DNA of 64,000 bases, from the NCBI GenBank assembly GCA_050015075.1, contig JBEKCB010000004.1, forward strand, positions 128,001 through 192,000. The letters run 5' to 3'. The position numbers and the translations under genes were made by a program. How positions within the stretch are numbered: the stretch's first letter is position 1; every line of letters begins with the position of its first letter. This DNA comes from Candidatus Brocadiia bacterium (GTDB lineage Bacteria > Planctomycetota > Brocadiia > CAIUPP01). The notes under the pieces are model-generated. The model worked only from the letters and a program-made list of their open reading frames with translations. It did not search any database and was not told the DNA's origin. Below, one piece after another: positions 1-64,000 of this stretch.

Positions 1-695
1 ATGGACTGGGCGATCTTCTGGATGATGACGGTCTTGCCGGTGCGCGGCGGCGCGACGATGAGGCCGCGCTGCCCCTTGCCGATCGGCGTGATGAGGTCCA
101 CGATGCGCATGTCCACGTTCTTCGGGTCGGTCTCCAAGCGCAGGCGCTCCTGCGGATAGAGCGGGGTGAGTTCGTCGAACGGGATCTTCTCGTTGATGAG
201 GTCGGGCGCCTCGTAGTTGATCGCCTCGACGCGCAGCAGCGCGAAGTACCGTTCGCCGTCCTTCGGCGGGCGGATCTGCCCCTGCACGATCGAGCCGGTC
301 TTGATCCCGAACCGCCGGATCTGCGAGGGCGAGATGTAGATGTCGTCCGGGCACGGCAGGTAGTTGTAATCGGGCGAGCGGAGGAAGCCAAAACCGTCGG
401 GCAGCACTTCGAGCACGCCCTCGCCGTACATCAAGCCGTTCTTGCTGCAGCGCTCTTTCAGGATTTTGAAGAGCAGGTCCTGTTTGTTGAGCGAGGAATA
501 CTCGGTGATGTTCTCGCGCTTGGCGGTATCGCGCAGTTCCTTGATCGTCATGTGCTGCAGGTCCGCGATGAACAACCGGTCGCTGGCCTTGACATCGGCC
601 GCCGGCCGCGCGGGCTGTTCCGGCGCTTCGCTCTCGGCGGCGTTGTGATTCGCGTCTTCGTTCGGTGTCGGCGGCATCGGTTTCTGCCTAGCCAT
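1..695 (-). CDS. rho: Transcription termination factor Rho (5' part; runs off the window start)
   Basis: Not in the ORF track because it is truncated. Manual translation from ATG at 695 (GGAGGAG upstream) gives [39 protein letters not shown] and [19 protein letters not shown]. Confidence 0.97.
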
Positions 696-1404
696 TCCTC
701 TCTCCTCCTGATGGACAGCCAGAGCGCGCAGGGTCCTGCGCGCGACATGGAGCTGCGGTTGAACTCGGATCGGAAACCCATTGGCGGAAGAGCCGCGCCA
801 CAGCGGCGCGGGTGTCTTCCATGGAACCATTATTGTCGAGGACGATGGAGGCGCGCGCGCGCTTTTCCGCCAGGGACGCCTGGGCGGCTTCGCGGCGGAG
901 GACCTCGTCGTCGGACCAGCCCCGGTCGGCGCGTGCGCGCGCGAGGCGGAGCGGGTCGGCCACGTCCACGAAGATCAGCGCATTGCACCACGGCGCCAGG
1001 TCGGCCTCGATGAGAAGCGGCGCGTCAATGATGATGAGCGGCACGCCCCGGTCCGCCAGGGCGCGGTCGAGCTGGGCGCGCATCTCGCGCAGCGTCGGCG
1101 GGTGCACCCAGCCGGTGAGTTCCTTCAATTTCGCGGGATCGCCGAAGGCGATCTGGGCGATTCGTGCTCGGTCGGGGCGGCCGTCGCGGAACGTCTCGTG
1201 GCCCCAACTCTTGCGTAATTTTTCGGCGATCTCCGGCGACCGCAGGACCTCGCGCGCGATGGCGTCGGCGTCAATCACCGCCGCGCCGAGTCGCGCGAAT
1301 ATCGCCGCGACGGAGCTCTTGCCCGAGGCGATGCCGCCGGTCAGGCCGATGACTTTCGGGGTTATCGGCGTGGGAGTTATGGGATTTATGGGAATGATGG
1401 GCAC
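688..1404 (-). CDS. coaE: Dephospho-CoA kinase
   Basis: [19 protein letters not shown] and DAPLLIE motifs. The GTG at 1404, just after the polA stop, is the likely start. Confidence 0.93.
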
Positions 1405-1405
1405 G

Positions 1406-4081
1406 CTATTTGGCTTCGCTCCACGTTCGGCCCAGGGCCACATTCACTTTTACCGGCACGTCCATCTTCAGCGCGGTGCTCATCTCCGTGGAGACGAGAT
1501 CGGTCGCGCTGATCTCCTCGCTGGGCGGCACTTCGAAAAGTAGTTCGTCGTGGATCTGGAGGAGCATCTTGGTGCGCATCTTCTCGTCGCGTAGGCGGCG
1601 GGCGATGCGGATCATGGCGACCTTGATCATGTCGGCGGCGGTGCCCTGGATGACGGTGTTGACCGCGGCGCGCTCGGCGAACGCGCGCGTGGCGTGGTCG
1701 GGATCGTTCAGGCCGGGCAGCGGCCGGCGGCGGCCGAGGAGCGTGGTCACGGAGCCGTTCTTCCGCGCGTCGGCGACGGTGCGGTCTATGAACGCCTTCA
1801 CGCCTGGATAGCGGTGGAAGTACGCCTCGATGAACGCGGCGGCTTCCTCGTTCGGGATTTTCAACTGGCGCGCCAGGCCGTATGGGCCCTGGCCGTAGAT
1901 GATGCCGAAATTGGTCGTCTTGGCCACGCGCCGCATCGCGGGGGTAACCTCTTCGGGCTTGACGCCGTGGATCTGCGCCGCGACGAAGCGATGGATGTCC
2001 ACGTCCTGCGCGAACGCCTCGCGCAGCGCCGCGTCGCCGCTGAGGTGCGCGAGGATGCGCAGCTCGATCTGCGAGTAATCGGCCGTCAGCAGCCGGTTGC
2101 GCGGGTCGGTCGCGACGAAGGCCTTGCGGATGCGCTCGCCGATTTCGCTGCGGATCGGGATGTTCTGCAGGTTCGGGTCGCTGCTGCTGAGCCGTCCGGT
2201 CGTCGTCGCCGCCTGGTTGAACGAGGTGTGCAACCGGTTGCTGCCGGGCGCGACCATCTCCGGCAGCGCGTCCGCATAGGTGGACTTGAGCTTGCTCAAC
2301 TGCCGATATTCGAGCACCAGCGCGGGCAGGCGATGCGCGGCGGAGAGCTGGTCGAGCACGTCGCTGTCGGTGGAGCTTCCGGTGCGGGTCTTGCGGCCGC
2401 GCGGCAGGCGCAGTTTCTCGAAGAGGATCTTCGCCAGTTGCTGCGTGGAGCCGATGTTGAACTCCTCGCCGGCCTCCTGGTAAATCCGTTTTTCGAGTTT
2501 CGCCATTTCCTGCTCGAGCCATTGCGACATGGTGCGCAGCGCGGCCACGTCGAGTCCGATGCCCTGGAATTCCATCTCCGCGAGCACCGAGACCAGCGGC
2601 ATTTCGACTTGCGCGAAGAGGTCGTGCATCTTCTGATCGCGCAGCAGCTTTTCGAGAATCTCGGAGAGCCGCAGCGCGATGTCGGAATCCGCGCAGCAGT
2701 AGTCGCAGACCTTCCGCGCCGGGACGCGGTCCATGGTGATCTGCTTCTTGCCCTTGCCGATGAGGTCGCTGATCGGGATCATCCGGTAGCTCAGGTAATC
2801 GGCCGCGAGCTCGTCGAGGCCGTAGCGGCGGCGCTCGGCGTCGAGGACGTAGGCGGCGATCATCGTGTCGAAAACGATCCCGCGCAGTTCCACGCCGTGG
2901 CGGCGCAGCACGACGGTGTCGTACTTGATGTTCTGGCCGATCTTGCCGACCGACTCGTCCGTGAGGATCGGCCGCAGCGCGTCGAGCACTTTCTCGGTGT
3001 CGAGCGTCGGGTCGGGCGCCAGCGCGCGCGTCGGGATGTACCAGGCCTCTTTCGGCTGCCAGCAGACGGAGAGGCCGACGATCTCGGCGAGCATCGGCGA
3101 AGTGCTCGTCGTCTCCAGGTCAATCGAGAACCGCTTCTGCGCGCGCAGGGCGGCGAGAAGAGACTCGAGCGCTTCCTCGGTGTCCACCAGGTGATAGGCG
3201 GCCGCCTCTTCGCGCGTCGGCGCAACGGGGAACTCGGCGATGAACTGCCGGAAGCCCAGTTTCTGGAAGACCGGAACCAGCCGTTCCGGCTCAGGCGGTT
3301 TCACCCGGCACGCGTCGAGCGAAAGCTCGACCGGCGCTTTCGTGTCAATCGTCACCAGCCGGCGGCTCAGGCGCGCCGCATCGGCGTGCGTGGTCAGGCT
3401 CTCTTTCAGCCGCTTGCCGCGGATTTCGCCGACGTGCGCCAGGACGTTCTCCAGCGTGCCGTATTCCCGGATCAACTCCAGCGCGGTCTTCGGGCCGACG
3501 TGCGGGACGCCGGGGACGTTGTCGCTCGCATCGCCGGAAAGCGCCATGACCTCGATCACCTGTTCGGGCGCGATGCCGTCGCGCTCGCGGAGCTTTTCCG
3601 CCGTCAGGGTTTGGTCTTTGCCGGTGTCGAGACAGGAAACGTTCGGCCCCAGCAGTTGCGCCGCGTCCTTGTCGCCCGTGACGATAACCACGTCCACCCC
3701 CAAGCCGGACGCCTGGACGGCCAGCGTGCCGAGCACGTCATCCGCCTCGTATCCTTCCAGGGCGTACACCGGCACCTGCAGCGCGTCGAGCACTTCGCGC
3801 GTCAGGGGAATCTGGGCGATGAATTCATCCGGCGGCTTCACGCGTGTGGCCTTGTAATCCTCGAAAAGGTCGTGCCGGAAGGTCTTGCCGGGCATGTCGA
3901 GCGCCACGGCCAGGTAGTCCGGCTTCTGCTCGCGCAGCAGCTTCCGAAGCATGGCGGTGAAACCGAAGACGGCATTGGTGGGCCTGCCCTCCGGCGAGGT
4001 GAGCCCTTTGACCGCGAAGAACGCGCGGTACAGGTGCGAGTGCCCGTCTATGAGGAAAAGTTTCTTTCGAGCCATCTTCAC
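1406..4081 (-). CDS. polA: DNA polymerase I
   Basis: 5'-3' exonuclease (LIDGHSHLYRAF), 3'-5' exonuclease (DLETT) and polymerase motifs (DYSQIELR, KTTNFGIIYG, QIHDEL). The start may be the ATG at 4075. Confidence 0.98.
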   Translation of the reverse strand: MKMARKKLFLIDGHSHLYRAFFAVKGLTSPEGRPTNAVFGFTAMLRKLLREQKPDYLAVALDMPGKTFRHDLFEDYKATRVKPPDEFIAQIPLTREVLDALQVPVYALEGYEADDVLGTLAVQASGLGVDVVIVTGDKDAAQLLGPNVSCLDTGKDQTLTAEKLRERDGIAPEQVIEVMALSGDASDNVPGVPHVGPKTALELIREYGTLENVLAHVGEIRGKRLKESLTTHADAARLSRRLVTIDTKAPVELSLDACRVKPPEPERLVPVFQKLGFRQFIAEFPVAPTREEAAAYHLVDTEEALESLLAALRAQKRFSIDLETTSTSPMLAEIVGLSVCWQPKEAWYIPTRALAPDPTLDTEKVLDALRPILTDESVGKIGQNIKYDTVVLRRHGVELRGIVFDTMIAAYVLDAERRRYGLDELAADYLSYRMIPISDLIGKGKKQITMDRVPARKVCDYCCADSDIALRLSEILEKLLRDQKMHDLFAQVEMPLVSVLAEMEFQGIGLDVAALRTMSQWLEQEMAKLEKRIYQEAGEEFNIGSTQQLAKILFEKLRLPRGRKTRTGSSTDSDVLDQLSAAHRLPALVLEYRQLSKLKSTYADALPEMVAPGSNRLHTSFNQAATTTGRLSSSDPNLQNIPIRSEIGERIRKAFVATDPRNRLLTADYSQIELRILAHLSGDAALREAFAQDVDIHRFVAAQIHGVKPEEVTPAMRRVAKTTNFGIIYGQGPYGLARQLKIPNEEAAAFIEAYFHRYPGVKAFIDRTVADARKNGSVTTLLGRRRPLPGLNDPDHATRAFAERAAVNTVIQGTAADMIKVAMIRIARRLRDEKMRTKMLLQIHDELLFEVPPSEEISATDLVSTEMSTALKMDVPVKVNVALGRTWSEAK

Positions 4082-4314
4082 TTGCTAATCTGCGAGGCAG
4101 CGAACTTTCGCTGCGCGGCGCGAGCGGATGCGACGCCGACCCAAGGCGGACGAGCGCGCGGATAACGTACCGGTCGAACATGGGGCTGCGGCCGACCCTG
4201 TCGTTGGAAATGCGTGGTTATGGCGAGCAGGATAATAATTGTCTCAGCAGGGGTATTCAGCGATCTCGAATCAGGAAGGATGCCCGGCCCGTCTCCCAGG
4301 CCAATCCGTCTAGT

Positions 4315-4343
4315 ATCTTATCCGCACCGGAAGCGTTTGTCAA
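4315..4343 (-). promoter_or_regulatory. sigma70-type promoter upstream of polA-coaE-rho
   Basis: TTGACA-N17-TAAGAT on the minus strand. Confidence 0.55.
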
Positions 4344-4469
4344 GCGAAAATGCGGCATTTCGCGCCAGGAACCGCAACAGCGTCGCGTCAGGGTTGAGCC
4401 GGACAAAGATTTGTGGCATAATCCGGCCTTGGCGGCATGGGCGCGCCCGTGGTCCTTGGAGCGTTGTGA

Positions 4470-5039
4470 ATGGCTGATCAAAGCCCCGCGCAACCCGAAC
4501 AGCCGGGACAGGTTCCGCCGGACGAGACGGAGCCGGCCGCCCCGTCTTCAGAACCGGAGCGGGGCACGCCGCCGGAAAGAATCGCTCCGGTCCCGCCTGG
4601 CGAAGATTCGGATGAATCATTGCAGGGATCATCCGCTGAACCGCCGACCCAGCCGATCGAGCCGCCCCAGTCCGCCGAGGCCGCATCCCAGCCGCCGGAA
4701 GGAGTACCGGAATCGCAGGAAAACTTCCCGTGCCCGTTCGACGAGGACATCGGATACGAGATCGTCGAGCCGCCGGAGGGCGAGGAATCGGACGATGGCT
4801 TCGCGAGCATTCCGCCGGGCCCGACCGAAGAGGTGAACTACGAGCCGCCGCGCGTTCGCGGGCCGAGACGACGTGGAGACCGCGGCCGCCGTCAAGCGGC
4901 GCGCCCCGCAGCGCCGGTCCAGGACAGGGACAGGGAACCGGCAACCAAGCGTTTTCCGATCTGGCTGGCCGTCGCCGGCGTCGTGCTGGCGGCGGCGATC
5001 ATCGCTGTGGTGATTTTGCTCGCGAGGAGTGGACGATAG
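4470..5039 (+). CDS. Pro/Glu-rich hypothetical protein with C-terminal transmembrane anchor
   Basis: GGAG RBS, acidic low-complexity body, hydrophobic tail FPIWLAVAGVVLAAAIIAVVILLAR. Confidence 0.7.
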   Translation: MADQSPAQPEQPGQVPPDETEPAAPSSEPERGTPPERIAPVPPGEDSDESLQGSSAEPPTQPIEPPQSAEAASQPPEGVPESQENFPCPFDEDIGYEIVEPPEGEESDDGFASIPPGPTEEVNYEPPRVRGPRRRGDRGRRQAARPAAPVQDRDREPATKRFPIWLAVAGVVLAAAIIAVVILLARSGR

Positions 5040-5085
5040 ACGATGGACGATTGTCCATGGTCTATGGTCTATCGTCTAACGTCAA
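5032..5085. repeat. Inverted heptamer tandem repeat (GACGATR / YATCGTC)
   Basis: gacgatagacgatggacgat followed by gtctatggtctatcgtc. Same family as 45713 and 46706. Confidence 0.85.
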
Positions 5086-5775
5086 TCAGCCGTCCTCGCT
5101 GCGTCCCCGGCGCACCAGGCGGGCCGAAGTGCCGGCGGCGATGGCGCCGGGCGGGACGTCCTGCGTGACGACTGAGCCGGAGACTACAATCGCGCCCGCG
5201 CCTATCCTGCGGCTGGGCAGAACGACCACGCCGTCGCCGATGAAAGCGCCTTCCTCCAGGTGAGTTCCAGCCCCGAGAGTCGTTCCGGCCCCGATGGTTC
5301 CATGACAGCCGATCACGCAATCGTGGTCGAGCAGGCTGCCCATGCCGACGAGGCAGTTCTCCTCCAGGACCGTGCCGACGCCCAGCAGCGCGCGCGCGCC
5401 GATGACGCACCCGGCGCCGATCTTCACCTCCTGCAAGACCATGGCCGTCGGATGGGTGAGCACCGCCGGCGTCAGCCCCGCCTCGATGCACGCGCGGTAG
5501 AGCCGCCGGCGCGAGACCGCCGCGCCGGAGACGACGACGAACTGCCGGATGCCCATGCGTTTCAGCCGGGGCAACTGGGCCTGGCCTTCGAGTTTGACGA
5601 CGGGCAACCCGGCCCAGGAGTCGCCGCGGAACTTCCCCTGCGGGTCCACGAAGCAATCCACCTCGCGACCGTTCGCGCGGAAGTTCTCCAGGATCATCCG
5701 GCCGGAAGGCGTCGGCCCCAGGATGCAGATGCCGCCGTTGCCGCGCCGGCCCGGGAATAGTTTCTTAAGCCTCAC
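5086..5775 (-). CDS. NeuD/PglD-family sugar O-acyltransferase (hexapeptide repeat)
   Basis: N-terminal Rossmann-like part, then HPTA and LLDHDCVIG hexapeptide repeats ending VTQDVP. GTG start after GGAG. Confidence 0.85.
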   Translation of the reverse strand: MRLKKLFPGRRGNGGICILGPTPSGRMILENFRANGREVDCFVDPQGKFRGDSWAGLPVVKLEGQAQLPRLKRMGIRQFVVVSGAAVSRRRLYRACIEAGLTPAVLTHPTAMVLQEVKIGAGCVIGARALLGVGTVLEENCLVGMGSLLDHDCVIGCHGTIGAGTTLGAGTHLEEGAFIGDGVVVLPSRRIGAGAIVVSGSVVTQDVPPGAIAAGTSARLVRRGRSEDG

Positions 5776-5835
5776 GATGGGAACTCCAACGCCAAGGAGA
5801 GATGAACGATAGACCACGGTCCGCCGTCTCACCCA

Positions 5836-5894
5836 ATGCTACCACGCGCGCGCGGGGGATTCAAGTTGACGGTTTCCGGCGATGCCCTTATAAT
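5836..5894. promoter_or_regulatory. Back-to-back sigma70 promoters (acyltransferase / argB)
   Basis: Plus strand TTGACG(5866)-N17-TATAAT(5889). Minus strand TTGAAT(5864)-N17-TAGCAT(5841). Confidence 0.65.
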
Positions 5895-5938
5895 CCCATA
5901 TCCGTGACCCACAGCCGGTCATTCATGGATGGCCGTCA

Positions 5939-6847
5939 ATGACCAACGATCGCAACCCGATGGAAGAGGCGATCCGCAAAGCGCAGACGCTGATCGAGGC
6001 GCTGCCGTACATCCGCGCGTTCCGCGGCAAGGTGTTCGTCGTCAAGTTCGGCGGCGCGGCGATGGAAGTCCCGGCGACGCTCGAAAGCGTCCTCGGCGAC
6101 GTGCTTTTCCTCGGCGCCGTCGGAATCCGGCCGGTGCTGGTGCACGGCGGCGGGCCGGAGATCACGCGCGAGATGAAAGCGCGGAAGATCGAGCCGCGTT
6201 TCGTGCGCGGCCATCGGCTGACCGACGAGGCGACGCTGCGCATCGTGCAGGACGTGCTGGCCAATCGCATCAACGCGGGCATCTGCAAGCGGCTCGAACA
6301 GCTCGGCGGACGGCCGGTGGCGTTCGCGAGCCCGGCGCAGGGCGCGCTCAAGGCGCGGCGCCGGCTGACGAAAATCCAGACGCCCGACGGCCGCACCGAG
6401 GAGATTGACCTGGGCCTGGTCGGCGATATGGTCGGCATCGCCGAGTCTCAGTTCCGAACCGCGCTCGAGGCGGACCTGGTGCCCATCGTCGCGCCGCTGG
6501 CGCTCGGCGAGAACGGCGAGACGCTCAACGTCAACGCGGACATGGTCGCCGCCTGCGTCGCCGCCGGCCTCCGCGCCGAGAAGGCGGTCTTCCTGACCGA
6601 CACGCGCGGGATCATGACTGACCCGAAAGACACCGGGTCGTTCGCGGACACGCTGACGGAGTCGCAGATTGACGACCTGATCCGCCGCGGGGTGATTGAC
6701 GGCGGCATGCTGCCGAAAGTGGAGGCCGGCCTCACGGCGTTGAAGGCCGGCGTGCGGAAGACGCATATCATTGACGGCCGCGTCCAGCACGCGCTGTTGC
6801 TGGAGATATTCACGGACAAAGGCGTTGGCACGCAGATCACCCATTAA
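5939..6847 (+). CDS. argB: Acetylglutamate kinase
   Basis: EALPYIRAF, VVKFGGAAM, VHGGGPEI, NVNAD, GGMLPKV. The start may be the ATG at 5960. Confidence 0.96.
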   Translation: MTNDRNPMEEAIRKAQTLIEALPYIRAFRGKVFVVKFGGAAMEVPATLESVLGDVLFLGAVGIRPVLVHGGGPEITREMKARKIEPRFVRGHRLTDEATLRIVQDVLANRINAGICKRLEQLGGRPVAFASPAQGALKARRRLTKIQTPDGRTEEIDLGLVGDMVGIAESQFRTALEADLVPIVAPLALGENGETLNVNADMVAACVAAGLRAEKAVFLTDTRGIMTDPKDTGSFADTLTESQIDDLIRRGVIDGGMLPKVEAGLTALKAGVRKTHIIDGRVQHALLLEIFTDKGVGTQITH

Positions 6848-8363
6848 TCGGTCGGCCACGGTTTGGCGAAGCGCAGGCGCGGCGGCCGCGTTGGCGCTCG
6901 GGCTCATTGTTTTCGCCACCGGACCGGCGTTCGCCGATGAGCCGAGCCTGAATCTCTCGCCGCTTTGCCGCCTCGAATCCACGCCCGCGGAATCGGAGCG
7001 CAGCTTCGAGGCGCTCTGGCCGCTCTTCGAGTGGCGCGACTCGGCCGCCTTCGAGGAGCTCTACATCCGGCCGATCTACAACCGCCGCACCGACAAAGCC
7101 CAGAAGATCACCGAGTCGGACTGGCTCTGGCCGTTCGGTTTCGGCACCGGCCGCCCCGATGTGAACCGGCAGGTGGTTTACCCGCTCTTCCTGCACGAGA
7201 ATGAAACCGCCAGCGACGGCAGCCCGGAGAGCCGCACGATCCTGCTTCCGCTGCTCTATCAGCATTCCAGGCACGGCGTGTCCGACCTGCTGATCTTCCC
7301 GTTCGGCGGCGTGCTCCACAATTTCCTGGACCGCCAGAAAATTGTGATCGTGCTCTGGCCGATTTACGTGTATCAGCGCAGCCACGAGGCGCAGGACTGG
7401 AGCATCCTGTTTCCGATCTTTTCGTACATCCGCTGGGACGACGGCTCGCGCGGATTCAAGTTCTGGCCGCTGATCGGCATCAACCAGCGGCCGAATAAGT
7501 TCTACAGGCTTTTCGCGCTCTGGCCGATAATACACTACGAGAATGTGATCCTGCCGCAAGGCACGATCCACGCCTGGGCGGTCTGGCCGTTTTACAGCTC
7601 CGAGACGGGACCGGGCGGCTGGGACTGGTCGGTCGCGTGGCCGTTCATCAGCGGGCACTTCGAGCGCAACGAGACGCAGCACTGGTTCCCGTGGCCGTTC
7701 CTCGGGCGGCTCTCCGGCGAGAAAGTAAGCGGCTGGACGTTCTGGCCGGCTTTCTCCATCACGAAACGCCCGGAGAAGACCGACGGGTATTATCTCTGGC
7801 CGCTCGGCTGGTTCAGCCGGAAGAAGGGAGCGGACACGGCGTTTTCGTTCCGGCTCATTCCGCTGATGTTCTACGAGAGCGAGACGCGGCTGCGGAAGTC
7901 TCCGGCCGTGCCGCCCGCCTCGCCGGCGGCGCCGGAGGCGTGGTCCGGCGCGACGGGCGCCCTGCCGCCGGGCGCGGAGCCGCAGGCGGAATCCTCCGGC
8001 GCCTGGCAGGTCTGGCCGCTGGTAAAGCACCGGTCCGACGCGGACGGCGCGCGCCACCTGGAAGTGCTCTCGCTCTTCCCGCTGCGCTGGTACGCGCCGT
8101 GGGAGCGGAATTTTGCGCCGTTTTTCCGCGTCTTCGAATACGAACGTGCCGCCGACGGCGAAACTTCGTGGCGGGCGCTCTGGCGTCTCTGGCGCGTGGA
8201 CCGCGGGCCGGCGGTCAACGCAGTTGAATTCGCACCGCTGTTCAGAGTATATGATAGGCCGCCGTCGGCCGAGCGCGGCTGGAGCGCCCTGCTGGGACTC
8301 ATCGCCTGCGATCGGACCCAGGAGACCCGCACCTGGCGGTTGCTGTACTTAATCAAGTTCTGA
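6825..8363 (+). CDS. Exported Trp-Pro-repeat hypothetical protein upstream of mlaEFD
   Basis: Signal-peptide-like N-terminus ending AFA-DE, and many (L/V/F)WP(L/F/I) aromatic units. Start uncertain (TTG 6825 or 6891). Confidence 0.75.
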   Translation: MARRSPINRSATVWRSAGAAAALALGLIVFATGPAFADEPSLNLSPLCRLESTPAESERSFEALWPLFEWRDSAAFEELYIRPIYNRRTDKAQKITESDWLWPFGFGTGRPDVNRQVVYPLFLHENETASDGSPESRTILLPLLYQHSRHGVSDLLIFPFGGVLHNFLDRQKIVIVLWPIYVYQRSHEAQDWSILFPIFSYIRWDDGSRGFKFWPLIGINQRPNKFYRLFALWPIIHYENVILPQGTIHAWAVWPFYSSETGPGGWDWSVAWPFISGHFERNETQHWFPWPFLGRLSGEKVSGWTFWPAFSITKRPEKTDGYYLWPLGWFSRKKGADTAFSFRLIPLMFYESETRLRKSPAVPPASPAAPEAWSGATGALPPGAEPQAESSGAWQVWPLVKHRSDADGARHLEVLSLFPLRWYAPWERNFAPFFRVFEYERAADGETSWRALWRLWRVDRGPAVNAVEFAPLFRVYDRPPSAERGWSALLGLIACDRTQETRTWRLLYLIKF

Positions 8364-8387
8364 CCCTCGTCCAAGGACCGCTGACGA

Positions 8388-9161
8388 ATGACGCCAACCC
8401 TGATCGAGAACCTCGGCCAGCGGCTTTTCGGCGCGTGCGAAGAGGCCGGCAACATGGTCGTGCTGTTCGTGGAGAGCCTCCGCGAATGCGGCCGGGTGAT
8501 GGAGCATCCGCACCGCATCTTCGTCCAGATGAAGAATATGGGCAACGACACGCTCTTCATCGCTTCGGCGATCTCGCTCTTCATCGGAATGACGCTCGCG
8601 CTCTACAGCGGCCACGCGCTGGTGCAGTTCCAGTACACCGAGGCGCTGCCGAGCCTCGTGGCGAACTCCATCGTCAAGGAAATGGCGCCGGTGATCACGG
8701 CGCTGCTGCTGGCCGGCCGCATCGGCGCGGCGATCGCCGCCGAAATCGGCACGATGCGCGTGAACGAGGAGATTGACGCGCTCTATACGCTCGGCATCAG
8801 CCCCATCCGCTACCTGGCGATGCCGCGCTTCGTCGGCTGCATCACCATGCTCCCGGTCCTGGTCATTTACGCGAGCCTCGTCGGTATGTTCGGCGGCGCG
8901 CTCATCGCCTCGGCGTACTTCAATATGACCTGGGGAGCGTATTTCAAGGCCGCTTTCAAGTCCCTGGACATGTCGGACGTCAGCGAAGGCCTGCTGAAGG
9001 CGCTTCTCTTCGGCGCGATCGTAGCCGTCGTCTCCATTCATCGCGGCCTGAGCACGCGCGGCGGCGCCGAGGGCGTCGGCCGAGCCATTACCCGCTGCGT
9101 GGTGACCTGCTTCATCTGGATCATTGTCTGCGATTATTTTGTGACCCGGTTCATGATGTGA
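8388..9161 (+). CDS. mlaE: MlaE-family ABC permease
   Basis: KEMAPVITALLLAGRIGAAIAAEIGTMRVNEEIDAL and GGAEGVGRA. Confidence 0.93.
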   Translation: MTPTLIENLGQRLFGACEEAGNMVVLFVESLRECGRVMEHPHRIFVQMKNMGNDTLFIASAISLFIGMTLALYSGHALVQFQYTEALPSLVANSIVKEMAPVITALLLAGRIGAAIAAEIGTMRVNEEIDALYTLGISPIRYLAMPRFVGCITMLPVLVIYASLVGMFGGALIASAYFNMTWGAYFKAAFKSLDMSDVSEGLLKALLFGAIVAVVSIHRGLSTRGGAEGVGRAITRCVVTCFIWIIVCDYFVTRFMM

Positions 9162-9928
9162 ACGAACAGACCACACAACCGCCGGCGTACGATATCGAGT
9201 CGCGGGAACTCCGCAAGAGCTTCGGCGACCACGAGGTGCTGCGCGGCGTCAACCTCCAGGTGCCGAAGGGCAGCACCTGCGTCCTGGTGGGGCCTTCCGG
9301 CTGCGGCAAGAGCGTTTTCCTCAAGCACATCGTGGCGCTTCTGACGCCCGATTCAGGCGAGATGATGGTGCTGGGCAAGAACATCGCCGAGCTGCCGCCG
9401 CAGGAACTTCTGGCGCTGCGCCGCCACGTGGGCATGGTCTTCCAGTCCTCGGCGCTGCTCAACAGCCTGACCGTCGAAGAGAACGTAGCGCTCGGGCTCA
9501 CGGAGTTCAAGGAGAAATCGCCCGAGGAAATCCACGAGATCGTGAACGAGAAGCTGGCGCTGGTCGAGATGGCGGACACGAACCACCTGCTGCCCGAGGA
9601 ACTCAGCGGCGGCATGCGCAAGCGCGTGGCCGTCGCGCGCACGCTGGCGCTCGGACCGGAGATCATCCTCTTCGACGAGCCCACCGTCGGCCTCGATCCG
9701 CTGCTCTCGACCAACGTGGACAAACTGATCCTCGATCTCAAGGAGAAAGTCGGCTGCACGAACGTCGTCGTCACCCACGACCTGATCACCGCCTTCCGCG
9801 TGGCCGACCGGATCGGCATGTTCCACGACGGTCTCATCACCGCCCTCGGCACGCCGGAGGAATTCGCCCATTCGAAGGAGCCGGTCGTGCAGGAGTTCAT
9901 CGCGCGCAATCGCGATTGGAAAATTTAA
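9158..9928 (+). CDS. mlaF: MlaF-family ABC ATPase
   Basis: GPSGCGKS, LSGGMRKRV, ILFDEPTVGLDP. Confidence 0.93.
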   Translation: MNEQTTQPPAYDIESRELRKSFGDHEVLRGVNLQVPKGSTCVLVGPSGCGKSVFLKHIVALLTPDSGEMMVLGKNIAELPPQELLALRRHVGMVFQSSALLNSLTVEENVALGLTEFKEKSPEEIHEIVNEKLALVEMADTNHLLPEELSGGMRKRVAVARTLALGPEIILFDEPTVGLDPLLSTNVDKLILDLKEKVGCTNVVVTHDLITAFRVADRIGMFHDGLITALGTPEEFAHSKEPVVQEFIARNRDWKI

Positions 9929-9972
9929 ACGCGTCCGCCTGGACCACCCCACTTTGAGAGGGAGCGACGGAA

Positions 9973-11115
9973 ATGGCTCTGAGCGTTGAAACGAAAGTCG
10001 GCCTCTTCTTCCTCGTCGGCCTGGCGATCCTGGGCGTCATCACGTTCCGGGTGGCCAACGTGAGTGAGTACTTCGAGCCGAAGGCTTATTACAAGGCCTT
10101 CTTCCCGTCCGCCTCCGGGCTGAATCCCGACGACCCCGTCGCCGTCGCCGGGCTGAAGGTCGGCAAGATCAAGTCGCTGGAACTCAAGGAAACCGGCGTC
10201 CTGATGACGCTGACGATTGACCCGAAAGTCCGCATCCGCAAGGACGCCATCGCCACCGTCGCCTGGGGCGGCCTGCTCGGGAACCGCTACATTGACATCT
10301 CGCTCGGCAAGCCGGACCAGCCGTGGCTGGAACCCGGCTCGGAAATCCCCGTCGGGCCCACCATCGAGCTGACCGACGTGCTCTTCAAGATCAATGCCGC
10401 CGCGTCGGACCTGCAGGACATGCTGAAGACCACCGGCGCAGGCTCCAAGGTCCAGGCGCTGCTGGACAACCTGACCAAGGCCTCCGCGGACATCGCCAAG
10501 GTGACCGAGGACATCCGCGAGCGGCGCGGCACAGTCGGAAAACTCATCGGGTCCGACGAACTCTACAACAAAGCCATGGGCATCGCCGACGACCTGAAGG
10601 GCTCCGCCGCCGACGTGCGCAAATTGCTGGCCGACAACGACCAGCGCCTGCGCGACATCCTCGCGAAGCTCGACGCCGCCATCCCCGAGGCGAAGGACGC
10701 CTTCAGCTCCATCAAAAAACTCGGCGACGAAGCCAACAACGGCAAGGGTGTCGTGGCCACGCTGCTCAACGACGAGAAGATGGCGCAGGACCTGCGCACT
10801 TCCGTGGCGCGCCTGGGCAGCACGCTTGACCGGCTCGACGCGCTCACCAAAAACATCCAGGAAGGCCAGGGCCTCGCCGGCCGGATCATCAACGACCCGC
10901 AGATGGCCGACGACGTCCGCGACGCGATCAAAAGCCTGCGCGTCGTCGCGGAGCGGCTCGATACGGGCGACAATACCATCGCGCGGCTGACCCGCGACAA
11001 GGACCTCTATGAGGATGTCAAGAAACTGCTCGACGACGCGCGTGAGACGCTGCGCAGCGTCAAGGAACAGGTTCCGGTCAGCACCTTCGCCAGCCTGCTG
11101 CTGACGACGTTCTAG
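9973..11115 (+). CDS. mlaD: MlaD/MCE-domain protein with long helical C-terminal extension
   Basis: ETKVGLF anchor, GL..DPVAVAGLKVG, GLLGNRYI, and repeated G(T/L)(V/A)GKL..D.LY segments. Confidence 0.9.
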   Translation: MALSVETKVGLFFLVGLAILGVITFRVANVSEYFEPKAYYKAFFPSASGLNPDDPVAVAGLKVGKIKSLELKETGVLMTLTIDPKVRIRKDAIATVAWGGLLGNRYIDISLGKPDQPWLEPGSEIPVGPTIELTDVLFKINAAASDLQDMLKTTGAGSKVQALLDNLTKASADIAKVTEDIRERRGTVGKLIGSDELYNKAMGIADDLKGSAADVRKLLADNDQRLRDILAKLDAAIPEAKDAFSSIKKLGDEANNGKGVVATLLNDEKMAQDLRTSVARLGSTLDRLDALTKNIQEGQGLAGRIINDPQMADDVRDAIKSLRVVAERLDTGDNTIARLTRDKDLYEDVKKLLDDARETLRSVKEQVPVSTFASLLLTTF

Positions 11116-11242
11116 CAGGCGCGTTCCCGGGCCTCGGTCATCGTTGTGGCCCTCCGATTTCCGCGTTCCCGCTCTCTTGCAGAGCGCGCACCCGCCGTGT
11201 AATATAGGAACCCGTCACGGCCAATCGCTCGAAAGGAAAAGA

Positions 11243-12436
11243 ATGACCGGTTCCGAAACGATCGCGCTCTATCGGCAGTACGTCATCGGCAATTACACGC
11301 GCCTGCCCATCGTGTTCGTCCGGGGCGAAGGCAGCTACCTGTGGGACGCCGACGGCCGGCGCTACCTTGACCTCTTTCCCGGCTGGGGCGTGGACGGCCT
11401 GGGCCACTGCCACCCGCGTGTCGTCGCAGCGATCCGCGAGCAGGCCGGCAAGCTCCTCCACGTCGCGAACAATTATTACATGGAGCCGCAGGGACGGTTC
11501 GCGCAGATCCTTTCGGAGCGCTCGTTCGGCGGGCAGTGCTTCTTCTGCAACTCCGGCGCCGAGTCGAACGAGGGCGCGATGAAACTCGCCCGCCTGGCGA
11601 CGCACGCCGCCGCCGGCAAATCGCGCTGGAAGTTCATCACCTTCGAGAACAGCTTCCACGGCCGCACGCTCGCGGCGATCTCCGCGACGGCGCAACCCAA
11701 ATACCACAAGGGGTTTGAGCCGATCGTCCCCGGGTTCCTCTACGCGCCTTTCAACGACCTGAAAGCCGTCGAGGCGCTCGTGGACAAAGAGACCTGCGCC
11801 ATCCTCGTCGAGCCGATCCAGGGCGAGGGCGGCATCAATGTCGGCACGCCCGAATTCCTGCAGGGCCTCCGCAAAATTTGCGACCGCGAGGGCATGATCC
11901 TCATCTTCGACGAGGTCCAGACCGGCTGCGGACGCACCGGGAAATGGTTCGGGTATCAGCACTTCGGCGTGACGCCGGACATCATGACGCTGTCGAAGAT
12001 GCTCGGCGGCGGCGCGGTGATCGGCGCGATCGTCGCCCAGCCCAAGGTGGCCGAGAAGCTCGCTCCCGGCACGCACGCCTCGACCTTCGGCGGCAACCCG
12101 CTCGCCTGCGCGGCGGGCATCGCCACGTTCGAGGCGATCGAGGAGGAGAACCTGCTCAAGAACACCGTGGCCGTCGGCCGGCATACAACCACCCGGCTCC
12201 GGGCCATGAAGGCGAAGTTCCCGTTCATCCGTGAAGTTCGCGGAAAGGGCCTGATGATCGGCATGGAACTCGACCGCCCCGGCAAGGACGTCGTCGCGCG
12301 CTGCCTGGCCGAGGGACTGCTCATCAACTGCACGCACGATACCGTGATCCGCATGCTGCCCGCCATGACGATCTCGCGCGAGATCATGGACGAGGGACTC
12401 GACATCCTGGAAAACTCCCTCGCGGCGGAAAAGTAA
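11243..12436 (+). CDS. argD: Acetylornithine aminotransferase
   Basis: CNSGAESNE, SFHGRT, EPIQGEGG, DEVQTGCGRTG, HASTFGGNP. Located in the arg cluster. Confidence 0.95.
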   Translation: MTGSETIALYRQYVIGNYTRLPIVFVRGEGSYLWDADGRRYLDLFPGWGVDGLGHCHPRVVAAIREQAGKLLHVANNYYMEPQGRFAQILSERSFGGQCFFCNSGAESNEGAMKLARLATHAAAGKSRWKFITFENSFHGRTLAAISATAQPKYHKGFEPIVPGFLYAPFNDLKAVEALVDKETCAILVEPIQGEGGINVGTPEFLQGLRKICDREGMILIFDEVQTGCGRTGKWFGYQHFGVTPDIMTLSKMLGGGAVIGAIVAQPKVAEKLAPGTHASTFGGNPLACAAGIATFEAIEEENLLKNTVAVGRHTTTRLRAMKAKFPFIREVRGKGLMIGMELDRPGKDVVARCLAEGLLINCTHDTVIRMLPAMTISREIMDEGLDILENSLAAEK

Positions 12437-12457
12437 GAACGACGAAGAACAAGTTTT

Positions 12458-12639
12458 TTGACCGCGAAAACGCGAAAAACGGAAACGTCAAACGGAATTG
12501 GAACCACAGAGCAATAGCGCGAGCTGGCGAGCGCTGCCTATCGCCACAGATGCGCACAGTTAAGAAACTTCGTATCTGTGCCTATCTGTGTTCATCTGTG
12601 GTTTAAACTTTTCTTTCGCGTTTTCGCGTTTTCGCGGTC
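12458..12639. repeat. Nested inverted-repeat element, copy 1 (carries a 33-bp insertion)
   Basis: Outer arms GACCGCGAAAACGCGAAA / TTTCGCGTTTTCGCGGTC. Inner arms AACCACAGAT-type / ATCTGTGGTT. Confidence 0.9.
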
Positions 12640-12677
12640 CAAGATTACGTTTCTTTTCCTGTGGTGAGGGAGCACGC

Positions 12678-13607
12678 ATGAAGAGCCGGCATTTCGTGAG
12701 CATCGCCAGCACGCCGCTGGAGGACCTCCTGGAAATCTTCGACGTCACGGCGCGCCAGAAGGAGACGCTGGCGCGTGAAGGCCGCCTCGGCCCCCTGCTC
12801 GAAGGCAAGACGCTCGGCATGCTGTTCGAGAAGCCGTCGCTGCGGACGCGCGTCTCGTTCGAGGTGGCGATGGCGCAGCTCGGCGGCCACACGACCACGC
12901 TCGGCCAGGGCGAAGTGCAGCTCGGCCAGCGCGAGGCGGTCTGCGACTTCGCGCGCGTCCTCTCCCGGTACGTGGACGTCATCGCCGCGCGCGTCTTCCA
13001 GCATCGGCACGTCGAGGAAATGGCGCGGAACAGCCGGGTCGCCGTGATCAACGCGCTGAGCGACTACTCGCATCCGTGCCAGGCGCTCGCCGATCTCTGG
13101 ACTTTCAAGGAACACGTCGGCCGCTGGGAAGGCGCCAAGCTCGCGTTCGTCGGCGACGGGAACAACGTCGCGCGCTCGCTCGGGTTCCTCTGCGCCAAAC
13201 TGGGCGTGCGCTTCGCCCTGGCTTCGCCGATCGGCTACGGCTTCGACGACGCCTACCTCGAAAAGCTGGAGCGCACGGTGGAGAACAAGAAGTTCAGCCT
13301 CGAGATGGGCGCCGATCCTAAGAAACTTCTGCGCGGCGCCGATGCCGTCTACACCGACGTCTGGGCCAGTATGGGCCAGGAGGCGGAGCGCGAGAAGCGC
13401 AAGAAAGAATTCGCTGCCTACCAGCTCAACGAGAAACTGCTTCGCTGCGCGAAGCCGGGCGCCATCGTGCTTCATTGTCTGCCGGCGCACCGCGGCGAGG
13501 AGATCACCGACGGCGTGATGGACGGACCGCAGGCCGCTGTCTACGACCAGGCGGAGAACCGGATGCACACCGAGCGCGCGCTGCTCACGCTCCTCACGAA
13601 GAAGTAG
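12678..13607 (+). CDS. argF: Ornithine carbamoyltransferase
   Basis: FEKPSLRTR, HPCQ, GDGNNV, DVWASMGQE, HCLP. Confidence 0.95.
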   Translation: MKSRHFVSIASTPLEDLLEIFDVTARQKETLAREGRLGPLLEGKTLGMLFEKPSLRTRVSFEVAMAQLGGHTTTLGQGEVQLGQREAVCDFARVLSRYVDVIAARVFQHRHVEEMARNSRVAVINALSDYSHPCQALADLWTFKEHVGRWEGAKLAFVGDGNNVARSLGFLCAKLGVRFALASPIGYGFDDAYLEKLERTVENKKFSLEMGADPKKLLRGADAVYTDVWASMGQEAEREKRKKEFAAYQLNEKLLRCAKPGAIVLHCLPAHRGEEITDGVMDGPQAAVYDQAENRMHTERALLTLLTKK

Positions 13608-13641
13608 TGTGGCGACCAGGTAATGACTCGCATAACGCGCG

Positions 13642-13727
13642 GTCATTCCGAGCGCAGCGAGGAATCTCATACGCTGCGCTCCGTCCACGGTTTGTGGTGT
13701 GAGATGCTTCGCTGCGCTCAGCATGAC
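13642..13727. repeat. REP-like palindrome GTCATTCCGAGCGCAGCGAGGAATCTC...GAGATGCTTCGCTGCGCTCAGCATGAC
   Basis: Imperfect ~27-bp inverted arms between argF and rph. Confidence 0.8.
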
Positions 13728-13779
13728 TTCGGTTGAGCTAGGGCGACTTATCCGCGGGAAACGATGCTAGGAGGTCCGC

Positions 13780-14526
13780 TTGGCTTCGAGAGGCCGGAGC
13801 GACGGCCGGCGCGCCGACGAGTTGCGGCGCGTCACCGTCGAGATGGACTGCATGAAGTTCGCGCGCGGCTCAGCGCTCATCCGCGCCGGCAACACTGCCG
13901 TGCTCTGCACCGCGAGCGTCGAGGAGAACGTGCCACCCTTCCTGGCCGGCAAAGGCGTCGGCTGGCTCACGGCCGAGTATGCGATGCTCCCGGCCAGCAC
14001 GCCGACGCGCAAGCCGCGCGAATCGTCCTCCGGCCGCACCGATGGCCGCACGCAGGAAATCCGCCGCATCATCGGCCGCGCGCTCCGCGCCGCAGTGGAC
14101 CTCAACGGCATCGGCGAGCGCACCCTCCTGCTCGACTGCGACGTCCTCCAGGCCGATGGCGGCACGCGGACGCTGGCCGTCACCGGCGCGTGGCTTGCGC
14201 TCGCCATGGCCGTCCGCCGTCTCCAGCGCCAGGGCCTCCTCAGCGGCAATCCCGTCCGCCGCCAAATCGCCGCCACGAGCGTCGGCATCGTCACCGGACG
14301 GTGTCTGCTCGATCTCGCGTACGACGAGGACTCGCGCGCCGAGGTGGACATGAACGTCGTGATGACCGACGACGAGCGGTTCATCGAGATCCAGGGCACC
14401 GCCGAGAATGAGCCGTTCGACGAGCGCCGCCTCGGCCAACTGCTCGCCCTCGCGAGGAACGGTTGCCGCCGGCTGATGAAAATCCAGAACGCCGCGCTCC
14501 GCGCCTGGGAAAAGGGAAAGCGGTGA
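13780..14526 (+). CDS. rph: Ribonuclease PH
   Basis: GWLTAEYAMLPAST, GRTQEI, DCDVLQADGGTRT, DMNVVMT, IEIQGTAE. Confidence 0.96.
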   Translation: MASRGRSDGRRADELRRVTVEMDCMKFARGSALIRAGNTAVLCTASVEENVPPFLAGKGVGWLTAEYAMLPASTPTRKPRESSSGRTDGRTQEIRRIIGRALRAAVDLNGIGERTLLLDCDVLQADGGTRTLAVTGAWLALAMAVRRLQRQGLLSGNPVRRQIAATSVGIVTGRCLLDLAYDEDSRAEVDMNVVMTDDERFIEIQGTAENEPFDERRLGQLLALARNGCRRLMKIQNAALRAWEKGKR

Positions 14527-15170
14527 CGGCGCGCGGCCCGTTCGACAATGTGCGGAGCCGAGCGTTGGTGGTCGGGTCGTTCAACCAGGCGAAGGCTGCG
14601 GAGATGGCGGAACTCCTTCGCGGGCTTGAAGTTCCGATCCGCTCGCTGCGGGACTTCCCGGAAGTTCGGCCCGTTCCGGAGACCGGCGAGACTTTCGCCG
14701 AGAACGCCCGCGAGAAGGCGCTGGGCCTTGTGCGGCAGATCGGCGACGCGGAGATTCTCGGCCTGGTCGCGGACGATTCGGGGCTGGAGGTGGATGCGCT
14801 CGGCGGCCGGCCGGGCGTGCGCTCGGCGCGCTACGTGAGCGAGTCCGCCACGGACCCGGAGCGCGTGCTGCGGCTGCTCGAAGAACTGGACGGGTTGCCG
14901 CCGGAGCGGCGCACCGCGCGCTTTCGCTGCCACGTGGCGCTCGCGAATGCGGAGCGAGTGCTGATCGAGACGGAGGGCGCGGTGGAAGGACGGATCGCCT
15001 TCGCGCCGGCGGGATCGTTCGGGTTCGGCTACGACCCGATCTTCATTCCGCGCGGATACGACCGCACGTTCGGCGAGATCGGCGCAGACTTGAAACCGCG
15101 GATCAGCCACCGTGCCGTGGCGCTGCGGGAATTCCGGGAACGCTTGAAGCGGATGCTCGATCAATCATAG
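14523..15170 (+). CDS. rdgB: dITP/XTP pyrophosphatase (Ham1 family)
   Basis: ETGETFAENA, ADDSGLEVDALGGRPGVRSARY, FGYDPIF, SHR. GTG start overlaps the rph stop. Confidence 0.94.
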   Translation: MTARGPFDNVRSRALVVGSFNQAKAAEMAELLRGLEVPIRSLRDFPEVRPVPETGETFAENAREKALGLVRQIGDAEILGLVADDSGLEVDALGGRPGVRSARYVSESATDPERVLRLLEELDGLPPERRTARFRCHVALANAERVLIETEGAVEGRIAFAPAGSFGFGYDPIFIPRGYDRTFGEIGADLKPRISHRAVALREFRERLKRMLDQS

Positions 15171-15191
15171 TTTTGCAGAGGGACTGAAACC

Positions 15192-16187
15192 ATGGCCCGC
15201 AAAATGATCGGCATTGACCTGGGCGGCACGTTCATCAAGGCCGGCGTCGTGGACGATAAAGGGCGCGTCTTGAGCCGCGTGAAAAAACCGACGGATACGG
15301 CGGAAGGCCGGGATACGATCATCCGGAACATCGCCGCGGCGGTGGTCGAGGCGCGCGAGCAGGCCGGAGTGAACTGGCGGAGCATTTCCGCGGTCGGGCT
15401 CGGTGCGCCCGGGCTGTTCGAGCAGCCGAGCGGGATCGTCAGCCAGTCGCCGAACCTGCCGGTGCTCGCCGGCAAGGTGCTCGCCCCGCCCGTCATGAAA
15501 GCCGCCGGGCACCCGGAAATCCCGGTGGTGCTGGAGAACGATGCGAACGTCGCCGCCTTCGCCGAGGCGTGGATCGGCTGTGCGCGCGGCGTCGGCACGA
15601 TGGCGCTGATGACCCTCGGCACCGGCATCGGCGGCGGCATCGTGCTGAACGGCGAAATCTGGCGCGGCTTTCGCGGGGTGGCGGGCGAAGTCGGCCACCA
15701 GAACCTTTTCCCGAACGGCGTGCGTTGCGGTTGCGGAAACCGCGGCTGCCTCGAGGCCTACGCCTCCGCGACGGCGCTGGTCCGCCGCCTCAAGAAGGCC
15801 GTCCGAGACGGGAAGCGGACCCGGCTGACGGCGGAGCTGCAGCGCGGAGCGCCGGTGAGCGCGCGCGACATCTGCGAGGCGGCCATCGCCGGCGATCCGC
15901 TCTGCCTGGCGCTCATGGAGGAGACCGGCAGTTTTCTCGGCATCGCGGTGATGAACATGCTTCATATCCTTAATATCGAACTGGTCGCCTTCACCGGCGG
16001 CATGACTGCCGCGGGCGACCTGCTGCTGAACTCCATCCGCAACGAGGCGCGCGAGAGGACCCTGCTGCTGGCGATGAAGGGCGTGAAGATCGTGTTCTCG
16101 AATATGGGCGACGACGCGGGGCTGATCGGCGCCGCCGGCTGGGCGCTGCGCCGGACGCACGGCCTGCGCCTCGGAGGACGCGCGTGA
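15192..16187 (+). CDS. ROK-family sugar kinase (glucokinase-like)
   Basis: [41 protein letters not shown]. Confidence 0.92.
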
Positions 16188-17758
16188 CGAAGGCTGACGA
16201 AAAGCAGCCGCACAGCCCGCCGGTCCGGCCGCGGCATCCCTGGCGCGACACCATCGAGGGCGTGCTCGGCGCGCTCGTGCTGGTGCTGATCATCCGGCAT
16301 TTCGTCTTCGAGGTCTTCCGGATTCCCACCGGCTCGATGGCGCCCACGCTCCTCGGTCAGCACCGCGATCTCAAGTGTCCGAACTGCGGGCTGGAATTCC
16401 CGGTGGATTCGAACCTGGGCACCAACAGGCTCGCGGCCATCTGCCCCAACTGCAAGTACGAATTCCCGTCGTCGGAAGTCCGGAAGACGTTCTGCACGTG
16501 CTTCCCGTCGTGGCCGCCGGAGCTGTTCGGCGGCGGCGACAACCGCGTGATCGTGGACAAGTTCATGTGGGACGATCCGCAGGACGGGCTCGCGCGGCTC
16601 TTCTACCGCAACGGCCTTCCCCGCGAATTTTCGCCGCCGAAACGCTGGGATGTGATCGTCTTCCACTGTCCGGTCGTGGATGTGCGATGCAGAACCTGTG
16701 GCACCTATTCAACAGGGGTGCGGATAGACGAGAGCGCAAAGTGCCCCGTGTGCGGCTCGACGGACGTGCAGATCCTCAACGAGAAGAACTACATCAAGCG
16801 ACTCATCGGCCTGCCCGGTGAAACGATCCGGATCCGCCATGGCGACATCTTAGTGAACGGCAAGCTCGCGGTCAGGCCGCCCGACGTGCAGGATGCGCAG
16901 TGGCAGTTCGTGTACGACAGCGCGTATGTGCCGAAGGAGCCGGTCGCATCGGCGCCGGCGGCGTGGATCACCGAGGAAGGCGCCACGAAGCTGGACGGCG
17001 CCACGTTGCGGCTGACACCCGGCGCGGGCGGAAGAGCCGAGGCGCGATACGGACGCCGGATCAGCGACGTTTCCACGTACAGCGGCTACGACAGCATGCT
17101 TCCGTATTACTCGGCCGGCGAGCGCGGCGCGGCTTATTACCCCGTGGGCGAGATCAAGTGTGACGCCGAGGTGACGCTTGACCGCGCCGGTGTGCTCCGC
17201 CTGGCCATTGACGAGGACGAGTCGCACTACGTCGGCACGGTCCGGTTCGGCGCCGCCGGCGCAAAGACGAGCCTGCGCGCCTCCAGTGACGGCATCGCGT
17301 CGGTCGAGAGCGACTTCGCCGCCGAACCGGGCAAGCGGCATCGGGTGACCTTCACCAATGCCTCGGGCCGACTCGAACTGGCAGTGGATGGCGCGACGGT
17401 GCTCTCCTGCGAGCACCCGATGCCGCAGAACGCTCAGACGGTCAGCAGCGGCGCTGCGCTCAGTGTGGAATCGGCCGAGGCTGAGTTCAGCCGCGTTCGG
17501 CTCTATCGCACCGTCTACTACCGGCCGCCCGACGGAGGCACCTTTGCGGCTGACATCTCGGGCAGGAGCGTCATGATGCCGGATTCCTTGATCGGCGCGG
17601 ACGGCTACCGTCTTCCTGAAGACCAATACCTGGTGCTCGGCGATAACCAGCCCAATAGTTGGGACAGCCGGTACTGGGGAACGGTGCCACGGCGCAATCT
17701 CATCGGCCAGGGCGTGGTTCTCTGGTGGCCGGTGAATATGCTGCGAGCGATCTACTAA
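16184..17758 (+). CDS. lepB: Signal peptidase I, long form with Cys-rich insertions
   Basis: [10 protein letters not shown] (Ser), [11 protein letters not shown] (Lys), [14 protein letters not shown]. Confidence 0.92.
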
Positions 17759-17991
17759 ATGCCGGCATGAATTCAGGCCCCCACGGCGCGTTAAAACTAG
17801 CCTCTATTAGATATAACCCACGACTCACCCTCCATTTATAGCACTTTTTCCGCCACAGCTCAGTTTACTGACCATATTCATGACTAATAGTCGTATGATT
17901 ATATGCACAAGTTAGTTACATATACTTGACAAATATGGTATTATACTATCGGCATGTAAAACGAGGCCGAGCAAGTGACAAGGAGTTAACC

Positions 17992-18489
17992 ATGCGTACT
18001 GAACATTCAACAATTCGTAATCCGCTGATGCGGCACAGGCGTATGGCGTACATACGCGGCAAACTTCTGGAGACACGGCGCCAACTGCTTGAGCGCATGG
18101 AGGCCGAACTGACGGAACCGGATGAGCCGGCAGGCGTTCCGGGCGATCCTGCCGACATGGCTCATTCGGTCTCCGCACGCGAGACGTCGTACGAGATCGG
18201 ATCGGTCGAGTCGCGGACGGTTGCGCAGATTGATTACATGCTGCAACGGATAGACAGCGGGAAGTACGGCATCTGCGAAGACTGCGGCAAACGGATTCCG
18301 CCGGCGCGGCTCAAAGCAATGCCGTTCGCGTACTTGTGCGTGGAGTGCAAGCAGCATGATGAGCAGGCCGATGAGAAGAGCGAGGCGGAAACGGTGATCG
18401 AGTCGCTGGAACTCGGCGAACTCGGCGATGGCGACACGGGCGAAGCCGAGGGCAAGCACGAGACCATACGCGGCGGCCGCCCGGCGTGA
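17992..18489 (+). CDS. TraR/DksA C4-type zinc-finger protein
   Basis: AAGGAG RBS, DPADMA coiled-coil tip, YGICEDCGKRIPPARLKAMPFAYLCVECK. Confidence 0.9.
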   Translation: MRTEHSTIRNPLMRHRRMAYIRGKLLETRRQLLERMEAELTEPDEPAGVPGDPADMAHSVSARETSYEIGSVESRTVAQIDYMLQRIDSGKYGICEDCGKRIPPARLKAMPFAYLCVECKQHDEQADEKSEAETVIESLELGELGDGDTGEAEGKHETIRGGRPA

Positions 18490-18492
18490 AAT

Positions 18493-18558
18493 GAGTGCGG
18501 ATTGCGGAGTGTGGAGTGCGTAGCGAACGGCATGATCATCACCCCGCAATCCGCAATC
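18493..18558. repeat. Inverted heptamer repeat (TGCGGAK / TCCGCAA)
   Basis: gagtgcggattgcggagtgtggagtgcg followed by ccgcaatccgcaatc. Confidence 0.7.
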
Positions 18559-18647
18559 TCCCTTCCTGCGTCTTGACACGATGAGACTGCTTTCGGATAA
18601 TCCGGCCATTGGCATGTGGGGATTCCTTTTTCGAGGTGTGACGCGCC

Positions 18648-20024
18648 GTGCCACAGCCGGAACCATCTGCGACTCGCCTGAAGGCGTTGGTCGTTGACGA
18701 CGAAGCGGGGATTCGCGAAGTCTGCGCGATGGCGATCTCTGCGGAGGGCGCGGAGGCCTTCACGGCGGCGACCGGCGTCGAAGGCCTCGCGCTGGCCACT
18801 GAACTCCTGCCCGATTTCCTCTTCCTGGACGTCGGCCTCACGGACGCGAACGGAATGGAGCTCCTTCGCGAAATCCGCAGCCGGCTGCCTTCCATCCGCG
18901 TCGTGGTCATCACCGGGCTGGCGACGGTGGAAATGGCCGTCGAGGCCATGAAACTCGGCGCATACGATTACCTCGCCAAGCCGCACATCATCCCGCAAAT
19001 CCGCGAGATGATCGCGCAGTCCATGCGGCCGGGGCCGGCGGCGGAGAGCGCGGCGCCCGTGGATAGTTTCTGCGGGCTCGTCGGCAGCTCGCGCGTCATG
19101 CAGCAGGTTTACGTCCTCATTGACAAGGCCGCGCGCTCCGACAGCACCGTGTTGATCCAGGGCGAAAGCGGCACGGGCAAGGAACTCGTGGCGCGGGCGA
19201 TTCACATCCGCTCGCCGCGCGCCTCGCAGCCGTTCGTGCCCGTGGACTGCGGCGCGATCGCGCCTTCGGTCATCGAGAGCGAGCTCTTCGGCCACGCGGC
19301 CGGGGCGTACACGGACGCGCGGACGGCCGGCGTCGGCCTGCTGCGCAGCGCCGGCGGCGGGACAGCGTTCCTGGACGAGATCGGCGAACTCCCCACGGCG
19401 GTCCAGGTTAAACTGCTGCGCGCGCTGCAGGAGATGGAAGTGCGGCCGGTCGGCAGCACGCACACCGAGCCGCTCGGATCGCGCATCATCGCCGCCACCA
19501 ACCTCGACCTGGGCCAAGCCGTGACGCTGGGCCGCTTCCGCCGCGACCTGTTCTATCGCCTGCACGTCGTGCCCATTTTCATCCCGCCGCTGCGCGAGCG
19601 GCGCGAGGACGTCGCCCTGCTCATCGAGCACTTCATGGGCGACTGCGCCGGCCGATCGGGCCGCACGTTCTCCATGACGCCGGAGACGGTCGAACACCTG
19701 GCTCGCTGCGACTGGCCGGGAAACGTGCGCGAGCTGGAGAACCTGATCCGCCGCGCCTTCGCGCTGCTCGATGGCGACACGATCCGGCTGTCCGACATGC
19801 CGATGCTCTTCGACCCGAAGGCCGCGGGAAACGCCGCGCCGGCGGTCGAGCCCGCAGGTCAGGCCGCGGGGACGAAGGGACACCTGCTGGAGGACCGCGC
19901 GGTGGAAACGATCCGCGACGCCATCCGCCAGGCGAACGGCAACAAGCGCGAGGCCGCGCGCATCCTCGGCATCGGAATCGCAACGCTCTATCGCAAGATG
20001 AAAAAGCACGGCATCAGCGATTGA
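18648..20024 (+). CDS. Sigma-54-dependent response regulator (NtrC family)
   Basis: Receiver domain, GESGTGKE, GAYTDA loop, FLDEIGE, WPGNVREL, Fis-type HTH. Confidence 0.93.
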   Translation: MPQPEPSATRLKALVVDDEAGIREVCAMAISAEGAEAFTAATGVEGLALATELLPDFLFLDVGLTDANGMELLREIRSRLPSIRVVVITGLATVEMAVEAMKLGAYDYLAKPHIIPQIREMIAQSMRPGPAAESAAPVDSFCGLVGSSRVMQQVYVLIDKAARSDSTVLIQGESGTGKELVARAIHIRSPRASQPFVPVDCGAIAPSVIESELFGHAAGAYTDARTAGVGLLRSAGGGTAFLDEIGELPTAVQVKLLRALQEMEVRPVGSTHTEPLGSRIIAATNLDLGQAVTLGRFRRDLFYRLHVVPIFIPPLRERREDVALLIEHFMGDCAGRSGRTFSMTPETVEHLARCDWPGNVRELENLIRRAFALLDGDTIRLSDMPMLFDPKAAGNAAPAVEPAGQAAGTKGHLLEDRAVETIRDAIRQANGNKREAARILGIGIATLYRKMKKHGISD

Positions 20025-20145
20025 GAAATCATACGGTCCGGCATCCCGCCGCCGCCATCTTTTCGACCCGCCTGGTGCTTCCTTGCGGAAATAGGCGTCC
20101 TATTTCCGCAAGGAAGCATGACCGCAATAAGCCGCGTCGTTATGC

Positions 20146-20225
20146 CGAGCACATTAGCCGCGCCGACGGCTGCGCGGCTGGTGCATCAATAGAGAATGCG
20201 CGCCGAGCGCGCATTTTCTTAGGAG
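20146..20225. repeat. 80-bp double-hairpin dispersed repeat, copy 1
   Basis: Near-identical to 35918-35997. Confidence 0.85.
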
Positions 20226-20244
20226 TTTTACGTTCCGTTGGGCC

Positions 20245-20290
20245 GTGTTTAGATGCGTAAATTGGTACGCCAATTTACGCAACTAAACAC
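20245..20290. other. AT-rich 21-bp-arm hairpin with TACG loop
   Basis: GTGTTTAGATGCGTAAATTGG-TACG-CCAATTTACGCAACTAAACAC, with one mismatch. Confidence 0.8.
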
Positions 20291-20569
20291 TAGGGATTCC
20301 GCTCCACTGGAATGAGTTCCATAGTGATAGCGGACACCCGCAGTGAGCGTATCATCCTTATCTCATGATCTGACAACATGTTACACGCCGAAATGTGGCC
20401 AGTTCTCATCCCCGCGCTTCCAAGTTGATAATTCAGATGTAACAGGCCGCTCGCCGGCGCCCAACTGCCACGCACGAGCGCGCAACGTAAGTATTTATTT
20501 CTCACCGCCTTACGCCTTGAGCCGAACCTCCAATCCTGCGAGACGATTTTCCTTCGAAATTTCCATTCG

Positions 20570-20585
20570 CGGCATCCCCTTTGCT
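20570..20585 (+). promoter_or_regulatory. sigma-54 (-24/-12) promoter
   Basis: CGGCATC-CCCT-TTGCT. GG and GC are correctly spaced, about 60 nt upstream of the second activator gene. Confidence 0.6.
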
Positions 20586-20646
20586 TTTCCGACTAACGCT
20601 TGCGCTGCGGCGTTACGTGAATTCTTCGAATGAAGGAAGGAATGAC

Positions 20647-22026
20647 ATGGCAGCGAACGCAGTGGTGATGGTCGTGGACGACGACGAGAAACTGCGGAGT
20701 CTGGTCGGCACCGTGCTCTCTCGCGCGGGGCACGAAGTCATCACCGCCGCCGACGGCGAGGAGGCGCTCGGCCTGCTCAGCGAGAAGTTGCCGGACCTGG
20801 TGCTGACGGACCTCAGCATGCCGCGAATGGACGGCGTGCGGCTTGTCGAGGAAGTGCGGAAACGCGACCCCCTGCTGCCGCTGATCGTTCTCACCGGGCT
20901 CGGGACGGTGGACAAGGCCGTCGAGATGATGCAGAAGGGTGCGTGCGACTTCATCGCGAAACCGTTCAGCACTGAGCAGCTCGCCCGTTCGGTGAAGAGC
21001 GCGCTCCAGAGCCAGCTCTTCCGGCGCGAAGTGCTGCGCCTGCGTTCCGAGCAGCGCTCGCGGCTGGGCGACATCGGCGCGGAGCTTATCAGCGCCAGCC
21101 CGAAAATGGCCGCCATCTATCGCATGGTCAAGCAGGTCGCTCACAGCCCGACGACGACGGTGCTGATCCAGGGCGAGAGCGGCACGGGCAAAGAGCTGAT
21201 CGCGCGCGCGATCCACCTCTCGTCGGCGCGGCGCGGGCAGTGCTTCATGGAGATCAACTGCGCGGCGCTGAACGAGTCGCTCCTCGAGGCGGAACTCTTC
21301 GGGTACGAGAAAAATGCATTCACGGGCGCGGCGACCGCCGGCAAGCCGGGCCTCTTCGAGGTCGCGGACGGCGGCACGGTGTTCCTCGACGAGATCGGCG
21401 AGATGACGCTGCCGCTGCAGGCGAAGCTGTTGCGTGTGCTCCAGGAGCGGCGCTTCAAGCGCGTCGGCGGCATCGAGGACGTGGAAGTGGACGTGCGCAT
21501 CATCGCCTCGACGAACCGCGACCTGGAGACGCTCATCCGGCAGGGCCAGTTCAGGCTGGACCTGTTCTACCGCCTGCGCGTCATGCCGCTGCTGCTGCCG
21601 CCGCTGCGTGAGCGGAAAGAGGACATTGAGCCGATCGCGCAGCACTACGTCGAGTTCTTCAGCTCGCGCCTCTTCAAGAAGGTCACGGGCCTCACGGCGC
21701 AGGCGCTCCAAGCGCTTGAGAAGTATCGCTGGCCGGGCAACGTGCGCGAACTGCGCAATGTCATCGAGCGAGCCGTGATCCTGTCGCCGGGCGGCGAGAT
21801 CGGCTCCGAATCGCTCCTCTTCCGCGGCGCGCCGAGCGGCCCGGAGGCCGACGCGGAATGCGCGTCGGAGAACCTGTCCATGGCCGAAACGGAACGGCGG
21901 CTGATCGGCCGCGTGCTGACGAACACCGCCTGGCGCAAGGGCCAGGCGGCGCAAATCCTGGGCATCAATCGCACGACGCTCTACAACAAAATCCGCGAGT
22001 ACTCACTGGCGCCGGGCGTCGGATAA
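20647..22026 (+). CDS. Sigma-54-dependent response regulator (NtrC/AtoC family)
   Basis: Receiver (DLSMP), GESGTGKE, NAFTGA, FLDEIGE, WPGNVREL, HTH. GAAGGA RBS. Confidence 0.94.
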   Translation: MAANAVVMVVDDDEKLRSLVGTVLSRAGHEVITAADGEEALGLLSEKLPDLVLTDLSMPRMDGVRLVEEVRKRDPLLPLIVLTGLGTVDKAVEMMQKGACDFIAKPFSTEQLARSVKSALQSQLFRREVLRLRSEQRSRLGDIGAELISASPKMAAIYRMVKQVAHSPTTTVLIQGESGTGKELIARAIHLSSARRGQCFMEINCAALNESLLEAELFGYEKNAFTGAATAGKPGLFEVADGGTVFLDEIGEMTLPLQAKLLRVLQERRFKRVGGIEDVEVDVRIIASTNRDLETLIRQGQFRLDLFYRLRVMPLLLPPLRERKEDIEPIAQHYVEFFSSRLFKKVTGLTAQALQALEKYRWPGNVRELRNVIERAVILSPGGEIGSESLLFRGAPSGPEADAECASENLSMAETERRLIGRVLTNTAWRKGQAAQILGINRTTLYNKIREYSLAPGVG

Positions 22027-22037
22027 AGGAGAAAAAG

Positions 22038-22490
22038 ATGGATCGGGAACGGCCGGGCGCGGCTCATGATCTCCGACAGGCCTCGGCGGACGACGGGCAT
22101 GAACACCGCGCCGCCATCGCCGGCGGGCCACAGGAAGGCGCCGTCTCCGCCATGAATGCCGTGCTGAACGGTTACCGGGAAGAGGCGGAGATCTATCTTC
22201 ACGTGCTGCAACTGACATGGCGGCAGCGGGACGTACTCAGGAATGGCTTCGATCTGAGCCTGTTCCGCGATCTGCTGCAAGAAAAAGAGGATCTTCTGCG
22301 GATGGCCGCGCAGATCAACTCGGAAATGAAGAACGCCAAATCGCTCGTGCTGTCTTACCCCGCGACGCAGTGGCCGGAACGCCGGGAACTGGAGACGGTG
22401 CTCGACCGACTGGCCGACACGGTCGAGGAGGTCCGCATCGCCGAGGACAAAAACGCATGCCTGCTGGAGACCGCCCCTTCGAAGAATTGA
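22038..22490 (+). CDS. Helical hypothetical protein, FlgN-like
   Basis: AAGGAG RBS directly after the regulator. The pattern Y..L.L...Q...L...D...LL.EK..LL ending N..LL resembles FlgN chaperones. Confidence 0.6.
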   Translation: MDRERPGAAHDLRQASADDGHEHRAAIAGGPQEGAVSAMNAVLNGYREEAEIYLHVLQLTWRQRDVLRNGFDLSLFRDLLQEKEDLLRMAAQINSEMKNAKSLVLSYPATQWPERRELETVLDRLADTVEEVRIAEDKNACLLETAPSKN

Positions 22491-22507
22491 TCGGAATGTC
22501 GTTGTTT

Positions 22508-22556
22508 GTAATGGCGCCGTCAGGCGCTGCTTCGTATGCCCTGCCGGGCACACTAC
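22508..22556. repeat. GTAG-type REP doublet (REPIN), copy 1
   Basis: GTAATG GCGCC GTCA GGCGC ... TGCCC TGCC GGGCA CACTAC. Confidence 0.85.
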
Positions 22557-22563
22557 GGGCGGA

Positions 22564-23124
22564 TCATTTCGCTGAAGTCGCCGCAGAAGACACCGTGGCC
22601 GGACTGCCCGTCTCCGGCGTCGAGCCGCCGCGGGCTATGAGTTCGCGGACTCTTTTTCGCAACGGGGCTACGTCCTGTTGATTAAACTGCCTGGCATCGG
22701 CCACCAGCTTTAGATTCACTGAATTGACCCCGTCGCGCGCCTTCTGGATCGCGTCCGCGTCGGCGCCGCGCTCAGCCTGCACCAGTTGCTGGAAAGCAAG
22801 GAGGCGCGCTGCTTCATCCTGATGCACGACCTGCAAGTCTGCGATCGCCTTATCGAGCAGCGTCTGAACTTCCGGATCGTTCTTGGCATGAAGATTAACC
22901 GCCGCGACCATGAGAATCTGCGGCAAATCCCCCGTGTCAGGCCGTTGTGAGTCGCCGGGGCCCGGTCGTTTCGTAGCCGCCCCTTGGCCGGCCACAGGCT
23001 GCGTGGCGCCCGCGGTGGAAGGCGAGACGGGAGTGGCATTCGGGTCAGCCGCGTAAGCTACGACCACGAGCATCACGAGGGCTGCCGCGACCGCGACGCC
23101 GCTCCAGATCAAATGCTTTCTCAT
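22564..23124 (-). CDS. Exported hypothetical protein
   Basis: Signal peptide MRKHLIWSGVAVAAALVMLVVVAYAA, then a helical body. The real start lies inside the longer ORF call. Confidence 0.75.
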   Translation of the reverse strand: MRKHLIWSGVAVAAALVMLVVVAYAADPNATPVSPSTAGATQPVAGQGAATKRPGPGDSQRPDTGDLPQILMVAAVNLHAKNDPEVQTLLDKAIADLQVVHQDEAARLLAFQQLVQAERGADADAIQKARDGVNSVNLKLVADARQFNQQDVAPLRKRVRELIARGGSTPETGSPATVSSAATSAK

Positions 23125-23183
23125 CGTTGTGTCTCTTTGCCCGAATGAACCGGCGTCTCTTGCCGTACTCCGCCATAGGGCTA

Positions 23184-23201
23184 TAGCAACACTCATGCCA
23201 A
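23184..23201 (-). promoter_or_regulatory. sigma-54 (-24/-12) promoter
   Basis: TTGGCATG-AGTG-TTGCTA, near consensus, about 60 nt upstream of ATG 23124. Confidence 0.75.
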
Positions 23202-23372
23202 CCTGTCTGCGCACCGGCAGGCGAGGCGCATCGCGCGTCTGCATAACGCGTTGTGACTTATTTTCGGCGACAGCCATGCTGCCGGATCGGCATTGCAGTT
23301 GCCCACACACTTGTCGCGATAGCCTACACGGAGAGCGCGGCGGGTGGCTTGGGCTGCCTCGGGGACAGGATA

Positions 23373-24476
23373 CTAAGAGAGAATCCGGGATGACGGCCCG
23401 TCGGCGGCTCGCTGCGCTCGGCGGACTGCCCACTGGATTGGCAGCAGCAGGATTCGGATCACGAGCGCCGCGAGGACGAGGAGCGGGATGCCGATCGCGC
23501 CGGCGAGCAGCGCTACAAGGAGAATGGCGATTCCCAGGCCGATGACGAACCCGATAGCCGGCAGCGCCACGAACACAACGAGGGCGATGATGAGCGCCGC
23601 CGTCATCAGGGCCAGCGCCACGCCGGCGACCTTGAGCGCCGGCGGGTGAATCTCCCGCCCTCCGAACCGCACACGCCAGCGCGAAAGCGATTCCGGCCTC
23701 GCGCTTCCGGACCCGGCGTCCGGCTTCACCGGGCTGTGGTCCACCGGCGCGACCGAGGCCGTCCGCGCGCTGGAGAGGTAATGAGCGACATCGGCCTGCG
23801 GATCTATGTGCAGCGATTCCGAATATTCCACCACCTCGATCCGGCAGCCCGGCCCGATCGTCACCTGCCGGCCGCGCACTGTGCCCGCGCGCGTGGCTTC
23901 GAGGTGAACGCTTTCCCCCTCGATCGTCTCGGCCGCCAGGAGGGCCGAAGACCACGGCCATGCGAAATCGAGCAGCCGCCATCGCCATGACGCCCGCCGT
24001 ACGGCGATCTCCGGCGCGACGATCTCCGAGGCGCGCGAGCGCCCTGCGAGGGCCATCTGGATTCGCTGCCCGCTGACCGATCCGCCGACGTCGAACGCGC
24101 CGCTCAACTGAAGCTGGTCCACCTCAAGGTTCCCGCCGCACTCCGCGAAGCCGGAGATCGTCGCCTCGCGCGCCTTCAGCGTTCCGCCGGCGATCAGCCG
24201 GCCGGAGAACTTGAGCGTCTCGGCGCGGAGGTCTCCGCCGATCCGGCCCCTGCCGGAGCCGCGCAGCGCCTGCGCCTGCAGGTCGCGTCCGACCTCGAAC
24301 CCGCCGGAGGCGGAGAACGTCCCGGCCTTGACGCCGCCCTCCATCATGCACGAGCCGGCGATGCTGACCGCAGCGGCCTCCAGGTCGCCGCCGGTCCTGC
24401 TCGAGCCGGAAACCGACACCTCGTCATAAACACCGCCGGCGAACTCGGTCTTGCCGGAGAGTTTGAGGGCTTTCAT
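23373..24476 (-). CDS. Bactofilin/polymer-forming cytoskeletal-like protein with C-terminal TM helices
   Basis: Repeated SG..GGDL.A..(V/L).. beta-helix units and IEGESVHLEATRAGTVRGRQVTIGPGCRIEVVEYSE, resembling Bacillus YhbE/YhbF. Hydrophobic tail. Confidence 0.75.
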   Translation of the reverse strand: MKALKLSGKTEFAGGVYDEVSVSGSSRTGGDLEAAAVSIAGSCMMEGGVKAGTFSASGGFEVGRDLQAQALRGSGRGRIGGDLRAETLKFSGRLIAGGTLKAREATISGFAECGGNLEVDQLQLSGAFDVGGSVSGQRIQMALAGRSRASEIVAPEIAVRRASWRWRLLDFAWPWSSALLAAETIEGESVHLEATRAGTVRGRQVTIGPGCRIEVVEYSESLHIDPQADVAHYLSSARTASVAPVDHSPVKPDAGSGSARPESLSRWRVRFGGREIHPPALKVAGVALALMTAALIIALVVFVALPAIGFVIGLGIAILLVALLAGAIGIPLLVLAALVIRILLLPIQWAVRRAQRAADGPSSRILS

Positions 24477-24568
24477 GTCGAGCCAACTTTCCGAAACCAC
24501 GTCACCTGCAGCGACGCCTCATACAATCCAGAAGATTACCGCCGCGCGCGCGCCGCCGCAAGTCCAAT

Positions 24569-26074
24569 TCAGGGCATCTCGCAGCCCGCGCCGTAGGTCA
24601 GCGACTCCAGGCGGCTCAAACAGCTCGAAAGCCAACGGCGACCGAGCCAGGTCTCGCACTCTTCCAGAAGGCGGATCGCCAGGCATCCGCTCAACATCAG
24701 GAGCAGCAAGTATGCCGGCCATACGATGCGCTCCTGACCGTATAGTATCAGCGTGATCAGGAGGAAATTCACCAGGACGAAGGCGCAGCCCATGCGACCG
24801 GGATCGCGCCAGAGCTTGGCCAGTTCCCGGCGGAACGGCGCGCTGAGCAGTCCTGCGCCGAGAAGCGCCAGCCACAGGATAAAACTGACCACGAACGCCA
24901 GGTGAAGCACGAGCAGCGCCGCCAGGAGCACGGCCAATATTCCGAAGCGCATCCACGGCCGTGCGTTCAAACCGTCCATGAATATGCACGCCGTCACGAG
25001 CAACAGCAGCGCCATGAACCATCGCGGCGGCCGCTCCCAGGCCGCGTTCTCGAGCTTCCGGATCAGCGCCGTGGGCAAGTACGACGGGTGATCGGCATAG
25101 AATCCCACCACGAGCGATAACGCGGAACGCCCCGGCCGCTCCTTCAGCGCGCGGGAGTAAAAGCTGTTCGCGTCATCCTGCCACTGCGGGTTCCAATGAC
25201 CGCGAGACAATGTGTATTCGTTGTTCCCGGCCAGCAGGATGTCCGGTCCTTGCGTGGAAACGAACGTCGGCCGACCGGTACGAACCGTCGCGTATCCCGA
25301 CCACAAAGCGACCGGCACGACCGTGACCGCGATCGTCGTCATGACGGCGGACATGCGGTACGCCCTCGATCCGAAGGCGCGCAGGAACGCATACCCCAGG
25401 AAGAACGCGGGAAGGAAAATCAGCGAGCCCTTCACCAGCAGCGCCACGGCAAGGCTGGCGCCCAGCGCCATCCCGGCGATCCAGTCGCGCCGGCGCTGGA
25501 ACAGGACCCAGGCCGCCAGGACCAGGAAAACGCAGAGGCATATTAACACTTCGCTCAGGATGGCCAGCGCGGCGTCCGCATGCAAGTGGACCAGCGCGAT
25601 TCCGCCGATGATGCCTCCGGCAAAACCGCGCACGCCCAACAGGCCGTGTCCGAGGAGCGGCAGAAGCGCGGCCATCGCCACGAGCCCAAGCAACTGGAGG
25701 AGCATGACGATGTCCGGACGCACGCCGAAGAGCCGGTAAATAACCGCAAGCGCGACCGGATATCCGGGCGCCCGGTAAAAAGTTCCCGCTCCAGCGCCCT
25801 CTCCGGCTGCGGCAGGCCTGTTCCGGTCGTCGCGCGCGGCCGCCGGTTCGAAGGCATACTGCTCGGACGGCAGGATCTCCGCGACGTCGTACCGGTGCGC
25901 CTTCAAGAGGTTAACGGCCAACAACTGATAGTCGCGCGCGTCGGCGATAAACGAGGCGTTCGACGGGACCGGGTATTTGTGGAGCGCATACGCCGCCAGC
26001 GCGACAAACAGGGCGACAACAATGCCCCACCGCAATACGCAAGGGGATAGTTTGGGACTGGTGAGGACAGCCAC
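24569..26074 (-). CDS. GT-C fold membrane glycosyltransferase (ArnT/PMT-like)
   Basis: Multiple TM helices, DARDY, YRAPGYP, LSE motifs. Confidence 0.75.
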   Translation of the reverse strand: MAVLTSPKLSPCVLRWGIVVALFVALAAYALHKYPVPSNASFIADARDYQLLAVNLLKAHRYDVAEILPSEQYAFEPAAARDDRNRPAAAGEGAGAGTFYRAPGYPVALAVIYRLFGVRPDIVMLLQLLGLVAMAALLPLLGHGLLGVRGFAGGIIGGIALVHLHADAALAILSEVLICLCVFLVLAAWVLFQRRRDWIAGMALGASLAVALLVKGSLIFLPAFFLGYAFLRAFGSRAYRMSAVMTTIAVTVVPVALWSGYATVRTGRPTFVSTQGPDILLAGNNEYTLSRGHWNPQWQDDANSFYSRALKERPGRSALSLVVGFYADHPSYLPTALIRKLENAAWERPPRWFMALLLLVTACIFMDGLNARPWMRFGILAVLLAALLVLHLAFVVSFILWLALLGAGLLSAPFRRELAKLWRDPGRMGCAFVLVNFLLITLILYGQERIVWPAYLLLLMLSGCLAIRLLEECETWLGRRWLSSCLSRLESLTYGAGCEMP

Positions 26075-26092
26075 CCGTTTTAGCTCCGGCTT

Positions 26093-26149
26093 GTAGTGGC
26101 GCCGTCAGGCGCTATTTCGTATGCCCTGATGCCCTTGCGGGCACACTAC
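26093..26149. repeat. GTAG-type REP doublet, copy 2 (internal 8-bp duplication)
   Basis: GTAGTGGCGCCGTCAGGCGC...GGGCACACTAC. Supplies the stop codon at 26146-26148. Confidence 0.88.
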
Positions 26150-26922
26150 GAGCGGCCCGAGGTCCGCGCCAGTCGGGCGTTCGTCGCGGCGGCGCGTTTG
26201 CGCTTGCACGAATCGCAGAGGAGCGTGGCCGCGGCGAGCGACTCGCCGACCTTCTTGCGGACCCGATCGGCCATCGGCGCGCTGCCGATGACCGCGCCGC
26301 ACTCGGAGCATTTGAGGAGTTTGATGCGGCTCTTGAACGGCGAGATTTCGACCTCGTCCGCGTGCCAGCGCAGCTTGATGGTGCCGACGGGGCAGACGGC
26401 GGCGCAGGCGCCGCAGCCGACGCACGCCTCGGACGGCTGCAGGAACGGCGCCGCGACGACGCGGTTCACGCCGCGGTTGACGAACGAGATCGCGGACGCG
26501 CCGATGATCTCGCGGCAGACGTTCACGCAGAGCCCGCAGAGGATGCAGTCGCGCTGCGATTGCGTCACCGTCGGCAGCCGCCCGGCCTTGACGCCGAGCA
26601 GCTTCGCCATTTCCTTCAGCGGCTCCGATTCCGGCGCGCGCGCCAGGAGCAGTTCCATCACGCCGCGGCGCGCCTTGACGACTTTGTCGCTCGTGGTCGA
26701 GACGACCAGCCCGTCGCGGACGTTGTAGCAGCAGGAGGTGACGATGCGCGTCCGGCTGCCCTGCTTGACCTCGACCAGGCAGAGCCGGCACGCGCCGTAC
26801 GAAGCCACCGCCGGATGGTAGCAGAGCGCAGGGACGAAAATCCCCGCCGCGCGCGCCGCGTCGAGCACCGTCGCGCCGTCGCGAATCTCAACCGTCTTGC
26901 CGTCAATCGTCAGTTTCGCCAC
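26146..26922 (-). CDS. 2Fe-2S plus 2x[4Fe-4S] protein (NuoG/HydA N-terminal-like, no catalytic domain)
   Basis: PALCYH..GACRLCLVE..SC, CILCGLCVNVC, CVGCGACAAVCP, and C-terminal CSEC..CDSC. Confidence 0.88.
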   Translation of the reverse strand: MAKLTIDGKTVEIRDGATVLDAARAAGIFVPALCYHPAVASYGACRLCLVEVKQGSRTRIVTSCCYNVRDGLVVSTTSDKVVKARRGVMELLLARAPESEPLKEMAKLLGVKAGRLPTVTQSQRDCILCGLCVNVCREIIGASAISFVNRGVNRVVAAPFLQPSEACVGCGACAAVCPVGTIKLRWHADEVEISPFKSRIKLLKCSECGAVIGSAPMADRVRKKVGESLAAATLLCDSCKRKRAAATNARLARTSGRS

Positions 26923-26931
26923 AGCCTCACC

Positions 26932-27092
26932 TTCACCACCAAGGCACCAAGGCACAAAGACATGACGACTTCCACGACGGAATACACGGAGCACACCGAA
27001 TGAATTTCCTAAACAGCTTCAGTGTCTTCCGTGTGTTCCGTGGTTGCAATATCAGCTGACGTTCTTGGTGCCCTCGTGCCTTGGTGGTAAAA
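26932..27092. repeat. Second family of nested inverted-repeat element
   Basis: Outer CACCACCAAGGCACCAAGGCAC / GTGCCCTCGTGCCTTGGTGGT. Inner ACGGAATACACGGAGCACACCGAA / TTCAGTGTCTTCCGTGTGTTCCGT. Confidence 0.88.
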
Positions 27093-27093
27093 A

Positions 27094-28965
27094 CTAGACT
27101 TTCGCCACCGCCGAGAACGGGCAGACCTCGTAACATTTCCCGCACCGGGTGCACTTTGCGGCTTCGATGACGTGCGCCTGCTTGCGCTCGCCGGTGATGA
27201 TCTTCTCGGGGCATTCCTTCTTGCACAGGCCGCAGCCTTTGCATTTCTCGGCGACGATCTGGAACTTGAACAGCCCGCGGCACTCGTGCGCCGGGCAGTG
27301 GCGCTCGAGGATGTGCTCGTCGTATTCCTTGCGGAAATAATGGATGGTGCTGCGGATCGGGTTGCAGGCGGTATTGCCGAGCCCGCAGAGCGCGGCGACT
27401 TCGAGGATATCGCAGAGTTCCAGCAGCAGCTCCACGTCGCCCGGCTGGCCTTTGCCCGCGCAGATGCGCTCGAGGACGTGCAGCGCCTGGGCGACGCCTT
27501 CGCGGCAGGCGGTGCATTTCCCGCAGGACTCCTTGACGAGGAAGTCCAGGAAGTACCGCGCCACGCCGACCATGCAGGTGTCCTCGTCCATGACGATGAG
27601 GCCGCCGGAGCCCATCATCGAGCCGAGCTTCGTCAGCGCGTCGAAATCCACCGGCGTATCCAGCAGGCTCTCCGGGATGCATCCGCCGGACGGGCCGCCG
27701 GTCTGCACGGCCTTCAGCTTCCGCCCGCCGGGCACGCCGCCGCCGATGTCGCAGACGATCTCGCGCAGGCTCATGCCCATCGGCACCTCGACGAGGCCGG
27801 TGTTCGTGATCTTGCCGACGAGCGAGAAAACTTTGGTGCCCTTGCTGCCTTCGGTGCCGACGGAGGCGAACGCCTTCGCGCCGTTCGTGATGATGTACGG
27901 CACGTTCGCCCAGGTCTCGACGTTATTGAGCGTGGTCGGCTTGCCGTGGAGACCGACCTCGACGGTGTGGACGTACTTCGCGCGCGGCTCGCCGACCTTG
28001 CCCTCGAGCGAGGCCATCAGCGCGGTGGATTCGCCGCACACGAACGCGCCGCCGCCGCGGTTGATGCGGATGTCGAAGGAGAATCCCGAGCCGAGGATGT
28101 CCTCGCCGAGCAGCCCGTACCGGTGCGCGTCCTCGATCGCCTGGCGCAGCCGGACGACCGCCAGCGGGTATTCGTTGCGGACGTAGATGAAGCCCTGGTG
28201 CGAGCCGATGGCGAACGCGCCGATGATCATCCCCTCGATCACCGAGTGCGGCACGTCCTCCATGACCGAGCGGTCCATGAACGCGCCCGGGTCGCCTTCG
28301 TCGCCGTTGCAGATGACGTAGCGGACGTCGCCGTGCGCGTCGCGGCAGGTGCGCCACTTGCGGCCGGTCGGGAACCCGCCGCCACCGCGGCCGCGCAGGC
28401 CGGAAAGCTCGACTTCCTTGATGATCTGCTCGGGCGTCATCTCGGTCAGCGCCTTGGCGAGCGCGGCGTAACCGCCCATGGCGATGTAATCGTCAATGCT
28501 CGTCGGGTCAATGAACCCGTTGTAGCGCAGGACGAAGCGCGTCTGCCTGCGGTAGAAGGGAATCTCCTGGCTGGTGGCGACGCTCTTTCCGGTGTCCGGG
28601 TCCGCGTAGAGCAGCCGGGCGACGGCGCGCCCGCCGAGGATCGTCTCGCGCACGATCTCGGGCACGTCGGCCTCCTGAACGTTGCAATAGAGGATATTGC
28701 CGGGATGCACGATGAGGATCGGCCCGATCTCGCAGAAACCGTGGCAGCCGATGCGCTTGAGCTGCACGTCTTTGCCGCCGGCACGGACCTCCTCGACCGC
28801 CCCTTGCAAGGCCGCGAAGAGTCTGCCGGAACCTTTGACCTCGCATCCACCGCCCCGGCAGAGCGAAATCACCGTGCCGGTCGGCTTGCCGCGCGCGGCG
28901 GCCTCTTCGCGAAGGCGCGCCAGGTCGGCGGGCGAATTCAGCAGCCGTTCCGTCGCGACGATCAT
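27094..28965 (-). CDS. HydB/BfuB-like NADH-binding flavoprotein (NuoF family, long form)
   Basis: N-terminal GCHGFCEIGP FeS domain, GLRGRGGGGFPTG, NGDEGDPGAFMDR, ESCGKCTACREG, C-terminal 2x[4Fe-4S]. Confidence 0.93.
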   Translation of the reverse strand: MIVATERLLNSPADLARLREEAAARGKPTGTVISLCRGGGCEVKGSGRLFAALQGAVEEVRAGGKDVQLKRIGCHGFCEIGPILIVHPGNILYCNVQEADVPEIVRETILGGRAVARLLYADPDTGKSVATSQEIPFYRRQTRFVLRYNGFIDPTSIDDYIAMGGYAALAKALTEMTPEQIIKEVELSGLRGRGGGGFPTGRKWRTCRDAHGDVRYVICNGDEGDPGAFMDRSVMEDVPHSVIEGMIIGAFAIGSHQGFIYVRNEYPLAVVRLRQAIEDAHRYGLLGEDILGSGFSFDIRINRGGGAFVCGESTALMASLEGKVGEPRAKYVHTVEVGLHGKPTTLNNVETWANVPYIITNGAKAFASVGTEGSKGTKVFSLVGKITNTGLVEVPMGMSLREIVCDIGGGVPGGRKLKAVQTGGPSGGCIPESLLDTPVDFDALTKLGSMMGSGGLIVMDEDTCMVGVARYFLDFLVKESCGKCTACREGVAQALHVLERICAGKGQPGDVELLLELCDILEVAALCGLGNTACNPIRSTIHYFRKEYDEHILERHCPAHECRGLFKFQIVAEKCKGCGLCKKECPEKIITGERKQAHVIEAAKCTRCGKCYEVCPFSAVAKV

Positions 28966-29453
28966 GGCTTCTCCTTCGCGCCGTACTCGGCAAGGATCTC
29001 CGGCACCTGCGCGGGCGTCACCTTGCCGTAGTACTTCTCGTCAATCATCAGCACCGGCGCCAGCGCGCAGGCGCCGAGGCAGTTCACCGGCTGGTACGTG
29101 AACAGCCGGTCCTCCGTCGTGCCGCCCGGCTCGATCTTGAGCCGGCCCTGGATCGCTTCGGCCACCGCCTTCGCGCCCTTGAGGTAGCAGACGGTGCCGA
29201 CGCAGAGCGTGATGAGGTGCTTGCCGCGCGGCGTCAGCGAGAAGGTCGTATAGAACGTGGCGACGGAGTAGATGCGGCTGAGCGGCACGTCGAGGACTTC
29301 CGCCAGCCGCTTCATCGCCTCCGGCGGCACGTGCTCGTTCTCGGACTGGAGGTCCTGCAGCATCGGGATGAGGAAGTCCGGGTCGCGCCCGTAACGCGCG
29401 ACCACGGCATCCGCAGCGGCGCGGTAGTCGGGCTTTGCAGTCTTCGTCGGCAT
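28962..29453 (-). CDS. HydC/NuoE-like 2Fe-2S subunit
   Basis: VATFY, CVGTVC, CLGACALAP. Confidence 0.92.
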   Translation of the reverse strand: MPTKTAKPDYRAAADAVVARYGRDPDFLIPMLQDLQSENEHVPPEAMKRLAEVLDVPLSRIYSVATFYTTFSLTPRGKHLITLCVGTVCYLKGAKAVAEAIQGRLKIEPGGTTEDRLFTYQPVNCLGACALAPVLMIDEKYYGKVTPAQVPEILAEYGAKEKP

Positions 29454-29485
29454 GGTTGCTTACTCAAAACGACGGCAGGGCCGGA

Positions 29486-29986
29486 TTATTTGCCGCGCAG
29501 AGCCGCGGCGGCTCGGCGTCGGGCTTCGAGGACCACGTCGTCCAGTTCCTTGAACTCCATCGCATGGGTCGGGCACGCGGCGACGCACGCCGGTTCCAGG
29601 CCGCGCGCCAACCGGTCGGCGCAGTTGTCGCACTTGATCACCGTCTTCCCGTCGGCGGTCTGGCGGACCATCCCGAACGGGCAGGCGACGATGCAGGACT
29701 TGCAGCCGATGCAGCGCTCGCGCGCCAGAAGGATCGGGCCTTCCTCGGTCTCGCGATAGATGGCGCCGCTGGGGCAAACCGCCAGGCAGGGCGCGTCCTC
29801 GCACTGATGGCAGACGAGCGGCACCGCCTCGGACTCGACCGCCAGCACGCCGCAGCCGGCCTGGGAGAAATTCACGGCGTTCAGGGGCGCATTCGCAGCC
29901 GCGCCCGCGCGCCGGTAAGAGCACTCCACCACGCACGAAAGGCACGCGTAGCACTTCTTCGAATCCACGACAATCGCCTTGCGCAT
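29486..29986 (-). CDS. CooF/HydN-like 4x[4Fe-4S] protein
   Basis: CYACLSCVVEC, CHQCEDAPCLAVCP, CIGCKSCIVACP, KCDNC..PACVAACP. Confidence 0.9.
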   Translation of the reverse strand: MRKAIVVDSKKCYACLSCVVECSYRRAGAAANAPLNAVNFSQAGCGVLAVESEAVPLVCHQCEDAPCLAVCPSGAIYRETEEGPILLARERCIGCKSCIVACPFGMVRQTADGKTVIKCDNCADRLARGLEPACVAACPTHAMEFKELDDVVLEARRRAAAALRGK

Positions 29987-30040
29987 CCGCCGCAACCTCC
30001 GCCAGGGAACGTAGTTTTTCCGCCATGCGCCGCTCTATCC

Positions 30041-30134
30041 AGCTTACACCCGCACGGAAAAACTGTCAAGCGAGGGTCGGAAGCCGCAATGCGTTCAGAA
30101 ACAGCTTGACCTCACCGCCGGCCGCCGATATCCT
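30041..30134. promoter_or_regulatory. Divergent sigma70 promoters
   Basis: Minus strand TTGACA(30069)-N17-TAAGCT. Plus strand TTGACC(30106)-N17-TATCCT. Confidence 0.5.
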
Positions 30135-30197
30135 TCAGGCACAGGCGACTTTGGGCCGCTCGGCTAACGAGAATTCGTCCGGAATAAAGAATTCGAC

Positions 30198-31331
30198 ATG
30201 AAACGCAACTTGATACTGCTTCTCGCCCTGCTCGGTGTCATTGCTTTCCCTCAGTACGCCTGGGCGGATGCCGGGACGCCGCTGATGTGGGCCGGGATGC
30301 TTCATTTGGTTTTCGGGAATGCGCTGATCGGAGTGGCAGAAGGGTTGCTGCTCGGCTGGCTGTTCGCCGTCCCGCAACGCAAGGGCCTTCCGGCCATGAT
30401 CCTTGCGAACTACACCTCCGCGTGGCTCGGCGGCTTGGTCATCGGCGGCGCGATTGCACGATCAGTGCCGATGGACCTGAACAATGGGTGGACATGGTTC
30501 TGGATCATGGTCGTCGTCACATTCTGCATCACCCTGGTGCTGGAGTGGCCGTTCTTCGCATGGTGCTTCCGTGGCACGCAGGATTGGCTGAAACGCAGCG
30601 TGCGGGCCACTCTCCTCCTGGTGAGCGCATCCTATATCGTTCTGTTCGGCTGGTATTGGATGGCCAGCGGCACTTCTCTTTACACCACAATGCATATCGT
30701 CGCACCGGCCAATATTTCGCTTCCGGAGCAGGTGGTTGTCTATTACATCGCTCCGGCTGACGGCAATGTTTACAGGCGGCAGTTGGCAGGCGGAGGCGAG
30801 CAAAAGGTAAATGATCTGCACTCGACGGACGAGAACGACCGATTGTTCGTTCGGCCGAGTGCAGCGGACAAGAACCGCTGGGACCTGGTGGCACGCCTTC
30901 AACCGAAGGGGTATCCCGATCACCGCTTCGTAGACGTGCTGACGAATTTGCCGCTTGAGGCGGCGCCAGACTGGCGCAGCACTGGGATCAAGTCTCCTGA
31001 AGATGAGGATACATGGTTTAACTTCGGGAAGGTGCCGAGCCTTGGGAGCGCGACGAGCAGCCAATGGGAGTTCACGACCGGCTTTTGGCCAATGGCGGGG
31101 CTTCACGCCTTAAATAAGGCGACCGGCGAGGAAGAACGGTTCTCTTACGAGACTCTTTTTGGCGCCTGGATGATCCGAAACGCGGTTAACCTGCCCTCAG
31201 ACAAGGTCTTGTTTCAGTTGGGCGCTGACCAGATTTGCGCGTTTGATCCTGTGACTCGACGAGTCGCTTTGCTTTGGCACGGAAGAGGTCCGGTGCCGGT
31301 CATCCCCATGGCCAATGTCCTCGCGCAATGA
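30198..31331 (+). CDS. Hypothetical membrane protein (several TM helices plus soluble C-terminal domain)
   Basis: 377-aa ORF with signal-like N-terminus. Less GC-biased codon usage than its neighbours. Confidence 0.75.
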   Translation: MKRNLILLLALLGVIAFPQYAWADAGTPLMWAGMLHLVFGNALIGVAEGLLLGWLFAVPQRKGLPAMILANYTSAWLGGLVIGGAIARSVPMDLNNGWTWFWIMVVVTFCITLVLEWPFFAWCFRGTQDWLKRSVRATLLLVSASYIVLFGWYWMASGTSLYTTMHIVAPANISLPEQVVVYYIAPADGNVYRRQLAGGGEQKVNDLHSTDENDRLFVRPSAADKNRWDLVARLQPKGYPDHRFVDVLTNLPLEAAPDWRSTGIKSPEDEDTWFNFGKVPSLGSATSSQWEFTTGFWPMAGLHALNKATGEEERFSYETLFGAWMIRNAVNLPSDKVLFQLGADQICAFDPVTRRVALLWHGRGPVPVIPMANVLAQ

Positions 31332-31494
31332 TCAGATCGTTCAGGCCCTCGCCAGCTTGTCCTAAGTCTGCCCGACCCAAGACCGCTTGCGCGATGAAAG
31401 GCAGCGGGCTAATATGACCGCAGAGGATTCGATGCGGCTTTGGCTTGCTGCGCCGGGGGTTGGCTGCGGCTCGCGGTTGAGAGGTGATGTCCAA

Positions 31495-32469
31495 ATGAAA
31501 GACACCCGCCCGGAAGGCAATTCTGCACGCGACGCGCAGGCGACGCCGCACGTGTTCGGGCCGGTGCCCTCGCGCCGCCTGGGGCGGTCGCTCGGCGTGG
31601 ACTTGACGCCGCGCAAGGTCTGCTCCTTCGATTGCATCTACTGCCAGGTCGGCCGCACAACGCGCAAGACCACCGAGCGCGAGCAGTTCGTGGCCGCCGC
31701 CGATATCGTCGCCGAGGTCCGCCAGAAATTGAAGACAGTTCCCCGGCCGGATTTCATCACCCTCTCCGGCTCCGGCGAGCCGACGCTGCACGCCGGCATC
31801 GGCCAGATCATTGACGGCGTCAAGCAGATCACGGACGTGCCGGTGGCGGTGATGACGAACGGCTCGCTCTTCTACGACCCGGAAGTGCGCCGGGCCTGCC
31901 TGCACGCGGACCTCATTCTGCCGACCCTGGACGCCGGCGATGAGGAGACGTTCCAGGCGATCAACCGCCCGGCGGCGGGGCTGACGCTGGCGCGCGTCGT
32001 GGAGGGACTCGAGGCGCTCCGGCGGGAGTACCGCGGACAGATCTGGCTCGAGGTGTTCCTGGTCGAAGGCGTCAACTCGAGCCCGGAACAGGTGAGGAAA
32101 ATCGGCGCGATCGCGGAGCGGATCCAGCCGGACCGCATACAGCTCAACACCGCCGTACGCCCGACCGCCGAGCCGGACGTGAAAGCGCTCTCGGAGGCCG
32201 CCCTGGCGGAGCTGGCGAAACTGCTCGGCCCGAAGGCGGAGGTCATTGCGGATTTCCGCCGTCCGCAGGAAGCGGCTGCGTTCGAGTCGCGCGGCGCGGA
32301 AGTGCTCGACATGATCCGGCGCAGGCCGGTGACGATCGCGGACATCGCCGCCGGGCTCGGAATTCCGCCGGAGGCCGCCGCGGCGCGCGTCCGGGAACTG
32401 CTCAACGAGAAACTGATCACGCGCGAGCGCAGGGGCGGGAAAGAGTTCTATCGCGCGACGGCCCCCTGA
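31495..32469 (+). CDS. Radical SAM protein (COG0731/TYW1-like Fe-S oxidoreductase) with C-terminal HTH
   Basis: FGPVPSRRLGRSLG, CSFDCIYC, SGSGEPTL. Confidence 0.9.
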   Translation: MKDTRPEGNSARDAQATPHVFGPVPSRRLGRSLGVDLTPRKVCSFDCIYCQVGRTTRKTTEREQFVAAADIVAEVRQKLKTVPRPDFITLSGSGEPTLHAGIGQIIDGVKQITDVPVAVMTNGSLFYDPEVRRACLHADLILPTLDAGDEETFQAINRPAAGLTLARVVEGLEALRREYRGQIWLEVFLVEGVNSSPEQVRKIGAIAERIQPDRIQLNTAVRPTAEPDVKALSEAALAELAKLLGPKAEVIADFRRPQEAAAFESRGAEVLDMIRRRPVTIADIAAGLGIPPEAAAARVRELLNEKLITRERRGGKEFYRATAP

Positions 32470-32480
32470 GCGGTCGGCTT

Positions 32481-32529
32481 GTAGTGGCGCCGTCAGGCGC
32501 TACTCCGTATGCCCTGACGGGCACACTAC
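32481..32529. repeat. GTAG-type REP doublet, copy 3
   Basis: GTAGTGGCGCCGTCAGGCGCTACTCCGTATGCCCTGACGGGCACACTAC. Confidence 0.88.
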
Positions 32530-32564
32530 GAGCGGCTCGCCGGAAAAAGTCCACTCCGCCCGCT

Positions 32565-32594
32565 TTGACTCCGCGCGACGAGGGGGCCTATAAT
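32565..32594 (+). promoter_or_regulatory. sigma70 promoter of the glycoside hydrolase gene
   Basis: TTGACT-N18-TATAAT. Confidence 0.55.
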
Positions 32595-32654
32595 CCCGAA
32601 TCTTTTCAATGTTGCCCATATCAACAATGTGCACACGACGAAAAGGAGCCTTAA

Positions 32655-35600
32655 ATGAGCGACGCGATCGCGCGCGAATTCGCCTTTCCCGGCGCGGCCT
32701 GGCGCGGCAAGCCGTTCTGGGGCTGGAACGGGAAGCTTGAGCCGGAGGAGTTGCGCCGGCAGATCCGCGTGATGCGCAGGATGGGCATGGGCGGCTTCTT
32801 CATGCACGCGCGCGTTGGGCTGGCTACGCCGTACCTGTCGCAGCGCTGGTTCGAGTGCGTCAACGCCTGCGTGGACGAGGCGAAAAAACTGAAGATGGAA
32901 GCCTGGCTCTACGACGAAGACCGCTGGCCCTCCGGCGCGGCGGGCGGACTGGTGACGAAGAATCCCGGCTGGCGCCAGAGGATGCTGCGCGTCGTCGAGA
33001 GCGACGATCCGGCGAAGTTCCGGTGGACGCCCGGCACGCTCGCGGCGTTTACCGCCATCGTGAAGGAGCATGCGGCGTTCTCAGTGCGGCCGATCCCGAA
33101 AGGCAACCGGCCGCCGCGGTTGGCGAAGGGAGAGAAGATCATCGCCTTCCAGGTGGAGACCGCCGAGCCGAACAGTTGGTACAACGGGTACACCTATATT
33201 GACGTGCTCAACCCCGGTGCGGTGCGCGAGTTCATCCGCGTGACGCACGAGGCCTATCGCCGCAAGTGCGGCCGTGCGTTCGGCAAGCTCATCCCCGGCG
33301 TCTTCAGCGACGAGCCCAACGGCGGTGACTGCTTCGTCGAATCCATTCTTACCGAAACCGGCGCGGGCGGCACGCTTCCCTGGACCGGCGCGCTGCCGAA
33401 AGTCTTCCGGGAGCGCTACGGATATGACCTGCTGCCTCACCTGCCGGAACTCGCCTATGACCTCGAAGGCCAGGGCGTCCGGCCCGCGCGCTACCACTTC
33501 CACGACTGCCTCAACCATCTCTTCGTGACCGCGTACTCGAAGCAGATCGGCGAATGGTGCGACCGCAACGGGCTGCTCTACACCGGCCACGTCCTCGAAG
33601 AGGACAGCCTCTCGAAGCAGGTCGCGACCACGTCGGCGTGCATGAGGTTCTACGAATACATGCAGGCGCCGGGGCTGGACATGCTGACCGAGCGCCGGCG
33701 CATCTACGACACGGCCAAGCAAGTCAGTTCCGCCGCGCGGCAGTTCGGCCGCAAGTGGCGCCTGACCGAGACCTACGGCTGCAGCGGATGGGATTTCGCC
33801 TTCGCCGGGCACAAGGCGCTCGGCGACTGGCAGGTGGCCCTCGGGATCAACCTGCGATGCCCGCATCTCTATTGGTACACGATGCAGGGCGAGGCCAAGC
33901 GCGACTTCCCCGGCCCCATCGGCGAGCAGTCGCCCTGGTGGGTGCATTACGGGAAGGTGGAAGATTACTTCGCGCGCCTGCACGCGGCGCTCACGCCGGG
34001 CGAGGAGGTGCGCGACATCCTCGTGGTCCATCCGGTCGAGAGCATGTGGCTCCAGGTGCGGAAGAACTGGCGGCAGGCGCCGGCGCCGCGCCGGATGGAC
34101 AGCGAGTTCGGCAAGCTGCGCGACGCGCTCCTCTCGGCTCATCTCGATTTCGATTACGGCGACGAGGAACTTCTCTCGCGCCACGCCCGCATCCTCCGCG
34201 CAGGCGGGACGCGCCCGGTTGCGCTCCGGGTCGGCCGGGCCACTTATAAAGCCGTGGTCGTGCCGCCGATGACCACGATGCGCCGGACGACGCTCAGCCT
34301 GCTGGAACGTTTCCGGGAAGCCGGCGGAACGGTGGTCTTTGCCGGCCGGCCTGCGGCATACGTGGAAGCCGTGCGCGATCCGGGCCCGGCAGCGCTGGCG
34401 CGGCGATGCATGCGGACTCCCGCCCGCGGGCCGAAACTCGCCGCCGCGCTCGACCCGCTCTGCCGGCGCGTATCCATCGCCGACGCCGCCGGGAAGGAGA
34501 TCGCCGGCGTCCTCTACCTCCTGCGGGAAGACCGCGACGCATTCCGCCTGTTCATCTGCAACACCGGCTACACCGCCGCGCAGTTCCGCAGCCTGGGTTT
34601 CAACGAGGACAAAATGGTCCGCGACCGCCGCGCGGTCTGGCCGGCGGTCAAGGTTCGCGGCTTCGCCGAGTGCGCCGGCGCGCCGCAGGAATGGGTCGCG
34701 GCCACGGGCCGCCGCTTCGCCGCGAACGCGGCACGGACGAAAGGCGGCGCATGGGAAATCGCCACCGATCTGCCCGCACTGGGCAGCCGGCTGTTCGTCT
34801 TCCCCAAAGGAAAAACGCGCGAATCGCTCCCGACACGGCCGGTTTCAACCACCGTGCGCAGCCTGCCGGTCGCGGCCCGGCCGTGGGAGATCGCGCTCTC
34901 GGAGAGAAACGTCCTCCTGCTCGACCGGGCGCAATACCGCATCAAAGGCAGGAACGGGAAGGGCGAAGAGGAAATCCTTCGCCTCGACCGGCGCGCCCGC
35001 CAGGCGCTGGGCGTTCCCCCGCGCGGCGGCATGATGGTCCAGCCCTGGGCGCGCAAGCAGCAGAAAAGGAAAAAGTCCGTCCCGGTCGGCCTGGAGTACC
35101 GCTTCCACGTGGAGGCGCTCCCGCAGGGCGAACTTCTCCTGGCGATCGAAACGCCGGAACGTTTCAGCATCGAGATCAACGGGCGCCCGGTCTCCTCGGA
35201 CGCGGCGCGCGGCTGGTGGGTGGACCCCTCGTTGAAACTGCTCGCGCTCGACCCCGCGTGGCTGCGCCTCGGCGAAAACCGGCTCCACCTGGATATCGCG
35301 TACACCGAGGACGACGGGCTGGAGATCGTCTACCTCCTGGGCGACTTCGGCGTCACGCTGACTGGCGGCCAGGCGCGGATCGTCGCCGCCCCGGCGCAGT
35401 TGAAGATGGGCGACTGGACCGTGCAGGGACTGCCTTTTTACGCCGGCTCGGTCTGCTACCGGCGCGACGTCGTCACGCCGCGGCTGGCGAAGGGCGAGCG
35501 GCTTTTCGTGCGCGTGCCGAGCTATCGCGGCGTTGCAGTCCGCGTGCTCGTCAACGGGAGGCGAGCCGGTTTCATCGGATGGGAACCGTCTGAGGCGGAC

Positions 35601-35843
35601 ATCACCGACCTCATCGAGGGCGATGCCTTCGAGCTGGGCATCGAACTCCTCGGCCACCGCCGCAACTCCCACGGACCGCTCCACTTCGCCGAAAAGTGGC
35701 CGGTGATGGGCGCACGGCCGTGGCAGTTCGTCACCCAGGGCAAGGACTGGTGCGACGACTGGAACCTGGTCCCCTGCGGGCTGATGGAAAGCCCGCGGCT
35801 GGAAATCCGGCGGCTCTCGAACCCGCCTCGGCGCCGCTCGTAG
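32655..35843 (+). CDS. Large glycoside hydrolase (GH106 alpha-L-rhamnosidase-like)
   Basis: PFWGWNG..GMGGFFMHAR, WLYDEDRWPSG, FSDEP, TETYG. No signal peptide. Confidence 0.82.
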   Translation: MSDAIAREFAFPGAAWRGKPFWGWNGKLEPEELRRQIRVMRRMGMGGFFMHARVGLATPYLSQRWFECVNACVDEAKKLKMEAWLYDEDRWPSGAAGGLVTKNPGWRQRMLRVVESDDPAKFRWTPGTLAAFTAIVKEHAAFSVRPIPKGNRPPRLAKGEKIIAFQVETAEPNSWYNGYTYIDVLNPGAVREFIRVTHEAYRRKCGRAFGKLIPGVFSDEPNGGDCFVESILTETGAGGTLPWTGALPKVFRERYGYDLLPHLPELAYDLEGQGVRPARYHFHDCLNHLFVTAYSKQIGEWCDRNGLLYTGHVLEEDSLSKQVATTSACMRFYEYMQAPGLDMLTERRRIYDTAKQVSSAARQFGRKWRLTETYGCSGWDFAFAGHKALGDWQVALGINLRCPHLYWYTMQGEAKRDFPGPIGEQSPWWVHYGKVEDYFARLHAALTPGEEVRDILVVHPVESMWLQVRKNWRQAPAPRRMDSEFGKLRDALLSAHLDFDYGDEELLSRHARILRAGGTRPVALRVGRATYKAVVVPPMTTMRRTTLSLLERFREAGGTVVFAGRPAAYVEAVRDPGPAALARRCMRTPARGPKLAAALDPLCRRVSIADAAGKEIAGVLYLLREDRDAFRLFICNTGYTAAQFRSLGFNEDKMVRDRRAVWPAVKVRGFAECAGAPQEWVAATGRRFAANAARTKGGAWEIATDLPALGSRLFVFPKGKTRESLPTRPVSTTVRSLPVAARPWEIALSERNVLLLDRAQYRIKGRNGKGEEEILRLDRRARQALGVPPRGGMMVQPWARKQQKRKKSVPVGLEYRFHVEALPQGELLLAIETPERFSIEINGRPVSSDAARGWWVDPSLKLLALDPAWLRLGENRLHLDIAYTEDDGLEIVYLLGDFGVTLTGGQARIVAAPAQLKMGDWTVQGLPFYAGSVCYRRDVVTPRLAKGERLFVRVPSYRGVAVRVLVNGRRAGFIGWEPSEADITDLIEGDAFELGIELLGHRRNSHGPLHFAEKWPVMGARPWQFVTQGKDWCDDWNLVPCGLMESPRLEIRRLSNPPRRRS

Positions 35844-35888
35844 TGTGCCCGTAAGGGCATACGAAGCAGCGCCTGACGGCGCCACTAC
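35840..35888. repeat. GTAG-type REP doublet, copy 4 (opposite orientation)
   Basis: GTAGTGTGCCCGTAAGGGCATAC...GCGCCTGACGGCGCCACTAC. Its TAG is the glycoside hydrolase stop codon. Confidence 0.88.
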
Positions 35889-35917
35889 AAGCAACTGCAA
35901 AACAGCGGTTTCGATTA

Positions 35918-35997
35918 CGAGCACATTAGCCGCGCCAACGGCTGCGCGGCTGGTGCATCAATAGAAAATGCGCGCCCGGCGCGCATTTTTTTAGGAG
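35918..35997. repeat. 80-bp double-hairpin dispersed repeat, copy 2
   Basis: Near-identical to 20146-20225. Confidence 0.85.
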
Positions 35998-36011
35998 ATA
36001 TTCAGACCCGA

Positions 36012-36980
36012 CTAGTCCCTGAAGTACCTCTGGCAAACCGGCTTCGTCCGTTCCCAGACCGCGTCGAAGGCGCGGACGAACGGCGGCGGCAGCGGGCCTC
36101 TGCGGCAGGCCGCGAGGTTCTCGCGCAGATGCTCGACCTGGCTCGCGCCGACGATAAGGCCGTCGGATCGGGAATGGTGGAGCAGCCACCGCAGCGACGC
36201 GGCGGCCAGCGGGATGCGGCTCTTCCTCGCCGCCTGCCGCAGCGCGCCGACCGCCGCAAAATACTCGCGCTTCCAGTACCGGTCGCGGTAGTACTCTCCC
36301 GAGAATCGGCCGGTGGCCGGGATCGCGCTGAGGTCGGAGTGCTTGCCGGTCAGCAGGCCGCCGGCGAGCGGGTTGTACGCGATGAACCGCAGCCCGAAAT
36401 GCCGGCACGACGGGATGCACTCGCGCTCGACGTCGCGCGTGACGGCGTTGTACATGCCCTGGTAAATGACCGGCGGTTGCCAGCCGTTCCGCGCGCAGAT
36501 GAGCGCGGCCTCCGCGACCTGCCACGAGGCGTAGTTGCTCAGCCCGATCGCGCGCGTTTTCCCCTCGCGCGCCAGGTCATGGCACGCCGCCAGCGTCGCC
36601 TCCAGCGGCGTGCGGTTGTCGGGCGCGTGAAGATAGAAGAGGTCCACGTAATCCATCCGCAGGCGGCGCAGGCTCGTCTCGAGTTGTCCGCGCACTGAGC
36701 CGGGCGTCAGGCCGCGCGGCTTGCCCTTGCCGAGCTTGTCCGGATACGCCTTCGTCGCCAGAAAGGCCTTCTCGCGTGCGCGCCCCTTGAGCAGCCGCCC
36801 GAGGATCATCTCGCTCCGGCCTTCGGTGTACATGAACGCGGTGTCCACCCAGCGATGGCCTTCGTCCAGGAACATCCGGAGCATCCGGTCGGCTTCCGCA
36901 GCCGAGGTCTGCGCGCCGAACGTCATCGTGCCGAGCGCGATGATCGGCGTCCGCTCGAACAACTTCCCCGATTTCTGCAT
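36012..36980 (-). CDS. Aldo/keto reductase (AKR7/aflatoxin aldehyde reductase-like)
   Basis: LGTMTFG, DTAFMY, ATK, FYLHAPD, YQGMYNA, YNPLAGGLLTG. Confidence 0.9.
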   Translation of the reverse strand: MQKSGKLFERTPIIALGTMTFGAQTSAAEADRMLRMFLDEGHRWVDTAFMYTEGRSEMILGRLLKGRAREKAFLATKAYPDKLGKGKPRGLTPGSVRGQLETSLRRLRMDYVDLFYLHAPDNRTPLEATLAACHDLAREGKTRAIGLSNYASWQVAEAALICARNGWQPPVIYQGMYNAVTRDVERECIPSCRHFGLRFIAYNPLAGGLLTGKHSDLSAIPATGRFSGEYYRDRYWKREYFAAVGALRQAARKSRIPLAAASLRWLLHHSRSDGLIVGASQVEHLRENLAACRRGPLPPPFVRAFDAVWERTKPVCQRYFRD

Positions 36981-36995
36981 CGTTCGCCCTCCAGG

Positions 36996-38351
36996 TTACC
37001 GCAACAGGTCCAGCGTCTCCGCCAGCGTCCCGACCGGGTGGAGCTTCAAGTCGGCCGGCAGGTCCGGCGCAGGGCCGGAATGCAGCGGGACGTACGCGTG
37101 GCGGAAGCCGAGCTTGGCGCACTCGCGGAGGCGCTGCTCCAACTGGCTCACGCCGCGGACCTCGCCGCCGAGTCCGACCTCGCCGATCACGACCGCGTCG
37201 CGCGCGACCGGGAAATTCTGGAAGGACGACGCGATCGCCACGGCGATCGGCAGGTCCGCCGCCGGCTCGTCCACGCGGACGCCGCCGACCACGTTCACGA
37301 ACACGTCCTGCCCGGTCAACTGGATCCCGGCGCGCCGTTCGAGCACCGCCAGCAGCATGCAGACCCGCGCGTAGTCCACGCCGCTGACCTTGCGCTCCGG
37401 CGAGCCGTAACGCGCCGTCGCCAGCAGCGCCTGCACCTCCACGAGCAGCGCGCGCGTGCCTTCCATGCACGGCACCACCGCCGCGCCGGTCACCACACGG
37501 CGGCGGTCCGAGAGGAAAAGCTCCGACGGGTTCGCGACCTCGGCGAGTCCCTCGCGCGTCATCTGGAACACGCCGACCTCGTTCGTCGGCCCGAACCGGT
37601 TCTTCACCGCGCGCAGCAGCCGGAAGGCGTGATGCCGGTCGCCCTCGAAATAGAGCACCGTGTCCACCATGTGTTCGAGCGTGCGCGGGCCGGCCAGCGC
37701 GCCGCCCTTGGTCACGTGCCCGACCAGGTACAGCACGTGCCCGTGCCGCTTGGCGTGATAGACCAGCCGGGTGGCCGACTCGCGCACCTGGCCGACGCTG
37801 CCCGGCGCCGACGGCAGCTCGGGCATGAAGACCATCTGGATGGAATCCACCACGACCATCTGCGGGCGCACGCGCTCGATCTGCTGAAGGATCGCCTCGA
37901 CGCTGGTCTCCGAGAGCAGGAACAACTGCGGCGTCGCGATCCCCAGCCGCTCCGCGCGGATCTTCGTCTGCAGGAGCGACTCCTCCGCCGCCACGTAGAG
38001 CACCTTCAGCCCGGCGGCCGCGACGCGATCGGCCGCCTGGAGCAGCAGCGTGGACTTGCCGATCCCCGGATCGCCGCCGATCAGCACCGCCGACCCGAGC
38101 ACCGCCCCGCCGCCGAGGATGCGGTCGAACTCCTGGATCCCGGTCAGCACGCGCGGCGCGTCCACGGACTCGACTTCCGTGATCGGCATCGCCTCGCCCG
38201 CCGCGAGCGCCGGCTGCTCGCGCACCGGCTCCGGCACTACCCGCTCCTCGACCAGCGAATTCCACTCCTGGCAATCCGGGCATCGCCCCGCCCACCGCGC
38301 CTGCTGCGACCCGCACTGCTGGCAGACGTAAATCGTCTTCGCCTTCGCCAT
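36996..38351 (-). CDS. radA: DNA repair protein RadA/Sms
   Basis: CQQC..CPDC zinc finger, GGDPGIGKST, KNRFG. Upstream TTGACA-N17-TAATCT. Confidence 0.97.
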   Translation of the reverse strand: MAKAKTIYVCQQCGSQQARWAGRCPDCQEWNSLVEERVVPEPVREQPALAAGEAMPITEVESVDAPRVLTGIQEFDRILGGGAVLGSAVLIGGDPGIGKSTLLLQAADRVAAAGLKVLYVAAEESLLQTKIRAERLGIATPQLFLLSETSVEAILQQIERVRPQMVVVDSIQMVFMPELPSAPGSVGQVRESATRLVYHAKRHGHVLYLVGHVTKGGALAGPRTLEHMVDTVLYFEGDRHHAFRLLRAVKNRFGPTNEVGVFQMTREGLAEVANPSELFLSDRRRVVTGAAVVPCMEGTRALLVEVQALLATARYGSPERKVSGVDYARVCMLLAVLERRAGIQLTGQDVFVNVVGGVRVDEPAADLPIAVAIASSFQNFPVARDAVVIGEVGLGGEVRGVSQLEQRLRECAKLGFRHAYVPLHSGPAPDLPADLKLHPVGTLAETLDLLR

Positions 38352-38532
38352 CGAATCTCCTCTCGCGCGTAGATTAGTTGGCCGGCCCCGACCTGTCAAG
38401 GCGAAACGGCTGGGAGGTAGAAATAAGTCGCCTGATACCCGGAACTCCGGGATTCCCCAGTTCGTAGGCTGCCTTGCGATCTGGCACTTCGCGGTTTACA
38501 ATTAGGTCAATGGAATGTACGGGAGAAAAGCC

Positions 38533-39009
38533 TTGCGCAAGATACGGGTTTATGTTGATACCTCCGTCTTTGGCGGCACGCAGGACGAGGAGTTCGCCGA
38601 AGCCACGAAGAGGTTCTTCGATCGTGTTCACCAAGGACGCTTCCGCGTCCTGGTATCGCAGGTCACGGCAGATGAGTTGACCGATGCGCCGCCGGCGGTT
38701 CAAGCGATTCTCAGGGAACTGCCCCGTCTCAGCATCGAGAGGGTGACCGCCGAGAAAGAGGTGCTTGCTCTTGCCATGGCTTATATCGCTGTAGGTGCTC
38801 TTGGACCGGCCCAGCGTGCAGACGCGATTCATGTTGCCACCGCGACTGTGGCGCGCGCTGATCTCATTTTGAGTTGGAATTTCAAGCATATCGTGAACTT
38901 CGACCGCATTCACAAATTCAATGCCGTGAATCTTAAGCGCGGCTATCCGCAGATCGAGATTCGCAGTCCGCTGGAGGTGGAGTATGGCGACGAAGACCAA
39001 GACGTTTGA
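38533..39009 (+). CDS. PIN-domain protein (VapC-like toxin)
   Basis: VYVDTSVFGG, E, DAIHVA, SWNFKHIVN. TTG start after GGGAGA (the ORF track starts it at 38515). Confidence 0.88.
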   Translation: MRKIRVYVDTSVFGGTQDEEFAEATKRFFDRVHQGRFRVLVSQVTADELTDAPPAVQAILRELPRLSIERVTAEKEVLALAMAYIAVGALGPAQRADAIHVATATVARADLILSWNFKHIVNFDRIHKFNAVNLKRGYPQIEIRSPLEVEYGDEDQDV

Positions 39010-39163
39010 CTGCGTGGAAATGAAGAACCGCATCCAAGCGCAGCGGTTGGCGGAATACGAGGCGCACAAGGCAGAGTTCGGCTCGTACATTGACTTTGTC
39101 AACGCGAGATTGAAGAAATCAACCGTCTGGAAGGAGTTGGCCAGAAAATCAGAGAAGGGTTGA
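38984..39163 (+). CDS. 59-aa putative antitoxin (below the ORF-track cutoff)
   Basis: GGAGGTGGAG RBS. MATKTKTFDCVEMKNRIQAQRLAEYEAHKAEFGSYIDFVNARLKKSTVWKELARKSEKG. Overlaps the PIN gene 3' end. Confidence 0.7.
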   Translation: MATKTKTFDCVEMKNRIQAQRLAEYEAHKAEFGSYIDFVNARLKKSTVWKELARKSEKG

Positions 39164-39216
39164 TCACAAGATCGTTAGAGATAAGACGTGTGACTATCCT
39201 CGTTATTCGTCTTTTC

Positions 39217-39498
39217 CTATTTTCCGAACACCTTGTGAAGTCCGAAGTAGGCGCATACCCCGCAGCCGGCGGACAAGAACATATAAATATACGCTTTCAT
39301 CTGGTCCCACCAGGTTACTTCCGGCTCTTCTTCATCGTCATGGTCGCCCTCAAGTATCGAAAAGATTGTCCTCCTGCGCCGACTGCGGCAGCATTCCCAG
39401 AAATCGTCCATGTCATTGAAGAAGACGTGGAAGAGCGCCCAAGCGACAAGCGCTGTGACTACTATGGATGCCGCGATAATCACCTGCGCTATTCCCAC
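39217..39498 (-). CDS. Small two-TM hypothetical protein
   Basis: 93 aa with two hydrophobic segments. Start overlaps the guaA stop. Confidence 0.6.
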
Positions 39499-41042
39499 TC
39501 GATGGTGCTCGGCGGCTTGGAGCTGATGTCGTAGACTACGCGGTTGACGCCTTTGACTTCGTTGATGATGCGGTTGCTGATGTGGGCGAGCAGGTCGTAC
39601 GGCAGGCGCGACCAGTCGGCGGTCATGAAGTCCTTCGTCTCGACGGCGCGCACGGCGATGGCGTTCTCGGCGCTGCGCTCGTCGCCCATGACGCCGACGG
39701 ATTTCACCGGTAGCAGGACGGCGAAGCTCTGCGCGACGGCGCGGTAGAGGCCGGCGCGCTTGATCTCCTCGACGACGATGGAGTCCGCCTTGCGCAGGAT
39801 GGCCAGGCGCTCGGGGGTGACTTCGCCGGCGATGCGCACCGCCAGGCCCGGGCCCGGGAACGGCTGCCGCCAGACCATTTCCTCGGGCAGGCCGAGGTCG
39901 AGGCCGATCCGCCTTACCTCGTCCTTGAACAGTTCGCGCAGCGGCTCGATCAACTCGAAGCCGAGTTCCGCCGGCAGGCCGCCGACGTTGTGGTGTGTCT
40001 TGATCGTCGCCGAGGGGCCGCCGATCGGCGAGCGGCTCTCGATCACGTCGGGGTAAAGCGTGCCCTGCGCGAGGAACCGCGCGCCGGGAATCTTTTTCGC
40101 CTTCTCGCGGAAGACCTCGATGAACGTGTGGCCGATGATGCGCCGCTTCTGCTCAGGGTCGGCGACGCCGCGCAGCTTGTCGAGGAAGAGCGCCGCCGAG
40201 TCCGCGACGACCAGGTCCACGCCGAAGTGGTCGCGGAACGTGCTGCGCACGCTCTCGACCTCGTTTTCGCGCATCAGGCCGTTGTCCACGAGGATGCAGT
40301 GCAGCCGGTCGCCGATCGCCTTGTGGACGAGCATGGCGACGACGGAGGAGTCCACGCCGCCGGAGAGCCCGCAGACGACGTGCCCGTCGCCGACTTTCCC
40401 GCGGCAGGCGGCGACGGCGCTCTCGATGAACGCGGCCATCTGCCAGTCGCCGCTGCAGCCGCAGACCGCGCGAAGGAAATTGCGCAGGATGTCGTTGCCG
40501 AGCGGCGTGTGCGAGACTTCGGGATGGAACTGCACGCCGTAGAACTCGGAGCCGCGGTGCCGCACGGCGGCGTAGGGACAAGTGGCGGTCTGGCCGAGCG
40601 GGATGAACTCCTCCGAGATCGCGTTGACCTGGTCGCCGTGGCTGTTCCAGACGATCAGCTCGCTCGGCAGGCCGGCGAAGAGCTTGTCGCTGTCGAGGAC
40701 GCGCAGCGTCGTCCGGCCGTACTCGCGCGCGGGCGTGGGCTTCACGTCGCCGCCGAGCAGCAGCGAGCCGAGTTGCATGCCGTAGCAGATGCCGAGGATC
40801 GGGATGCCCAGCCGCAGGATTTCCGGGTCGCAGCGCGGCGCCTTCTCCGCGTAAACGCTCGCCGGCCCGCCGGAGAAGATCAGCCCTTTCGGCGCGCGGC
40901 GGCGGATTTCGGCGGCGGAGATGGTGAACGGGACGATCTCCGAGTACACCTGCAACTCGCGCACGCGGCGCGCGATGAGCTGCACATACTGCGAGCCGAA
41001 ATCCAGGATCAGAACGGTCTCATGCGAGACGGCTGCTTTCAC
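39489..41042 (-). CDS. guaA: GMP synthase (glutamine-hydrolysing)
   Basis: [42 protein letters not shown]. Confidence 0.98.
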
Positions 41043-41319
41043 GGCATCCTCGTCGAAGCCAGAATGATGAGTCATAAAAGATACGCGCGCCGATTATATG
41101 GCCGGCCGGCGCGCGGCGTCAACACGGGTCAGCGCGCGGGCGCTCGATTCCGCTGAATCCTGCGCGCCGGGACTGCTCATTCCGGGCGTCACGGCAGGCT
41201 AAATTTGCATTTTTGAGGCGAAAAGCGTTTAATTCCCTGGAAATGTCGGGGGCGGAAAACCCGCTGACGGGTGTAAGCGGGCGCGGACTGCTTCCGGGGT
41301 TCTTATGCGGAGGGTCGGT

Positions 41320-41859
41320 ATGCGTTACTTGCGGGCGTTGGCCATTGCCGTCGTCATGCTGCCGTTGGTGGCGGGAACCGGGTGCGTCACCAGGCAGACG
41401 TACGACACGGACATTCAGGTCGAGCGCGACAAGACGGTCAAGGCCATGAAGGAACGCGACCAGGCCAAGATTGACCTGAAGAAGGCCAATGACACCATCG
41501 CCGATCTGACCCAGAAGGTCGCCTCGGTCTCCAAGCTCCAGGACCAACTCGCCGACGCGCAGAAACGCGCGGAGATCGCCGAGGCCTCGGTCAAGACCGA
41601 GGTGGATAAGGCGAAGAAGGCGCAGGCAACCGCCGATCAGGAGAAGAGCCGCGCGTCCAGCCGCACCACGGCCGCGGAGCTGACCAAGGCGCGTGAGGAG
41701 ATCGTGACGTTGAAGAAGGAAGTGGAAAAGCTGAAGAAAGAGATGAAAGAGCCGAAAGAGACGAAAGAGCCGAGGCCGATGCCGCCTCCGCCGGCGGCGC
41801 CGCCTGCTCCGCCGGTCGCGCCGGTCACGCCGGTCACCCCTGCTGCTCCGCCCAGATAA
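41320..41859 (+). CDS. Coiled-coil lipoprotein with Pro-rich tail
   Basis: Lipobox-like AGTG-C followed by VTRQTYDTD, then heptad-rich helix. Confidence 0.8.
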   Translation: MRYLRALAIAVVMLPLVAGTGCVTRQTYDTDIQVERDKTVKAMKERDQAKIDLKKANDTIADLTQKVASVSKLQDQLADAQKRAEIAEASVKTEVDKAKKAQATADQEKSRASSRTTAAELTKAREEIVTLKKEVEKLKKEMKEPKETKEPRPMPPPPAAPPAPPVAPVTPVTPAAPPR

Positions 41860-41885
41860 ACTTTACTTGTCGTTCGGGATAGCTG

Positions 41886-41928
41886 ACCGGCCACGCGAGC
41901 CACGCGCTTGTGTGGCCGGTTTCTTATT
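41886..41928 (+). terminator. Possible intrinsic terminator/hairpin between the lipoprotein paralogs
   Basis: ACCGGCCACGCGAGC-N5-GCTTGTGTGGCCGGT followed by TTCTTATT. Confidence 0.5.
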
Positions 41929-41941
41929 GGGAGGCGCTGAG

Positions 41942-42493
41942 ATGCGGCATTCGCAGACATGGGCCGTCACGGCCGTTGCAGCGGCGCTGATGATGGGCGC
42001 CGGTTGCGTAACGCGAAGCACGTACAATCACGACCTGGCAATCGAGCGGTCCAGGACCGAGGCCGAGCGGCTGAAGACCGCCGCCGTGCAGGAGAAGCTC
42101 GACCAGGCCAACCAGGACGTCAAGAAGGCGTGGGACGCCATCGCGCAGAAGGCGGCCGACTACACGACCAACCAGAAAGCCGCCGACGACGCGCGCCGGC
42201 AGCTTGCCGGCCTGAGACAGCAGATTGATCAACTCAAGAATGCGGAAAAGACCACCAAGGCGACGACGGACAAGGCGAACAGCGACGCGGCGGAGAAGCT
42301 GAAGAAGCTGCAGGACCAGTTCGACGCGGCGCAGAAGGAAAACGCCGATCTTCACGAGCTTGCCGAGAAGCAGAAGGCGCAGATTGCGGACCTCCAGGCG
42401 CGGCTCGGAGAGAACGGCTCCCCGGTGCGCCCGCCGATCCATACGGCGCCGATGATGCCGGCGACCGGCGCTCCGGCGCCGGCGGGGACATGA
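41942..42493 (+). CDS. Coiled-coil lipoprotein, paralog of the upstream gene
   Basis: MGAG-C followed by VTRSTYNHD. GGAGG RBS. Confidence 0.8.
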   Translation: MRHSQTWAVTAVAAALMMGAGCVTRSTYNHDLAIERSRTEAERLKTAAVQEKLDQANQDVKKAWDAIAQKAADYTTNQKAADDARRQLAGLRQQIDQLKNAEKTTKATTDKANSDAAEKLKKLQDQFDAAQKENADLHELAEKQKAQIADLQARLGENGSPVRPPIHTAPMMPATGAPAPAGT

Positions 42494-42499
42494 GGCGGG

Positions 42500-43114
42500 T
42501 TACCAGTAGATGTACCGCTGGAATTCCGTCCGCTCCTTCGGCGTGAGCTTGTCGAGGTCCGGGATCAAGTAGCGGTTGTTTTCGAGGCTGATCAGGACCT
42601 TGCCTCGCTGTCCGTAATCCACGGCGCGGTCCTGCGACCAGCGCATGTAGAAACTCGACGGCCCCTTGTCGGTCTCCACCTGGAACGCGACGAGGCCGTA
42701 CTTCCAGCCGACCTCGACGATGGCGGTGATGGTGTGGATGAAGTAGCGCCGCGCCAGCGCCTGCCGGACGAGATCCTGCGCCGGCGGCGGGAACGCGTCG
42801 AGGTCGCGGATGAGGCCGATCTCCACTTCCTGCTCGCCCACGCTCTGCAGCAGCGAAATATAGCCGCCCGGATACGCCACGGGAAAGGCGTACGCGGCGT
42901 ACACGCCGCCGTAGATGTCCTCGTTCAGAACCGTCACGTGCAGCGCGCCCAGGTTGCCCAGGTGGATGCGGCACATGTCGGGCGTGAGGAACCGCGTCCG
43001 CGTCGGGTCCAGTCCCGTCGGCGCGCACTCGGCGTCCATGTTCTTCACTTCAGGCGGCGTTGCCACTCCGGCCACTCCTTCTAGCACAACGGCCATGACG
43101 ACGGCGAAACTCAC
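42500..43114 (-). CDS. DUF1854-like protein
   Basis: AFPV..P.GYISL, EIGLI.DL, L.RRYF...I..I, VETDKG, and RYLIPD...L. Coupled to the ABC gene. Confidence 0.75.
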   Translation of the reverse strand: MSFAVVMAVVLEGVAGVATPPEVKNMDAECAPTGLDPTRTRFLTPDMCRIHLGNLGALHVTVLNEDIYGGVYAAYAFPVAYPGGYISLLQSVGEQEVEIGLIRDLDAFPPPAQDLVRQALARRYFIHTITAIVEVGWKYGLVAFQVETDKGPSSFYMRWSQDRAVDYGQRGKVLISLENNRYLIPDLDKLTPKERTEFQRYIYW

Positions 43115-45402
43115 TTCTTCCCGCTGGCCACGACCTGGTCCACGTTCGGCTCGCGCGAAAGCTCGGTCTGGATTTTCACCAGCCGGTAGTACATCCCGCC
43201 GAGCGCCAGCAGTTCCTCGTGGGTCCCCTGCTCGATGATCCGGCCCTCGTCCACGACGATGATGCGGTCGGAGTTCTTCAGCGTGCTGAGCCGGTGGGCG
43301 ATGGCGATCGTCGTCCGCCCCTGCGTCACGCGCGCGAGCGCCTCCTGGATGAGCTGCTCGCTCTCCGTGTCCACGTTGCTGGTGGCTTCGTCGAGGACGA
43401 GGATTTTCGGATCGTAGAGGAGCGCGCGCGCGATGGAGATGCGCTGCCGCTCGCCGCCGGAGAGTCCGGCGCCGCGCTCGCCGATGTAGGTGTCGTAGCC
43501 GAGCGCGTGGCGGATGATGAAATTGTGCGCGTTGGCCGCCTTGGAGGCGGTCAGCACCTGCTCGGGCGTCGCGTCGTGCCGGCCGTAAGTGATGTTCTCG
43601 TAGATCGTCCCGCGGAACAGGAAAGGCTCCTGCAGCACGATGCCGACGGTGCGGTTGAGGTCGCGCGCTTCAATGTCGCGCACATCGGCGCCGTCCACGA
43701 GCACCACGCCCTCGTCCACGTCGTAGAAGCGGGCGAGCAGGTTGATGAGCGTCGTCTTGCCCGACCCGCTCTTGCCGACGATGCCGATCCGCTCGGCGGG
43801 CTTGATCTCGAGCGAGACGTTCTTGATGACCGGCTCGTGCCGGCTGTAGCCGAACGTCACGTTCTTGAACGACACCGCGCCCTGCGGCTCGGCCAGCCGC
43901 ATGGGCTTCTCGGCCAGCATGATCTGCGGCGACGTGTCGAGGATCTCGAAGGTCCGCTGCGCGGCGGTCAGGAAGCGCGTAAACCAGTCGGTCAACTGCG
44001 TCATGTACGTCAGCGGCGCGTAGAACATTCCCAGGTATGCGAAGAACGCCATCAGGTCGCCGAGCGTCAGCCCCCGTTTGGCGATGACGTCGCGGCCGCC
44101 GACGTCCCAGACGATAAGGCTGCCTAACGCGAAGATCAATCCCATCGCCGGGTTGAAGAGGCTCGTCGCGTATTCGACCCGGCGCGACGAGTCGCGCACG
44201 TACGCGCTCGAACGCGCGAAGCGCGCCTCCTCGTGCGGCTCCTGGCCGAACGCCTTGACGACGCGGATGCCCGAGAGCACCGAGCCGAACGCGCCCATCA
44301 TCCGGCTGCCGCTGTCCCAGACGCGGAAGTACCGCGGGTAAACGCGCTTCCAGTAGAAGATGCTGGCGATGACCACCAGCGGCGCGGGCAGCAGCGTCCA
44401 CAACGCCAGTTTCCACGAGATGCTGAACAGCATCAGGCCGGTGACGATCACCATCAGGATCTGCGCCAGGAAGCCCTGCGTGGCCTGCCGCACGAAGTCG
44501 CGCATCGCGTCCGTGTCGTTGCCCATGCGGCTGATGAGATGCCCGACGCTGTGCCGGTCGTAGTAGTCCACGCTCAACTGCGTCAGCTTCTTGAAGAGCG
44601 CGTTGCGCAGGCCGTTGGTGACCTCGGTGCCGACGAAGCTGCTCAACCGGCCGTTGATGGCGTTGCCGATGGCCGTCAGGACCAGGACCCCGAACAGGCA
44701 GGCCACCAGGCGTATGAGCGAGGCGGTGCGCGCCGCCTTGTCCACCGAGGGGTTGTTGAGCACGTCGTCCACGAGGATTTTCGTCAGCCGCGGCGGCACC
44801 ATCTGGAGGGCGATGACCACAAACAGCACGACCAGCATCAACGCGGCCCAACCGCGATACGGCCTCATGAGCGCCAGCACGCGCGAGAGCACTTTGCCCC
44901 GGTCCACGCAGCGCCGGCAGAGTTCGCCCTTGTGCTCAAGGGTCAGCCCGCACTTCGGGCACTTGCGCGGATCGTAATCGTCGTCCGGGCCGACCTCCAC
45001 CGGTTCGTTAGCGAGCCACTTCTTCAGCTTGGTGGCGACTTTGTGGAAGGTGTCCGCGCTGGCGTTCGAATAGGCGAGGATCTCGACATAGACGCCCTCG
45101 ACGCGCGCGTCCATGAACCCGCCGCCGATGCCCTGCCGCGTGCGGATTTCGGTGATGTCCTGGCGCGCCAGCGCGATCCGCACCGCCTTCGGGCTTTTCG
45201 CCGTCGGCCGGCCGACCGTGAGCAGCCGGTTCGGCTCGGCCAGCAGGAACACCTGCTCATAGTTGCCGGAGAGGTTCAGGTCCGTCTCCGTGCACAGCCA
45301 CGTCCCGCCCGGATCCACGCCCTCGCTGCGGAGCAGATCGGCCAGGTCTTTCGGGAGGTCCCGATTCAGCAGAACCGAACGGCCTTCAGACATCATTATC
45401 AA
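43111..45402 (-). CDS. ABC exporter (fused TM plus ATPase) with N-terminal extension
   Basis: GKSGSGKT, LSGGERQR, DEATS, IAHRLST. N-terminal CPKC..CRRC. Confidence 0.93.
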   Translation of the reverse strand: MIMMSEGRSVLLNRDLPKDLADLLRSEGVDPGGTWLCTETDLNLSGNYEQVFLLAEPNRLLTVGRPTAKSPKAVRIALARQDITEIRTRQGIGGGFMDARVEGVYVEILAYSNASADTFHKVATKLKKWLANEPVEVGPDDDYDPRKCPKCGLTLEHKGELCRRCVDRGKVLSRVLALMRPYRGWAALMLVVLFVVIALQMVPPRLTKILVDDVLNNPSVDKAARTASLIRLVACLFGVLVLTAIGNAINGRLSSFVGTEVTNGLRNALFKKLTQLSVDYYDRHSVGHLISRMGNDTDAMRDFVRQATQGFLAQILMVIVTGLMLFSISWKLALWTLLPAPLVVIASIFYWKRVYPRYFRVWDSGSRMMGAFGSVLSGIRVVKAFGQEPHEEARFARSSAYVRDSSRRVEYATSLFNPAMGLIFALGSLIVWDVGGRDVIAKRGLTLGDLMAFFAYLGMFYAPLTYMTQLTDWFTRFLTAAQRTFEILDTSPQIMLAEKPMRLAEPQGAVSFKNVTFGYSRHEPVIKNVSLEIKPAERIGIVGKSGSGKTTLINLLARFYDVDEGVVLVDGADVRDIEARDLNRTVGIVLQEPFLFRGTIYENITYGRHDATPEQVLTASKAANAHNFIIRHALGYDTYIGERGAGLSGGERQRISIARALLYDPKILVLDEATSNVDTESEQLIQEALARVTQGRTTIAIAHRLSTLKNSDRIIVVDEGRIIEQGTHEELLALGGMYYRLVKIQTELSREPNVDQVVASGKK

Positions 45403-45577
45403 CTTCCTTGTCGGCGGTCAGAATGCACTGCGTGTCCCCGGGCGCCGGGCCCCATAGATGGGGTATTTTACCGCGTTCGACGAATCTGCGCAAGATTAGC
45501 GCAGTTCGGCTGGGGAAAAGCGCCGCGGATAGCAGATGGAGTCGGTCACCGGAGGCGCGAAGGCGGTCTGAGAAAGA

Positions 45578-45652
45578 TGGAGCCAGAGGTGGGAATCGAA
45601 CCCACAACATCCGCTTTACGAAAGCGGCGCTCTACCATTGAGCCACTCTGGC
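45578..45652 (-). tRNA. tRNA-Thr (CGT)
   Basis: GCCAGAGTGGCTCAATGGTAGAGCGCCGCTTTCGTAAAGCGGATGTTGTGGGTTCGATTCCCACCTCTGGCTCCA. Forms a cloverleaf with encoded CCA. Confidence 0.96.
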
Positions 45653-45712
45653 TCTCGGCCTTATCCGGGCGAAGAGTATAGCAAGCGCGTTTCTCGCGCG
45701 CAACGGCACCGC

Positions 45713-45778
45713 GACGATAGACTATGGACGATGGACGATACGCCACGGTAGCGCGTCTATCGTCCATCGTCCGTCGTC
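45713..45778. repeat. Inverted heptamer tandem repeat (GACGATR)
   Basis: gacgatagactatggacgatggacgata followed by tctatcgtccatcgtccgtcgtc. Confidence 0.88.
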
Positions 45779-46632
45779 TCACGTTGCAGCACCTCCGCCA
45801 GCAGCTTGATCAGCCGCGCGGTGAGCGGGCCGATACGACCGTCGCCGATGGGCTTGCCGTCTACGCGGACGACGGGGCACACGTCCGCCGTGGTGCCGGT
45901 GAGGAACGCTTCTTCCGCCGCGAAGAGTTCCGCCTTGCTGAAGGCGCGCTCGGCGGCGGGAATACCGTGCGTTCGGGCCAGGTCGAGCACGACGTTCCGC
46001 GTCACGCCGGGCAGGACGTGGCCGTCCACCGGATGCGTCCGCAGGCTCCCGCCGATGACCACGAAGAGGTTCGACACCGCGCCTTCGTGCACCGTCCCGT
46101 CCTGCCCGACCAGGATCGCCTCGAACGCGCCCGCGTCGGTCGCCTGCCGCTTGGCCAGCGTGTTCGCCAGCAGCATCGAGGTCTTGATGTTGCACCGCTG
46201 CCAGCGCAGGTCCTCCACGGTCGCCACCGAGACGCCGCCCGGATATTTGCGCGGCCACGCCGGCACTTCGCTGGTCTGGATGAAGGCGAAGACGTTCGGC
46301 GCGATATCCTTCGGCGGCACGTGCGCGCGCATCGCCGCGCCGTGCGTGACCTGGATGTACACCAGTCCCGACTTCACGCCGTTGCGCCTCGCCAGTTCGG
46401 TCAGAATCGCCTCGTACTGGCTTGCGGAGAACGGGACCGGGATCCCGAGCGCCTTCAAGCCGTTTGACATGCGCGCGTAATGATCGCCGACGCGGAAGAG
46501 CCGCCCGTTGTTGACGCGCAGCGCCTCGTACACGGCGTCGCCGAAAAGCAGGCCGCGGTCGAGAATCGAAATCTTCGCATCCGCCAGGTCGCAGAATTCG
46601 CCGTTCACGTAGCCGGTTGCGGTCGTTTTCAT
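45757..46632 (-). CDS. dat: D-amino-acid aminotransferase (class IV PLP)
   Basis: DRGLLFGDAVYE, RWQRCNIKT, EGAVSN, LPGVTR. Confidence 0.85.
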   Translation of the reverse strand: MKTTATGYVNGEFCDLADAKISILDRGLLFGDAVYEALRVNNGRLFRVGDHYARMSNGLKALGIPVPFSASQYEAILTELARRNGVKSGLVYIQVTHGAAMRAHVPPKDIAPNVFAFIQTSEVPAWPRKYPGGVSVATVEDLRWQRCNIKTSMLLANTLAKRQATDAGAFEAILVGQDGTVHEGAVSNLFVVIGGSLRTHPVDGHVLPGVTRNVVLDLARTHGIPAAERAFSKAELFAAEEAFLTGTTADVCPVVRVDGKPIGDGRIGPLTARLIKLLAEVLQRETTDDGR

Positions 46633-46705
46633 TGGGGATCTTTCCGTTCAGAATTCAATATGCGGGAAGTCTATTGCATGCGCGCGGATTTATCAAGCAA
46701 GGCGT

Positions 46706-46813
46706 GACGATTGACGATAGACGATGGACGATGGATTCGCAAGCGGGTGTGATCCTCCATCGTCTATCGTCCCTCGTCCATCGTCCATCGTCTATCGTCC
46801 ATCGTCCATCGTC
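46706..46813. repeat. Inverted heptamer tandem repeat (GACGATR), longest copy
   Basis: About four units, a spacer, then about eight inverted units. Confidence 0.92.
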
Positions 46814-48567
46814 TCTTCTTTCCGGAACACCGCCGCAAGAATCAGCCCGGCCAGCGCGGCCATGCAGGCCCACGCGAACAGGTCGCCATGTGCAGTGTAG
46901 AAACTCTTCAGTTTCGTCATGGACAGGTTCCCGATCAGGGTGCCGGCCACTTCGCGATATCGGCCGTCGGGCAGGACGATTCGCTCCGTGATCCGCCCAT
47001 CGGGCGCGATCAGCGCGGAGATGCCCGTGTTGGCGCAGCGCGCGATCGGCACGCGGTTCTCCACCGCCCGGAACGTGCAGGCCGCCAGGTGCTCGTCCAG
47101 CTCCGTGCTGTTCCGGAACCAGCCGTCGTTGGTGATGTTCACCATGAACTCGGCTCCGTCGGCGACGAACTTGCTGAAGAGGTCGGCCACGGAGTCCTCG
47201 TAGCAGATCGTCACGCCGAACTTCATCTCCCTGCCCTGAGCTGTTGTCGAGGGGCCGCCCTGAGCCGTTGTCGAAGGGGCCTGCACGGGCAGGTCGAAGA
47301 GCTGCCGCAGCTTGCCGGGAGTCAGGTCCGGTCCCATCACCTCGGGCCGGAAGAAGCTGAGGAACGGCAGCACGTCGGTCAGCGGCGTGTACTCGCCGAA
47401 GATGACGAGGTGGATTTTGTCGTAGCGCCCGGCGATGCGCCCCTGCGGCGTGATGAAGTACGCGCTGTTGCAGCGGCGGAGCGGCTCGTGGAACGTCATC
47501 GCCGTCGAGCCGACCAGCATATACGCGTCCACCGCGCGGGCCGCGCCGATCAACTCCTTCCGGCACTGCGTCAGAAAGCCGGCGTACTCGCGCTTGTCTT
47601 CCTCCGGCTGGGCGGCGAGCCGCGCGATGAACTCCTCGTCGTAGGCCACGTTCATCGGCGGCGGAAAGATCGTCTCCGGCCAGATCACCAGCGCCACGTG
47701 TTGGCCGATCGCCGCCCTGGAAAGCTCGACGTGGCGCCGCAGGTATTCGATCTGGTCCGCGAGCGACGGCGTGTCTTTGAGATCCTGCGGCACGTTCCCC
47801 TGGACGAGTTCCACTTTCGGCCCCGGCTCCGGCCGGAGCGCGCGCATCCGGCTCCAGCCGTACCCGAGCGCCGCCGCCACGAGCGCCACCGCGACCGCGC
47901 AGGAAATCATGATCCGACGCCGGCGGCTCGTCCTGGACTCCGCATTCCCGCCTTCGCCCATTCGGCTGCGCTCAGGGCTGCGGCGGGCAAGCCCCACTCC
48001 GCCGTCCGCCATCCGCGCTTCGCACTCGATAAGGATATCCGCCAGGCAGCCGTTCACGAGAGCGATCAGGAACGTGACGCCGTAAACTCCGGTGATGTCC
48101 GCGACCTGGACGATCGGCAGATAACGATATTGCGTGTGCGCGAGCAGGTAGAACGAGAAGCCGGTGAGGAAATTGCAGCGGATGAACTCGAACGCCGCGA
48201 ACGTCACCGGCGCGGTCAGCGCGAAAGGCAGCCCGCGGCGCTTCAGCCGGCGCAGCAGCCACGTCGCGGCCGGCCAGTACAGCGCGCAATAGAGCGCCAG
48301 CGTCACCCAGCCTTCCGGTCCGACGAACCGGATCCACTGCAGCAGCGCGATGAACAGCGCGTACCCCGCCAGGAGCGACCAGAGCCAGGCCCGGCGCGAC
48401 GCGCTCCGCCCCGCCATCACCAGCCACGGCGTCAGCGCCACCCACGCCAGAAAGCCGCAGTCCAGCGGCGGAAACGCCGCCCAGATCAGCGCGGCCGACC
48501 CGAACGTCAGGAGCGCGGTCGTCAGGTGCCTCTTGAGAAATCCCAAATTCCGATCTCCATGGTCCAT
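46792..48567 (-). CDS. lnt: Apolipoprotein N-acyltransferase
   Basis: VQGNV, IWPET, YDKIHLVIFGEY, ICYED, NITNDGWF, RAVEN, ANTGIS. Confidence 0.95.
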   Translation of the reverse strand: MDHGDRNLGFLKRHLTTALLTFGSAALIWAAFPPLDCGFLAWVALTPWLVMAGRSASRRAWLWSLLAGYALFIALLQWIRFVGPEGWVTLALYCALYWPAATWLLRRLKRRGLPFALTAPVTFAAFEFIRCNFLTGFSFYLLAHTQYRYLPIVQVADITGVYGVTFLIALVNGCLADILIECEARMADGGVGLARRSPERSRMGEGGNAESRTSRRRRIMISCAVAVALVAAALGYGWSRMRALRPEPGPKVELVQGNVPQDLKDTPSLADQIEYLRRHVELSRAAIGQHVALVIWPETIFPPPMNVAYDEEFIARLAAQPEEDKREYAGFLTQCRKELIGAARAVDAYMLVGSTAMTFHEPLRRCNSAYFITPQGRIAGRYDKIHLVIFGEYTPLTDVLPFLSFFRPEVMGPDLTPGKLRQLFDLPVQAPSTTAQGGPSTTAQGREMKFGVTICYEDSVADLFSKFVADGAEFMVNITNDGWFRNSTELDEHLAACTFRAVENRVPIARCANTGISALIAPDGRITERIVLPDGRYREVAGTLIGNLSMTKLKSFYTAHGDLFAWACMAALAGLILAAVFRKEETMDDGR

Positions 48568-48578
48568 GCGACGCAGTG

Positions 48579-48622
48579 AAAAAGGCGCGGGGCAGGCGAT
48601 TGTCTCCAACCTCCTGCCCCGC
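48579..48622 (-). terminator. Possible terminator after the prepilin-like gene
   Basis: GCGGGGCAGG/CCTGCCCCGC stem followed by a T run on the minus strand. The loop is large. Confidence 0.35.
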
Positions 48623-48655
48623 TCCGAGAACCGCCGTCATGTTCTCAGCGTGGCA

Positions 48656-50149
48656 TTAGTGCGTGGTGCCGCCGCTCAGGACGTCGATCTGCTCCTGGCC
48701 GTCGAGATAATGCCAGAGGAGGAAACCTTCGCTGGCGCTGAAAAGGTTGAGCGGCGCCGCGCCGGCCACGGTCGAAGTGGGCAGCACGGAGTAGTTCGTG
48801 GCGATGCGCTTCCCCGCATTGGTGGGGTAGGCAATCGTTGCGATGCTGGCGCTGATGTCCGCGTAGTCCAGCGGGATGCCGTCGGCGTTGGCTTCCGACC
48901 AGTTCAGCATAACACCTTCCGTGTCGCTGACCTGCAGCACGTGCCAGTCGCCGTAGAGGACATTGTAAGAGGTTTTGTGCGCGAAAGAGCCGTAGCCGAG
49001 CCGATACTGTGTGGTCAACGTCGGCGAGTAGGTGCCTTCGTTCGCCTCATCCCACTTCGAGAAGGTGTCGGAACAAATCGCGCGCGCGCCCAGGAGCTTC
49101 TGGCTCTTGAACTGCGGGCAGCCGGCGTAGGCCTTGATGCCCGGAGTGGTGGTATCGGTGAAGTCGGCATAGGCCTGATTGGATGAATCCGTCGGGATGC
49201 CGGTGCCGACCGTCGTGAGGGCCGCCGTTGTGTAAGGGACGCCGCCCTTGCCCGCGCCCGTGAAGGCCCGAGACGCGCCGCCCGTGCTGATCGGGACTCC
49301 GCGATAGTTGTACGAGCATTGGAAACCGAAAACGTTGAATTGGTTCTGCCAGCCGTTCCAGAACCCGTTGCCGGTTGAGGTCCCGCCGTAGCCCTGCACC
49401 ATCTGAGGGTAGTTGCCGCCGCGCAGCGCGTCCGCATCCAGCAGGCCGGTGTTCATCATCAGGGTGGACAGGTCGCCTTTTGAGAGGCCGGCATTCGCAG
49501 CGCCCGCATCCGGCGGCATGCCCGGCGAGGACGGGCAGATGAACACTTTGGCGTCCTCGATGTAAGCGCCCGTGAGCAGGTAGCCAAGGCCGACCGGGCC
49601 GGCGAAGCACGCCTTTCCGGCTTGTGGAGGCGTCCCCGGGACCGTGGATCCATAGTAGATCGTCGGCGATCCGAAGAATATCGTCCTGAAAAAGTTCACG
49701 CCGGGGAACGCGAGGCCGCAGGGTATGCCGACGGGCTCTCCGCGGCCGAGTGCCGCCAGGCTTAAAGGCTCGTCCGTCACGACCGAAGGTTCGCCCGTCA
49801 CGGGCGATTTGTCGTAGGGGATGAGGCCCGTCATCTGGCACGTATACGCCGAACCGTTGATGTTCGTCTTGTAAGTGACTTGGCCGCTTCCCGCCTGGGT
49901 CGTGCTGCTCGGGTCGATTCCATAGCCCGGATAACAGGGGAAGTAGCCGGCGAAATCAGCACAGTACGATTCCAACGCCTTCGAGAACTGGTTGAGGTTG
50001 TTGAGGCACGCAATGCGGCGCGCCTTCTCCCTTGCCGACGTCAGCGCCGGCAGCAGCAAGGCGGCCAGGATGCCGATAATCGCAATCACCACCAGCATCT
50101 CGATCAACGTGAAGGCCGCTGAACGCCTGGCGCGATTTCCGACTTGCAT
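48656..50149 (-). CDS. Prepilin-type N-terminal cleavage/methylation protein (DUF1559-like)
   Basis: [42 protein letters not shown]9-DW. Confidence 0.92.
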
Positions 50150-50334
50150 GAGGTTTCCTTTTTCTCTCGAACGTGGTGCGACTGCGTACCATTAAGCAAT
50201 GCTAGTGTTTCGTTCAGCCTTAGTCAAGTCAAGCGGGAAAGCCGATTTCCAAGAGGTTCTTGCGCATCGCTGAGATGCCGGGTAAGATGCGGTGCGTGGA
50301 ACGCTGCGCGCAATCCGGCACGGGAGGCAACCCC

Positions 50335-51468
50335 ATGAGCAGCGAGCGGAAGAAAGTTCTGATCCTCTCCGTCAAGGCCGGCGCCGGCCACATACGGGCT
50401 GCGGCGGCCATGGAGCAGGTACTCAAAGAGACCCATCCGGAGGTCGAGACACACAACGTCGAGGCGCTTGAATACACCAATCCCGCATTCCAGGCCAGTT
50501 TCACGAGCGCGTACAACAAGCTCGCCTCCGACCTGCCTTCGGTCTGGGGAATCATCTACGAGCAGATGAACAAGAAGTCCTCCGCGAAATCGAAGAAGTT
50601 TGCGGCGCTCATTGACCGGTTGAACGCCACACCGATCGTCCGCATGGTCCGCCGGCACGCGCCCGACGCCATCATCTGCACGCACTACCTGCCCGGCGAA
50701 ATCCTCGGCCCGCTCCGGCGCAAAGGCAAGCTGGCCGCGCCGCTGTTCGTGACGCTGACCGACTACGACATCCACGCGATGTGGATTCAGGAAGGCGTGG
50801 ACCGGTACTTCGTCGCGACCGACGAAATGGCGCACGCGCTCCAGGAAACGGGAATCGGCAGCGCGAAAGTCAGCGTGACGGGAATCCCGATCATGCCGGT
50901 CTTCTCGCAGCCGCAACTCGCGCCGCGGGCGATGCGGCTGAAGCTCGGCCTGCGCGCGGAGCCGCCGACGGTCCTCCTCTCGGCCGGCGGGTTCGGCCTG
51001 AAGCGCGTGGATGAAACCGTCGCCATGCTCGCCGACGCCGTGGACGACGTGCAGCTCGTCGCGCTGGCGGGAAGGAACCAGAAACTCGAAAAGGCGCTGC
51101 GAGCCGTCGCGGCGTCGCGGCCGGGCAAGATCGTGCCGATGGGTTTCGCCGGGAACATGCACGAACTCATGGCCGCCAGCGATTTCGTCGTCTCGAAGAG
51201 CGGCGGCCTGACGTGCGCCGAATGCCTGGCGATGGGCGTCCCGATGGTGGTTTTTAATCCGATCCCCGGGCAGGAAGAGCGCAACGCGGATTACCTGCTC
51301 GAGAACGGCGTGGCGCTCCGCGCCAGCTCCGCCGCGCACCTGGTTTACAAAGTGCGCCGCCTGCTGACCGACTCGGCGCTCCTCGCCCGCATGAAGAGCG
51401 CCACGCAACAGATCGCCCGCCCGCGCGCGGCGTTCGAGATCGTCGAGACCGTGCTCAGTTGCATCTGA
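50335..51468 (+). CDS. MGDG synthase/UgtP-like glycosyltransferase (GT28)
   Basis: GAGHIRAA, CTHYLP, TDYDIHAMW, TGIPI, SKSGGLT..E, PIPGQEERNA. Confidence 0.9.
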   Translation: MSSERKKVLILSVKAGAGHIRAAAAMEQVLKETHPEVETHNVEALEYTNPAFQASFTSAYNKLASDLPSVWGIIYEQMNKKSSAKSKKFAALIDRLNATPIVRMVRRHAPDAIICTHYLPGEILGPLRRKGKLAAPLFVTLTDYDIHAMWIQEGVDRYFVATDEMAHALQETGIGSAKVSVTGIPIMPVFSQPQLAPRAMRLKLGLRAEPPTVLLSAGGFGLKRVDETVAMLADAVDDVQLVALAGRNQKLEKALRAVAASRPGKIVPMGFAGNMHELMAASDFVVSKSGGLTCAECLAMGVPMVVFNPIPGQEERNADYLLENGVALRASSAAHLVYKVRRLLTDSALLARMKSATQQIARPRAAFEIVETVLSCI

Positions 51469-51491
51469 ATCGGCGCCCTTCCGGTCCCCCG

Positions 51492-52397
51492 CTACGCCCG
51501 CATCTCGATCACGCGCAGCGCCGCGGGCGCCACGTCCACCTCCACCGGCGTCCAGCCTGCCGCGTCGCCGTCCACCTGCACCGGCAGCGGCTGCTGCGAC
51601 GTGATGCGCAGCCGCACCGCCGTCCCGTGGTGGACATCGTTTCGCCGCAGGTGCCGCCGCCGCGCCGCGGCCTGGAGATACAGCAGCAGGTTCCGCAGGC
51701 CCGGCCGCTCGAACACCACCCAGTTCAGCCGGCCGTCGTCGTCGCGCGCCTCCGGCGCCAGCGGGAGCCCGAGCGCGTATCGCGGCAGGTTGAAAACGAA
51801 CGCGTGCGTCCCCGCGACGCGCACGCCGTCCGCTTCGAGTTCCAGGCGCCCGTACGAATATCCCGCAATCGCTTCGAGGATCCGGCCGACGTAGCTCCAA
51901 TACGTGACGCGCTTGAGCTTGCGGCCGTGCGCGCGCCAGAGCGCCAGCCGGCGGATGACCTCCGCATCGAAGCCGACGCCGATCATGGAGCTGAAGCGCC
52001 GGCCGTTCGCGTGGCCCAGGTCCACAGAGCGCACGCGCCCCTGCGCGATCGCGCTGACGAGGCGCTCCTCGTCGGACGAAAAGCCGAACGCCTGGGCAAA
52101 GACATTTTCCGTGCCGAGCGGCAGGACGGCTATCGGCACGCGAGGACGTTCATTGATGAGGTCGGCGACCGTGCCGTCGCCGCCGGCTGCGACGACGCAG
52201 TTCCAATTCGCGGCATGGTTCGGGTCGGCCAGTTCAGCGGTGCGCTCGCTGCGGTGCCAGAGTTCCTTCGGCTCGAAACCCGCGCGGCCGAGCGCCTCCG
52301 CCAGTGCGGCGACGCGCCGCCGGTTCGCCAGGGAGCCGCTGTAGGGATTTGCCACGATCAGAACGCCGCGCGCGTCGCCGGTGTCATTGCCCGCCAT
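51492..52397 (-). CDS. Diacylglycerol/lipid kinase family protein
   Basis: ANPYSG, GGDGTV, LPLGTEN.FA, GVGFDA, QVDGD. Confidence 0.88.
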   Translation of the reverse strand: MAGNDTGDARGVLIVANPYSGSLANRRRVAALAEALGRAGFEPKELWHRSERTAELADPNHAANWNCVVAAGGDGTVADLINERPRVPIAVLPLGTENVFAQAFGFSSDEERLVSAIAQGRVRSVDLGHANGRRFSSMIGVGFDAEVIRRLALWRAHGRKLKRVTYWSYVGRILEAIAGYSYGRLELEADGVRVAGTHAFVFNLPRYALGLPLAPEARDDDGRLNWVVFERPGLRNLLLYLQAAARRRHLRRNDVHHGTAVRLRITSQQPLPVQVDGDAAGWTPVEVDVAPAALRVIEMRA

Positions 52398-52516
52398 CGC
52401 TTAACCCGACCACACATGACGGGCGAGTGACGAGTTCCACGCTCGGGACTCGCCACTCGCCGTTGCTCGGTGTCCTTGTGTCTTCTATGCCGGAAATCCA
52501 AGCTGATCCGGGAATC

Positions 52517-53284
52517 CTAACGCGTTCCCCTTCCCAGCCCTTGCTTGGTCAGCCAGGCGCAGCTCTCTCGAGCCGCCGTCACCATGTCCGTCGCGCAGCT
52601 ATCCAGCTCCACCACCAGCCATTGGAGCACCTTCGGATCGGCGGCGCGGACGCAGCCGGCCACGTCCATCTTGCCCGCGCCCACCGCCGTGTGCGGCTGA
52701 TCTTTGACCAGCGGCCCGTCCTTGATGTGGAGCAGCGGCATGCGGCTGCGATACTTCTTGATGACCTCCGGCACTTTCACCGCGCCGAAATTCGCCGCCC
52801 AGTAGGTGTCCAACTCGCCGAAAATATCCGGCGCCTGCTCCATCAGCAGGTCGTACTTGTACCGGCCGCCCTCGACGTCGAATTCCCACCAGTGGTTATG
52901 ATAGCCGAACCGCAGCCCGTGCGGTTTCAGCAGCTCGGCGGCCTTCTGAAGCTCCGCCGCCACGGTCTTCACGCCGTCCGGCCCCTTGAACTTGTCCGGC
53001 CCCCGGTTGGTGATGATCATTTTGTAGCCGAGCGCGTTGGCGGTCTCCACCGTCTCCTTGAGATTCTCCGCCGTCGGCAGGCCCACGTGCGCGGAGGAGG
53101 CGACCAGCCCGAGGTCGTCGAGCATCTTGCGCACCTCGGCCGCCTTCTTGCCGTACAGCCCGGCCATCTCGACACCGACGTAGCCGCTCGCGGCGACTTC
53201 TTTGAGCGTCTTGAGCAGGTCCTTCTCCGCCTCCTTGCGCAGCGTGTAAAGCTGAATACTGACCGGCGGCTTCTGCTTCGCCAT
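52517..53284 (-). CDS. Sugar phosphate isomerase/epimerase (TIM barrel)
   Basis: QLYTLR, GVEMAG, YHNHWWEF, ELDTYW, HIKD, VELD. Confidence 0.88.
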   Translation of the reverse strand: MAKQKPPVSIQLYTLRKEAEKDLLKTLKEVAASGYVGVEMAGLYGKKAAEVRKMLDDLGLVASSAHVGLPTAENLKETVETANALGYKMIITNRGPDKFKGPDGVKTVAAELQKAAELLKPHGLRFGYHNHWWEFDVEGGRYKYDLLMEQAPDIFGELDTYWAANFGAVKVPEVIKKYRSRMPLLHIKDGPLVKDQPHTAVGAGKMDVAGCVRAADPKVLQWLVVELDSCATDMVTAARESCAWLTKQGLGRGTR

Positions 53285-53301
53285 GGCGTCCTCCCTCTGA
53301 A

Positions 53302-53691
53302 TTATGCCGGAACAGCCTTGTGAGCGTACACGATGACGCCCGTGCGGCCCTCCGAGCGAATCTTGCGGAATTCCAGGCGCACCTTCATTCCCATCTTCAT
53401 GTCCTCGGGCGCGACGTCCGCCACCTGGGCGGTCAGGCGCGTCGTGTCTTCCATCTCGATCACGGCGACGACGTAAGGCACTTCCTGCGCGAAGGCGGGC
53501 GGCGCGACGCGGATCACGCTGTACGTCAGCACCTTGCCCGACTGCGCCATCGGCTTCATCTCGAACTCGCGCCCGCGGCAGCCGTCGCAGACCTGGCGCG
53601 GCGGAAAGTGCATCTTCCCGCACCCCTTGCACCGGGCGACTTCGTTCAAAAGGCGCTGCCGCCGTTCGCGCCAGACGCGGACTGTGCTCAT
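53302..53691 (-). CDS. DUF35 Zn-ribbon/OB-fold protein (thiolase-HMGCS scaffold)
   Basis: CKGCG..FPPR.VCDGC and GKVLTYS, PYVVAVIE. Adjacent to the thiolase. Confidence 0.92.
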   Translation of the reverse strand: MSTVRVWRERRQRLLNEVARCKGCGKMHFPPRQVCDGCRGREFEMKPMAQSGKVLTYSVIRVAPPAFAQEVPYVVAVIEMEDTTRLTAQVADVAPEDMKMGMKVRLEFRKIRSEGRTGVIVYAHKAVPA

Positions 53692-53692
53692 T

Positions 53693-54850
53693 TCAGATCA
53701 GCTCCAATACGTGCACCACCGAACTTCCGCCGCTGCCGCCCATGTTCTGGGTCAGGCCGATCCGCGCGTTGCGGACCTGGCGCTCGCCGGCCTCGCCGCG
53801 CAGTTGCGTCACCACCTCGTTGATCTGCGCAACGCCGGTGGCGCCGACCGGATGGCCCTTCGACTTCAGGCCGCCGCTCGTGTTGACCGGCGATCGGCCG
53901 TCGCGCGCGGTCAGTCCGCTGCGCGCCGCGTCGCCGCCCTGCCCGCGCGGCACGAATCCCAGTTCCTCGATCGCGCACACCTCGGCGATCGTGAAGCAGT
54001 CGTGCACCTCCGCCAGGTGGATATCCGCGGGCTTGCGCTTCGCCATCTTGAGCGCGATCTGCCCGGACCGCTCGACCGCCGGCAACCTCGTCAGGTCGGC
54101 GCGGCGATAGAGCGCCAGGCTGTCGGTCGCGTGGCCGACCCCGGCGATCCGCACCGGCGCCTTCTTCGCCATCTTTTTCGCCAGTTCGAGCGGACACAGG
54201 ATCGCCGCCGCCGCGCCGTCGGTCACGGGCGAGCAATCGAGAATGTGCAGCGGGTCGGCGACCATCATCGAATCGAGCACGTCCTCCACGGTGATCCGGT
54301 TCCGGAACTGCGCCAGCGGGTTGAGCGCCCCGTTCGCGTGGTTCTTCACTGCGATCGCGGCGAGTTGCTCGCTGGTGGTGCCGTATCGCTCCATGTGCGC
54401 GCGCGCGATCATGGCGTAGAGCCCGGGGAACGTCACGCCGTGGAACGCCTCGTAGTCCTGGTCGGCGGCCGTCGCGAGCGCGGCCGTGCAAACGTCGCCG
54501 GCCACGTCGGTCATCTTCTCGACGCCCATCGCCAGCACGACGTCGCTCAGGCCGCTGGCGACCTCGATGAAGGCCGACCGCACCGCCAGTCCGCCCGAGG
54601 CGCAGGCCGATTCCACGCGCGTCGCCGGGATCGGCCCCAGGCCCAGGAAGTCCGAGGCCAGGCTCGCCAGGTGCTCTTGCTCGGCGAACAGGCCGCTCGA
54701 CATGCAGCCGACGTACATCGAGTCCACGTGGTCCACGCCCGCGTCGGCGATCGCCTTGAGCCCCGCCTCGACCATCAGATCGCGCAGCGATTTTTCCCAA
54801 AGCTCGCCGAACCGCGTCATCCCGATCCCGATAATCGCAACGTCCCGCAT
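53693..54850 (-). CDS. Acetoacetyl-CoA thiolase, archaeal/SCP2-like type
   Basis: [36 protein letters not shown]. Confidence 0.93.
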
Positions 54851-54887
54851 CGTCCGCCGCTCCACAATTCAATTTCGAAAACGCCGG

Positions 54888-55946
54888 TCAATCCTCTTCG
54901 CGCGCGATCTTGCTGCGGAACCGCGCGTAGCGCGTGTAATCGAGCTGCACGGTCGGCTTCGCGAGAATCTCCTCGACGGTTGGCCCGCGGCCGCGGACCT
55001 CCGCGATCAGGCCGGTGACCGTGAAGACGAACGCGTCGCTGCCCGCGCCCGATCCGTACGAGACCATGAAGATTTTCTGCCCCGGCTTCGCTACGTCGAG
55101 CACTGCGCAGAGCCCGAGCGGCGACGCGCCGCTGTACACGTTGCCGATGCGCGGCGACAGAAGCCCCGCGCGGCATTGCTCCTTCGAGAACCCGAGCAGT
55201 TGCCCCGCGCGGACCGGGAACTTGCCGTTCGGCTGATGGAAGATCGCGTGCGCGAAGTCGCCGACCTTCATGCCGGTCTGTTCGAGCAGCTTCCGCGCCG
55301 CCGTCATCGTGTGATGGAAATAGCCCGGCTCGCCCGTGAAGCGCCCGCCGTGCCGCGGGAACCGCTCCTCCTCGCGGCGCCAGAAGTCGGGCGTGTCCGT
55401 GGTGTAGGCGAGCGACGCGTCCATCGTCGCCACAACGCCTTCGCGCCCGAAGATGAAGGCCGCGGCGCCGGCGGCGGTGGCGAACTCGAGCGGGTCGCCC
55501 GGCGCGCCCTGAGCGGTGTCGGAGCCGATCGCCAGGGCGCACTCCACCGCGCCCGCCTCGACCAGGCGCGAGCACAGGTACATCGCCTCGGTGCCCGCCT
55601 TGCAGGCGAACTCCAAGTCCGCGGTGTGGATCCAGCGGGTCGTCCCGATCGCCTCGGAGACGACGGTGCTGCTGGGCTTCACGGCGTACGGATGCGACTC
55701 GGAGCCGATGTAGATCGCGCCGATCTTTGCCGGATCGGTTGCTCCGCGCCGGATCGCGCGGCGCGCCGCCTCGACCGCCAGCGTGATGCAGTCCTGGTCG
55801 CGCGCGGCGACGGACTTCTCCTCCATGCCGAGTCCCTTGCGATAGATCTCGGCCTCCCATCCCCACGCGCGCGCGACTTCAGAGGTCTTGATGCGATAGC
55901 GCGGGATGTACGCGCCATAGCCCACGATTCCGACCGGGTCCTTCAT
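54888..55946 (-). CDS. HMG-CoA synthase, archaeal type
   Basis: GSESHPYAVKP, DLEFACKAGT, DTPDFWRR, FHQPNGKFP, IGNVYSG, SYGSGAGSD. Confidence 0.93.
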   Translation of the reverse strand: MKDPVGIVGYGAYIPRYRIKTSEVARAWGWEAEIYRKGLGMEEKSVAARDQDCITLAVEAARRAIRRGATDPAKIGAIYIGSESHPYAVKPSSTVVSEAIGTTRWIHTADLEFACKAGTEAMYLCSRLVEAGAVECALAIGSDTAQGAPGDPLEFATAAGAAAFIFGREGVVATMDASLAYTTDTPDFWRREEERFPRHGGRFTGEPGYFHHTMTAARKLLEQTGMKVGDFAHAIFHQPNGKFPVRAGQLLGFSKEQCRAGLLSPRIGNVYSGASPLGLCAVLDVAKPGQKIFMVSYGSGAGSDAFVFTVTGLIAEVRGRGPTVEEILAKPTVQLDYTRYARFRSKIAREED

Positions 55947-55977
55947 CCGGAATTCTCCGAACAAACAACGACCAGCT

Positions 55978-56136
55978 TGACCGCGAAAGCGCGAAAACGC
56001 GAAAACGACAACGGAATACAACTTTGAACCACAGATGAACACAGATAAGCACAGATACGAAATTCTTTATCTGTGAACATCTGAGTCCATCTGTGGTTTA
56101 AATTCTTCTTTCGCGTTTTCGCGCTTTCGCGGTCAA
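55978..56136. repeat. Nested inverted-repeat element, copy 2
   Basis: Perfect 28-bp arms TTGACCGCGAAAGCGCGAAAACGCGAAA. Inner CACAGAT 10-mer arms. Confidence 0.93.
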
Positions 56137-56179
56137 ATAATTTGCGGTTGCCGTTTTTCGTTTCTTCACGGTTCCGCGG

Positions 56180-57040
56180 TTAACGGACCGCGGTCCCGGC
56201 CTCGCCGCCGCACAGTGCCGACTCGACCGTCCCGGCGACCAGGCCCGAAACGATCCGCGCGTCGAGGCCGCGAATCCTCTGCGCGATCTTGTACAACCGC
56301 TCGACCTTCCCGAGCATTCCACCGGTCACGTCCGGCCGGTCCGCGCGCTGCGGGACTGCGGCGCGAAGAGCGCGGCGGATTCCCGTGATGTTCTTCCGGT
56401 CCACGCATCGCACACAGTCCGCTGCGCGCTCGTGGACGGCCGGCGGCGCTGGAGAGAGGCGGCGTGGAGCAGCAAGATACACACCTTCCACGTCGCATGC
56501 AAGTATGATCCGCTCCGGATGCAGCCGGCCGGCCAGAAAATCGAAGAGTTCCTCCGTGCTCAGAATCGTGAAACCGCGGCGCTCATCGAGCACCGCATCG
56601 CCGTGGATCAGCGGAATCTGGCCGTCTTTCAACAGCGCGCGGATGACTCGCAGGTCCCAGCGGCGCACCTTGCCGTCGCGCGCGATCAGCTCCGCGCTGG
56701 GGCTGACGAGGGCCGGACGCAGCCCGCCGCGCGCCAGGGCGTCGAGCACGCGCGCATTCATCTCCAGCACGCCGCGCCGCGTCTCCGCGAACCCGCGCCA
56801 TCCGCCGCCGCCGGCCAGCCCTTCGCGCGTATGGTGCCGCTTCGCCGGGAAATGCGCGAACCCGCCGCCGCCGTGCGCCAGCAGAAGCCGCATCTGAGGA
56901 CGCCGCTCCAGCGCGCGCCCGATTTCGCCCGCCAACCGCTCGACCGCCGCCCGCCGGAACGCCCGCCGCCGCCGCTTGTCGCCCAGCAGCGATCCGCCGA
57001 GCTTCAGGAAGACAAGCGAAGCCGACCCGGATTCCTTCAC
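56180..57040 (-). CDS. Isopentenyl phosphate kinase
   Basis: LKLGGSLLGDK, HGGGGFAH (IPK signature His), HGDAV, DVTGGMLGKV. Located inside the mevalonate cluster. Confidence 0.88.
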   Translation of the reverse strand: MKESGSASLVFLKLGGSLLGDKRRRRAFRRAAVERLAGEIGRALERRPQMRLLLAHGGGGFAHFPAKRHHTREGLAGGGGWRGFAETRRGVLEMNARVLDALARGGLRPALVSPSAELIARDGKVRRWDLRVIRALLKDGQIPLIHGDAVLDERRGFTILSTEELFDFLAGRLHPERIILACDVEGVYLAAPRRLSPAPPAVHERAADCVRCVDRKNITGIRRALRAAVPQRADRPDVTGGMLGKVERLYKIAQRIRGLDARIVSGLVAGTVESALCGGEAGTAVR

Positions 57041-57079
57041 GAACCCGCCTCCATCACTACCGCGAAAACGACGGCATCT

Positions 57080-57258
57080 TTAACCGCGAAAACGCGAAAG
57101 CGCGAAAAACGGAAACGTCAAATGGATTTGGAACCACAGATGGACACAGATGAATGCAGTCAAGAAATTACGTATCTGTGTTCATCTGTGTCCATCTGTG
57201 GTTTAAATTCTTCCGTGTTTTAAATTCTTCTTTCGCGTTTTCGCGTTTTCGCGGTCAA
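57080..57258. repeat. Nested inverted-repeat element, copy 3
   Basis: Same arms and spacers as copies 1, 2, 4 and 5. Confidence 0.93.
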
Positions 57259-57300
57259 ACAATCCGTAGTTGCCGTTTTTCGTTTCTCAGCGGTCCGCGG

Positions 57301-58275
57301 TCAAGCCAGGTGCGCGCCCGGCCCGGCGTGGTCGGTCAGGACCTCACAGCCGGTCTCGCGCGCGATCTCATCGGCGACCCGCACGGCATCCTTTTTGAGC
57401 GTGAGGACGTGGACGTTCGGGCCTGCGTCAATGGTGAAGTACGCCTCGATGCCGCGCTTTCGAAGTCCGTACACGGCGCGGATCGCCTCGAGTGTGCCGG
57501 CGGTCCAATAGATCAGCGGCGGCGTCGAGGTCAGCATCACCGCGTGCATCGAAAGCGCATCCTCCTCGGCGGCTTCGCCCAGGAGCGCCAGGTCGCGGCG
57601 CAGGATGCCCTGTCGCACGCGGCCGGCGCGATCGGGAATCGCCGCCAGGCGACCCGTGAACGCCTCGCTCGTGTGGGCGATCCGGTGCCCTTCCGCGGAA
57701 GAGACCGTCTTCTCCTCGCGCGAGACCAGCGCGATGAGGTCGCACAGTTCCGGCCAGTGCGTTTCCGGCGCGATGGGCTCGGCGAAGGATTCTTCGTGAG
57801 TCGTCCCCGGATGCAGTTCCACGAATCCGCCCGGCACCGAGCGCGCGGCCGATCCGGAGCCGAGCCGCGCGATCCGCGAAAGCTCCGCCGCATCCGCCCG
57901 GATGCCGTACGCCGCCGAGGCCGCCACGGCCAGCGCGGCGAACCCGGAGGCGGATGAGGCGATCCCGCAGCCGGTCGGAAAACTGTTCTGCGAGGTGACC
58001 CGCGCGCTCTCTTTCCGGCCGGCGATCCGCCGGACGCGGTCCAGGAACAGGCCGATCCGGCGCGCGGATTTTTCGCCCGGCGGCGCGCCATCGAGCCGGA
58101 TCTCATCGCGCGAAGCGCTCTCGTCCAGGAGCGCGACCATCGTCGTCGTGACGCACGCGGAAAGCGTCATCGAGATGCTCGGGTTCAGCGGCAGGTTGTC
58201 CGCGCCGGGCCGGTTTCCCCAGTACTTGATGAACGCGATGTTGGCGCCGGCCAGCGCGGTGACGTTCGAAGCCAA
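57301..58275 (-). CDS. mvaD: MvaD-family decarboxylase (probably mevalonate-5-phosphate decarboxylase)
   Basis: ANIAFIKYWG, NPSISMTL, NSFPTGCGIASSASGFAAL, GSGSAARS, TIDAGPNVH. Confidence 0.9.
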   Translation of the reverse strand: MASNVTALAGANIAFIKYWGNRPGADNLPLNPSISMTLSACVTTTMVALLDESASRDEIRLDGAPPGEKSARRIGLFLDRVRRIAGRKESARVTSQNSFPTGCGIASSASGFAALAVAASAAYGIRADAAELSRIARLGSGSAARSVPGGFVELHPGTTHEESFAEPIAPETHWPELCDLIALVSREEKTVSSAEGHRIAHTSEAFTGRLAAIPDRAGRVRQGILRRDLALLGEAAEEDALSMHAVMLTSTPPLIYWTAGTLEAIRAVYGLRKRGIEAYFTIDAGPNVHVLTLKKDAVRVADEIARETGCEVLTDHAGPGAHLA

Positions 58276-58334
58276 GATTCACTCCGGAAAACGAGGAAGC
58301 ATGAATGATTAACGGCGAAGCACTTCTTCATTCA

Positions 58335-59294
58335 TCATTCAAACTTCGGACTATCCCCGAGGCTGGTGGTGATGGTGCTTTCGGCGCCGGCGAGCCGCAG
58401 CTCGGCGGCGATGCGTTCCTCGCCGGCCTCGTCATCCACCAGCGCGATCATCGCGCCGCCCCGGCCCGCGCCGGAGAGCTTCGCCCCGAGCGCGCCTTTC
58501 CGCAACGCGACTTCGACGAGCCGGTCCAGCTCCGGGCTGGAGACGCCGACGTGCCGCAGGATGCTGTGCGAGTGCGTCATGCAGACGCCGAGTTCGGCGG
58601 CCGACCCGCTGCGGATCACCTCGCGCGCGACGCTGGCCATCGAGCCGAGTTCCCAGAAATACGAATCGTACCGCGCCCGGTCCTTGTCGCGCGCCGCGCT
58701 CACGTCCTCGACGACCTGGAGCGTGGGCGATTCGATCCCCGTGTCGCCCACGATAAACCGGAAGCGGTTGGCGCCGACGGCGATTTCCTGCGGCGGCTTG
58801 CCGCGCACGAAATAGACCGGCTCGCCTTGCGCGACGACCGCGCAATCCACGCCGCTGGGGTTGCCGTGGAACTCGCGCTCCGCCTCGATCGCCAGCTCGC
58901 AGACCTGCTCCGTGGCGAGCTTGCGGCCGAGCGCACCGCAGACGCCGCGCACCAGGGCGACGGCGATCGCCGCCCCGCTGCCCATGCCGCGCCGCATCGG
59001 GATCGTCGAGTGCAGCCGGATGCGCATCCCCTGCTTCTGCTCGCCGAAGAGCCCTGCCACCGACTCGGCGAGCCGGTACAGCGGCGCCAGGCGCTCGGAC
59101 GCCTCTTCCGCGCTGTGGACGCGCTCCTTCAACTCGTCCGAGCTCATCTCGATCCCGACGCTCGGCGTCAGTTCGACCTCCGCGCGCGCGCGGACTCCCC
59201 GGAGCGGAATCGCGATGGCCGGATGGCCGTAGACCACCGCATGCTCGCCGATCAATAGGATTTTGCCCGGGGCTTCGCCCGACGCATTCGTCAT
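58335..59294 (-). CDS. mvk: Mevalonate kinase
   Basis: PGKILLIGEHAVVYGHPAIA, PMRRGMGSGAA, HGNPSGVD, GAKLSGAGRGG. Confidence 0.94.
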   Translation of the reverse strand: MTNASGEAPGKILLIGEHAVVYGHPAIAIPLRGVRARAEVELTPSVGIEMSSDELKERVHSAEEASERLAPLYRLAESVAGLFGEQKQGMRIRLHSTIPMRRGMGSGAAIAVALVRGVCGALGRKLATEQVCELAIEAEREFHGNPSGVDCAVVAQGEPVYFVRGKPPQEIAVGANRFRFIVGDTGIESPTLQVVEDVSAARDKDRARYDSYFWELGSMASVAREVIRSGSAAELGVCMTHSHSILRHVGVSSPELDRLVEVALRKGALGAKLSGAGRGGAMIALVDDEAGEERIAAELRLAGAESTITTSLGDSPKFE

Positions 59295-59347
59295 CGAACT
59301 CTCCGTACCGCGAAGACGCGGGACCACGAAACAAAGTCAACGGCAAC

Positions 59348-59534
59348 TTGACCGCGAAAACGCGAAAGCGCGAAAACGGCAACGGACAACGGCGTTTGAA
59401 CCACAGATGTACACAGATACGCACAGATACGAATTCTTTGACTGCGTGCATCTGTGTTCATCTGTGTCCATCTGTGGTTTAAATTCTTCCGTGTTTTAAA
59501 TTCTTCTTTCGCGTTTTCGCGTTTTCGCGGTCAA
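59348..59534. repeat. Nested inverted-repeat element, copy 4 (third degenerate arm pair extends to about 59317-59575)
   Basis: Right half near-identical to copy 3. Inner loop reversed. Confidence 0.93.
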
Positions 59535-59590
59535 ACAATCCGTAGTTGCCGTTTTGGTTTTTTCGCGGTCCGCGGCCCGCGATCTACTCG

Positions 59591-59642
59591 ATTCTATATG
59601 TCCATCAAGACAATTGCAACGCATGCGGCCGGACGCTATGAT
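59591..59642. promoter_or_regulatory. Divergent promoters sharing a palindromic -35 (TTGCAA)
   Basis: TTGCAA at 59614-59619. Plus strand N17-TATGAT, minus strand N17-TAGAAT. Confidence 0.6.
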
Positions 59643-59735
59643 AAGCGGCGTGCGGCGGTGAAATGGAGACCCGATCGAGTCCTCGAGCGCGACCGCCGCC
59701 GCTTCGGGACCAATGCCAGATTCGGAAGCCAGCTT

Positions 59736-61313
59736 ATGCCCAGAGTCCTGGTCGCGGATTCGCTGTCGGATGTCTGCATCGCGATCCTGCGCGATGCCGG
59801 ATTGGACGTGGATGTCAACACCGGCCGGAGCGAGGAGGAACTCATCCGGCTCATTTCCGCCTACGACGCGATGGTGGTCCGCAGCGCGACGAAGGTGACC
59901 GCGCGCATCCTCGAGGCGGCCGACCGCCTGAAGGTGGTGGGCCGCGCGGGCGTCGGCGTGGACAACGTGGACGTGCCGGCGGCGTCGCACAAGGGCGTGG
60001 TGGTGATGAACACGCCGCTGGGGAACATCACCAGCGCCGCGGAGCACGCCGTGGCGATGCTGCTGGCGCTGGCCCGCAATGTCGCGCCCGCGGACGCCTC
60101 GATGAAGCGCGGCGAGTGGGAGAAGAAGAAATTCACCGGCGTGGAACTCGCCGAGAAAACGCTCGGCGTGGTCGGCATGGGCAAGGTCGGCCAGATCGTC
60201 GCGCGCGCCGCGATCGGGCTGGGGATGAGCGTCTGCGCGTACGACCCGTTCCTGCCGGAGCGCCGCGCGAAGGAACTCGGCGTCGAGCTGGTCGAACTCG
60301 ACGCGCTGCTGGAGCGGTCGGACTTCGTCACGATCCACACGCCGCTGACCGACAAGACCCGCGGCCTGATCGGCGCGGCCGCGCTGGCGAAAATGAAACC
60401 CTCCAGCCGCCTGGTCAACTGCGCGCGCGGCGGGATTGTGGACGAGGCGGCGCTCGTCGAGGCGCTCAACCACGGCCGGCTGGCCGGCGCCGCGCTCGAC
60501 GTGTTCGACGCGGAGCCGCTCCCGGCCGACAGCCCGCTGCGCTCGGCGCGGAACATCATCCTCACGCCGCACCTCGGCGCCAGCACCGAAGAGGCGCAGA
60601 TCAAGGTCGCCGAGGCGATCGCGCGCCAGATCGGCGCGTTCTTCAAGGAAGGTAAAATCCAGCACGCGGTCAACCTCAGTGTGACGCTCACGCCGGAACT
60701 GGAGCCGTTCGCGAAGCTTTCCGAGACGCTCGGCCGGCTCCTCTCGCAGATCCTCTCCGGTCCGCCGCAGAGCCTGACCTGCTCGGCGCGCGGCCGCATC
60801 GCTCAGGGCGACACGCACGCGCTGGCGGTCTTCGCCCTGCAGGGCCTGCTCTCGCACTGGCGCGAACAGTCGGTCAACCTCGTCAACGCGCCGCTCGTCG
60901 CCGAGGAGCGCGGCATGGCGGTGACGGAGGAAAAATCGCTCGAATCGCCCGATTTCGCCAGCATGGTCCGGCTCGAGGTCAACGGTCCGCGCGCCGCGCA
61001 TAGCGCCGCCGGCACGGTCTTCGAGGGGCGCGAGCCGCGGATCATCTCCATTGACGGATTCACCGTTGACCTCAAGCCCGAAGGGACCGTGCTCGTGATG
61101 TTCTACCCGGACCGGCCGGGCATGGTCGGCAAGTTCGGCACGATCCTGGGCAACGCGGGGATCAACATCGCCGGGATGGACGTGGGCCGCCGGGAACGGC
61201 GCGGTCGCGCGTGCGTGGCGCTTTCGGTGGACGACCCGGTCCCGCGGCCTGTGCTCGAGCAGATCCGCACCTGCACCGGCCCCGATGGCGAGGCGCACCT
61301 CGTCGAATTGTAG
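59736..61313 (+). CDS. serA: D-3-phosphoglycerate dehydrogenase
   Basis: VRSATKV, GRAGVGVDNVD, NCARGG, TPHLGAST.EAQ, plus ASB and ACT (DRPG) domains. Confidence 0.96.
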   Translation: MPRVLVADSLSDVCIAILRDAGLDVDVNTGRSEEELIRLISAYDAMVVRSATKVTARILEAADRLKVVGRAGVGVDNVDVPAASHKGVVVMNTPLGNITSAAEHAVAMLLALARNVAPADASMKRGEWEKKKFTGVELAEKTLGVVGMGKVGQIVARAAIGLGMSVCAYDPFLPERRAKELGVELVELDALLERSDFVTIHTPLTDKTRGLIGAAALAKMKPSSRLVNCARGGIVDEAALVEALNHGRLAGAALDVFDAEPLPADSPLRSARNIILTPHLGASTEEAQIKVAEAIARQIGAFFKEGKIQHAVNLSVTLTPELEPFAKLSETLGRLLSQILSGPPQSLTCSARGRIAQGDTHALAVFALQGLLSHWREQSVNLVNAPLVAEERGMAVTEEKSLESPDFASMVRLEVNGPRAAHSAAGTVFEGREPRIISIDGFTVDLKPEGTVLVMFYPDRPGMVGKFGTILGNAGINIAGMDVGRRERRGRACVALSVDDPVPRPVLEQIRTCTGPDGEAHLVEL

Positions 61314-61340
61314 ATTGTTCATTCTTTCTGCAATTGTGAG

Positions 61341-61368
61341 TTGACGGAAGCGCCGGCTTCTGTATAAT
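61341..61368 (+). promoter_or_regulatory. sigma70 promoter of the two-component genes
   Basis: TTGACG-N16-TATAAT. Confidence 0.55.
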
Positions 61369-61420
61369 CGCTTGCGTGCGGCGTCGGCGGCCGCTCAGGA
61401 CACGAAGGGAGGAGTCGCGA

Positions 61421-61855
61421 ATGGCCCAGGAAAAGACGATCCTCATCGTGGATGATGACCCGGACATCGTGGAGTCCACGCGCGTGGTGCTGGAGTCGGC
61501 GGGTTACCGAGTGATGAGCGCGTCGAACGGCACCGAGGCGACCGCCCGCATCGAGCGGGAGATCCCGGACCTGATCCTGCTCGACATCATGATGGCCGAA
61601 CCGACCGAGGGCTTCCACCTCGGCTACAAGCTCCGCGAGGACCCCGTCTACGCTCACATCCCGATCATCATCGTCAGCGGCATCAGCGAGAAGACCGGCT
61701 TCGACTTCTCGAAAGAGAAGGAAACCGATTATATCAAGGCGGACGAGTTCCTGGACAAGCCGGTCAGCCCGCAGACGCTCCTGAGCAAGGTCGCCACCCT
61801 CCTGGAGCGGAAGCCGCGCCGCGCCGCGTCCGACGGGCAAGCCCGCGCGAAATGA
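61421..61855 (+). CDS. Single-domain response regulator
   Basis: ILIVDDD, LLDIMM, KP. GGAGGAG RBS. Confidence 0.92.
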   Translation: MAQEKTILIVDDDPDIVESTRVVLESAGYRVMSASNGTEATARIEREIPDLILLDIMMAEPTEGFHLGYKLREDPVYAHIPIIIVSGISEKTGFDFSKEKETDYIKADEFLDKPVSPQTLLSKVATLLERKPRRAASDGQARAK

Positions 61856-61864
61856 GGCCGCCCC

Positions 61865-63223
61865 GTGCCGGCGCAGCGAATGGCGGAGACGGCGTTGCTG
61901 GCGCGATGCCACTGGCTGCTGAAAGCCCGGTGGGTGTTTGTGGCGGCGCTCGCCGGAGCGCTGGCGTTGAGCGACGGCGGGCTGAACTGGCAACGGCACA
62001 CGGCGCCGCTGTGGGCCGTCGCGGCGTTCATCGCGCTCTACAACGCGGGGTTCACGGCGGTCGAGCGACGGCCGAAGTTCTGCGTCATCGGCGAAAGGCG
62101 AGGCGTCGGAGAGCGCATCGCGGCCTTCGTCTTCGTTCAGATGGCGCTCGACGCGATAGCGCTGACGGTGCTGCTGGGCTATTCGGGCGGCATCGGGAAC
62201 CCGATTGCGTTCTTTTACATTTTTCACGTCGCGCTCGCCGGCATCCTGTTGAGCCGGCGGTTGTGCTACGCGCTGGCGTCGCTGGCGACCGCGCTGGTCG
62301 TGGCAGTCGCAATCGCGCCGCTGAATTACGGCTTCCTGAGCGGCGTCATCCAGGATGCCGGAGTGCGCCGGCCGGAGTGGCCGTTCGTGGTCGCGTACCT
62401 TGCGGCGTTCGCCTGCACGATGTACGTGACCGCCTACGTGACCACGTCGGTCGCGGCGGATCTGCGGAAGCGCGAGTTGGAGCTGGTGAGCACCGCCGAG
62501 GCGCTCCGCCAGACCAGCCAGAAACTGGCGGAGCTGGAGGAACGCAAGTCGCTGTTCATGATGACGGCGGCGCATCAACTCAAGAGTCCGCTGGCCGCCG
62601 TCGTGAGCCTCTTGCAGGCCGCCGGGACCGCGGGCGTTTCGCCGGAGAAGGAAAAGGAGATGATCGCGCGCGCCGTGGAGCGCGCGAACGGAGCCGTGCG
62701 GCAGGTACAGGAATTGCTGGACCTCGCCCGGCTGCGCTCGCTGGACCCGGAGCGCCAGGCGCGGAAGGTGCTGGATTTCCGCGAAGTGCTCGACGGTGTG
62801 CGCGCGACGATTGCCGCCCAGGCGGAAGGGAAGCAGGTGAAGATCGAGTTCCAGGCCCCCGACCGCGCCGCGTGGGTCGAAGGGAACCGCGATGACCTGT
62901 TCGTCGCGGTGCTGAACCTGGTGGAGAACGGCGTGAAGTATACCGAAAGCGGCGGAACGGTCAAGGCCGCGTTGAGCCCCGCGGACGGCGGATGGCAACT
63001 GGTCGTCTCCGACACCGGCATCGGCATCCCGCAGGCGGCGCTGCCGAACCTGTTCAAGGAGTTCTTCCGCGCCGGCAACGCGATCCGGCGGAAGATCGAA
63101 GGGACCGGACTGGGCCTTTCCATCGTCGAGCAGATCGTCCGAATGCACGGCGGCCGCATCCGGGCGGAGTCGGAAGAGAACAAAGGATCCACTTTCACCG
63201 TTTGGCTGCCGCGCGCGCCGTGA
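61865..63223 (+). CDS. Membrane sensor histidine kinase
   Basis: About six TM helices, AHQLKSPL, NLVENGVKY, DTGIGI, GTGLGL. Confidence 0.93.
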   Translation: MPAQRMAETALLARCHWLLKARWVFVAALAGALALSDGGLNWQRHTAPLWAVAAFIALYNAGFTAVERRPKFCVIGERRGVGERIAAFVFVQMALDAIALTVLLGYSGGIGNPIAFFYIFHVALAGILLSRRLCYALASLATALVVAVAIAPLNYGFLSGVIQDAGVRRPEWPFVVAYLAAFACTMYVTAYVTTSVAADLRKRELELVSTAEALRQTSQKLAELEERKSLFMMTAAHQLKSPLAAVVSLLQAAGTAGVSPEKEKEMIARAVERANGAVRQVQELLDLARLRSLDPERQARKVLDFREVLDGVRATIAAQAEGKQVKIEFQAPDRAAWVEGNRDDLFVAVLNLVENGVKYTESGGTVKAALSPADGGWQLVVSDTGIGIPQAALPNLFKEFFRAGNAIRRKIEGTGLGLSIVEQIVRMHGGRIRAESEENKGSTFTVWLPRAP

Positions 63224-63247
63224 ACCGCGGCAAAAAGAAAACTGAGG

Positions 63248-63436
63248 ACCGCGAAAACGCGAAAACGCAAAAAAACGCTAACGTTAAAACGAGTTTGGAA
63301 CCACAGATGGACACAGATGAACACAGATGCACGCAGTTAAAAAATTCGTATCTGTGTTCATCTGTGTCCATCTGTGGTTTAGATTCTTCCGTGGTTTAGA
63401 TTTTTCTTTTTTCGCGTTTTCGCGCTTTCGCGGTCA
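63248..63436. repeat. Nested inverted-repeat element, copy 5
   Basis: Same architecture as the other four copies. Confidence 0.92.
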
Positions 63437-63471
63437 GACGGACTTTCCGTTGGGTTGGAAGGAGATAAGCG

Positions 63472-64000
63472 ATGCAGGAAAAGGTCGTCCAGAAAGAGGC
63501 GATGCCCGGCTTCCTCCAGCGATTGATCGGCACGGCCAAAACGGTCGCGCCGGTCCGGCAGCCGTCGGGCCACTATCTCTTGAAGCCGGTCGCCCGCGCG
63601 GACGAAGTGGCGCTCGATTTTCCCTTCCTCTACTACTCGGCCAAGGAATATTTCCTGCCGCCCGGCGAACCGGTGCTGCAGTTCGGCCGCCGCGAGGGAA
63701 AGGCGGTCGTCACGCCGGAGACCGACACCGAGGAGGTCATCCTCTTCGGGCTGCATCCGTGCGACTTGAACGCGATCTGGACCTGCGAGGCGTTCTTCAA
63801 TGCGGATAACAAGGACGACAACTTCCTCGCCCGCCGCCGGCACATGACCATCGTCGGGCTGGACTGCGCCAAGCCCTGCGACGAGTATGCCTTCTGCGCC
63901 GACATGAAAACCGATGTCGCCCAGGGCGGCTACGACGTGCTCCTGACCGACATCGGCGACGCGTACTTCGCGCGAGCCGCCACGGAGCGCGGAGAGAAGC
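63472..64000 (+). CDS. Sulfhydrogenase beta / AsrA-like 4Fe-4S subunit (5' part; runs off the window end)
   Basis: Manual translation after AAGGAG: MQEKVVQKE...SAKEYFLP...ILFGLHPCDL...IVGLDCAKPCDEYAFC...GYDVLLTD. Confidence 0.82.
   Translation, partial: MQEKVVQKEAMPGFLQRLIGTAKTVAPVRQPSGHYLLKPVARADEVALDFPFLYYSAKEYFLPPGEPVLQFGRREGKAVVTPETDTEEVILFGLHPCDLNAIWTCEAFFNADNKDDNFLARRRHMTIVGLDCAKPCDEYAFCADMKTDVAQGGYDVLLTDIGDAYFARAATERGEK

Follow-up and report, generated by a model that had tools for sequence, protein, structure and literature searches.

[quoted passage not shown] For the bacterium Roseiflexus castenholzii, Dellas 2013 gives a route with the same three enzymes. The pathway of Chloroflexi pairs archaeal-like thiolase and HMG-CoA synthase with MPD and IPK, and its genes are not clustered, according to Hoshino & Gaucher 2018. 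An archaeal mevalonate pathway in a Chloroflexota bacterium is announced by the title of Kanno 2024, and in a 2026 review Chloroflexota is the one bacterial phylum mentioned for archaeal-type pathways. For the upper part of the pathway, an archaeal channelling complex of thiolase, HMG-CoA synthase and a DUF35 protein is represented by the structures 6esq/6et9 (Voegeli 2018, as referred to in PMC12960953).

The locus described here belongs to a peat-dwelling member of the Planctomycetota (Candidatus Brocadiia bacterium, JBEKCB010000004.1). Six co-directional genes on the minus strand span positions 53302–59294 of the window (the whole analysed stretch of 64,000 nt), from the ATG of MVK at 59294 to the stop of DUF35 at 53302. 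MVK (58335–59294; TIGR00549, 235 bits, cut-off 163) has 319 aa counted from this ATG and a GGAG 6 nt upstream. It is followed by an MvaD-family decarboxylase that we read as a phosphomevalonate decarboxylase (57301–58275; 324 aa; TIGR01240, 273 bits, cut-off 171) and by IPK (56180–57040; 286 aa; NF040647, 143 bits, cut-off 120), which uses GTG as start with a GGAGG upstream. The upper module consists of an archaeal-type HMG-CoA synthase (HMGCS; 54888–55946; 352 aa from the ATG at 55946; TIGR00748, 494 bits, cut-off 353; NF003274, 518 bits), an archaeal-type acetoacetyl-CoA thiolase (53693–54865; 390 aa; NF004720, 546 bits, cut-off 420) and a DUF35 scaffold protein (53302–53691; 129 aa; PF01796 and PF12172), separated by gaps of 22 nt and 1 nt, respectively. 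An overlapping ORF at 53688–54872 gave no match at all and was rejected as the thiolase frame. Neither a phosphomevalonate kinase (PMK) nor an HMG-CoA reductase (HMGR) is present within the window. The sequence-only reading had proposed these gene identities, their order and direction, the lack of PMK and HMGR in the window and a Planctomycete-like host, and all of this was borne out with exact coordinates.

Downstream, a gene for a xylose-isomerase-like TIM-barrel protein (52517–53284, minus strand; PF01261, 53.6 bits) starts 17 nt past DUF35, has a GGGAGG site and may be a seventh co-transcribed gene. In the related locus L009 a homologue follows DUF35 at a distance of about 2 kb; this match and a serA match in genome G421 were the only flanking synteny with relatives. 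Independently, contigs of four further peat sequencing runs cover the stretch at 95–100% identity and span three gene junctions (DUF35-thiolase, thiolase-HMGCS and decarboxylase-MVK).

The remaining steps were found elsewhere in the genome (G000; 66 contigs, 93.6% complete, 3.8% contamination). Contig C15 encodes a class-II HMGR (366 bits with the Pfam model, 458 bits with TIGR00532) and, adjoining it, a type-2 IPP isomerase (IDI-2, 345 bits). The cluster would cover six steps of an eight-step, PMK-free mevalonate pathway, which these two enzymes would complete. Thiolase, HMGCS and DUF35 would act as an archaeal-style complex converting three acetyl-CoA to HMG-CoA, from which HMGR would produce mevalonate. 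MVK is predicted to form mevalonate 5-phosphate, the MvaD-family enzyme would decarboxylate this to isopentenyl phosphate, and IPK would phosphorylate the latter to IPP, which the isomerase would convert to DMAPP. We consider it likely that this is a complete pathway of the haloarchaeal/Chloroflexi type, that it is the only route of the organism to isoprenoid precursors, and that it is old in the lineage.

The reading of the lower part depends on the substrate of the decarboxylase. Its best solved relative was 6n0x (275 bits), according to a paper's figure legend the phosphomevalonate decarboxylase (PMD) of Anaerolinea thermophila with mevalonate 5-phosphate bound; classical diphosphomevalonate decarboxylases (DMD) reached at most 215 bits. 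In the alignment, N21 and H197 are the same residues as in 6n0x, and the classical enzymes 5v2l and 2hk2 have K and M in their place. K and M occupy precisely these two aligned positions in 6n0z as well, which bears the same deposited molecule name as 6n0x. Lys stands at the position equivalent to N21 in 12 of 13 rows of the CPR clade, and the His does not discriminate in the aligned set, as most Lys-bearing CPR homologues carry it too. Zhu 2024 recognizes a PMD by the lack of the conserved DMD Lys together with the PMD His, and the window enzyme has this combination. The name phosphomevalonate decarboxylase is given on similarity and two residues, and the enzyme probably prefers mevalonate 5-phosphate. 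Judged by its sequence, it is of the Chloroflexi-like and not of the haloarchaeal kind; the haloarchaeal MvaD equivalog NF040704 gave 185 bits, far under its cut-off of 475. In a tree calculated by a quick method only, with one long branch (L012) as its root, the window clade was placed outside a clade of Chloroflexota and CPR sequences and sister to it, a position that has a support of 88 and is not firm.

These data have to be weighed against the view that the enzyme is a classical or dual-specificity DMD fed by an unrecognised PMK, and that IPK only salvages isopentenyl phosphate. Dual specificity is possible, since in Zhu 2024 the enzymes of Chloroflexota are presented as DMD that also have PMD activity, and the window decarboxylase passes TIGR01240, a model named for diphosphomevalonate decarboxylase, while staying below NF040704. 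The sequence-only reading had called for a genome-wide PMK search. No candidate emerged in G000, where the GHMP-type models TIGR01220 and NF040957 matched the MVK gene only, although the sensitivity of PMK models is limited (none of 14 control genomes had a TIGR01220 match at the cut-off); a search with PF04275 also gave no match but is uninformative, because its control matched nothing either. Neither a PMK nor the decarboxylase Lys of the classical PMK and DMD route was found in G000; in place of this Lys the window enzyme has Asn, like the solved PMD. Furthermore, IPK directly adjoins the decarboxylase in all four genomes of the family. We regard a classical pathway with a salvage IPK as unlikely and favour the PMK-free pathway.

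IPK itself had 3ll9 as its best solved relative (124.7 bits). The top seven matches were IPK-family entries, six of them so titled and one (3lkk) titled 'Gamma-glutamyl kinase related protein', and the eighth and last was FomA.

Is the mevalonate route the only one in this organism? The search for MEP enzymes covered Dxr, IspG and IspH, none of which gave a match in G000, whereas the control for each of the three was positive in 9 of the 14 known genomes. Decarboxylase and IPK are present in 4/4 family genomes, none of which has Dxr or IspH. Dxr is also absent from the genome of the sister family and present in G425 from the same class, while IspH is missing in 5/5 genomes within the order and was detected in 3/3 genomes that belong to other families of the same class. 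Because the MEP pathway seems to be lost in the whole order, we take the mevalonate route as the sole source of isoprenoid precursors, and the pathway would presumably be essential.

The composition and the repeats of the cluster speak to its age. The six genes have a GC content of 0.66–0.71 and a GC3 of 0.82–0.92, comparable to the flanking serA (GC 0.69, GC3 0.92) and to the genome (GC 0.647). A palindromic dispersed repeat of about 200–260 bp occurs in three copies: in the IPK-HMGCS gap (55947–56179), in the decarboxylase-IPK gap (57041–57300) and upstream of MVK (59340–59575; 84.5% identical to the copy at 57041–57300). Some 29 matches to it are spread over at least 15 contigs of this genome, among them C15 with the HMGR gene. 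For the copy at 57041–57300, the predicted RNA hairpin has an energy of −117.9 kcal/mol and a z-score of −10.9, and none of 200 shuffles was equally stable. Word depth in the bin of the 59340–59575 copy was several-fold over that of neighbouring bins in 4/4 runs and was also raised in the 55947–56179 bin. An Rfam search of the repeats returned sub-threshold microRNA-like hairpin matches only, which we dismissed as chance. The sequence-only reading had taken host-like GC and host repeats between the genes as signs of long residence, and we concur, since three copies of a genome-wide repeat lie within a cluster of host-like GC3. Together with the conservation across the family, this codon GC and the later invasion by the host repeat indicate a long history of the pathway in this lineage.

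We see very little room for the explanation that the assembly misses existing MEP genes, or that contig C4 was binned wrongly, and that the mevalonate genes are accessory or foreign. The fragmented and incomplete assembly, with 3.8% contamination, leaves some space for it, but three unlinked MEP genes would have to be missed in G000, and Dxr and IspH are missing from all five genomes of the order (88–94% complete) and present in relatives of the class. Moreover, the repeat links the cluster to many other contigs including that of HMGR, and the GC3 equals that of flanking genes.

We infer that the six genes are co-transcribed. A single transcript is not assured, because IPK is separated from its neighbours by gaps of 233 and 260 bp that are each occupied by a strong hairpin. 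A promoter-like site (TTGCAA, 17 nt spacer, TAGAAT; 59591–59619, minus strand) upstream of the cluster is a consensus match only; the scan gave 2 sites versus 0.8 expected, which is no evidence of function, and a terminator scan gave 7 sites versus 6.1 expected. The repeat copy at 59340–59575 would fall in the 5′ leader of MVK.

The best solved matches of thiolase, HMGCS and DUF35 were the three subunits of a single archaeal complex, 6esq/6et9, whose source we take to be Methanothermococcus thermolithotrophicus. HMGCS (418.6 bits versus 6esq_I; 416 bits in another search) keeps an E-C-H-N tetrad that aligns with chain positions 82, 114, 238 and 270 of 6esq_I. The thiolase (377 bits versus 6esq_A) has CAS, GHP and HDCF aligned to the CxS, GHx and HDxF motifs, which like the tetrad and the zinc ribbon of DUF35 are named for the complex in PMC12960953. 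DUF35 (97.8 bits versus 6esq_E) combines a zinc ribbon and an OB fold (PF12172 and PF01796), aligns with the four Cys of the ribbon (CxxC...CxxC) and is encoded next to thiolase and HMGCS. By analogy, the three proteins are predicted to assemble as a complex. The donor of HMGCS cannot be named, because its tree was without a true archaeal reference and contained one non-orthologous long branch (L125). It is highly improbable that the trio is a Phl- or Muc-type acyltransferase repurposed for a secondary metabolite instead of HMG-CoA: such bacterial complexes exist (PMC12960953), and the solved relatives include homologues of PhlA, PhlC and PhlB (5m3k, with 204 bits to HMGCS and 49.6 bits to DUF35), but the scores of the archaeal complex are roughly double, the tetrad and HDxF, lost in Phl/Muc enzymes according to PMC12960953, are all present, and HMGR, MVK and the remaining pathway are encoded in a genome in which the MEP genes were not found.

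The six-gene order is kept in G421 (91–96% amino acid identity) and in G423 and L009 (55–77%). A sister family in the same order (f105, one genome, 88% complete) carries UbiD, AcnX and IPK, which represent the archaeal route; in the IPK tree, the protein of this family is placed as sister to that of the window. In G000 the best match to AcnX (PF04412) was 20.7 bits, under the cut-off, and G421–G423 had none at E ≤ 1e-10. An AcnX tree of 12 rows did not resolve the relations among f105, f69 and f52 and is neutral on co-inheritance with IPK. These patterns suggest a route switch within one order. In a joint reading that we advance tentatively, at chances just short of even, the ancestor of the order may have lost MEP and have run the archaeal route with UbiD decarboxylase, AcnX dehydratase and IPK. 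The family of the window perhaps swapped the two oxygen-sensitive, ATP-free steps for one ATP-dependent decarboxylase acquired elsewhere, and it might have retained IPK and the upper module and fused all genes into one cluster. If true, this exchange would repeat in a bacterium what has been proposed for the haloarchaeal route, namely its origin from the archaeal one. With similar reserve, about 4% of the sampled Planctomycetota (15/401) could possess IPK-dependent mevalonate pathways, of two kinds, and such routes were conceivably gained at least three times in the phylum.

Sister families with no other difference than the step from mevalonate 5-phosphate to isopentenyl phosphate are a close natural pair for testing route replacement, e.g., oxygen exposure versus ATP cost, and the six-gene cluster with reductase and isomerase is a compact unit that could be transferred for pathway engineering. 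The Planctomycetota would be a second phylum with the whole MEP pathway replaced. The accessible literature holds no link of IPK or the PMD/IPK route to Planctomycetota and no description of this operon there. A connection to archaeal ether lipids, raised by the sequence-only reading, was rejected as PcrB/GGGPS was not found in G000, and our finding lends it no support. Otherwise that interpretation holds overall, with one reservation: its hybrid of archaeal upper and IPK-dependent lower module does lie in one cluster, but the combination is not new because the Chloroflexi pathway already pairs both. New are the phylum and the single-cluster layout.

Compared to known systems, the pathway most resembles the haloarchaeal/Chloroflexi type, with which it shares MVK, an MvaD-family decarboxylase without the DMD lysine, IPK, class-II HMGR, IDI-2, archaeal-like thiolase and HMGS, and the lack of PMK and MEP. 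It differs in its planctomycetal host and in having six genes in a single cluster, whereas the Chloroflexi loci compared here showed MVK/MPD/IPK triplets only. With the archaeal 6esq/6et9 complex it has in common three adjacent genes and the catalytic and zinc-ribbon motifs; here the host is bacterial, one cluster unites the trio with the lower pathway, and assembly and channelling are predicted. Five loci of CPR/Patescibacteria (L022, L024, L049, L052, L059) also cluster the upper trio with MVK and an MvaD-family decarboxylase, but in the opposite order (HMGCS-thiolase-DUF35-(gene)-MVK-decarboxylase) and at 22–49% identity to the window proteins; they fit the classical route, since the DMD lysine is kept and IPK is absent from the cluster. 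The archaeal AcnX/UbiD route has its upper module, MVK and IPK in common with the window, in which one ATP-dependent decarboxylase would replace dehydratase and decarboxylase.

The six genes follow one another on the minus strand, from 59294 down to 53302. The window is positions 128001-192000 of contig C4 in a genome assembly of 4.64 Mb (66 contigs, completeness 93.6%, contamination 3.8%). When start codons were taken directly from the nucleotide sequence and family profiles were applied, the operon proposed in the sequence-only reading was recovered at exactly its coordinates, and its interpretation as a mevalonate cluster proved real and correct. The genes encode mevalonate kinase (MVK; 58335-59294; TIGR00549, 235 bits, cut-off 163), an MvaD-family decarboxylase (57301-58275; TIGR01240, 273 bits, cut-off 171), isopentenyl phosphate kinase (IPK; 56180-57040; NF040647, 143 bits, cut-off 120), archaeal-type HMG-CoA synthase (HMGCS; 54888-55946; TIGR00748, 494 bits, cut-off 353), thiolase (53693-54865; NF004720, 546 bits, cut-off 420) and a DUF35 protein (53302-53691; PF01796 and PF12172). 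A TIM-barrel gene (52517-53284), which starts 17 nt past DUF35 and has a strong ribosome-binding site, may be part of the same transcript. Just downstream of the cluster, two lipid genes adjoin the isoprenoid genes: a minus-strand YegS-type lipid kinase (51492-52397) and, on the plus strand, a diglucosyl-diacylglycerol-synthase-like glycosyltransferase (50260-51468).

The best solved relative of the decarboxylase is 6n0x/6n0y (275 bits), while classical diphosphomevalonate decarboxylases (DMD) reached at most 215 bits. A figure legend in PMC9254496 describes 6n0x as the Anaerolinea thermophila phosphomevalonate decarboxylase (PMD) with bound mevalonate 5-phosphate. Two aligned positions separate 6n0z from 6n0x: where 6n0x has Asn (in YWG-N-R) and His, 6n0z has Lys and Met, as do the classical enzymes 5v2l and 2hk2. 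6n0z is reportedly a specificity variant. The window enzyme has Asn21 and His197 at these positions. According to Table 4 of Dellas 2013, Lys21 is conserved in diphosphate enzymes and replaced in monophosphate enzymes, and Zhu 2024 words the same criterion. Among 85 aligned homologue rows, two of them from the genome of the window, the Lys was missing in 51 of 53 Chloroflexota rows and in all six rows from other Planctomycetota genomes. It was kept in 12 of the 13 bacterially titled rows of the CPR-type clade (by title six CPR phyla/Patescibacteria, four Pseudomonadota, one Pacearchaeota, one "bacterium") and in L029, an "uncultured archaeon" of that clade; in L075 (Roizmanbacteria), which falls outside the clade, the residue is Arg. 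Since nearly all aligned rows carry the His, it has no discriminating value. Two points stand against reading the enzyme as a PMD: it scored 185 bits with the haloarchaeal MvaD equivalog (cut-off 475), and Chloroflexota enzymes are described with dual activity (Zhu 2024).

In the decarboxylase tree the CPR clade includes five loci titled Gammaproteobacteria, Pseudomonadales or Pacearchaeota (L026, L030, L058, L059, L046), from genomes of 0.6-1.6 Mb; their titles are probably wrong. L040, from the Chloroflexia, has an MvaD-family decarboxylase bearing the DMD-type Lys together with IPK and phosphomevalonate dehydratase (AcnX; 54% identity to AcnX of the Planctomycetota family f47), so that parts of two routes adjoin there.

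HMG-CoA reductase and isomerase genes, looked for beyond the window, were both found on another contig, C15, where IMP cyclohydrolase, type-2 IPP isomerase (345 bits) and class-II HMG-CoA reductase (TIGR00532, 458 bits) are immediate neighbours. The cyclohydrolase is the archaeal-type PurO (TIGR01922, 215 bits), directly upstream of the other two (locus L153, 5993-9418), and is a second archaeal-flavoured gene adjoining the pathway genes of this contig. Phosphomevalonate kinase, reported missing from the window, was not found in the genome either, where GHMP-type models matched the MVK gene only. An animal-type model gave no match in this genome, and its control was likewise silent. For the MEP pathway the search covered Dxr, IspH and IspG and gave no match in the genome; the controls for these three each matched 9 of 14 reference genomes. 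Of the ether-lipid genes raised in the sequence-only reading, PcrB/GGGPS was not found in the genome.

Both signs of long residence put forward earlier were borne out. Gene GC (0.66-0.71) and GC3 (0.82-0.92) match those of the flanking genes, and a palindromic element of about 200-260 bp occurs three times in the cluster, upstream of MVK (59340-59575), between decarboxylase and IPK (57041-57300) and between IPK and HMGCS (55947-56179). Further window copies lie at 63248-63439 and 12463-12650; genome-wide there are about 29 matches, spread over at least 15 contigs including C15. The element, which is AT-richer (GC 0.46-0.48), forms a very stable hairpin (-117.9 kcal/mol, z-score -10.9), fits no Rfam family and resembles a MITE or REP-like sequence. 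A genome of the same genus, G421, carries it at the same three cluster sites. It is absent from the two other family genomes (G422, G423) and from L009, the closest named record, in which the corresponding gaps are 21 and 46 nt. The repeat therefore entered after the family had diverged.

The stretch was found in 24 sequencing-run rows, of which 12 contain half or more of its sampled words; all are labelled peat metagenomes except one soil row (share 0.20), and none is RNA (0/24). Four of the runs, none flagged as a possible source, yielded contigs of 95-100% identity that cover 30, 30, 30 and 29 of the 30 bins. These contigs connect DUF35 with thiolase, thiolase with HMGCS and decarboxylase with MVK, and they reach across IPK from one flanking repeat to the other. 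All three repeats show a several-fold higher depth, and no contig of these four runs crosses one; support for linking IPK to its neighbours therefore comes from the assembly and from the relatives that lack the repeat.

L009, titled as a Planctomycetota MAG, has the six genes in the order of the window (57-73% identity), and this order is kept in G421 and G423; in G422, HMGCS and MVK-decarboxylase-IPK are on separate contigs. Decarboxylase and IPK were present in all three other family genomes, and Dxr, IspH and AcnX in none of them. In G423 and the genome of L009 the HMGCS gene is in two frames, residues 33-233 and 238-384 (L162 393-1455; L149/L151; L152), with a second, fragmented copy on a short contig; either the assembly is wrong here or a duplicate is decaying.

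The most interesting aspect lies outside the window, namely the other IPK-dependent route in the sister family. This family, which belongs to the same order, is represented by one genome only (G424, 88% complete), which has archaeal-type HMGCS (505 bits) and, co-directional on one contig, a UbiD-family decarboxylase, a fused AcnX and IPK. Dxr, IspH and a match to the window's decarboxylase were all missing there. In other families of the class, Dxr and IspH are present and IPK is absent. In a sample of 401 Planctomycetota genomes, 15 had IPK above the cut-off, the genome of the window included. In a follow-up set of these 15 and seven hand-picked IPK-negative genomes, Dxr was found in 0/15 versus 7/7; as the groups were defined by IPK with few controls, this is co-occurrence, not a statistical test. 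An MvaD-family decarboxylase was above the cut-off in 6 of the 15, AcnX in the remaining nine, and archaeal-type HMGCS in six.

Nine genomes of four other families (G047, G073, G121, G140, G159, G057, G082, G107, G321; loci L109-L117, L089-L097, L119-L122) carry IPK and AcnX (388-513 bits), without Dxr or an MvaD-family decarboxylase, and so appear to represent the archaeal mevalonate route within Planctomycetota. A DUF126 small subunit comes after the AcnX large subunit in G159, and HMGCS-thiolase-DUF35 also occurs in four of five f47 genomes. A third Planctomycetota lineage, f14 (L098, L100, L102-L105), has an MVK-decarboxylase-IPK cluster and no archaeal-type HMGCS above the cut-off.

Trees were built for the decarboxylase, IPK and HMGCS, the last of them (24 rows, quick method) with no archaeal reference. 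In the HMGCS tree a branch with support 97 splits Chloroflexota and CPR from Planctomycetota sequences. The decarboxylase tree (85 rows, quick method) was rooted on a single long branch. It places the window and L009 in one clade (support 100), sister (88) to a large Chloroflexota and CPR clade. The f14 sequences nest with Acidobacteriota (100), and that of G010 stands elsewhere on a long branch; the Planctomycetota decarboxylases are therefore not one group. In the IPK tree (32 rows, careful method; L151 dropped as identical to L162), the window's family is one clade (96/88), groups with the sister family (93/92) and with it joins the AcnX-bearing lineages f69 and f52 (99/96). Families f47, f13 and f100 form a third group, and f14 is again with Acidobacteriota (100/100). 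The nesting of f14 with these Acidobacteriota (Thermoanaerobaculia) sequences, fully supported for both proteins, suggests a separate transfer of its lower module. Parsimony on the IPK tree would make the AcnX route the ancestral one, replaced by the decarboxylase in the family of the window. With unrooted trees and a single sister-family genome, this direction of change is an inference.

For HMGCS, thiolase and DUF35, the best solved match of each is the corresponding subunit of the archaeal complex 6esq/6et9 (416-419, 377 and 97.8 bits). PMC12960953 names the HMGS E-C-H-N tetrad (at 82, 114, 238 and 270 in the mut4 variant) and the thiolase HDxF, alongside CxS and GHx, as setting the true mevalonate complex apart from repurposed bacterial acyltransferases. 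All are kept in the aligned window proteins, as is the four-Cys ribbon of DUF35. In full-text literature, mostly without subscription papers, nothing relevant linked Planctomycet* to IPK, phosphomevalonate dehydratase, mevalonate kinase, DUF35 or the mevalonate pathway. For archaeal-type pathways in bacteria, a 2026 review names Chloroflexota as the sole phylum; Hoshino & Gaucher 2018 leave Planctomycetes unmentioned and group Chloroflexi thiolase, HMGS, HMGR-II, IDI-II and IPK near archaea. The pathway type is known, and what is new is the phylum and the single-cluster layout: the pathway genes of Chloroflexi are unclustered according to Hoshino & Gaucher 2018, whereas the window has six in one cluster.

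Follow-up and report, generated by a model that had tools for sequence, protein, structure and literature searches.

The five intergenic palindromes in the window (the whole stretch of DNA analysed, 64,000 nucleotides from a Candidatus Brocadiia bacterium) are probably gene-less composite elements whose content has been inverted, most likely through recombination between the arms or through template switching, with conversion between copies contributing. We give this reading a probability of about 0.72. The initial annotation had described five intergenic copies with nested outer and inner arms, and all five lie where it placed them. Each is about 180-270 nt long and sits between protein-coding genes. 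The features are as follows.

12458-12640: copy 1, composite palindrome; outer CGCGAAAR arms at ~12460-12481 and ~12614-12640, inner CACAGAT arms within; between an argD-like aminotransferase gene and an ornithine carbamoyltransferase gene.
12511-12544, + strand: GC-rich mini-hairpin of 34 nt in the left inner arm of copy 1, after the first unit.
12552-12573, + strand: loop of copy 1, orientation A, with the end ..CTTCGT beside the right arm.
55978-56136: copy 2, composite palindrome; loop at 56057-56068, orientation B; between an isopentenyl-phosphate-kinase-like (AA_kinase) gene and an HMG-CoA synthase-like gene, both on the - strand.
57080-57258: copy 3, composite palindrome; loop at 57152-57173, orientation A; between a diphosphomevalonate decarboxylase gene and an AA_kinase gene.
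59348-59534: copy 4, composite palindrome; loop at 59429-59449, orientation B; outermost third layer reaching to ~59310-59580; in a divergent intergenic region upstream of a mevalonate kinase gene.
63247-63437: copy 5, composite palindrome; loop at 63329-63349, orientation A; flanked by a histidine kinase gene and by the + strand ORF that follows.

The outer stems consist of tandem CGCGAAAR units (2-3 per arm, arms about 24-27 nt) and the inner stems of tandem CACAGATNNN units (2-3 per arm, arms about 27 nt). The window contains 10 occurrences of the 9-mer CCACAGATG, arranged in 5 facing pairs, where 0.22 would be expected; none of 100 shuffles reaches 10. Positions 59300-59580 fold into one hairpin with three layers, with a dG of -87.4 kcal/mol and z = -10.7, which none of 200 shuffles equals. 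The loops measure 12-22 nt and contain an ORF in none of the five copies, and an Rfam scan of the window gives no rRNA. The outer polarity is identical in all five copies, as had been claimed: the left side has a G-rich ACGG-type spacer with the end GGAAC, the right side GTTTAAA and a T-rich spacer. The loops do not share this uniformity. In copies 1, 3 and 5 (orientation A) they end ..TTCGT or ..TACGT beside the right arm, whereas the loop of copy 4 (orientation B) starts ACGAATTC.. beside the left arm and is the reverse complement of the other three. Copy 2 has the orientation of copy 4, shortened to 12 nt. The right halves of copies 3 and 4 are almost identical, including a duplicated GTTTAAATTCTTCCGTG segment and flank outside the element, and their loops are opposite. 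The layers and loops thus read as first annotated, and so does the pairing of copies 3 and 4; two details do not, in that copy 1 reads ACAGTT where GCAGTY had been described and the palindromes reach further out than was recognized.

Evidence for inversion in place comes from a genome of the same genus (G001), whose orthologous flanks are about 92-96% identical; the comparison is pairwise and unpolarized. The loop has the opposite orientation at 6 of 13 comparable orthologous hairpins (algorithm: 5 flipped, 4 same and 2 ambiguous, n = 11; two further sites and copy 2 were assessed visually). It had been proposed that the core was inverted between its inverted arms, with two fixed subfamilies as the alternative. 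The second proposal fails because loop orientation differs at these six loci, which, as far as aligned orthologues can tell, confirms the flips as real evolutionary events. Flipped loops are 0.65-0.86 identical to the reverse complement of the orthologue versus 0.42-0.55 in direct alignment. At copy 1 (argD-argF) the entire interior between the outer arms is inverted relative to G001 (locus L023), the outer spacers flip coherently and the algorithm calls a flip (0.77 reverse complement versus 0.55 direct). The G001 orthologue of copy 3 has orientation B (0.65 versus 0.48) and that of copy 4 orientation A. Once the G001 core is turned over, the match at copy 4 runs on into the arms and takes in one degenerate unit per side, which is what in-place inversion predicts. 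Copy 5 has the same orientation in both genomes (direct identity 0.90), as does copy 2 by eye, which the algorithm scored as ambiguous. One further loop pair (C9:48482) can be aligned in neither orientation.

The flipped loops are more diverged from their orthologues than the flanks are (flank identity ~0.94), so that replacement by conversion from other copies may account for some flips. Copy 3 looks like such a case. The duplicated spacer segment that it shares with copy 4 is found in G001 only at the copy-4 orthologue, and its loop bears the GCAGTCAA signature of the copy-4 lineage; the shared right half suggests conversion between the two copies, and the orientation difference at copy 3 has the look of conversion from its neighbour rather than of a simple flip. 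Taken to its limit, this argument would do away with inversion altogether: each flip would be a replacement, by conversion or re-insertion from other copies aligned oppositely, as the palindromic arms allow. The exchange of entire hairpin families at orthologous sites and metagenome contigs in which one set of arms is attached to many different loops are also in keeping with it. Nevertheless, the flipped loops at C3:104047, C18:59345 and copies 1 and 4 are closest to the reverse complement of their own orthologue (identity 0.55-0.86), and the copy 4 match extends into the arm units when the core is turned, so we regard replacement as the sole process as improbable.

An error of assembly is less probable still. 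A de Bruijn assembler might choose loop orientation arbitrarily between inverted repeats, as the initial annotation had cautioned; both genomes are metagenome-type, multi-contig assemblies (66 and 140 contigs), and k = 31 contigs are interrupted within the elements, at 57112 and 57250. The exact inverted stretches are, however, ~27 nt or less, shorter than the usual final k and than the reads, so that orientation is set by spanning k-mers. A contig from another sample (X2 record 5; 129 nt, 59350-59478, 0 differences) spans the left outer arm, loop and right inner arm of copy 4 and reproduces orientation B. Copy 2 is covered with 0 differences by the independent contigs X2 record 1 and X6 record 16. 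Flipped loops carry substitutions of their own and the copy 1 spacers flip coherently, neither of which a graph error would yield. Two points count against the inversion reading. The contigs show no locus in both orientations within a population: the 15 joints listed of 36 include no strand-changing one. Since both genomes are multi-contig assemblies, some flips could also reflect polymorphism within a population or, at least in theory, the path that an assembler took through its graph.

The layers also come and go separately. The genome holds 22 CACAGAT hairpins and three outer-only CGCGAAA hairpins; inner-only hairpins are many. The coexistence of outer-only, inner-only and composite forms bears out the earlier suggestion of a modular, non-autonomous element. 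The site at C13:25399 is composite here and outer-only in the G001 orthologue, while at C13:110870 the orthologue has kept the outer arm and a homologous, flipped loop and has inner arms of CGCCGAT type, not CACAGAT type. At C15:78721 the G001 counterpart is empty (11 nt versus 165 nt here), and a CACAGAT-armed element of G001 (contig C84) that carries a GxxExxY gene has an empty counterpart on contig C11 of this genome (44 nt versus 558 nt). Neither of these two sites shows a clear target-site duplication or clean insertion boundary, the surrounding intergenic DNA being diverged. Three sites carry a different, heptamer-unit hairpin family in G001, and the three sites of the mevalonate cluster are hairpin-free in a genome of the same family (G003). 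The comparison of empty sites that had been recommended therefore returned empty, outer-only and other-family states. Such family swaps suggest either selection for some hairpin at the site or hairpin-targeted insertion. The 34-nt mini-hairpin has 5 copies in the genome, each placed just behind the unit that opens an arm (CCACAGA or CCACGGA), with CACAGAT coming next; at three of the five sites the G001 orthologue lacks it, and it is a third-level module. Judged on sequence, the layers are separable, independent modules. The three-unit CACAGAT pattern was found in at least 124 stretches from many phyla.

The gene-bearing element in G001 gives substance to a link between CACAGAT repeats and GxxExxY genes that the initial annotation had put forward, and answers the search for copies with an ORF. 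Its GxxExxY gene (TIGR04256, 143 bits; PF13366 match) is enclosed by CACAGAT arms, and such arms also surround GxxExxY genes at 4 of 80 loci from other lineages (L039, L071, L093 and L101). For the outer CGCGAAAR arms the nearest GxxExxY case has only related arms, of CGCGAAT units (L196). Of 41 related genomes, 32 have GxxExxY matches that pass the family cut-off, most with 2-12 each, and tandem-unit arms of at least 20 nt occur at about 23 of 30 GxxExxY loci in relatives. We define here a class of GxxExxY-associated hairpin elements; the window copies have its architecture, inverted arms of about three tandem CRCNRAN-type units right beside the loop, and their inner CACAGAT arm sequence is found around GxxExxY genes elsewhere. 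A second family, the four-helix-bundle S23p proteins (TIGR02436), has three genes in this genome. The one at C1:168107 lies between heptamer inverted arms, the one at C13:29599 is bordered at either end by 9-mer tandem-unit hairpin sequence, and no arms are obvious around the third.

The only gene found between CACAGAT arms encodes a 127-amino-acid protein of predicted PD-(D/E)XK fold. The GxxExxY model has a nuclease fold (pLDDT 95.5) with Cas4, lambda exonuclease and Hjc as best matches, and D73, E83 and K85 are invariant in 30 sequences. It is conceivable, if unlikely, that inversion is the work of an element-encoded enzyme, as the initial annotation had allowed: cleavage of the hairpin or cruciform by the GxxExxY nuclease, at the tandem units, would be followed by repair or rejoining that leaves the loop inverted or replaced, a side effect of homing into palindromes. 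The conserved cargo and its physical tie to tandem-unit arms across lineages would fit, as would nesting at palindrome centres and hairpin-family swaps at one site. Orientation that is nearly randomized (6/13) at only ~6% flank divergence is also a high rate for 27-bp arms. Arm unit type tracks GxxExxY protein clade, an agreement that is expected from plain co-inheritance and does not of itself prove recognition. Against such an enzyme, neither CACAGAT nor CGCGAAA arms enclose a GxxExxY gene in this genome; its five GxxExxY genes all lie between other tandem-unit inverted arms. The family is listed as of unknown function in the source consulted (PMC3424549), and chloroplast hairpin loops are described as inverting without a dedicated enzyme (PMC6005162).

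The inner CACAGAT-type hairpin element is nested at the centre of an outer CGCGAAA-type one, and in the mevalonate cluster a third, weaker palindromic layer encloses the two. We propose that the arm types belong to one superfamily of selfish hairpin elements, with stems of ~24-30 bp built from about three tandem 8-10-nt CRCNRAN... units. Full-length members would carry a small loop gene, with GxxExxY as a putative minimal PD-(D/E)XK nuclease, and some other tandem-unit hairpins would have an S23p-like four-helix-bundle protein in its place. The composite may have spread as one unit to about ten intergenic sites, mostly co-directional gene junctions. There the segment between the arms would have been repeatedly inverted in place because every layer is a near-perfect inverted-repeat pair, and conversion between paralogous copies would paste a loop in either orientation. 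We infer that the likeliest routes are intramolecular recombination or replication template switching in the extruded hairpin, by analogy with the hairpin-loop inversions of chloroplasts, and that the elements are mobilized by the GxxExxY protein.

Segments that occur in two orientations are familiar from other settings. The flip/flop terminal hairpins of parvoviruses and poxviruses are inverted-repeat-bounded segments at the ends of linear replicons with hairpin-primed replication, and invertons are invertible promoters that are driven by an invertase and require a neighbouring site-specific recombinase. The elements described here share the two-orientation segment with both; neither linear ends nor a recombinase and promoter are seen, and no site-specific recombinase was found among the scanned neighbour genes (metabolic or histidine kinase). 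The nearer parallel for the inversion is with the 'minute inversions' of chloroplast non-coding DNA, in which loops between short inverted repeats are reverse-complemented among close taxa, with homoplasy (Kelchner & Wendel 1996, in PMC6005162), and which that account ascribes to a single intramolecular recombination event with no dedicated enzyme. The chloroplast stems it describes go down to 4 bp in single, static hairpins, whereas those here are ~27 bp of tandem units, dispersed, multi-copy and nested; more than one layer inverts, and in a bacterial chromosome with element turnover.

As an element, the 23S rRNA intervening sequence (IVS) comes nearest among published systems; it is described in Coxiella and Leptospira as a 28-bp stem with an often decaying S23p ORF in the loop and, at the border of stem and ORF, tandem GACAGAT heptamers in 2-3 copies whose number varies between strains (PMC4990558). 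GACAGAT is one base apart from the CACAGAT core, and the stem length (~28 bp versus ~27 nt for the inner arm) and short tandem units at the stem are found here too. In that description the IVS lies inside helix 45 or 25 of 23S rRNA and is excised from the RNA by RNase III, unlike the present elements between protein-coding genes. Its loop is an S23p ORF, whereas the five window copies have none and the CACAGAT cargo elsewhere is GxxExxY. The elements here are mostly gene-less and nested in each other, and neither nesting nor loop inversion is among the IVS features described there (PMC4990558).

These likenesses allow a broader, more tentative reading, to which we give somewhat less than even odds. 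The palindromes would be the gene-less form of undescribed, pan-bacterial mobile 'hairpin-homing' elements, in which GxxExxY or, in sister families, S23p rides in the loop and recognizes the stem units, with insertion into, or conversion of, palindrome centres; the 23S rRNA IVS would be a special case that had landed in rRNA. This would explain the onion-like nesting, hairpin-family replacement at the same site and near-random loop orientation.

Other intergenic repeats are more distant. REP/BIME/REPIN sequences with their RAYT (Y1) genes are described as short intergenic multi-copy palindromes that are non-autonomous and have a single-copy partner gene with identical repeats on its flanks (PMC3333891, PMC3116915), a likeness offset by the tandem 8-10-mer arms here and by a linked gene that encodes the 127-residue nuclease-fold protein rather than an HUH transposase. 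Assignment to REP/REPIN with RAYT was rejected, as the two Y1_Tnp genes (PF01797) of this genome are flanked by unrelated inverted repeats of their own. Classical MITEs, as characterized in PMC3184786, are likewise non-autonomous and intergenic, with terminal inverted repeats and presence/absence among relatives, but here the whole element is a hairpin with independent layers, not two short terminal repeats around unrelated DNA; among genes between these arms we found no DDE-transposase parent. The TAACTGA heptamers of Beggiatoaceae, cyanobacteria and Bacteroidetes, whose patchy spread across phyla is taken to suggest horizontal transfer, are short intergenic tandem units as well; they are reported as direct repeats upstream of start codons, with only one inverted case, not as cargo hairpins (PMC4679880).

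For GxxExxY, a very common unexplained gene family, the elements offer an origin that can be put to the test, and they tie it to the old question of how rRNA intervening sequences arise and move. Short bacterial palindromes can turn over what they contain in each layer, at a speed that randomizes orientation between congeneric genomes, which matters for the alignment, annotation and assembly of intergenic DNA and for the interpretation of such sites as regulatory elements. Through their position within operons (mevalonate and arginine), the elements may also influence how mRNA is processed or how stable it is.

A scan of the window for intrinsic terminators gave 8 terminator-like sites against 6.8 expected. 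Neither the inner nor the outer stems were among them, and a terminator reading of the stems was rejected. Copies 2 and 4 each have a small terminator-like site at the left edge, on the - strand.

Each of the five intergenic palindromes reported in the initial annotation was recovered where that annotation had placed it. The copies and the mevalonate-pathway cluster around which three of them lie are as follows (window coordinates).

12458-12640: copy 1, between class-III aminotransferase and ornithine carbamoyltransferase genes
54888-59294, - strand: mevalonate-pathway cluster of four genes (HMG-CoA synthase-like; AA_kinase family, isopentenyl phosphate kinase-like; diphosphomevalonate decarboxylase; GHMP kinase)
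55978-56136: copy 2, between mevalonate-pathway genes on the - strand
57080-57258: copy 3, between mevalonate-pathway genes on the - strand
59348-59534: copy 4, upstream of the GHMP kinase gene, in the divergent region preceding the next + strand ORF
63247-63437: copy 5, after a histidine kinase gene and before an unannotated + strand ORF

All five share one nested architecture with inverted arms at each layer. Both stems are made of two to three units in tandem, CGCGAAAR in the outer one and CACAGATNNN (the CACAGAT arms) in the inner one, which encloses a loop of 12-22 nt. The spacers between the two stems are asymmetric, the left one G-rich with ACGG motifs and the right one T-rich and beginning GTTTAAA. 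In the window, CCACAGATG has 10 occurrences, which form five facing pairs; 0.22 occurrences would be expected. When folded, the region around copy 4 (59300-59580) gives a single three-layer hairpin (dG -87.4 kcal/mol, z = -10.7); the palindrome noted there exists, but reaches further out than had been described. Relative to a fixed outer polarity, the loops of copies 1, 3 and 5 read one way and that of copy 4 is the reverse complement; copy 2 has a shortened loop in the copy-4 orientation, and the right halves of copies 3 and 4 are nearly identical. These flips, together with the common right half of copies 3 and 4, confirm the original observation. The feature is real, and its reading as a core inverted or reshuffled between inverted arms is correct in outline.

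Of the three junctions inside the mevalonate cluster, two hold hairpin elements, as does the region upstream of it; copies 1, 2 and 3, out of the five, sit at junctions of co-directional annotated genes. A terminator as the main explanation was ruled out, since a terminator scan does not single out the stems. An Rfam gathering search of the whole window placed no family on the elements; its sole match was a tRNA gene (45581-45652, - strand, 73 bits). In G003, a genome of the same family and another genus, hairpins are absent from all three mevalonate-cluster sites. At the decarboxylase-kinase junction of that genome (C11:37215-37340, loci L217/L219), GACGACAGAC-like units form a direct tandem array in place of a hairpin; the same junction in the source genome, G000 (4.64 Mb, 64.7% GC, 66 contigs), holds nothing.

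In G001, a genome of the same genus, syntenic sites bear the same elements, and flank identities are about 92-96%. Loops were extracted by script, and each pair was aligned both directly and as the reverse complement. Among 11 pairs scored in this way, five were flipped (copies 1, 3 and 4, and contig sites C3:104047 and C18:59345), four had the same orientation (copy 5, C2:111433, C2:90816 and C40:15365) and two were ambiguous. Orientation at three sites was read by eye: copy 2 is equal in the two genomes, C13:110870 is flipped, and C2:33472 has the same loop orientation with a mini-hairpin on the mirror-image arm, an arrangement that would need two nested inversions. Script and eye together give 6 flipped sites out of 13; the loop at C9:48482 was not alignable. 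The inversion at copy 1 takes in the spacers as well as the inner hairpin, which places the breakpoints in the outer arms. At copy 4, the G001 core turned over, with one further degenerate arm unit per side, equals the G000 sequence save for a handful of substitutions, as read from the sequences. Orientation therefore does not mark subfamilies, but changes in place, in more than a single layer. The initial annotation had considered that loop orientation might track two fixed subfamilies; flips at orthologous sites rule this out.

The apparent flips are unlikely to be assembly artefacts, because exact inverted stretches are only ~27 nt long, independent contigs reproduce copies 4 and 2, and the outer spacers at copy 1 flip coherently. 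The window stretch also recurs in 24 sequencing runs, all peat or wetland metagenomes, at the level of contigs. Four runs (X2, X3, X6 and X7) were compared as contigs, which drop rare variants and break inside the repeats; none of the 15 joints listed, of 36, changes strand. In the peat contigs the summed word depth of repeat-bearing bins is roughly 10-40x that of the flanks, and across 55900-59600 CACAGAT arms are joined to many loops (at least 12 distinct inserts), which indicates a large community-wide pool of such hairpins.

G000 contains 22 CACAGAT hairpins. About 10 are the same composite, an inner hairpin nested in an outer one, with homologous spacers; the composite has therefore spread as a unit. 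The remainder lack CGCGAAA arms or lie inside CACCAAG-type arms, and three CGCGAAA hairpins are without an inner element. A third module is a GC-rich mini-hairpin of 34 nt, present in five copies and always directly past the first unit of a CACAGAT-type arm. The comparison with G001, which took in 20 of the 22 sites, revealed gain, loss and replacement of modules.

G001 counterparts of the 22 CACAGAT hairpin sites of G000
Comparable inner hairpin: 13
Another hairpin family, of ATGA-rich heptamers: 3 (C21:8090, C22:78377, C18:61383)
Empty: 1 (C15:78721; 11 nt versus 165 nt in G000)
Outer-only CGCGAAA hairpin: 1 (C13:25399)
Conserved half-element: 1 (C1:44689)
Flanks absent from G001: 1 (C17:90365)

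At C13:110870, the inner arms in G001 are made of CGCCGAT, CGCGGAT and CGCAGAT units around the homologous, flipped loop.

Not all orientation differences are simple inversions. A duplicated spacer segment is present in G000 in both copies 3 and 4, and in G001 only at the copy-4 orthologue, and the loop of copy 3 bears the signature of the copy-4 lineage. The simplest reading of this conversion-like identity between neighbours is that copies 3 and 4, which lie 2.2 kb from each other, have undergone conversion. Palindromic arms allow a donor to pair in either direction, and conversion can thereby change orientation as well. For the inversions, we suggest intramolecular recombination, or else a template switch within the extruded hairpin. 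According to PMC6005162, the loops of chloroplast hairpins are believed to turn over by such a route, with no dedicated enzyme involved.

The link between CACAGAT-type repeats and GxxExxY genes (TIGR04256), which the initial annotation had put forward, is borne out in G001, where a 127-codon ORF (TIGR04256, 143 bits; PF13366, 136 bits) lies between CACAGAT arms of three and four units, and by 4 of 80 loci fetched in a breadth scan, which have such an ORF, in either orientation, between the arms. The G000 site orthologous to that of the G001 ORF is empty (44 nt versus 558 nt). G000 has five TIGR04256 genes, each flanked by inverted arms built from its own tandem unit (CACGGATTN, CGCCGATGAA, CACGGAAGA, CGCAGAGNN and CGCCAAGAN), and three genes of the S23p four-helix-bundle family, one between heptamer inverted arms and another flanked on both sides by 9-mer tandem-unit hairpin sequence. 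Matches above the TIGR04256 cut-off were found in 32 of 41 related genomes (mostly 2-12 each, many broken), and ~23 of 30 loci fetched from relatives have flanking inverted arms of at least 20 nt made of CRCNRAN-type units. In a protein tree the arm unit type tracks clade, with the GAT-type apart from the GAG/AAG-type; co-inheritance alone would produce this pattern.

PMC3424549 lists the function of the GxxExxY family as unknown. Invariant residues are G31, E34, D73, E83, K85, Q97, N114 and F115. A sequence search of the PDB with GxxExxY returned no hits; the AlphaFold model (pLDDT 95.5) has Cas4, lambda exonuclease and Hjc as structural matches (TM ~0.5). A role for this nuclease in the flips would be an attractive explanation for nesting at palindrome centres, the reuse of sites and the high flip rate, set against the finding that no GxxExxY copy in G000 is linked to CACAGAT arms.

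The closest published relative is the intervening sequence (IVS) of 23S rRNA. PMC4990558 describes the Coxiella IVS as selfish: its terminal stem measures 28 bp, it has two to three tandem GACAGAT heptamers and an S23p ORF in its loop, and it is excised by RNase III. On that description the two are alike in stem length, in tandem units (one base different) and in the cargo-in-loop plan, whereas the elements here lie between protein genes, are mostly empty, are nested, and are linked to a cargo with a nuclease fold. REP/RAYT was ruled out: the two Y1 (IS200/RAYT-like) transposase genes of G000 (C26:67017-67346 and C44:10217-10519) are bounded by their own, unrelated inverted repeats of ~25 nt each. 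A classical MITE fits poorly: no transposase parent was found, nor any clear target duplication at two sites that are empty in one of the genomes, where the intergenic DNA has diverged.

Selfish hairpins of the IVS type and the inversion of hairpin loops are both known in kind. We found no published description of tandem-unit hairpins around GxxExxY genes in a search that most subscription journals lie beyond. Passages on GxxExxY and on PDDEXK_3/PF13366/TIGR04256, from one paper each, hold nothing on flanking hairpins, and this architecture appears in no title or abstract among the matches listed for hairpin, loop-inversion and intergenic literature. Literature on STRRs with hairpins likewise yielded no relevant match. 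Going by the initial annotation, the hairpin-GxxExxY association may already stand in a database family description.

The wider class to which these elements point is perhaps the more important result. A tandem-repeat scan of G000, with arrays then paired to their own reverse complements, gave ~183 hairpins whose arms repeat a 6-10-nt unit in tandem and which fall into more than 20 unit families (for example C1:43627-43740 and C2:39981-40065); the mean arm length per family is ~24-41 nt across unit lengths. The commonest family (57 copies) is (TCGTCC)n, a loop of ~20 nt and (CGAGGA)n, followed by a GACGATG heptamer (19 copies) and the 9-mer CACGGAATA (14 copies). The exact three-unit CACAGAT pattern was found in at least 124 stretches of one-genome-per-species contigs, with ~0.3 matches expected by chance (21 fixed bases, both strands of 596 Gb, equal base frequencies). 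By record title, the matches listed include Acidobacteriota, Planctomycetota, Verrucomicrobiota, Bacteroidota, Cyanobacteria, Chloroflexota, NC10, spirochaetes and Proteobacteria; 57 of the 80 loci fetched have facing arms.

A CGCCGAT-type hairpin adjoining a half CACAGAT hairpin is kept in both G000 (C1:44560-44800) and G001 (L165:640-760); a second kind of GC-rich mini-hairpin (~33 nt) lies inside that CGCCGAT arm in G000 only. At C40:15120-15340 of G000, ~35 nt (flank plus first CACAGAT unit) are repeated in direct orientation to the left and right of a CGCCGAT hairpin absent from G001; this could be a trace of new hairpins being added beside old ones. In a genome of the same class (locus L012, G035:C125:1500-4481), a ~1.4-kb gene is preceded by a hairpin of the CACAGAT type and followed by a CACAGAT-like hairpin with a longer loop, present as two tandem copies.
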